A stretch of 35,086 nt of DNA, taken from assembly GCA_013416795.1 (NCBI GenBank), contig RQSC01000022.1, positions 222,720 to 257,805 on the forward strand. Direction: 5' to 3'. Shown in pieces: positions 1-35,086 of this stretch. Position 1 is the stretch's first letter. Each line of letters opens with the position of its first letter. The notes under the pieces were generated by a model. It was not told where the DNA came from and ran no database searches. It was given only the letters and a program-made list of their open reading frames with translations. The position numbers were made by a program, and so were the translations under genes. Source of the stretch: Prasinococcaceae sp. CCMP 1430 (lineage: Eukaryota; Plantae; Prasinodermophyta).

Positions 1-2
1 CG

Positions 3-65
3 ATGCCGCCGATGCCGCCGATGCCGCCTATGCCGCCGATGCCGCCGATGCCGCCGATGCCGCCG
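3..65 (+). repeat. 9-bp tandem repeat (ATGCCGCCG)x7 encoding (MPP)7
   Basis: Seen directly: seven units, one with the variant ATGCCGCCT. Confidence 0.95.
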
Positions 66-3000
66 ACGGCGCCGCTGCCGCCGGTGGCGAGAGCGACGGC
101 CGAGGCGTGCGGCGCGAAGAAGAAGCGCGCGCTCCTCGCCGCAGGCAGCACCGACATCGCCGACGCAGGCGCGAATGACGGAAATGGTGCCGTGCAGCCG
201 GTCGCATTACCCACGATAGAGCGCCCCGGCAGCGGCGCGTCTTCGCCCCCCCCTGCGCCGCGCCGCGCGAAGCTGCGCGTCGAGGCGGCGGGCGCCGAGC
301 TGAGCGAGCGCGAGCGCGCGCTCCGGCTCGAGCGTCGGACGCGCCAGGAGTGTGACACGCTGCTGCTCGAGGCGTGGCTCGCCGAAGCGCTGAAGGAACC
401 GCCGAGTCACAGTGGCGGCAAAGGCAATGGCGCTTCTAGCTCGCAGACGCTCGCACCACGCGCCGAGGTTGGCGACGGCAGTGACCCGCACACAGGCTCG
501 CGCGCACCCGGAGAGGCGCTCACCCGCCAGGCGCTCAAGCAGGCAGGCCTGTCGCCTGCGGAGATCGAGCGCCTGTACCGCTCGATGTACGTGTACTCGG
601 TGGGCTTCCACGACGTGCTGAGGGACGTGCTCGCGCGTGCCAACAATCCGCTCCATGTCAAAAACGTCGGCGCCAGCGGTCAAACAAAGGCGCCCGCGCC
701 GATCCGCAAGCGCGGTCTGTTGCGGGACGTGTGGAAGGGGTTCCTGCGCATCAGCGAGGACGCCCTGCGCGTGCAGTTCAAGTCCGAATTCTTGGCGACA
801 GTCGACGGTGCCGCGCGCGCCGAGGAGGAGCTGACCGAGCTGCGGCAGCGGCTGCACGAGACGTCGCGCGCTGCCGACGGCGAGCGCGAGGCCGCACAGC
901 GGCTCGCAAACGAGGCGGAGGAGACGCGCGCCATGGTTGCGCACGCCGAGGCCGCTCAGAAGGCCGCGCGCGACGCGCTTGAGCGCGAACGCCACTCGCA
1001 CCAGCACGCCGTCCACAAGTACCTCCGGGCGGCCGAGCACCGCAATGCCCTGCAAGGCGACGTTGTTGCCGCCGTCGCGCGCGCCGAGGACGCCGAGGCT
1101 CGGGCCGAGGCCAAGGCGACGGAGGCGGCGGATCTGTGCGCCCAGGTGACCGCGCTCAAAGTCCAGGCCAACACCGTCAAGTCGGAGCTGGCGAGCTACC
1201 GCGCGCGCGCGACGAGTGCGGAGGCCAAGGTCGGCGCACTCGAGTCGGCCGCGGCGTCGGCGGCAGAGCGTGCTGCGCAGGCCGACCAGCGATGCTCGGA
1301 GGCTCACAAAAAGTGCCGCGATGAGATGAACGCCAAAGTCCTCCTTCAAAGCGACTTGCACTGCAAGAAGGAGATCATCCGCAAACAGGCCGCAGATGTC
1401 GAAGAGGGCGTCGCCGAGCTCGCGCGTTCGCGCGAGGCCCAAGCCGCCGCGTGTGCCGAGCTGCGCGAGCGCACCGCCGAGCGCGATCGTCTCCTCGCGC
1501 ATGAGGCGGACCTCGATTCAGACCTCGCCATCGCACACGCACAGCTCGGCGACGCTCAGGGCGCTCTCGAAGGGACGAGACGCGACCTGGCAGTGCTTGA
1601 AGAAAGCGTCGCCGCGGAGAAATCAGCGCGGTGCAACGCGGAGCGTGCGCTGGCCAGCGCGCGCGAGGACCTCGAGGGCGAGCGTCGAGCGCTCGAGGAG
1701 CGTGGCGAGGCGGTCGCGCGCGACGTTGTCTTGGCCATACCGCAGCTGGCGAGAGCGCTCTCGTGCGAACGCTCGGCGAGACTGGCCGCGAAGCGCCACT
1801 TGTCCGAGTCGCGCGCCAACGAAGCCGCGCTCGGCGTGGAGCTTGCGCTGGTTCAAAGGCGCCTCGACGCCGAGCGAGCGACCCATTCGGAAGCGCAGTC
1901 GAGCCTGGAATGCATCCGCGGCGAGCTCGAGGCGGAGCGCTCCATCGTGACGGATCTGCGCGCGATGCGAGCGAGACTCGAGGCCTCCCAAGCCGACCTG
2001 GCGGACAAGCTCAAGGACTCGCGCGCGCGGGAAGCCACGCTAGAGAAGGCCCTCGCCGAAGGCGGCACCACCATCGTGGGTCTTCAGACGAGCCTGACCG
2101 GCGTTCGCGAGGAGCTTGCCGAGAGCGTCGGCGCACTCGAAGGGAGCCAACGTTCCCATCGCGAGGCGCATGACCGGCTTTGTGAGCTCACCGATGCGCA
2201 CGCGCGCACGTGCGACGACCTGGCTGAAGTCACGGCAGCGCGCGATGCGCTCGCGAAGGACACGGCGGTGCTTGAGGAGGCGATGGCCATGCGCGATGCG
2301 GAGGTGGCGGCTGGCCGCACCGCACTGGAGAGCGCGCGAGCCCAGCTCGCATCACGCACAGCGCGAATCGACGAGCTCGTCAAAGACAAGACCGACCTCG
2401 TCGATGAGCTCGCGGAGGCACGGGGACATCTCAGCGAGATGGGCGAAGAGCGAGCGTCGCTCGACCGCACACGCGTGGAACTCGAAGGCCGCGTGACCGC
2501 GCTGGAGTCCTCGCTGCGCGAGGTGCGCACGGCGCTGTCTGCCAAGGAGGCCGAGCTCGCTGAGGCAGTGGCGCTGGCGAGAGCAGAGGAGGAGATCCTT
2601 GCACGCAAAGCCGACGATCTTTCGAAGCAGGTCGAGGAGAAGGTCGGCGAGCTCACTGCGGAGCAAGACGCTCGGCGACTTGTAGAAGCTCAGCTTACCG
2701 ACGTACGGGACGCACACGGACTTGCGGTGGCCGCTAAAGAAGAGGCGGAATCGATGCTCAAGAAGGCGCACGCGGTGCGCTCGTTCCTGCAGGGCGAGAT
2801 CGGCGCACTGAAGAGCCGCGTCGAGGCGCTCAAGGCGCGCGGCCGCGACGAGACAGAAAAGGCGCGCGCGCAACAGCAGAGGATCGACCTGCTCCGGTCG
2901 AAGCGCGACTCAGAAATGGCGCAGGCGTTGGAGACGAAAGAGGCCGAGAACGATCGCCTCACCGAAGAGCTCAGAGGCGCCCGCGCGGCACACAAGGCCG

Positions 3001-3125
3001 ATACAGATGCGCTCCGCCACGAGCTGGCCATGCGGGAGCGCGAGCTGTGTGACGAGAGGGAGCGCGCCGCCAAGGCATTCACTCCAATGTGCCATAGCGC
3101 CAGCGAGACGCAGGAGGAGATGTAA
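3..3125 (+). CDS. Large intronless coiled-coil protein (about 1040 aa) of unknown function
   Basis: Long ORF rich in E/A/L/R/K with heptad character from about residue 270 to the end. A more globular-looking segment (LYRSMYVYSVGFHDVL...VWKGFLRISE) precedes it. The TAA stop lies inside TGTAA. The true start may lie upstream of the window. Confidence 0.75.
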   Translation: MPPMPPMPPMPPMPPMPPMPPTAPLPPVARATAEACGAKKKRALLAAGSTDIADAGANDGNGAVQPVALPTIERPGSGASSPPPAPRRAKLRVEAAGAELSERERALRLERRTRQECDTLLLEAWLAEALKEPPSHSGGKGNGASSSQTLAPRAEVGDGSDPHTGSRAPGEALTRQALKQAGLSPAEIERLYRSMYVYSVGFHDVLRDVLARANNPLHVKNVGASGQTKAPAPIRKRGLLRDVWKGFLRISEDALRVQFKSEFLATVDGAARAEEELTELRQRLHETSRAADGEREAAQRLANEAEETRAMVAHAEAAQKAARDALERERHSHQHAVHKYLRAAEHRNALQGDVVAAVARAEDAEARAEAKATEAADLCAQVTALKVQANTVKSELASYRARATSAEAKVGALESAAASAAERAAQADQRCSEAHKKCRDEMNAKVLLQSDLHCKKEIIRKQAADVEEGVAELARSREAQAAACAELRERTAERDRLLAHEADLDSDLAIAHAQLGDAQGALEGTRRDLAVLEESVAAEKSARCNAERALASAREDLEGERRALEERGEAVARDVVLAIPQLARALSCERSARLAAKRHLSESRANEAALGVELALVQRRLDAERATHSEAQSSLECIRGELEAERSIVTDLRAMRARLEASQADLADKLKDSRAREATLEKALAEGGTTIVGLQTSLTGVREELAESVGALEGSQRSHREAHDRLCELTDAHARTCDDLAEVTAARDALAKDTAVLEEAMAMRDAEVAAGRTALESARAQLASRTARIDELVKDKTDLVDELAEARGHLSEMGEERASLDRTRVELEGRVTALESSLREVRTALSAKEAELAEAVALARAEEEILARKADDLSKQVEEKVGELTAEQDARRLVEAQLTDVRDAHGLAVAAKEEAESMLKKAHAVRSFLQGEIGALKSRVEALKARGRDETEKARAQQQRIDLLRSKRDSEMAQALETKEAENDRLTEELRGARAAHKADTDALRHELAMRERELCDERERAAKAFTPMCHSASETQEEM

Positions 3126-3364
3126 GGCGGCGTCGCTCACGTTTGTACCTCGCGCCTTCTCGCGTGGCAGCACGCGCGCGCGCGTGCGGCGCGCGGGCGC
3201 TGGCATTCGTCCAATTCATTAGGATTTTGGCGCACACTTGGCGCACAACGCGTGTGCGTGTTGTCCGCCCACACGGATGGATGGGTGCGCGAGCCACGCG
3301 CGTAGGCGCGCGCGCGCTCTGTCCACGCACGAATCGCGTGGCCTTCCCGGGTCGACGCTCCCCG

Positions 3365-3690
3365 TCAGTCGTCGCGCCTGTCCAGCGCCGAGCGCGGCCG
3401 CGCGCGCCCGAGCTGCGCGTGCACCTCGCGCCCGAACACCGCGAGCAGCAGCGCCAGCGTCATCAGCGCCGCGATGGCGAGCATTGCGGCGTCGCTGATG
3501 GGCGGCGGCGCGGGCGGCGCGCGCGAGAGGAGGCCCGCAAGTCGCGGTGCCGCCGCCCCGCCTCCGCCGCCCGCCGCGCCCGCGGGCGCTCCCCCTCCCT
3601 CCCCTCGCTGCCCGCCCGGCTTGCGCTCGTCGCCCCCTCCACGAGCAGCGCGTCCGCGTCCTCGATCGCCGCGTCGCCGTCGTCGTGCAC
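3365..3690 (-). CDS. Putative terminal coding exon with a transmembrane helix; parent gene unresolved
   Basis: A minus frame absent from the ORF track reads ...LLSRAPPAPPPISDAAMLAIAALMTLALLLAVFGREVHAQLGRARPRSALDRRDD*. It is out of frame with the D/A-rich ORF 3463-3981. It could be the end of the HPAT-ShKT gene or of a separate gene. Confidence 0.35.
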
Positions 3691-4359
3691 GACGCCGCCG
3701 TCACCTTCGTCATGCGCGCCGCCGCCGTCACCTCCGACGCCGTCCAGCTCAGAAGCCGCTTCCGCGTTCGCGTTCGCGTTCGCGTCCGCGTCCGCGTCCG
3801 CGTCCACGTCCGCGTCCGCATCGGCGCCGACGTCCGCATCAGCGTCGACATCGGCGCCCACGTCCGTGCCAACGTCCACATGCGCCGCGCTGCCGCCCGC
3901 GCCGACGCCCCCCACCCCCCCGCGGAGGAGCCCCCCGCCGCCGCCGCGCCGCTCCGCGCTCGCACCCCAAACCTCACCCATTTGGGGTTATAGGTACAAG
4001 GGTCCGTAATCCTCATCAACATCAACGCTCGTGCGCGCGCGCGTGCCTCGGGTGCGCCTGCGGGGGCCCGAGCCTCGCACGCGCGCCCCTTCGATGGACC
4101 GTCCCTCACTGCGCGCGCGCACACGGCCTCCACACACACGTCTCGGCCGAGGATGGCAGCGAGTCCCCCGCCTCCGCCTCCCTGTCGAGCGCGTCGAGCG
4201 CGCGGTCCGCCGGCAGCGCGCCACGCACGAGCTCGGCCAGCGCGCGTCCACACACGCACACAATCACAGTCACACACACAGTCACACACACAGTCACACA
4301 GGCACACACACGAAAGAGCACATATGTACGTGCTGTGTGTGCGCGCGCTCTGAGCTGTA

Positions 4360-5534
4360 CGCGCTCGCGCGATTGGGCGAAGGGGCGTTTGGCGGCGCGC
4401 CCCTTCGCGCGCGAAACCGCGGCCCGCGCGCGCCGCCGGCCGCGATCGCGCCGCCGCCGCTCGCGCTCGTGCGCGCACGCCGCGCAGCACGCGCGTCGCA
4501 TGTATTCCGCGTTGCGCTCGCACTCGTCGGCGGCCGCCCAGTCCGCGCACGCGGCCTCGCGGTCCGCGCAGCCCCCGCCGGTGGCGCCGCCGCCGAGCGG
4601 CGGCTCGCCGTCCGCTCCATCCGCGCCGCCCTCGGCGACGCCCTCCACGCTCAGGTCGTCCTCGACGGCCCCGACCCCGTCGGCGGCTCTTTTGCGCTCC
4701 TCGACGCGCACGGCGAAGTCCTCCGCGGCGGCGACCTCGTCTGGCGCGACGGGCCCAACCCAGCACAGGTCGCAAGACCGCGCGCAGTTGACCAGCATGA
4801 ACTTGGCGTTGGCCTCGCACTCGCCGCCCGCGGCCCACTCGCCGCACCCGGCGTGCTCGTCGGCGCACGCCGCTGAGTTGTAGCCGACCGCGCTCCGATG
4901 CGCGCGCAGCGCCTTCGCCTACGCGTGCGCGAGCTCGGAGGAGGAGTGGAGCCGAGGATATCAGGGCGGCGGGCCGAACGTGTGAGCTACGGTGTCAGCT
5001 CGCGCGTGCAGTACGTACACGCGTACGTGCGCACACGTAAATGTCACGTGTGCGCGCGTGCGTGCACGCACGCACGCCTACACACAAACACAAACAAACA
5101 GCACGCATGCACACACACACGCGCACACACTCGCATTGCGTCGCGCCAGGGCGCACCTGCGCGGGCGTGAGCTCAACGGGCTGCGCGGCGCGCAGCATCT
5201 CCGCGGCGTCGACCCCTGGCGCCTCGCCGCACTCGCCCGCGAAGTACTCCGCGAGCGCCGCGTTGAGCGCCGCGGCGGTCTGCGCCTGCAGCACGAGCGC
5301 GCGCAGCGCGAGGCGCTCCGAGCGGGCGTCCATGGCGCCGGTGAGGAGGCTCTCGGGGGGGTGGGGCGGGAAGAGCTCCGCGCGCGAGCAGTCGAGCACG
5401 TCGGCGCCGCTGTACGCGTGCTTGTCCCACACGTAGGACGGGCCGATGAGCAACCTGGACGAGAGAGGGGAGGCGCGCCGGGCGTGAGCAAATGGGCTCG
5501 AACGCACACATACAGGTGCACAAACATGCGCGCG

Positions 5535-5572
<38 letters not shown>

Positions 5573-5946
5573 CAACACACACAGACACACAGACACACAC
5601 AGACACGCACAGACACACACACGCGCGCGTTCACTCGCGCGCACCTTCCGCCGTAGTGCATGATGGCGGGGCTTTTGACGTGGGTGTCGCCCGGGTAGAC
5701 CATGGTGTCGCCGTCCTCCGTCTGCGTGACGTTGGCGAGCGCGGCCCCGAGGATGTAGCCGTACATCTCCGAGATCCACGGCCGCGGGCTCTCCGGCGTG
5801 CGGAAGTCGTCGTTGGCGAGCGCCCACACCGCCTCGCCCGCCGTGCGAACCTTTGGCGCGTGTGCGCGTGCGTGCGCGCGTGCGCGTGCGCGTGAGCTCG
5901 CGAGTTGGATGTGTGCGTGTGCGCGCGCGCGGACGTGCAACCGTGC

Positions 5947-6006
<60 letters not shown>

Positions 6007-6339
6007 ATGTGCATGTTGTACGCGCGTGCGCGCGTGCGTGTGCGCACCTTGTACGTGTTCTCCAGCCACAGCGGCGCGATGCGCGCGAGGTCGCCCACCT
6101 CGACGGCCACCCACCCGCCCACGCGAGCGAGCGGGGCGTACGCGCGGGGGGAGCCCGCGTTCGCGCCCGGCGCTGGCGCGGGCAGGAACCTGTCCACGAG
6201 GCCGTTCTCCGTGCCCACCAGGTACGCGTACGCGCCGCCCACCGCGTGGCCCGCACGCGCGCCCAGCGCCACGGGGTCGAACGCCCGGCGAACCACCATG
6301 TCGGCGTCCATCACCACCACGTACCTGCGCGGGCGCGCA

Positions 6340-6399
<60 letters not shown>

Positions 6400-6766
6400 A
6401 GTGCTCAAATGCATGTAAGGCTGTATGCATGTGCATGTGCACGTGTGCGCGTGTGTGTCAGTGCGTGTGTTCCTCCCCGCGCGCGCGCACCTGAAGCCGC
6501 CGAAGAGCGCCGCCGAGCGCCGAGCGCCCGAAGGCGAGCGCAGGAAGGCCGCCACCGACGCGGGCTTGTTGTACGACGGGTAGTAGTCCTGTGTGCGCGT
6601 GCGTGTGTGCGCGCGCGCACGTGTGCGTGCGTCCGTGCGAGCGTACACGCACACGTGTGAGTGGATGTTTCCCCAGCCTATGAAAGTAGCGGGCGTGTAA
6701 CGCACCCACACGCACGCACACACGCACACGCACACATGCGCACGCACACGCACACACACACGCATG

Positions 6767-6813
<47 letters not shown>

Positions 6814-7365
6814 CTCGCACACACACACGCACCTCTGGGTCGTATCGAGACGCCGGCTCGTGCACGAAGCTGTGCACGAGCGACAGGCGGCCCGACGCGC
6901 TGTACGCCTCCACCCTGTCCGCGGGGCACGCCAGCAGCCTCGTGAGGCCGCCCGCCATGCCCGAAGCCTCGAAGCTGCGGCGCAGCGCGAGGGACTGCCG
7001 GTCGCAAGCGCGCGCGCGCGCGCGTGCGTGCGTACGCGCGTGCGTGTGCGTGTGCGTGTGCGTAGACGTGCGTATATGCGTGTGTGCGCGGGCGTGTGCG
7101 TGTGTGAGCACGTGTGTGTGCGCACGCGCGAGCGCATGTCGCACGTGAGCACGCGCGCGTGCACGTGCGTGCGCGTGCCGGTGTCTGATGTGCGTGCGCG
7201 CTCGTGTGTGCGCGCGCGCGCGCGCGAGTGCGCGCGCGGTGCGCACCTGCCAGTCGAAGTACCCGTTGCACTCGGCGGAGAAGACGGTGTGCACGCCGGT
7301 GTCGCCCTCGCCGGCATACGGCGCCTCGCCCGCCCCTCCCGTGGCGGGCGCGGCCGGGAGGGTGG
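4360..7365 (-). CDS. Hydroxyproline O-arabinosyltransferase (HPAT)-like glycosyltransferase with two C-terminal ShKT domains; multi-exon, both ends unresolved
   Basis: In-frame GT-AG exon chain: about 7365-7247, 6994-6833, 6588-6491, 6324-6048, 5850-5645, 5454-5157, 4918-about 4360. It yields HPAT-family motifs HTVFSAECNGYFDWQS, TRLLAC, DYYPSYNKP, DADM, VGGW, WISEMYGY, IMHYG and WDKH. ShKT-like Cys units lie at 4763-4867 and 4475-4570. Confidence 0.8.
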
Positions 7366-8227
7366 CTGAGGAGGGCGGGTCGCGCAGCGTGCGCGCGTGT
7401 ACGTGCACGCGCGGCGCGCACGCGCGACGGAGAGAGGGCGCGCGCGCAAGATGGAAAGAGAGCGAGCCGCGGGCGAGGCGCACGCGAAGGGAGGCAAAAG
7501 AGGGACCGGGGGAGAGGGCCTTGGGGGCAGGGAGACACCGGAGAAGGAGCAGAGACACAGCACGCGCACCGTCGGCGGTGCTGGTGGTGGTGCGTGCGTG
7601 CGTGTGTGTGTGTGTGTGTGGTGTGTCGGGGCGGCGGCGCCGCCGCGCGCGCGAGCAGCGCGCGCTGTGGCGCGCGCCCTCTTTTTCCCCGCGGGCGATG
7701 ACCTGGCGCGCACTCCCTTCGCTGTTTTTTTTTTTTGGCGAAAGCATCATCGAGTGATCCGCTCGTTGCGTCGCGTTGCGTCGCCAGTCCGCCGCGCGGT
7801 CGACCCTATCGGATCGAAATCGCGGTCTGGACCTCGCGGGGGCGGAGGCTGCGCAGGCCGTCGTTTTTATTGATTTATTTATTTATTTATTTTGTTGCGG
7901 AGAGGTCCTCAGGCGACCTCTGGTGGCTTGCGCTAGGGCGAGCCACAGCACGCGCACGCCCCACTGGGGGAGGTGGCGGCGATGGGCGGGGCGGCGGTCG
8001 GCGAGGCGGATCGGAGCGGAGCCGAGGCCGAGGTCGAGGTCGAAGCCGGGGCCGGCGCGGCAGGCGGCGCGGCGCCCGCCGGCGCAGGTGTGCGCGCGCG
8101 CGTGTGGCCCCGTGTGCGCGCACGCGCGGGCGTGCGGGCGTGCGGGTGCGTCACGTTCGCGCGCGCGTGCGAGTTCGCGAGAAAAAGGAGAGGAAGTGGA
8201 AATTCGGACTTGTTCGGGAGTTTGGGA

Positions 8228-8401
8228 CACCACACACACGTGCCCGAGCACACAGGCACATAGACACGTAGACACACACACACACACACATACACACAGT
8301 GTCACACGCACGCACACGCACACACACAGTGTCACACGCACACACACACACAGTGTGACACGCACACACACACACACAGACACACAGACACACACACACA
8401 C

Positions 8402-8444
<43 letters not shown>

Positions 8445-8560
8445 GTCACACGCACACACATACACACACACACACACACATCCATACGCACATGCGCGTA
8501 CGCACACACACGCACGCACGGACCTCTAAACACACATGCTCGCGCGCGCCAGCACACACG

Positions 8561-8614
<54 letters not shown>

Positions 8615-8615
8615 N

Positions 8616-8680
<65 letters not shown>
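8228..8680. repeat. Compound (CA)n microsatellite with four interspersed CAGTGT(C/G)ACACGCAC motifs
   Basis: Seen directly; contains an N at 8615. Confidence 0.9.
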
Positions 8681-8682
<2 letters not shown>

Positions 8683-8743
8683 CATCGGCGTGCCCTCACG
8701 CGCGCGCGCGCGCCCGCCCGCGCGCTGCCACCCGCGGCGTCTC

Positions 8744-8964
8744 TTAGCGCGCGCGCCCGCGGCGCGCGCCGCGCATGCGCCTGCGCGAGAGGAAGGGGAC
8801 GGGCACGCGGCCGGTGAGGCACACCACCACGCAGCACACGCTCGACAGCACGCCCGCCACGATCGCCACGAAGACGCCAACCAGCACCTGGGGGGGGCAG
8901 TGAGATGCGGGGGAGTGTGTGTGTGCAAGGGTGCGTGCGCGCGCGCGCGTGTGTGTGCGTGTGT

Positions 8965-9023
<59 letters not shown>

Positions 9024-11584
9024 CGCGCGTGTGTGTATGTGTGTGTGTGTGTGTGTGAGTGCGTGTGTGTCAGGACGTGTGCACGTGTGTGTGTGGTTGT
9101 GTCGGCAAACGTGCAAATGTTTGTGCGCGTGCGCGCGCGCGCACGTGTGCGCGCCGCACTCACGTGCTCCTCGCCGAACTCGGCCACGGCGCCGTTGTAC
9201 CCGCCCGCCACCGCCGCGCGCACGCGCGCGGCGTCCGCGTCGAGGTGCGCCAGGAAGTCCGAGTCGCTCGTGACGCCGTGCGAACGCTGCGCGTATGCGC
9301 GTGCACGAGTGTGTGCGTGTGCCAGATGCGTGTGTGCGAGTGTGTGTGCGAGTGTGTACCATGTGTGTGTGTGCGTGAGCGCATGCGTAGGCGTGTGTGT
9401 ATGCGTGCGTGTGCGTGTGCTCGCGTGCGTCAGATGCGTGTGCGTGTGTGTATGCGTGCGTGTGCGTGTGTGCGTGTGTGTGCGTGTGCCAGATGCGTGT
9501 GTGCGAGTGTGTGTGCGAGTGTGTACCATGTGTGTGTGTGCGTGAGCGCATGCGTAGGCGTGTGTGTATGCGTGCGTGTGCGTGTGCTCGCGTGCGTCAG
9601 ATGCGTGTGCGTATGTGTACGCGTGCGTGTGCGTGTGTGCGTGTGTGTGCGTGCGCGCGCGTCTCCGCGTGGCGCACCTGCGCTGGCCCGACCACCGCCT
9701 TTCGCGGATGCAACGCGGGCGAGGGGCGCGCGCGCGCCTGCCCAGACAGCGAGGACGCGTGCGAGCTGCCTGCATTTCCCGCGATGTGGATGTGCGCGGG
9801 CTGGACGGCCTTGCTCGAGCCCGAGCCTTTCTGGGCGGACGCCCCCGCGGCGGCCTTCCCCCCCGCCGCGCCCGCCGGCGGGAGTCCCCTCGCCACCGCC
9901 TTGGCGAGCGCCATCGCCTCCGCCGAGTCCCCCTGCTCGCGCACGAGGCGCGCCCACTCGCGCGGGAAGAGCTCCGCCAGGCTGATCACCATCTGCGCCC
10001 ACCGCTCCGCGAAGTCCTCCGCCTCCGCCTTCTCCACCGGGTTGAACATCCTGAAGCAGTCGTTGTTGTGCGCCCGCAGGTCGCCGTAGATCTCCCACGT
10101 GGACGAGAACGGCACGCCGTTGAGCTTGAACATGTGGTCCGACGCCGTGCCGTGCGCCAGGTAGCCCACGCTCGAGCCGCCCGAGCCCACCACGCACTTG
10201 CTCTTGCAGTGCCGCCTGTTGAGCTCGGCGAGCACCGGCGGCATGGCGACGCCCGCGCTGGCGTCCGTCACCTCCAGCGCGTGGTCCCACGGCAGGAACA
10301 TCGCCTCCATCCCCGAGTGCACGTTGATCCACGCGTGCGGCTTGAAGACCGACGCGAGCTCGTTGAGGATGTACGCCTCCGGCTCGGACAGCGGCGCCGT
10401 CCCGGGATACTCCTCGGCGGGGTCGTAGTCCTTCTCCTTGACGCCCCAGTCCACCTCGAAGTTGCGGTTGGTGTCCACGCCGCGCCCGTTCTTGCGCTCG
10501 CAGAGCTTGCCCGACTCCACCCTCGCGCGCCCGTTGACGTTCTCCAGCGGCACCACCACGAACGCGACGCCGCGCAGCGACGCGGGGACGTCGGCGGGCG
10601 ACGCCACGGAGTCGCCGCCCAGCGCCTCGAGGTGCTGCAGCAGCCGCAGGCACGTCTCCGAGGTGATGAGCTCCCGCCCGTGCTCGCCGTAGTTGAGCAG
10701 GATGCGCACGCGCGCGGCGGCGTCCTCGCCCGCGCCCGCGCTGAGCGTCGCCTCGGCCGTGCCCGCGCCCTCGCCCGCGCCGTCCCCCTGGGCGACGAAG
10801 TCGGCAGCGGCGCCGCCGGGGACGATGGTGAGCACCGGGAAGGCCACGGAGTAGCCCCCCTGCTCGCGCTCAAGCGTGTGCGAGCGCATCGTGCGCGGGT
10901 TGCGCGCGACGATGCGCGCGACCTGTGTGTGTGTGCGCGCACACGCGCGTGTGTGTGCGTGCGTGCGCGTGCGCGTGCGTGGTGTGTGTGCGTGTGTGTC
11001 AGCACGCATGCGCAGCTGCAAGCGCACTGCAAGCGCGTGTATGCATGTGCGCATGTGTGTGCGCACGCGCGCGCGTGCGAACGCGCGCGTGCGCGCGCGC
11101 GTGGGCAGCGCCTCCGACCTCCTCGAAGAGCCTCTCGGTGGTGTGGTAGACGGAGAAGTCGGGCTTGGCGATCGGCGCCGCGCCCACGCGCGCGCGCAGC
11201 GCGCGGCGCCCGGTGGCGAGTGCTGTGCGTGTGCGCCAGGTGCGCGCGCGCGCGTGTGCGCGTGCGTGGGCGCGTGTGTGAGCGCGTGTGTAGGCGTGCG
11301 CGTGGGTGCGTGCTCGCGTGTGTCAGATGTGTGTGCGTGTGTGTATGCGTATGTGTGTGTGGGTGTGTGTATGTGTGCGTGTGTGTGCGCGCGTGTGCAT
11401 GGCGCACCTGCGTCCGCGTCCGCGTCTGCGCGAGGGAGGGCGCCGCGCCGCGCGACGACGTCATCGATGACAACCGCAGCCTCGCCCTCGCCCTCGCCCA
11501 GCGCCGCGGCGGCGGAGGCCGCGAGCGCAGCTGTCGCGACGAGCGTGTGTGTGCGAGGCTGTAAGCCAGGTGTGTACGCGCCAT
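8744..11584 (-). CDS. M14-family zinc carboxypeptidase with signal-peptide-like N-terminus and C-terminal TM helix (5 exons)
   Basis: Exons: about 11584-11408, 11222-11119, 10922-9678, 9286-9164, 8887-8744, joined in frame by GT-AG introns. M14 motifs: YHT, GEHGRE (HxxE), RKN..VDTNRNF, INVHSG, WEIY. TM segment [24 protein letters not shown]. Using the ATG at 11584 needs a 2-nt slip in a CA run (probable assembly error), so the start is uncertain. Confidence 0.85.
9311..9644. repeat. 167-bp tandem duplication inside carboxypeptidase intron 3
   Basis: Anchor motifs recur exactly 167 bp apart (CAGATG at 9323/9490 and at 9431/9598). Confidence 0.9.
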
Positions 11585-11640
11585 CGCGCGAGCGAGCGCG
11601 AGCACGCGGTGTGGCGCGCGGGCAGGCACGCGCGCACACA

Positions 11641-11672
<32 letters not shown>

Positions 11673-11694
11673 TGACCGCACACACACACACGAC

Positions 11695-11729
<35 letters not shown>

Positions 11730-12950
11730 CGTGCAGCTCTGCTGCGGCCACCAATTCGGTGCGCACCGTCGCACGCGAACGCGCGCTCAACCGCGCGGGC
11801 CCGCTCAAATCCCCATATGGATTTTGAAAAGAGCATAAAGCTTTACTAGATTCGATTTGACCATGAACCGTCGGAGTTTGTTACAGAAATTCTGTGCGTT
11901 GGCGAAGGCTCCTCGTGGTGCGAACCCGCGCCATTAAATGCATTGAAGAGTGCCCGATCACGGCCATAGCCACCGCAGTGGCATTGCGCCAGAGCGCTTC
12001 CTGCATCCTCACCATCCTTTCGGACGTGTCCGAGAATGACATGCGAAGGTCGCCGTCGCGGGTCGACTTGGCCCGCGCCGCCTGAGCTCACCTTGGCGGA
12101 GAAATACAGATCCACGCTGAGCCCGGGCGCGTCGCGCTCCCCGTCGCGTTGCGCGCACTCGTCCGGTCCGCGGCGCCGCCCGAGGGTCATGTGAGGCAGT
12201 CGAGAGGCGAAGAGCAGTGGCTAGCCACTGCGCAAGTACACCAGGCGACAAATGCCTATAAGCGTGAAAGGCGCCGCTCCTGTACGCATAGCACTCTTTC
12301 TTGGTTTGGCAGCCATCGTGAGCCCTGAATGTTGCGAACACATCAGGATGGATGTGAGTACTTTCGCACGGCTGCGGACTTATGGTCGTGCTTCTAGACG
12401 CGACTCATGAGCTCGCCGAGCAGCTGCAGCATGTGCTCCGGCGCAACGTCGGTGAGCACAACCGTCGACGGATGCGGCACGTGGCAACGCCGCGTTTAGC
12501 CCTCCGGGCTCCAACCTGTGTTTGGAGCCCTCCGGGCTCAAAATAAACCCTGATCATCACCCCAAAATTCACCCCAAACCTTTTTTTTTTTTTTGGCGCG
12601 CGCACTACCGAATGCATCCGAATATGAATATTGTGCGCGCGATCGTGCCGGCGATCGCGCAGCAGGCGCCACACCGCTGCCCTCCCCCCCCCCCCTCCCC
12701 CGCTGTCCACGTGCCCGCGGCTCCCTCGCGCGCAGCTCGGGGTGCGGAGGGGCGCGCGGCGCCGCGCTGCGCGAGCGCGCGCGAAGGGGTGTGGTTGAGG
12801 AGAGGCGGGGAGGCCGCGGCGCTTTCGCCGCGGGGCGATCGGGGCGGTTCGAAAACGCGCGGCGGCGCTCCCCCTCGGCCCGCCTCCCTCCTCAGCCCCG
12901 CCGTCGCCGCCTCCGCGCGCCCGCCGGCCTGCGTGCACGCGCGCGACGCG

Positions 12951-15806
12951 ATGCCCAAGGACATCCGCTCGTTCTTCGGTGCCAAGCCGGCCGGCAAGCC
13001 CAAGGCCGCGGCGCCGGCGCCGAAGCCCGCCGCCGCCCCCGAGGCGTCGACGCCGAGGAAACGCGAGGTCGACCTCACCGTCGCGAGCGACGACGATGAC
13101 GACGGTGACGACGACTTCGTGATTGACGAGAGGCCTCGCAAGCAGGCGAAGTCGAAGGCCGGGGGCGCGCGCGCCTCGCCCAAGCAAACGCCGAAGCGAT
13201 CGCCCAAGCAGCCTCCCTCGCAGCCCGCCGTCGCGTCGCCCACGCTCAACGAGCCGATGCCCTCGCCGCCGGAGCTCGCGGGCGCGCCGGCGGTGACGGG
13301 CGCCGAGGCGCGCCGCGCCAAGCTCGACGCGCTGTGGCACGCGTACTTCGACGCGCCCGGCGGCTTCTTCGACAACCGCGCGTCCAAGTCCAACGAGCGC
13401 GCGCCCGACTTCAAGCAGAAGGGCACGGGCGAGGCGCTGTGGGTGCGCGGAGCGCCCGCGTGGGCGCGCGCGAAGCTCGCCGAGGCCGAGAGCGGCGCTC
13501 CGCAGCAGCAGCGGAACGGCGGCGGCCCGGCCGTCCGGCCGCGCCGACCGGCGCGCCCGCCAACGCCGCCGGCCGCCCGCACTGGATGCGCGCCTCCGAC
13601 GAGGACATGCGGCCGCCTCGCAAGGGCCAAAAGCCGCCGCCCCCGCGCGGCCAGCACGACGCCCTCACCGAGATGCGGCCCGCGCGCAAGGGCGAGGCGC
13701 CGTCGCCGCAGCCGCTGACCTTCGTGATTACGGGCATCATGGAGAGCCTGGAGCGCGACGAGATGGAGGACTATATCAAGCGCCACGGCGGACAGACGCG
13801 CTCCTCCGTCTCGGGAAAGACGACGCACCTCGTCAAGGGCGGCGAGCCTTTCTCGGAGGGCAAGCTGGCCAAGGCGGTGGAGCTCAAGCTGCCCATCCTC
13901 GACGAGGACGGCGTCATCGCGCTCGTGCTCAGGGCGGGCCCGCCGCAGGCCGAGCCCGCGCCGGCGCCCGCCGCTGCGCCGGTGGTGGCGCCGGCTGGCC
14001 GCCGGCGGCGGAGGCGCGGCGGGCGCGGGGGGGCAGTCTGCCGGCGGCGCCGCGGGCGAGCTCTGGACGGACAAGTGGGCTCCTCGGGAGTTGGACGACC
14101 TCGTGGGCGGCGCGGCCAATGCCAAGGCCATCGGGCGCTGGCTGAATGAGTGGGACATGAACTTCAACAAGAGGAAGATCGTCCCCAAGACGAGCGACAA
14201 GAACGGGCCGAAGAAGGCGGTGCTGATGAGCGGCCCGCCCGGCATCGGGAAGACGTCGATGGCCAAGCTCATCTCCAAGCAGTTCGGCTACAGCGTCATG
14301 GAGGTCAACGCGAGCGACGCGCGCGGCAAGGCCAACGGCGACGTCCTCAAGGGCGTGGGGGGCTCCACCGCCAACCGGGTGCGCGAGCTCGTCACCAATC
14401 GCGGCCTGTCGTTCGGCAAGGCGGGCATGGGCAAGACCACCGAAGGCAAGACGCTCCTCATCATGGACGAAGTGGACGGCATGTCCGCCGGCGACCGAGG
14501 CGGCGTGGCCGACCTCATCAAGACCATCGGGCTGAGCAAGATGCCGATCATATGCATCTGCAATGACAAGTACTCGCAGAAGCTGCGCTCGCTGCAGGGG
14601 CACTGCATGGACATGACCTTCCGCAGGCCTACCAAGCAGATGGTCGCCAAGCGCCTCGGTCACGTCGCCCGCGCCGAAGGCCTCCAATGCGATGAGATGG
14701 CGCTGCAGCAGCTCGCGGAGGAGTGCAACACCGACATACGCCTCAGCCTCAACATGCTTCAGATGTTCGCGCGGCGCGCGAGGGTCATGCGCTTCGATGA
14801 CGTGAAGCAGCAGTTCGCCGCGGGAGGGAAGGACGTGGACATGTCCATCTTCACCATCATGGACCAGCTAATGGGCGCGCACGCCGCCACCATGACCCTC
14901 AACCAGCGGCTCGACCTGGTGTTCCACGACGCGGACCTCATGCCCCTCTTCGTCGCGGACAACTACATCAACTACATGACCAGCAAACGGCAGGACGAGG
15001 CGTTCCGGATGGAGCGGTGCGCGCGCGCGGCGGACGCCGTTTCGCAGAGCGACGTCATCGCGCGCAAAGTACGGGCGGAGCAGATGTGGGCCCTCATGCC
15101 GCTGCAGCTGGCGCTGGGGTGTGTCGAGCCGGCGGCGCTCATGCGCGGCGGTCGCGAGGCCTTCGGGCAGTACGACTTCAGGCCGCGCTTCCCGGCGTGG
15201 CTCGGGAAGATGTCCTCTACCAACAAGAACACGCGCTTGCTGCAAGAGCTCAACACCCACATGCTGTGCACGGGCGAGTACCACGGCACCCCGCTGTCGA
15301 TGCGCATGGACTTCGTGCCCACGCTGCGGGCCCTCCTGTCCGCGCCGCTCAGGGATCGGTCCATGGGCCCCGAGGAGGCCGTGCAGCAGGTGCTGGAGAA
15401 GCTGGACTCCTATTCGCTCACCAAGGACGACTTCGACACGCTCATGGGCGAGTTCCAGCTGGCACGCGGCAGGAAGAAGGACGCGCTCGAGGGCGTCGAG
15501 TCCAAGACAAAGGCGGCGCTCACGAGGCAGTACAACGCCGGCGGGCACCACATGAAGTCGTCGGTGATGATGAAGGACGGCGTGACGAAGGGCAAGAAGC
15601 GCAAGATCAAGGCGGAGGCCAACCCGGATCGCGCGGGAGACAATGACGTGGTTGCCATGGACGACGCCCCGCCTGACGCGCTCGAGGAGGACGACGAGGA
15701 CAGCGACGGAGACGCCATCGCGGGGCTCATCAGCAAACGCGGCAAGGGCAAGGCGAAAGGCAAGGGCAAGGCGGCGGCGAAGAAGCCCAAAAAGGCCAAG
15801 AAGTGA
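12951..15806 (+). CDS. RFC1: Replication factor C subunit 1, with N-terminal PDF motif, BRCT, AAA+ and RFC1 C-terminal domains; two frame discontinuities
   Basis: N-terminus MPKDIRSFFG. BRCT LTFVITGIMESLERDEMEDYIKRHGG..SVSGKT at about 13715-13930. ELWTDKWAP precedes Walker A GPPGIGKT, then EVNASD, Walker B MDEVDGMS and PIICICND. Acidic and basic tail. The frame shifts -1 near 13530 and +1 near 14000. Confidence 0.93.
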
Positions 15807-15873
15807 CTGGCGCGCATTTATAAGATAATGGAAATTCGGCGGCACGCGCTCGCGGCCGCGCGGCTGCGCCTCC

Positions 15874-17383
15874 TCAGTCGTCGGCGTTGCGCCCGCCTTT
15901 CCCCTTCTTGCCGTAGGTGCGCCCCATGGCCTTGTGCTTCTCGCTGAGGCCGCGCTGCACGTGTCGCAGCTTCTTCTGCTCGCGCGTGTACGCCGCGCGC
16001 GCCTCGATGTCGCGAGCGTCGCGCTTGGCCTTGGCCTTGTTGCGCCGATCCTGGGCCTCCCTCGCGCGCACGCGGCTCTGGTTGCGGATGGCGTTGAGCT
16101 GCGCGACCAGCGTGGCCGCCTTGCGCTCGTCCTTGTCCATGACCACCGCGCGGCGCTGCTCCAGGGTCTGGCGCTTGCGCTTCTTCTCGATCTTTGGCTT
16201 GGACTTGAACGGCAGCTCCGCCTGCAGCGCCTTGGGCACCTTGAGCGACGAGAACTTGCGCGGCGCGCGGTCCACTGCCTTGTACACCGAGTCAGCGTTG
16301 AGCGGCGGCGCCTCGCCCGCCTCGCGGCGCATCTGCCCGACGGTGCGCATGCCGCTCCACTCGACGCCGGGCGCCGCGAGCATGGTGTCGGTGGGCACGC
16401 AAAACCTTGGCACGTCAACGGGCACCCACGCGCGCAGGAAGACGATGTCCGAGAGCAGCAGCTTGTCCTCGAACGTGCAGCGGCACGCGCCCTCGCCGCC
16501 GCCGTCGGTGGTGCGCAGGGCCTTCTTGATCTGGCCGCGCACGCCCGACACCGTGCGCACGCTCGCGCCCTCGAACTTGGCCACCTCGAGCGCGCTGCTG
16601 AACATGTCCTTGATGAAGGCGGTGTTCTTGAACGTCTTGAAGGGGTAGCCTACGAGCTTCAGCTTCTTCACCACGCGGACCTGGGAGTCGCGCTCCAGCG
16701 TCACGCCCGTGGCGGTCACGCGGAAGCCGCGCGCATTGGAGCCGAGCGTCGAAAAGCAAATCAAGCCGGTGTTCTGCGGGACCACCGGACCGAAGAAGCT
16801 CGCGAGGCAGTGCATGTGCTCAGGCGTGTACTTGAGCATTCGCTGGCGACCGTTGGAGTCCTCCGTGGCGAAGAGCGGGAGCGTCTGGAAGCGGCGCCAG
16901 CCGCACGACATGATCACGGGATCGCGATTCTTCAGAACCTTGCGCGCCCAGCGGTGCTTCTTGAAGCGCGCCTGCATGAAGCCGTAGCCCTCCTCCTGAG
17001 GGGGCACGCCGCCCAACACCATGGGGCGTCTGGCGTCGAAGTGCTCCACCAGCTCCTTGGGCATGCCGTGCAGCAGCAGGCGCACGTACGCGCCCGGGCG
17101 GTGGCCCTCCAGCTGCACGCGCCGCTGCGCGTCGAGGCCCGCGGTGATGGCCAGGCCGCGCGCCTGGTCCTCCTCGAGGCGCCTCTTCTCCTGGGCGAAC
17201 CACGTCTGCTCTTCGGGATCCTCCACGTCGTCGTCCGCCTCGGCCGCGCCGCCGGCGGCTTGATCGCCCCCGCCGCCTCCCGCCACGTCCGTGTCCGACT
17301 TGAACCCACCCGCGTCGTAGGCGCTGTTGAAAGACGCCTTCTTCGCGAGTTTGGCGGCGCGTCGCAGCGCCGCCTCGTCTTCA

Positions 17384-17417
<34 letters not shown>

Positions 17418-18072
17418 TTGACGCACCCGCCCCGAACTTCTCGCCAGTCTCCATGTCCTCGAAGTCTCCGTACACCGCCTCGCCATCGTCGTCGTCCCCG
17501 ACGCCATCCGCAAGGCCGAGCTTGCGCCGCTCCGCCGCTGCCCAGTCGCCGGTGACGAACCGATTGCGCAGCGTCTCGATGGTCTCGTCGGGGTCCCAGC
17601 CGCGCGACTCGTGCCGCACGCGCGACGAGTCCGGCGCGTCCACCCCGCCGCCGGCCGCCGGTGCATTGGACGCCGCACGCCCGCCCTCGTCGGCGGAGCC
17701 CTTGAGCACGAAGAGGTCGTCGCCCTCCTCGTCGTCCTCGCTCTCGTCGAGCCCCGCCGCGGCCGCGGAGCCACCGTCCTGCGACACCTTGCCCGATCCA
17801 GCGAGGCTGCTCTCGCCATACACGACTTTCATGAGGTCCACGCGCCCCAGGGCGGCTGACGCGCGCGCGGCCATGCCCGCCTTCCAGCGCGCCGACGCGC
17901 CGCCGTCGGCGTCGTCGTAGTCACCCTCGTCCTCGTCCTCGTCGTCGCTGCTGCCCGCGAACGCGAGCTCCTCGTCGCCCCCCTCGCCGCCTGCGGCCCC
18001 GATGCCCGGCAGCGCGCGGCGGCGCACGCGGCCATCGCCCGCCACCACCTCCGCGTCAACGCCGGCGCCGTA

Positions 18073-18112
<40 letters not shown>

Positions 18113-19521
18113 CCATCGCTGCCGTCGCTGCCGTCGCTGCCGTCGCTGTCGTACTCGTCGTCCGACGCGCCCGAGACGTCATCGCCGTCCTCATCGTCAC
18201 CCTCACCCTCGTCGCCACTCCCGTCGAGGGCCGGCGCCGCGATGCGCCTGCCGCCGCTGATGAGCTGGATATCGGCGCCCTGCAGCCTGTCGTTGATTGT
18301 GGTGGAGGCGTCCTGTAGCGCGTGCACCATGCCCACACCCTCGTCGGGCTCCGCGTCGTCCGCCCCGGCGGCGCCGTCTGCATCGCCCTGCTGCTGCTGG
18401 CGCTTGGAAAAGTTGACCTTCCAGTCGTCGATGTTGACGTACACGCCGTCCTTGTCGTAGAGCATCTCGCCCACGTTGCCCATGGGCGCGTAGATGAGTT
18501 GCTCCTTCTCTACGAGGCGGCGCTTCTTCGCCTTCTCGGGCAGCGGGCAGGGGTCGGGCAGCGCGGCGACGGCGGCGGTGCCGTAGTCCCCCGCGCCGGC
18601 GATGTGCACGCGCGCGCCGGCCTTGAGGTTGGCGCCGCGCAGGTAGCCGAAGACGGCCACCGAGCGGTTGGCCGTGGGGTCGGCCTCCACGAGCGCCGGG
18701 TCGGTGACGTCCTCGAAGCGGTCGGCGAGCACGTAGGGGTGCGCCAGCCGCCAGCTGAGCGGCCGCACCTTGGCCAGGCTCACGAAGCGCGCCAGGTTGA
18801 GCGTCTCGCGCCGCGGGTAGCGCCCGCCCGCGCCCAGGCCCGACAGGTAGAACAGCTTGGCGCCGTCGTAGATCTCCCCCCAGAAGCGCTGCTTCAGGCG
18901 CTTCTTCACCTTCTTAAGGCGCTTGGAGTCCTTGAAGCCGTCCAGGTGCGTGAGCACACCCATCACCTTGGGAAAGCCGTGCGTCTGCAGCACGTTGAGA
19001 AACTCGAAGGTCTCCATCTCGAAGCCGAACGAGCCGTCGATGGCCAGCAGCGCGAGGTCGGCCACCTTGCAGCAATCGATCATGCCAGGCAGGTCGTCGG
19101 GGCACTCCACGAAGGTCACGCGGCGCTTCTTGCCCGCGACGATGGTGACCGGCCCCACGACGTCACGCAGGCCATGCTTTGTGAAGTGCTTTACCAGCGA
19201 CTTGATGATGGTGCTCTTGCCGACGCCGGGGGGGCCTTGCACGACGACCGTGAGCGGCGGCGGGTCGGCGTCGACGGCCGCCTCGACGACGGGCGCGTGC
19301 AGCCGCCGCTGCGCTCGCTCGCTCGCGCGGTGCGCGCGCGCCTTGGCGCGCCTGCCGGAGAACTCGAGCTCCTTCTTGGAGTTGCCCGTGCGGTCGACGG
19401 TGTCCACGCCGCGCCTCTTCTTGTCGGCGAGCTTGCGCTTGTCCGCCTTGCGCCCCGCCAGCCGCGCGCGGTGCGCCTTGGACGTCTTGTCGAGCGCGCG
19501 CACGTTGAAGACGTCGCCCAT
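15874..19521 (-). CDS. BMS1: Ribosome biogenesis GTPase BMS1 (intronless, 1215 aa)
   Basis: [88 protein letters not shown] and [16 protein letters not shown]; long acidic central insert. Confidence 0.97.
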
Positions 19522-19556
19522 CGCGGCTGCCGGCCCGCGCGCGCGCGCGCGCGCGC

Positions 19557-19569
19557 GGGTTTAGGGTTT
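19557..19569 (-). promoter_or_regulatory. Telo-box AAACCCTAAACCC about 40 nt upstream of the BMS1 ATG
   Basis: Exact AAACCCTAA on the BMS1 sense strand. Telo-boxes are established promoter elements of ribosome-biogenesis genes in plants. Confidence 0.65.
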
Positions 19570-19971
19570 CCGTTTCAGGGTGCGCATCTCGCGGAGAAGC
19601 CACCATTTCGTCGCGGACTTCCGCCATTGCGCGGACGTCTCGCCGAAATACTTTGTGTGATTCTCGAGAAGGCACTTTACGGAATAGTATTTGAGATGGG
19701 TTCGAACGCGCCACCGCCGGCGCGCGGGGCGCGCGGGCGCCGCGCGGAGTTTCGCGGAGTCGCCTCCAAACCTATCATACAATAAATAAATTATGGACAA
19801 ATATAGAACATGTAACAAAAAGACGGAATAAAAATGGTTTGCAGCGTTTGAGTTGAGGTTAGGGATGTGTGGCGCGCGCGCGCGCGCGCGCGCGCGCGGC
19901 CGAACCTCAAACCGCGCCGTCCCCCAACCCCAAGTCTGCCGCCCCAAGCAATGCAATGTGACGCGTGATAT

Positions 19972-19980
19972 AAACCCTAA
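19972..19980 (+). promoter_or_regulatory. Telo-box followed by a (GC)n tract; probable divergent promoter of a gene lost in the 20163 gap
   Basis: AAACCCTAA followed by a GC-alternating run, mirroring the BMS1 leader on the other strand. Confidence 0.45.
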
Positions 19981-20166
19981 TGACCCACACCGCAAACGCG
20001 CGCGGCCGCGCGCGCGCGCGCGCGGGCGCGCGCGGCCGCGCGCACCCAAACCTCTCTCCGGTGGCTCCCGGGGTGAATTCGCGTCATTTCCAATGTGATT
20101 TAAACCCTCTTTACATTGACCCTAACGAGGTCGCCCGCGGCGCGCGCGCGCGCGCGCGCGCGNNNN

Positions 20167-20741
20167 CGTCCGCACACGCCGCCGCGTCCGCGCCCAGCGA
20201 GCGCACGCGCACGCGGCGGGCGCGCGGCGGGCGAGTCGAGAGCAGCCGGAGGCGCACGCGGCGTACGCCCGGCGGCAGCTTTAGCGACGCTTCGAAGAGG
20301 GGCGGGTCGCTGCCCTACTCGGGCGCGCGAGTCGAGGACGGGGTGAGGAGCAGGGGGTGCAGAACGAGCGCGTGGATGCGCGCGTCAGCGAGTGCGAACG
20401 GACAAACTCGAGCACGTGCATGCGTGCGCGCGCGCGCACGCGCACGCTCGCTCGCGCACCTCGACGGGGGCGCCGCGCGCACTCCCGGCGTACTCCTCGT
20501 CTCCGCCATCGCCGGGCAAGGCATACGCCTCGACGGTGCGCGCGCTGGACACAAGCGCGACGCGCTCGAGCGCCGCGCCCGCTGGCGCCGCGAGCGCAAA
20601 CGCCGCCTGGGTCGCACGGGCGGCAGCGAGGCGTTGCTCGACGCCGCCGCCGTCGCCGCTACCGTCGAGCAGCGCCTGGAGCGCGGCCACTGGGTCACCC
20701 CCACTTGCGGCTGCCCACGCGCAGGCGTCCAAGAGCGCCAT
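20167..20741 (-). CDS. C10orf88/PAAT (DUF4506)-like protein, N-terminal part, truncated by the N gap
   Basis: Exons 20741-20460 and 20314-20167 or beyond (GTGCGC...TAG intron). They give LERVALVSSARTVEAY...EEYAGSARG...LFEASLKL...VRLRLLS, which matches my recollection of the C10orf88 motif SSARNMEVY..GEEYCGTSRG...LKL...KIKLLS. Confidence 0.6.
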
Positions 20742-21370
20742 GCGCGCCGCCCGCAGACGAGCGTGTGGCGCACGCGACCCCGCGCACAGGTGTACTCGAG
20801 CGCAGAATCCGAATGCACGCACGCAGGCACGCGGACCGCCATGACATCCCCGCGGGCGAGCGCGCCAACCGCCCGCGTCTACCGCACAGGCAGCTGCGGC
20901 AGTGGCAGCGGCAGCTGCACGAGCCACGCGCTCGAGCGCGCCGCGCCGCGCGGGCGACGTGACTCATCGGAAAGCACGCGCTTCTCTTACGTGCACGCGG
21001 CGTCGTCCTCGGAGCACCGGCCGCGTGCGCGTGTGTCGGCGGTGCGGGGCATGTGGCGGTGTGCATGTGTGTGTATGCTGTGGCGCACCGCGTGGTTTGT
21101 AATACACAATGTCTGTCGGTGTGTGTGTGTGTATGTGTGTTAGTGTGTGTGTGCGCGTGCAGTCGGGTGCGCGGGCGAGTGCCTCAACGCTCGCCGCGGC
21201 GACCGACGCCGGTCACACCCGCCCGCGAAGACGCGAGTGCGCTTCGTCCAGCGAGTCTGCTGAGAAGTGCCAATGCGTGCGACTCGAGAAAACGACAGGT
21301 CGCGTTCGAGCGCACGCGTTGCCGCCGCTGGCCGCCCGGAGCGCGCACGTCCCGTCGGGGTCCGGCGCGC

Positions 21371-22662
21371 TCAGTAGCATGGTGACACGCCCAGCGCGCC
21401 GAGCTGCTTGCGCAGCTTCTCCACGCCCGAGCTCAGCTGGTCGTTGAACATCACCACGCGCGCGGCGGCCTGCATCGCCTCGTTGTGCGAGCCCCGCTGG
21501 AGGGCGTCGACCAGCACCTCACGCGAGCCTGCCCACACCGACATCGCGGGGGACAGGCCGCCCCCGCCACCGTTTGCGCCAGCGGCGCCGTTGGTGCCGG
21601 GCATGCCAGGCGGCATCGCGCCCTCCCCGAGGGGTGCGTGCATGTGTTGAGCGGGCGCGCCGGCGCCGACGCCGACGCCCTGCCCGTGGCCACCGCCGTG
21701 CAGCTGGTGCGTCTGCTGCGCGACACCGAGCGCGAACAGGTTGCCGGCGCTGCTGCCACCGCTGCCGCTGTCGCTGCGGCTGCCGCGGCTGTTGCCGAGG
21801 TTGTTTCCGAAGCCCGGCGGAGGCGCGTCCCATCCCGCACCGCCGACTGCGCCGCCTGGCCCGATGCCACCGCCGAGGCTCCCGCCCACGGGACTCGGCG
21901 CGCCCCATGTGTTGCCACCAGCCATCCCGCCGAGGCCAATCCCGCCGAGCCCGAGCCCGGTCGGATTGAGGTGCGTATGGGACTGCGTTTGCTGCTGTTG
22001 CGTTTGCTGCTGGTGCTGCGCCTGCTGTGGCAGGTGCTGCTGCTGCTGCTGCTGGTGGTGGTGCTGGTGCTGGCCATGCCCGCCCGGGCCCATCTGAGCC
22101 GCCAGGTGCCCAAGCATGTTCGAGTGCGTCGGTCCCGCCATCTGCGCTGACGCATGGCTGTGTGGTGTTTCATGCAGCGCCTGCGCTGGCACGGCGCCGT
22201 GCTGCGCCGCGTGCGCCTGCTGCTTAAGCAGGGCGGCGCCGTCGTCGCTGTTGAGCGTCGCGTCTGAGTGCGAGCGCGAGAGCGCCAGCGCCATCTGCTC
22301 CATCGCCTCGGCGGCCGAGGAGGCCGACGGCGACTTCCCGGAGGCCGAGCCCCCCGCCTGCGACGCGTGCGAGAGGTTCGACAGCTGGCCCATCGACGAA
22401 AAAGGGCCGCCCGATCCGACCATGCCGCCGACGCCGAGAGTCCCACCGAGGCCGCCCGGCGCACCCGGGATCGCCAGCGGGTCGCGGTCGGCCCCGAGCG
22501 CGTTGTCCGCCACCGCGCCTGGATCGGCGCCGACCAGCTGACGGCTGAGGCCGGGATCGCCCCACGCGGGCGAGGCCGGCACCGGCGGCGCCACGCCAGG
22601 CTGGCCCTGCTGTATGTGGACGGGCTGCGCGGGGGCGGCGAATCCCTGCTGCTGCTGCGGGA

Positions 22663-22699
<37 letters not shown>

Positions 22700-24588
22700 C
22701 TGCTGTTGCTGTTGCTGCTGCGGCGGCGGCGGCTGCGCCTGCGCCTCCCGCTGCTGCTGTTGGCGCTGCGCGCGCGACTGGCGGCCGTTTTGCGAGCCGC
22801 GGTCCCCGCCGCCGACGCGCGCGTTGGGCGGCGGGTTCCCGTTGTACAGCACCTTATCGAGCGCCGCCTTTCCCCTCACGCCTTGGTCGAGCAGCTCCTG
22901 GAGTTCCAGGAGCAGCGGGCTCTGCTGGTACTTGCCCGGCCGCCAGGCCTTGCCGTCCGGCGGCGCGAGCAGCACCTCGATCATGTAGCACGCGGCGGTG
23001 AGGGTGGGATCGTTGTCCGCCTGCACGAGCACGTGCAGCTCGTCGCCCGAGCCGTCGGGCCGCCCGTCCCGCCGCGGAGTGGAGTGGAACGTGCCGCCGT
23101 GGCCGCGCACGGCCACCTTCGCGCCGCTCGCCCTTTCGAGGATCTTCTGGTGGCTGCCGGTCGGCCCGATGACCAGGCCGACGAAGTTGAAGCCCGGCGA
23201 CTGGTCCAGCGGGATGTACACCTTTTTTGGGTGGCGTGGTGTGCGTTGTGGTTGTGGGTGGGTGTGGCGGCGGTGTGGGTGGTGCTGTGTGTGGTGTGGT
23301 GTGGTGTGGTGTGGTGTGGTGTGGTGTNTTTATGCATGGCTTCGCCTGAGCGATACAACTACACCACGGACGTGTTCGTTGGCGCGGCACTTAAGTGGCT
23401 TGACAACATTGCAGCGGCACCGGCGGCAGAAGGATCGGCCGAGCAGCGCCCGTTCTTTCTTTACCTCTCGTTGACGGTACCGCATGCTGGGGGCTGGACC
23501 GACAATGCCGCCGAGGAAGGCGCACCTGTGCCGACCGACCTCCAGTACGTCAATGAATCGTCGTGGCCCGACGTCGAGCGCGACCACGCCGCGGCAATCA
23601 CGTACATGGACACATGCGTGGGCGCGCTCGTAAGGAAGCTGCGGGCGCTAGGCGTCGAAAAAGACACGCTGGTTCTTTTCGCGTCGGACAATGGTGCGCA
23701 CTTGGAGGGCGGCCACGACGTGCGCTTCTTCAACTCGACGGGTGGCCTCAGGGGCCACAAAAGGTCCATGTTCGAGGGCGGCGTGCGATCTCCCACGATG
23801 GTGCGCTGGCCTGGAAAAGTGCGCGCGGGCAGTGTCAGCCGGGTGCCCTGGGCGTTCTGGGACGTGCTGCCGACGCTCGCCGAAGTAGCGGGCGCATCGA
23901 GCGCGGTGCCTGACGACGTCGACGGCAGGTCATTCCTGCGGACGCTGCTCGGCCCCGGGGACGACGGCGTCGAGGGAGAATTGCGTGGCGGCGCAGGCGT
24001 AGTCGGCGCGCGCGCGCGCCCGCGCGCTTTCATCACCGCGAATTGAAACGCGAGAAAGAGGTCAAAATACATCGCAATGCCGCTGTCTCCCCATATATTG
24101 GGTTAGGGTTTACTTAGCAGCTTCTATGTATGTATAATGACGTTTTACACCGCCGCGAGGGTTACGGTTGTTTATTCCGCTACAGAGCTCATTTTGAATA
24201 CAAATCTCTCATTTTGAAGAAATGACAGGTGACTCCCACCCCAAACTCGCACAGTCTGCGCCCTCTCCGTCGGGAGCACTTCGCGGAAGGTTTTTATTTT
24301 GGTTGGCGCTGCCGCGGCGGCGCGCGCGGGCCTGCCGGCGGCCTGCCTGCGCAGAGGCGGGCCCTTCGCGCGCGCGCGCACTGCGCACACAGCGCGCACA
24401 CACACGCGCGCACACACACACATTCACACACACACACACATTCACACACATTCACACACACGCACGCTGAAGGCACACACACCTGGCTCCACGCACACAC
24501 ACGCACACACACGCACATACACGCACACACACACGCACACACACAGTCGCTGCGCAGCGGGTGGAGCAGGCCCCTGTGTGGGTGGCAT
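21371..24588 (-). CDS. STAR/SF1-type KH-domain RNA-binding protein with long Q/G/H-rich low-complexity tail
   Basis: Main exon 23221-21371 reads VYIPLDQSPGFNFVGLVIGPTGSHQKILERASGAKVAVRG...LHVLV. Putative upstream exons 24588-24545 and 24346-24253 splice in frame to it. The main exon is solid; the 5' exons are tentative because an N lies at 23328. Confidence 0.75.
23329..24046 (+). pseudogene. Arylsulfatase (sulfatase family S1-like) internal fragment lacking the N-terminal catalytic CxPxR region and the normal C-terminus
   Basis: RPFFLYLSLTVPHA, AAITYMDTCVGALV..L...DTLVLFASDNGA, GLRGHKRSMFEGGVRSPTMVRWPGKV, WDVLPTLAEVAG and DGRSF. It starts right after the N at 23328, so it could instead be the intact tail of a mis-scaffolded gene. 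Confidence 0.75.
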
Positions 24589-24888
24589 CGGGTGGCTCTG
24601 CCGCCGCCCGGCGCCGCGGCAGAATCGCGAGCCGGATAGGGCGGCTTTTTTTGCCGCCGAAAATCGGAGGCGTTTTTCAAAAGGCGTCGATTGCACGTCG
24701 AAATGAACGCAATTTGATCGACGCCGAGCGATTTTCCGAGCGAAATTGACCATGCGTAAAATACAAATAAAGGCTTTGAGGCCTCAAAGACTGTATTTGT
24801 GAGACCCGACTGTACTGTATGTGATGGTGATTTTACGTACATTGGACTCGACCGAGACACGATGCCATAAAATGAGTCTTTCCGGTAT

Positions 24889-24949
24889 GGAATACCCGGG
24901 TTTATATAGGAATACCCGGGTTTATATAGGAATACCCGGGTTTATATAG
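24889..24949. repeat. Perfect 20-bp tandem repeat x3 (GGAATACCCGGGTTTATATA)
   Basis: Seen directly; units start at 24889, 24909 and 24929. Confidence 0.95.
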
Positions 24950-25457
24950 ACTAAGTCCCATCCTAAAGCCGAAATGTCCATGGCCCGTCCACGGAACAGC
25001 TCAAGGGAAAGGGAGGGTGGGATGCTGCGGCGCGCGCTCTACCGTACGGCCACAGTACGTGAATTGTTTAGGGTATGTGGCGTTGGCTTCGCTATCGCGC
25101 GCTGGACATCTACGTTTCACATGCGATTCGTCTTAAAACCAAACCCTTTATGCAGCCCCCTTCCCCGAACCTAAACCTACGCCCGGCGCGCGCGCCCGGC
25201 GAGGCGGAGCTCCTCCTCGCCACCAGGGTCTGCAATTGCTTTGATTCTGAACTATGCGTTTGCACGCACTCTGTGGTGGTGCGGTCAAATTTGGGTGTAT
25301 TGGTAATTAAACCGTAAACATGGTTTGGGTTACGCGTGTGCGCGTGCGTGTGTGTGTGTGTGCACGCCGCGTGTGCCTGTGTGTGGGAGGGGGGCGTGCA
25401 CGCGGCGCCACACCACCACCCCCTCCCGCTCCCCGCGCCCTTCCCCTCGCGGGGGGG

Positions 25458-26214
25458 ATGTCCGCGTGCCCGTGGTCCGCGCTGGGCGTGGCGCGCGGCG
25501 CGCCGCCGGCCGCCGTCAAGGCCGCGTACAAGGCGGCGGCGCTGCGGTACCACCCGGACCGCCACGCCGCGGCCGGGGAGGAGGCCGCCGCGCTCGCCGC
25601 CGAGCGCTTCANNNNNNNNNNNNNNNNNNNNNNNNNNNNNNNNNNNNNNNNNNNNNNNNNNNNNNNNNNNNNNNNNNNNNNNNNNNNNNNNNNNNNNNNN
25701 NNNNNNNNNNNNNNNNNNNNNNNNNNNNNNNNNNNNNNNNNNNNNNNNNNNNNNNNNNNNNNNNNNNNNNNNNNNNNNNNNNNNNNNNNNNNNNNNNNNN
25801 NNNNNNNNNNNNNNNNNNNNNNNNNNNNNNNNNNNNNNNNNNNNNNNNNNNNNNNNNNNNNNNNNNNNNNNNNNNNNNNNNNNNNNNNNNNNNNNNNNNN
25901 NNNNNNNNNNNNNNNNNNNNNNNNNNNNNNNNNNNNNNNNNNNNNNNNNNNNNNNNNNNNNNNNNNNNNNNNNNNNNNNNNNNNNNNNNNNNNNNNNNNN
26001 NNNNNNNNNNNNNNNNNNNNNNNNNNGCGTTGCGCCGGGGGCGGGCGCACGCGCGGGCAGGGGCGGCGAGGTCGGCGGCGGCTTCATGACCACGCAGGAG
26101 TACATCGCCGCGCGGCGGGCGCGGCAGCGCGCGAGGGAGGCCGCGACGGGCGCGGGGACGGCGCGAGCAGCGGGGCGCGCAGGCGGGGGCTTCGCCGCCT
26201 CCGCCGTCGAGTGA
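25458..26214 (+). CDS. J-domain (DnaJ/Hsp40-type) protein, interrupted by a 415-N gap
   Basis: PWSALGVARGA..AAVKAAYKAAALRYHPDRH with the HPD motif. A probable last exon ends with TGA at 26214, and TGTAA follows at 26232. Confidence 0.8.
25612..26026. other. Assembly gap (415 N)
   Basis: Run of N. Confidence 1.
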
Positions 26215-26418
26215 GCGGAGGAGACTAATACTGTAAGCGAGGGGCCGAGGGGGCCTGTTAATACCGCGCCGCGCGCACTCCGCCTGCGCGTGCGACCACG
26301 CGGCCGCGTGTGTGTGTGTGCGCGCGCGTGCAAGCTTGCGTGCACGGGCGCGTACGCGTGCGCGAGCGAGAGCGTGAGAGAGAGAGGGCGCGTGCGAGCG
26401 CGGTCGGTGGGAAAAAGC

Positions 26419-26714
26419 TCAGATCTCCCTCGTCGACGGGAACGAGCGCGTCGGGCTCGTCGCGCGACGCCTGGGCGATCTCGGCGATCGCCGCACCGGC
26501 GAGCGTGCACTCTTCGCCGCCGCCGGGGGGGTCGCCCCAGGCGTCGCGCCGGGGGAGGAGCCAAAGGCGCGCGGAGGGGGGGCGTGCAGCAGGATGCGCG
26601 CTCGGCGCCGAGCACGCTCGGCGCGCTGTAGAAGCGCGCGCCGACGGATGGTCCGCATGAGCCTCACCTCCTCCTCCCCGAGCCTCGCGGCGCGCGCCTC
26701 GAGCTCCGCCAGCT

Positions 26715-26746
<32 letters not shown>

Positions 26747-27723
26747 CTTGCGTCCGCGTCGTGTCCCCGCCGCCGTTGCTGCTGCGGCGTCGAGAACCGC
26801 GTGTCGTCGGCTTCGGCGTACGGCGCGTCCGCGCCCGCCTCTCGTGCCACCTCGCCGACGGGCGCGACGACGACGGCGCGCCCCTCGCTCGCGCCCTCGC
26901 GCGCGGCCAGCCCCGCACCCACGAGCACCTCGCGCAGCTTCCCGATGTCTGCGGCGGCCGCCGCGGCCAGCTCGTCAAACTTGCTTGGGGGGCGCGGGTG
27001 CGAGGCAGCCGCGTCCGCCGTCGACGCCGACGCCGTCGCCGTCGACTCCTCGCAGAGACTCAGCTGCGACTGTGGGGACGCGTTCAACACCTCGCTGGGT
27101 GGCTCCTCGCGCGAGCGCGAGCGTGCGCGCGCGTGCGCGCGCGCATCGCGGGCATGCAGTCGATCCTCGCCAACGAGGCGCTCCTCGCCAGGCCCACGCC
27201 GCGGGTCGTCGGCTTCTGCACCGGCGACGGTGACGGCCTCTCCGCCCTCGCTCAGCCTCTGGATCCAAGCCCGAGCACGCGCGCGCCTCGATGATTTCGC
27301 CTTGCCCGCCTGCGCCGCGGCCGCCACACCTCCGCCCTCGCGGCGACCGCCCTCGATCGCGTGCGCGCCTCCGCCAGCCCTCGGCCCCACGCCCTCGGCG
27401 GCGCCGCGCGCGTCCCTGTGTGGGCGCTTCGGCGGGCTGTCCACGAACTCCATGACCGCATCGTCAACGACGCCCTTCACCGCGGCACCAGCGCCCTGCG
27501 TTGTCGACTCCCCAACGCCGAGCTCGGCGACGCCCAGGGCGCAGCAGAGCGGCGAGTCCACGTCGCCCGTCGGATCGGCGCCGGCGGACGCCTCGCCACC
27601 ATCGTCGCCGGCGGCGCCCCCGCCGGCGCGCCTGCCGCGGCGCTCCCTCGCGCGCCGGCGGTGCGCGCGCACCTGCGCGACGCCAACCAAGGCGAAGAAG
27701 CACACCACGATAGCAGACGACAT
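26419..27723 (-). CDS. Hypothetical protein with a hydrophobic segment (AIVVCFFALVGVAQV) and a C-terminal coiled-coil/SP-rich region; 5' exons may extend to about 28430
   Basis: Open frame with coding-like composition; no family recognised and the exon structure is unresolved. Confidence 0.45.
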
Positions 27724-28724
27724 CGCGCGTGCGTCTGTGCCTGCGCCTGTACTTGTGTGCGTGAGTGCGTGCGTGCGCCGCACCCCGTCGCGCCGCGCCG
27801 CGCCGCCGTCGATCGGGTCGCGAGGATCGCGCACAGAAACGCCCCGCACGAATGAGAGGGGGCGACAGATGTGTAAGGGGGGTAGAGGTGGGGTGCAATC
27901 ACCCCCTCCGCCCCGCTGTACCCCAGAGGCGCGTGCTCTGCCTTGGCGCCCCCGCACGCCTCCCGAACGCCCGCAACAGCCCACGCGTTCGCGCCCGCAC
28001 GCGCAAAAAGAATACGCACGCTTTCCGACGCGCGCGTGGCAAACGCGCGCGCCCACGCCGCGGCGAAGCTGCCGCGTGGCTTTCTGCGGCGCCCCACCCC
28101 CCGCGCGCCCGGCGCTCGCGCCCGCAGAGCCGCTCGAGCCGTCGCTCGAGCCGCTCGCGCCGCTCGCGGGTGCGCCGCCGTTGCGCGCCGCAACCCACTT
28201 CCGGCCCCCGCCCGCTCCACCCGCGGCTCCGCCCGCTCTCTCGCCGCTCCTCGCTCGCTCGCTCCCCTCCTCCCTCCCCCGCGGCGCCGCGCGGCCCCGC
28301 CCCACCGCACATCCAGCCAGCCGCAGCAGCCCCGCACGCGCGTGCACGCGCGCGCCTCCCTCGGCCGGATTCAGCCGGTCGGGGAACTGCGCCCAATCCG
28401 GCCCCCTATCATCTCGCATGCATACCACCCAATCCTACCCACACAACCCACTCACCCCGAAATCCGATCCGCCGACCCACAAAACCTACGCCGCGGGAGC
28501 GCGGGCCGGCCGAGCCCGCACCCCGCGCCGAACCCAAAACGCGCGGCCGCGGCGCGAACACGCGCGATTAGTAATCCCCCTCCTACCGACTGAGCCGAGC
28601 TGAGCTGAGCTGAGTGAACTGCTCCAGCCAGCTGCCAGTTCACTGCCCAAAATTGAACCCTCTTTCTGTTACCCTAATAAGCGCATGCGATCGGGAGTTC
28701 TGCGAGCGCGACAGGGGTGTGTGT

Positions 28725-29254
28725 ACGTAAGAAGGGTTGCGGGTTAAAAGTTCGCGGGGTTAAAAGTTCGCGGGGCTGAAAATGCATTTGTGACTTTTGG
28801 GTTTTAGGGTTTAGGCATTTCGTAAAGTTCTGCAAAGCCGCCCAAATTCGCGGTGTGAGGGCGAGTGCGCATGTTCCTTCGGTGGATTTATGTCAGGCTT
28901 CTCCTCTTTTTGGTTTGGGTTAGGAATATTTCGCGGTGCATTACCGAATATGATTCCAACAGGATTCGAGGGATAATATGGATTCCACAATAAGGATTCC
29001 ATCCGCAACCCGAACCTTTAGGTCAAAACCAAGGTAAGCGAACCCGCGGGAAACACCCACGAAATCGAGGAGCAACGCAACCTAAACATGGGAGGGTTCA
29101 CTACTATCATTAAAAAGCATGAAACGTTATGAACTTTTAACCCACAAAGGGTTTTACGGAACGAATTTTGAGGTCCACACACGGCCCCCATTCGGATATG
29201 AAACCGCATGCGCACAAAGTTTGCGAACTTTTAACCCGCAATCCCTTTTTACAT
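28725..29254. mobile_element. MITE-like non-coding element bounded by about 31-bp imperfect inverted repeats
   Basis: Left arm 28725-28755 is ACGTAAGAAGGGTTGCGGGTTAAAAGTTCGC. The reverse complement of 29223-29254 is ATGTAAAAAGGGATTGCGGGTTAAAAGTTCGC (2 mismatches, 1 indel). No clear target-site duplication. Confidence 0.45.
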
Positions 29255-29630
29255 CCTAACCTCAGCTCGACACGAACCCTACCAGACCCTGTTTCAGGAA
29301 TTTACCTTACCCTAAATGCGCCCTCGTTGCCACCGTCATTCCGTAGGCAAAATAACTCCTAACCTCAACTCGACACGAACCCTACCATGTGTACACGCAT
29401 TTGTTGGGGGAACAAATAGACCCTATTTCAGGAATTTACAGTACCCTAAATGCGCCATCGTTAGCACAGTCATTCCGTAGGCAAAATACCTCCTAACCTC
29501 AACTCAACACGAAAACTACCATGTGTACGTACACTCGCAAAAGACACAGACCCTAACTCAGGATGTACCCCTTAATGCACCATCGTTGGCACAATCATTC
29601 TGAACGCAAAATCAGCTATAACCTTAACTG
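29255..29630. repeat. Diverged tandem array of 3 units (103, 134 and about 126 bp) plus a partial fourth
   Basis: Each unit starts CCTAACCTCA(A/G)CTC(G/A)ACACGAA and shares GACCCT..TCAGGA.TTAC...CCCT.AATGC.CC.TCGTT.GCAC..TCATTC; unit starts at 29255, 29358 and 29492. Confidence 0.9.
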
Positions 29631-29983
29631 GTGACTCATCTATGATGCGTACAGTATGCACAGCAACCCTACGGTGCTGTCACCACGCGCGGGGGCCGCG
29701 GGTTCCGTTGGATTCGCACGTTTTTGAAGGATTGTCGAGCGCTTACATATCATAGAGTAATATGGATTCCGTTGGATTCCGTCGGGTTCTTGGGGATTCC
29801 AGCGTTGAGGCGGGGGCGTTCCCCCGGGCGCTGCGGCGGGGGGCGGCAGCGGCGCGGGGCTGCCCCCCCACCCACACACACACACCACACACACACGCAC
29901 ATACACTGGGCCGGGGCGGGGTGGGGCCGGGCGCGGCAGAGGGCGCGCGGCGCCCGTCGCGGGGCCGCTGCACGCGCTTGCAG

Positions 29984-32740
29984 CCTGCCGCCTGCGCGGC
30001 GCTCGCGGCGACGGCGGCCGAGACGCGCGCACAGCTGGCGGCGGCGGAGGCGTCGCTCGAGGGGGCCGTGCGCCGCACGCTGGGCGAGATGCACACGGGG
30101 CTCGCGCTGCTCGGCAGCGGCGTGCGCGGCGTCGGCGAGGAGGACGCGACGCTCGCCAGCCTGGGGGCCGCGGCCGCCGACTGCGCGGCCTTCCTCGGCG
30201 AGGGCCACGCGCTCTCCTCGGACGGCCCCACGCGGCTCGCCTCGCTCCTCGCACACGCGCGTGCCAACCTGCGCGCGTGCGTCGCCGCCGCTGAGGACGT
30301 GCTCAGCGTGCCCGAGCAGGCCGACGCCGTCGCCGCCTCCATTGCTGGCAAGGAGGACATGACGGAGGCCTACGAGCTCGTGGAGATGCTCAGCCGACGC
30401 GCGGAGGCGGTGCAGGTGGCGCTCGGCCTCGGCGGCGGCGGCGCCGAGCGATCAGACGACGAAGCCGACGAAGAAGTCCTCGCCGACTTCTTCGCGCGCG
30501 CCGACGCCGTTCGCACCGACTTCGAGGCCGAGCTCTTCGCGCGCGTGCGCGCCTTTCTGCACGGCAGCGTGCGCGACCCCGCGCGCCTGGTGAATGCGCT
30601 GCAGACGGTGGAGCTGCACGACGCCGTGCGCCGCGAGGAGTGCCGCGAGAGGGGAGCAAAGCAGGCCGGCTCGCGCGCGACCGCCTCCGCCGTCCCTGCA
30701 GCCTCAGTCGCTCCCTCCGAGGTCCTCGACGCCGTCGCCACCCCCGAGCCGCCGCGCGCGACGGGCGGGGCGGCGGGCGGGGCGGCCGCCGGACGGGCGG
30801 GCGTCACCTTCGCGCACGGCGCGACCATCGACGTCGGTGGGAGGGCGGACCGCTCGCCGTCTGAACGCACCCCGGACGGCGCGCGCCTCCGCGGCGAGGG
30901 CTCGGGCTCGCTGCGCGACGTGCCCATCGTAGACCTGAGCGCGCTGCTTGGCCGAGGGGACGCGGGCGGCGGAGCGGCCGAGGTGACGGAGGTGCGCGTC
31001 GAGCCGGCCCTGTCGGAACGCGTTGCCGCGGGCGACGCCAACGCGGGTGCGGTGGGTGGTGCGGGGGCGTCGGCGCAAGCGGCGTCGTGCGATGATGAGT
31101 CGTACCGCGCGCGCGCGCTTGAAGCCATGCGCGAGGGAGTTCACGAACACTGGATGAGCGTGTTCGAGGCGCTCGGTGAAGACGGCGGTCGCCTCAAGCT
31201 GCGCGAGGTGTTGGAGCTCGCGGATGAGCGCGTGGCGGAGCTGGTGGACGTCTACGATGTGGTGAGCCCTTGCTTTCCGCCGAGCTTCGACGCGTTCGAA
31301 GCGGTGGCTGACATGTACAACGGCGAGGTCACCGCGCTGCTGCGGGCGTGCTCGGAGCGCGCACGAGACGAGCTCGGCAACGGCGACCTCATCGACCTGC
31401 TCGAGTGGGTCCACTCGTACGGAGACTCGCTGGTGCCGCTGGGGCTGGACGGCGACGGCGTTCGCAGGCCCACGGACGCGAATGGCCTCGCCGGCGTCGT
31501 CAGCGAGTACGCGCGGCGGCTTCGCGCGGCGGTGGCGAACTGGTTCCGCAACATGGTGACCGCCGACTTCGCGGATGGTGGGCAGGCCGCCGTGCACGTG
31601 GACCCGTCCACGGGCCGATGCTCGACGCCCTTTCCCGTCGACGTCTTCCGCGTCGTCGACGAGCAGATGGCCCTGGCGCGGCGCGCGCGCTGCCCGGACA
31701 TCACGCACGCCGTCGCGCAGGCCCTCGTCGACGAGCTCGGCAAGCTCACGCTCCAGGCGCGGGCGTCGCTCGACCGCGCCGCGACGAGCCCCGTGAGCCC
31801 CGGCGGGGTCGACCCGTACGGCCGTGGCGTTGGAACCTCCGCCGACGCCGCATCGGCAGGCAGGCCGGCCCTCGCTCTCGAGTTTATGGCCGCACAGGCC
31901 AACAACGCGTTCAAATGCCACGACCTCACCGCGGACTGGCTGGAGTCGCTCGACAGCGAGCTGCCCCCGCCGTGGCGTGACGAGGTGGCGGCGCAGGGCG
32001 AGGGCGTCTGCCGCGGCTTCGCCGAGATGGGCGCCGCGGCCGCGCGACTGGTTGCGAGGGAGGTCTACACTGACCCCGGCCTAGACGTTGCCATCCGCAG
32101 CTTTTGCTCGGTGGGAGAGGCCTGGCTGTCGGGCGAGGTCGTCAGGACGGTGGTGGCCACGCTCGAGGACTACGCCGGCGACCTCAAGGCGCACCTCGAC
32201 AGCGCGCCCTTTCGGCGCCTGATGCCGCGCGTTTTCGAGTCCCTCGCCGCTCGCTACGTCATGGCGGTGGCGACGGCCTACCCGCAGGACCTGCACTCCG
32301 AGGGCGCGCGCGCGCTCGAGCGCGACGCGAACGAGCTCAAGAGCCTCTTCACGCTCTATCTAGACGAAAGGAGAGCGGAGGAGACCATCGCGCCCGTCGA
32401 GGTGCTACAAGCGCTCGCCGAGGCCGATGGCGCAGAGGACTTCATCATTGAGTACACCACGGCGGTGCGCGTGCATCCGGACTTCCTCCCGGCCTTCATC
32501 GAGAGGGTGCTGACTGCCAACCAGCGCATCAAGAAGAGGTTCAAGGCCGAGACGCTCGCCGAGTGCCGCCGCATCCACGACCAGCAGGGCGGTCTAAGCC
32601 CCACCGACGCGCAGGGAAACCCCGCGTCGGTGCTCGGCCGCGCGGCCGCGATGATGCAGCTGGGCCAGCCCGCCGCGCTGACGAACCTGACGGCCCTGGC
32701 TGCGGCCAAGCTCCTCCCCTCGAAGGGTCGCACGAGATAG
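29984..32740 (+). CDS. SEC6: Exocyst complex component SEC6/EXOC3; 5' end unresolved
   Basis: The N-terminal part aligns by eye to plant SEC6 (ARANL..CV..AEDVLSVPEQA, FEAELFARV....RDPARLVNALQTVELHD). Also VYDVVSPCFPPSFDAF, LLEWVHSY, TPFPVDVFRVVDEQ, ANNAFKC and TVVATLEDYAGDL. TGTAA at 32762. Confidence 0.88.
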   Translation, partial: PAACAALAATAAETRAQLAAAEASLEGAVRRTLGEMHTGLALLGSGVRGVGEEDATLASLGAAAADCAAFLGEGHALSSDGPTRLASLLAHARANLRACVAAAEDVLSVPEQADAVAASIAGKEDMTEAYELVEMLSRRAEAVQVALGLGGGGAERSDDEADEEVLADFFARADAVRTDFEAELFARVRAFLHGSVRDPARLVNALQTVELHDAVRREECRERGAKQAGSRATASAVPAASVAPSEVLDAVATPEPPRATGGAAGGAAAGRAGVTFAHGATIDVGGRADRSPSERTPDGARLRGEGSGSLRDVPIVDLSALLGRGDAGGGAAEVTEVRVEPALSERVAAGDANAGAVGGAGASAQAASCDDESYRARALEAMREGVHEHWMSVFEALGEDGGRLKLREVLELADERVAELVDVYDVVSPCFPPSFDAFEAVADMYNGEVTALLRACSERARDELGNGDLIDLLEWVHSYGDSLVPLGLDGDGVRRPTDANGLAGVVSEYARRLRAAVANWFRNMVTADFADGGQAAVHVDPSTGRCSTPFPVDVFRVVDEQMALARRARCPDITHAVAQALVDELGKLTLQARASLDRAATSPVSPGGVDPYGRGVGTSADAASAGRPALALEFMAAQANNAFKCHDLTADWLESLDSELPPPWRDEVAAQGEGVCRGFAEMGAAAARLVAREVYTDPGLDVAIRSFCSVGEAWLSGEVVRTVVATLEDYAGDLKAHLDSAPFRRLMPRVFESLAARYVMAVATAYPQDLHSEGARALERDANELKSLFTLYLDERRAEETIAPVEVLQALAEADGAEDFIIEYTTAVRVHPDFLPAFIERVLTANQRIKKRFKAETLAECRRIHDQQGGLSPTDAQGNPASVLGRAAAMMQLGQPAALTNLTALAAAKLLPSKGRTR

Positions 32741-32761
32741 GCAGAGGGCAAGCGAAAAAAA

Positions 32762-32766
32762 TGTAA
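32762..32766 (+). promoter_or_regulatory. TGTAA green-algal polyadenylation signal (also at 26232 after DnaJ and at 3121 overlapping the ORF1 stop)
   Basis: UGUAA is the established near-upstream poly(A) element of many green algae; it lies about 20 nt after two stop codons here. Confidence 0.55.
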
Positions 32767-32785
32767 TGCAGTTGTGTACATACAG

Positions 32786-33025
32786 TCAGTGCGCGCCCGC
32801 GGCCGCCTGGCCGGCCACTTCTAGCGAGGCCCTGCCGAACTCGACGGCGCGCGCGTCGTCCGCGAAGAGCAGCAGGGCGACCGTCGCCTTGTACACGATC
32901 AGGTCCGCGCCGCCCGGCGCGAGGCTGTCCCCCGTCACGGGTGCGCTCGCAAAATGCGTCGCCCCCCACAGCGCCGCGCGCCCCGCCCAGTCGCCCGGCG
33001 GCGGCGGCAGCGGCGCGCCCGCGGC
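32786..33025 (-). CDS. 3' end of an unidentified gene truncated at the N at 33026
   Basis: Frame reads ...GDWAGRAALWGATHFASAPVTGDSLAPGGADLIVYKATVALLLFADDARAVEFGRASLEVAGQAAAGAH* with nuclear-type GC3 bias. Confidence 0.5.
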   Translation of the reverse strand, partial: AAGAPLPPPPGDWAGRAALWGATHFASAPVTGDSLAPGGADLIVYKATVALLLFADDARAVEFGRASLEVAGQAAAGAH

Positions 33026-33026
33026 N

Positions 33027-33125
33027 TGGAGGGCTTTCTTTGTCTGTCATAGGCAAAGGGTTTTCTTTCTTTGTCATAAAGGAAGGGTTTCTCGCAAGGT
33101 TCAGTCTTTCTCTTGCACACACACG
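33027..33125 (+). other. Probable 3' segment of a group I intron at LSU position L2500
   Basis: Non-rRNA sequence ends in G (33125) immediately before CGATGTCG, which is E. coli 23S C2501-G2508. Confidence 0.55.
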
Positions 33126-33430
33126 CGATGTCGTCTCCCTGTGTCCTCGTGCTGCAGAAGGTGCGAAGGGTTCGGCTGTTCGCCGATTAATACAGGACGC
33201 GGATGGGTTTAGAACGTCGTAAGACAGTTTGGTTTCTACCTACCGTGAGGGTACACCCTGGACTCAGACTGAGTCCAGACGTATATGTGAGAAGCTTTCA
33301 CTCTAGTACGAGAGGACCGAGTGGAACGGACCTCTGGGGTGTCTGTTGTAGTCCCACTGCAAGGCAGAGAATCTACGTCCGGAAAGGAGAAGGGCTGAGT
33401 GCGTCTGAAGCCCGAAACCAGCTTTGACAC
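33126..33430 (+). rRNA. rnl: Mitochondrial LSU rRNA 3' exon (domains V-VI), within the mitochondrial insert
   Basis: CGATGTCG, GAAGGGTTCGGCTGTTCGCCGATTAA, TGGGTTTAGAACGTCGTAAGACAGTTTGG and the sarcin-ricin loop CTAGTACGAGAGGACCG. The 3' end is approximate. Confidence 0.92.
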
Positions 33431-33848
33431 GACATATCAGCGCTGGCGGAAGACCACCGCAGAATAGGCAAACCGTGTGTCTCGGGTACACCGAAAAGCG
33501 AGTTTGTACTAAGAAGGCTCTCTACGAGTTTTTAACCCTAAGCAAAAATGTATCTTTTCTTTTTCTTTCTTCCTTTCTCACTCTCTTTTCCCAGGAAAAA
33601 AAAAGTCTCTCTATCTTTCAAAAAAAGAAGAAAAAAAGAGATCTCTTGGGATGATCTTTCCATTCTTTTCATGATTTATGTCAACCTTTGTGAAACTTTC
33701 AGGAACACGGAACAAAACAACCCTTCTTCCTGCGTCTACCGCACCCCTTTCAATGGCCCCTTTGTGGGATGCACCCATCCAAGACACAGAAGCCTTTGGA
33801 AAAGGAGCCTTCGGACCGATGACTGAAAACCACCGACCGACTCCTTTC

Positions 33849-34694
33849 ATGCGTCGATCAGCCTTGATCACTCAACCAGTCTTGAGTGTGGTGAATGATC
33901 ACGTGAGTGATTACCCGACCCCTTCGAATTTGACCTATATGTGGGGATTCGGATCTCTTGCAGGAATCTGCCTTGGGATCCAAATTGCAAGTGGAATCTT
34001 CCTTGCAATGCATTATACTCCCCACGTGGACCTTGCCTTTTCGAGCGTTGAGCATATTATGCGAGATGTTGAAGGAGGGTGGTTCCTCCGGTATCTTCAC
34101 GCAAATGGAGCCGGAATGTTTTTCATCGTCGTCTATATTCATATTCTTCGAGGACTCTATTATGGGTCTTACACAAGTCCACGAGAACTCGTGTGGGTTC
34201 TTGGGGTTGTCCTCCTTCTTTTGATGATTTTGACAGCCTTTATTGGGTATGTCTTGCCTTGGGGGCAGATGTCTCTGTGGGGAGCAACGGTGATTACCAG
34301 CCTTGCATCCGTTATTCCAATTGTAGGAAATGACGTTGTTGTCTGGCTGTGGGGAGGGTTTTCCGTGGATAACGCAACCTTGAACCGATTCTTTAGCCTT
34401 CACTACCTTCTTCCCTTTGTGATTGCTGGACTTTCTATCCTTCACATTGCAGCCCTTCACCAGTATGGGTCAAACAACCCTGTGGGAGTTCCCTCACACA
34501 CAGACAAGCATCCTTTGTACCCTCTTTTCTATGTGAAAGACCTTGTGGCCTGGTTGGTCTTTGCAATTATTTTCTCTTGCTTTGTCCATTATGCACCCAA
34601 CTATTTGGGGCATGCGGATAACTACATTCCAGCAAACCCTTTGAGTACCCCTGCACACATTGTTCCAGAGTTCTACGTCCTTCCTTTTTACGCT
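33849..34694 (+). pseudogene. cob: Cytochrome b, first 282 codons intact then truncated (absent from the ORF track because no stop occurs before the window ends)
   Basis: [70 protein letters not shown] and [13 protein letters not shown]. Trp is encoded by TGG only. Confidence 0.95.
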
Positions 34695-34789
34695 CGCCCT
34701 CGCGCCGGGCCTCGCGCGCGCCGCCGGGCGCCCCGAGGACGGCTTCGGGCGGGCGGGCGGAGCCGCGTGTCAACGCGTGCCAACGCGTG

Positions 34790-34905
34790 CGCGTGGGTGC
34801 GTACGCGCGGGCGCACACACACACGTGGGCGAGTGTGCAAACACACGCGTAGACGCACACACACACACACACACACACACGCACGCATGAGCACACACAC
34901 ACACG

Positions 34906-34955
<50 letters not shown>

Positions 34956-35029
34956 AGCACACACGCACGTCCGCACAGCCACACACACACACACATACAC
35001 GCACGCACACATGAGCACACACGCACGTC

Positions 35030-35082
<53 letters not shown>

Positions 35083-35086
35083 GCAT
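34790..35086. repeat. Compound (CA)n/(CGCA)n microsatellite running to the window end
   Basis: Seen directly; resembles the intronic repeats elsewhere in the window. Confidence 0.9.

What the first reader, a model, noticed from the sequence alone, without database searches (positions are those of the whole stretch)
13332..13478. RFC1 clamp-loader subunit carries an OSB-type PDF ssDNA-binding motif
Seen: in frame with the RFC1-type N-terminus (MPKDIRSFFG at 12951) is LWHAYFDAPGGFFDNRASKSNERAPDFKQKGTGEALWVRGAPAWARAKL. Established: this fits the PDF motif of plant organellar ssDNA-binding (OSB) proteins (LW..FF.NP..WWDNR..K.N...PDFKHK.TGEALWL....P.W), while RFC1 normally has only a BRCT in this region. 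Inference: a nuclear clamp loader has recruited an organelle-type ssDNA-binding module, which may sense primer-template ssDNA or imply organellar or dual function. I do not recall this fusion being described.
Basis: partly seen in the sequence, partly recalled or inferred. Interest (0 to 1): 0.82.

Follow-up and report, generated by a model that had tools for sequence, protein, structure and literature searches.

The report
Clamp-loader RFC1 carrying a PDF domain
In a GC-rich marine green picoalga, the large subunit of the DNA clamp loader (RFC1) has acquired a small single-stranded-DNA-binding module so far described only in plant organelle proteins. The fusion is real but restricted to two related lineages, and its role is untested.

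Summary
Window 13302-13487 encodes a genuine PDF domain. An HMM built only from PDF repeats of OSB-type proteins hits it at E 4e-20 and hits nothing else in the window. All ten near-invariant family positions are kept. Its AlphaFold model (pLDDT 93) matches only the PDF domains of Arabidopsis OSB1-4 in Swiss-Prot.

The domain lies between the RFC1 N-terminal DIRSFFG box and the BRCT domain. In the window the BRCT is in another frame, because of 8 extra bases at 13527 and 35 missing bases at 13996. A contig from a run of the same organism and a TARA metagenome contig both lack these two differences. Both read as one intronless ORF of about 960 aa, so the breaks are most likely assembly errors.

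A second lineage (74% identical RFC1) carries the same fusion. About 165 other RFC1s, including other green algae and land plants, do not. No searchable paper mentions it.

The suggestion of an organellar or dual function is not supported. There is no presequence, and PDF repeats also occur outside OSB proteins. The most likely role is a tethered ssDNA-binding module beside the BRCT 5'-DNA site, helping recognition of gaps or primer-template junctions. That role is inferred, not shown. This is a new architectural variant of RFC1, of moderate interest.

The parts
12951..15806 (+). RFC1 (large clamp-loader subunit) gene. It is intronless and reads as one 960-aa ORF once the two local assembly indels are set to the state seen in reads.
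   Evidence: Pfam finds BRCT, AAA, AAA_lid_RFC1 and the RFC1 C-terminal domain. The best named homologues are plant RFC1. The ORF is continuous after applying the X1 contig's indel states, and 948/961 residues are identical to P0001.
12951..12980 (+). N-terminal RFC1 box MPKDIRSFFG, the start of the protein.
   Evidence: The same box opens Prasinococcus RFC1 (MPADIRSFF) and occurs in Klebsormidium RFC1. The upstream sequence is not conserved as coding.
13302..13487 (+). PDF domain, about 62 aa, with predicted helix, beta strands and helix.
   Evidence: OSB-only HMM: 65.3 bits, E 4e-20. AlphaFold pLDDT 93.4. Foldseek top four hits are the Arabidopsis OSB1-4 PDF domains at TM 0.70-0.83. Identity to the second lineage is 59% with no gaps, against 30-37% in the flanks.
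13488..13579 (+). Gly/Pro/Ala-rich flexible linker between the PDF and the BRCT region.
   Evidence: pLDDT is 50-64 in the two-domain model, and conservation is low.
13527..13534 (.). Eight bases present in the window but absent from reads of the same organism and from the TARA contig. They shift the frame from 0 to 2 and are a probable assembly error.
   Evidence: read laying reports 'left out 8' at 13527 in an X1 contig that otherwise has 0 mismatches. The alignment to L001 shows the same.
13580..13924 (+). BRCT region: N-terminal extension 13580-13714 plus BRCT core 13715-13924. In the window it is in frame 2.
   Evidence: Pfam BRCT E 2.9e-12. pLDDT is 88-97 in the model.
13996..13996 (.). 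Site where the window has 1 base and reads have 36, so 35 bases are missing. This restores frame 0 and is a probable assembly error.
   Evidence: read laying tables 5 and 5c for X1. L001 carries the same extra 35 nt.
14220..14810 (+). AAA+ ATPase module (14220-14567) and RFC1-type lid (14637-14810).
   Evidence: Pfam AAA E 1.4e-12 and AAA_lid_RFC1 E 9.5e-13.
15039..15536 (+). RFC1 C-terminal domain (PF08519).
   Evidence: Pfam E 2e-42.

Best explanation
This is the nuclear RFC1 gene of a GC-rich marine green picoalga. Its nearest named RFC1 is that of Prasinococcus. In the common ancestor of two related lineages, RFC1 acquired one copy of the PDF domain. The PDF domain is a roughly 60-residue fold that, in plant OSB proteins, is reported to be sufficient for high-affinity ssDNA binding.

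The domain is an independently folded unit. It sits after the DIRSFFG box and an acidic and basic low-complexity stretch. A flexible linker of about 30 residues follows, then the BRCT N-terminal extension (about 50 low-confidence residues in all before the BRCT core). In yeast RFC, the BRCT region forms the external site that holds the 5' duplex end of a gap.

My proposed mechanism is inferred, not shown. The tethered PDF binds the single-stranded template next to the junction held by the BRCT and AAA+ modules. This would raise RFC's affinity or dwell time at ssDNA gaps and primer-template junctions and so favour PCNA loading there.

The two frame breaks in the window are consensus errors of the assembly, not features of the gene.

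The confidence of 0.6 is for the whole statement including the mechanism. The domain's identity and the reality of the fusion I put at 0.9 or higher.
For: Shown:
- PDF identity by an independent OSB-only HMM, by reverse phmmer, by conserved columns and by predicted fold.
- RFC1 identity by Pfam and homologues.
- One ORF in TARA contig L001, in the X1 contig of the same organism and in the 74%-identical lineage P0002 on three metagenome contigs.
- The two RFC1 PDFs are sister sequences with support 0.91, at the same position in the protein, nested among green-algal PDFs.
- PDF conservation is 59% without gaps, against 30-37% in the flanking linkers and 53% in the BRCT, which indicates constraint.
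- PDF and BRCT are predicted as separate well-folded domains joined by a low-confidence linker.

From the literature:
- The PDF of AtOSB1 is sufficient for ssDNA binding, and PDF domains give OSBs high-affinity ssDNA binding (PMC6963530, PMC13393729).
- The Rfc1 BRCT and AAA+ modules form a second site for the 5' duplex at gaps. BRCT deletion sensitises yeast to DNA damage (PMC9293004, PMC9293009).
Against: - No DNA-binding data exist for this protein or for any PDF outside OSBs.
- The primary OSB paper (Zaegel 2006) could not be read here, so the ssDNA claim rests on reviews.
- No RNA contig spans the motif itself. Transcript contigs of the organism cover 13018-13240 and 14036 onwards only.
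- The two tryptophans of the WWDNR core are F-F here and F-Y in the second lineage. Aromatic character is kept, but affinity could differ.
- RFC1s of all other sampled eukaryotes work without this domain.
Confidence: 0.6

Rival explanations
1. The PDF domain is real and fused to RFC1, but here it does not act as an ssDNA sensor. It could bind another ligand, such as RNA or RNA-DNA primers, structured DNA or a partner protein. It could also be a nearly neutral passenger domain.
For: Function was not tested. PDF arrays occur in proteins of unknown role that have no SSB domain. No solved structure or DNA complex of a PDF domain was found. The WW of the core is replaced by FF or FY.
Against: All ten near-invariant family positions are kept. 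The domain is conserved at 59% without gaps across two lineages while its flanks drift, which argues against a neutral passenger. The only biochemical activity reported for PDF is ssDNA binding (PMC6963530). The host protein is a DNA-junction-binding machine.
Confidence: 0.27
2. The fusion marks an organellar or dual-targeted RFC1.
For: The proteins in which PDF was defined, OSB1-4, are mitochondrial and/or plastid proteins (PMC4166229, PMC6963530).
Against: The protein starts with the canonical RFC1 box and has no presequence. The upstream in-frame sequence has a stop and non-3n indels in the TARA allele. There is a Lys-rich C-terminal tail, as in other RFC1s. No second RFC1 was seen, so this copy must serve the nucleus. 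From general knowledge, no organellar PCNA-type clamp is known in plants. PDF is not confined to OSB-type proteins.
Confidence: 0.04
3. The frame breaks in the window are real. The locus would then be a pseudogene or two or three separate genes, and the PDF ORF would not be part of a working RFC1 in this strain.
For: As assembled, frame 0 from ATG 12951 runs into a stop at 13716-13718, and the BRCT is in frame 2.
Against: A 5.6-kb contig from a run of the same organism matches 12700-14400 with 0 substitutions but lacks the 8 nt and carries the 35 nt. This gives an uninterrupted 960-aa ORF. Fifteen runs of the organism each hold 0.95 of the sampled words, which is roughly the loss expected from two indel sites (this link is my inference). 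The TARA allele has the same indel state. RFC1 is essential in the eukaryotes studied (general knowledge). Both sites lie in GC-rich low-complexity sequence.
Confidence: 0.06
4. The resemblance to PDF is chance or compositional in a GC-rich, Ala/Arg/Pro-rich ORF.
For: The genome has 67% GC and many spurious long ORFs.
Against: E 4e-20 with an independent profile and the only hit in the window. Reverse search gives E down to 1e-96 for multi-repeat proteins. The confident fold matches only the OSB PDF domains.
Confidence: 0.01

Closest known systems
PDF domain of plant organellar ssDNA-binding proteins (Arabidopsis OSB1-4)
   Same: The same roughly 60-residue domain. It gives a significant profile match, keeps all near-invariant residues and has the same predicted fold at TM 0.70-0.83 and rmsd about 1 A.
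   Different: The host protein is entirely different. There is no transit peptide and no OB/SSB-like domain. The domain is a single copy placed N-terminally in a nuclear AAA+ clamp loader. The WW of the WWDNR core is FF.
Canonical eukaryotic RFC1 (yeast Rfc1, human RFC1/p140, plant RFC1)
   Same: DIRxFF N-terminal box, extended BRCT, AAA+ module, lid and RFC1 C-terminal domain. The AAA+/C-terminal part is 40-49% identical to plant and Prasinococcus RFC1.
   Different: None of about 165 other RFC1 sequences scanned has a PDF domain. Here a folded ssDNA-binding-type module lies about 50 residues upstream of the BRCT core.
SSB-PDF proteins of marine green picoalgae (cluster P0241, which includes a Chloropicon member, and TARA cluster P0257)
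   Same: Among the more similar PDF sequences, at 53-54% identity. They come from the same kind of organism and are plausible relatives of the donor.
   Different: They carry a strong bacterial-type SSB domain (Pfam E 5e-27 and 7e-20), an N-terminal extension and an acidic ...PF C-terminal tip. They have no clamp-loader parts.
External 5'-DNA (shoulder) site of yeast RFC, formed by the Rfc1 BRCT and AAA+ modules
   Same: It offers a functional analogy: an accessory DNA-binding element in the Rfc1 N-terminal region that helps RFC recognise gaps (PMC9293004, PMC9293009).
   Different: That site binds duplex DNA with a recessed 5' end. By analogy with OSBs, the PDF would bind the single strand. 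No structure or assay exists for the algal protein.

Membership tests
PDF domain family | Significant match to a profile of PDF repeats from bona fide OSB proteins | tested here: met
   65.3 bits, E 4e-20, profile positions 4-58 of 60. The same holds for P0001 and P0002.
PDF domain family | Signature residues: the Pro-Asp-Phe triplet plus conserved W, D-x-R, K, L-W and P | tested here: met
   All 10 columns that are at least 90% conserved in 149 repeats are present in the RFC1 copy.
PDF domain family | Same three-dimensional fold as the OSB PDF domains | tested here: met
   The model has pLDDT 93.4. The only Swiss-Prot AFDB matches are OSB2, OSB1, OSB3 and OSB4 at TM 0.70-0.83. Both sides are predictions.
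PDF domain family | Binds single-stranded DNA | not testable with these tools
   Known only for OSB proteins, from the literature (PMC6963530, PMC13393729).
OSB proteins (organellar ssDNA-binding proteins) | Central OB-fold / SSB-like domain preceding the PDF(s) | tested here: not met
   No SSB hit in the N-terminal ORF or in P0001/P0002. OSB-type hits do show one.
OSB proteins (organellar ssDNA-binding proteins) | N-terminal organellar transit peptide | tested here: not met
   The protein starts with the RFC1 box MPKDIRSFFG. The upstream frame is not conserved as coding. No targeting predictor was available, so this rests on sequence inspection.
RFC1 (large subunit of replication factor C) | AAA+ module with RFC1-type lid and the RFC1 C-terminal domain (PF08519) | tested here: met
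   PF08519 E 2e-42, AAA_lid_RFC1 E 9.5e-13, AAA E 1.4e-12. All are above Pfam's cut-offs.
RFC1 (large subunit of replication factor C) | N-terminal BRCT region | tested here: met
   PF00533 E 2.9e-12. It is folded at pLDDT 88-97. The T-G, R and G-K positions of the phosphate pocket are visible in the sequence; that assignment is from memory of the human p140 BRCT work and was not tested.
RFC1 (large subunit of replication factor C) | One continuous coding sequence | tested here: met
   Not met in the window as assembled. Met with the read-supported indel states and in L001 and L002-L004.

The most novel reading that the evidence does not exclude
In this algal lineage, RFC carries its own ssDNA sensor. 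The PDF, BRCT and AAA+ chamber would together read all three elements of a gap: the single strand, the 5' junction and the 3' junction. Clamp loading at gaps or primed sites would then depend less on RPA. This would also show that the PDF fold, which has no solved structure, is a portable ssDNA-binding module used in the nucleus as well as in organelles, in green algae and, as arrays, in dinoflagellates.
Probability: 0.35. Interest if true: 0.7.

Novelty: new variant of a known kind. Interest (0 to 1): 0.55.

Why it matters
First, it takes the PDF domain out of its only described context, plant organellar OSB proteins, and places it in the core nuclear replication and repair machinery. This argues that PDF is a general, portable nucleic-acid-binding module.

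Second, it is a natural elaboration of the Rfc1 N-terminal DNA-binding region. The role of that region in gap recognition was only established structurally in 2022. A clamp loader with an added ssDNA-binding domain is a ready-made test case for how substrate choice by RFC can be tuned.

Third, Pfam has no PDF model, and the reference assembly breaks this gene's frame twice. Standard annotation would therefore miss or mangle the fusion.

The limits are that the fusion is seen in only two related lineages and that nothing about its function has been measured.

Tried and rejected
- A Pfam scan of the N-terminal ORF found no family, because Pfam has no PDF model.
- The word-indexed search with the 65-aa region inside the full-length protein found only the query itself, so it was too insensitive. 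The exhaustive HMMER search was used instead.
- Foldseek against the PDB and VIA-align wide gave no credible structural relative (best E 4.6; best Z 3.8). The fold's mode of DNA binding therefore cannot be inferred by analogy. I had suspected a dsRBD-like alpha-beta-beta-beta-alpha fold, and this found no support.
- I looked for small introns to explain the two frame changes. A GT..AG of 71 nt (13533-13603) has the right phase but would remove the conserved BRCT N-terminal extension. Reads show plain indels instead, so I rejected it.
- The PDF with the highest identity to the RFC1 copy (P0200, 59%) is not on an RFC1 gene. Its contig has three PDF exons and no RFC1 parts.
- The true 5' end of the second lineage's gene (L002-L004) was not resolved.
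- Zaegel et al. 2006 is not held in the library.
- Earlier notes from this scan contributed nothing.
- Only the best 150 of the 463 PDF hits could be seen, so further single-copy fusions at E above about 2.5e-8 cannot be excluded.

Full report
**What is in the window**

The window has 67% GC. On the + strand, an ATG at 12951 opens with MPKDIRSFFG. The same box begins RFC1 of Prasinococcus and occurs near the start of Klebsormidium RFC1. Downstream, Pfam finds a BRCT domain (13715-13924, E 2.9e-12). It then finds an AAA+ module, the RFC1-type lid and the RFC1 C-terminal domain (E 2e-42), ending at the stop at 15806. The best named homologues are plant RFC1 proteins at 40-46% identity and Prasinococcus capsulatus RFC1 at 49%. 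So the gene is RFC1 proper, not one of the RFC-like paralogues.

From the GC content and the Prasinococcus affinity, I infer a prasinophyte-grade marine picoalga, possibly Prasinoderma. That name is a guess from memory and was not tested.

In the window the three parts are not in one frame. The N-terminus with the motif is in frame 0, the BRCT is in frame 2, and the AAA+ part is back in frame 0. Reading from the ATG, the frame stops at 13716-13718.

I compared the window with a 6.9-kb TARA Oceans metagenome scaffold that encodes a 961-aa protein 99% identical over the AAA+/C-terminal part (P0001 on L001). The window has 8 extra bases near 13527 and lacks 35 bases at 13996. Apart from these, a 3-nt indel and about 1% substitutions, the two are collinear.

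Laying public runs on 12700-14400 gave a 5.6-kb contig from a run of the same organism. It matches with zero substitutions but leaves out the same 8 bases and has 36 letters in place of base 13996. Applying those two states to the window gives an uninterrupted ORF of 960 aa, with 948/961 residues identical to P0001.

Fifteen runs of the organism each hold 0.95 of the sampled 31-mers. That is about the loss expected from two indel sites; this link is my inference. I conclude, at about 90%, that the two frame breaks are consensus errors in GC-rich low-complexity sequence. The gene is one intronless ORF.

An intron explanation was considered and rejected. The only phase-compatible GT..AG would delete the conserved BRCT N-terminal extension.

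**Is the motif a PDF motif?**

Pfam has no model for it, so I tested in both directions.

- phmmer with the 65-aa segment against 1.84 billion cluster representatives gave 463 hits at E<=1e-3. Most carry 2-13 tandem copies.
- Named hits include Populus 'protein OSB1, mitochondrial-like' (E 9.4e-19) and Nymphaea 'Protein OSB2'.
- Of the 149 listed non-RFC1 hits, 81 have an SSB-like domain related to that of Populus OSB1.
- From these OSB-type proteins alone, seeded with the Populus PDF and without the window, I collected 220 repeats and built an HMM. It hits the six-frame translation of the window once, at 13326-13487, with 65.3 bits and E 4e-20.
- In an alignment of 149 diverse repeats, the ten columns conserved at 90% or more are all present in the RFC1 copy: W, D-x-R, K, P-D-F, L-W and P.
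- AlphaFold2 with that alignment gives a confident compact fold of helix, short strands and helix (pLDDT 93.4).
- In Swiss-Prot AlphaFold models, its only matches are the PDF domains of Arabidopsis OSB2, OSB1, OSB3 and OSB4 (TM 0.70-0.83, rmsd 0.9-1.4 A). Everything else is noise. The cluster library gives the same picture.
- No solved structure resembles it.

**Is it really part of RFC1, and how widespread is the fusion?**

P0001 carries the N-terminal box, PDF, BRCT, AAA+ and C-terminal domain in one ORF on genomic DNA. A second lineage, P0002, is 74% identical in the AAA+ part and is found on three marine metagenome contigs of about 65.5% GC. It has a PDF at the equivalent position, followed by BRCT and AAA+ in one ORF. 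Its true 5' end is unresolved.

Between the two lineages, the PDF is 59% identical with no gaps. The flanking linkers are 30-37% identical and the BRCT is 53%. The domain is therefore under constraint. In a tree of PDF repeats, the two RFC1 copies are sisters (support 0.91) within a group of green-algal repeats. This fits a single acquisition, although a 60-column tree is weak evidence.

The OSB-only HMM and a broader PDF HMM hit no other RFC1 among about 165 sequences. These came from land plants, Klebsormidium, Mesostigma, Volvox, Chlamydomonas eustigma, Trebouxia, Prasinococcus, Bigelowiella, animals and unnamed marine eukaryotes. A search scored on the PDF-to-BRCT region alone gives 492 and 188 bits for the two lineages and at most 72 bits, from the BRCT only, for everything else.

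No paper in the library contains both 'PDF motif' and 'replication factor C'. A 2026 survey of OSB evolution counted only proteins with both OB-like and PDF domains (PMC13393729).

**Anatomy and likely mechanism**

A model of residues 105-335 predicts two well-folded domains: the PDF (pLDDT 93-97) and the BRCT (88-97). They are joined by about 50 low-confidence residues.

According to reviews of the OSB work, the PDF of AtOSB1 suffices for ssDNA binding. PDF domains account for the high ssDNA affinity of OSBs (PMC6963530, PMC13393729).

In yeast RFC, the Rfc1 BRCT and AAA+ modules form an external site that binds the 5' duplex end of a gap. Loss of the BRCT sensitises cells to DNA damage (PMC9293004, PMC9293009).

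Putting these together, the best-supported reading is that the tethered PDF binds the single-stranded template beside the junction held by RFC. This would increase affinity or residence at gaps and primer-template junctions. That step is an inference, and I give it roughly even odds. The identity of the domain and the reality of the fusion I put at 0.9 or higher.

**The organellar idea**

I find no support for it.

- The protein begins with the RFC1 box.
- The in-frame sequence upstream of the ATG contains a stop and non-3n indels in the TARA allele, so it is untranslated.
- There is no SSB/OB domain.
- 'Organelle-type' is only guilt by association. PDF repeats also form long arrays, without any other recognisable domain, in Symbiodiniaceae dinoflagellates (Cladocopium, Effrenium) and in unnamed marine proteins.

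**Limits**

- Transcript contigs of the organism cover 13018-13240 and 14036 onwards but not the motif, so transcription of the PDF segment is not directly shown.
- One metatranscriptome contig appears to join 13284 to 13477. The shorter side matches only 21 letters, the ends are non-canonical, and its depth is ten times that of the contigs that truly match the gene. The tool itself warns that such joints usually come from other organisms. I treat it as noise but record it.
- Only 150 of the 463 PDF hits were visible, so other single-copy fusions cannot be excluded.

**Verdict**

This is a genuine, conserved and apparently undescribed domain architecture: RFC1 with a PDF domain. It is restricted to two related picoalgal lineages, and its mechanism is plausible but untested. 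It is a new variant of a known kind, of moderate interest.

Noticed in passing
window 13527-13534 and 13996: The reference sequence carries 8 extra and 35 missing bases relative to a contig of the same organism and to a TARA contig. Together these put the RFC1 BRCT domain out of frame. They are probably consensus errors, and similar errors may affect other GC-rich low-complexity coding stretches of this assembly.
   Followed up: yes
proteins P0131, P0133, P0285 (Cladocopium, Effrenium); also P0123, P0126, P0132, P0159: PDF repeats form arrays of 5-11 copies with no other Pfam domain in Symbiodiniaceae dinoflagellates and in unnamed marine proteins. This contradicts the published statement that PDF motifs are confined to green plants.
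   Followed up: partly
proteins P0257 (TARA cluster) and P0241 (cluster with a Chloropicon member): Marine green picoalgae have proteins with a strong bacterial-type SSB domain (Pfam E 5e-27 and 7e-20), one PDF domain and an acidic C-terminal tip ending in ...VPF or ...IPF, like bacterial SSB tails. These look like an OSB-like architecture outside streptophytes, where OSBs were thought to have arisen.
   Followed up: partly
L002 about 700-880 (same in L003, L004): The RFC1 ORF of the second lineage continues upstream of the called non-ATG start and then meets a stop. Just before that lie GTGAGC, CTGAC and a pyrimidine tract ending in CAG, which looks like a short 5' intron. No DIRSFF box was found, so the true N-terminus is unresolved.
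   Followed up: partly
window 13284 to 13477: One metatranscriptome contig (run X18) joins these two points, skipping 192 nt (64 codons), which is almost exactly the PDF domain. The match is only 21 letters on the shorter side, the ends are CG..GC, a 7-nt repeat AGCTCGC lies near both ends, and the depth is about 10 times that of true matches. It is probably another organism's transcript, but it could not be re-examined.
   Followed up: no
window 9560-11840: Dense (TG/CA)n-type microsatellite sequence gives long spurious CVCV/THTH ORFs on both strands, interleaved with what looks like a peptidase-like coding sequence on the minus strand. Another first-stage note calls this region introner-like.
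   Followed up: no
window 15874-19521 (minus strand); L001 3230-6162: A 1215-aa ORF lies tail-to-tail with RFC1, and the same arrangement is present on the TARA contig. It has a P-loop GTPase-like N-terminus and long acidic low-complexity inserts. It was not analysed.
   Followed up: no
L005 1298-1477, 1817-1951, 4052-4204: The PDF with the highest identity to the RFC1 copy (59%) lies on a 59%-GC eukaryotic contig as one of at least three separate PDF exons. No RFC1 parts lie nearby.
   Followed up: partly
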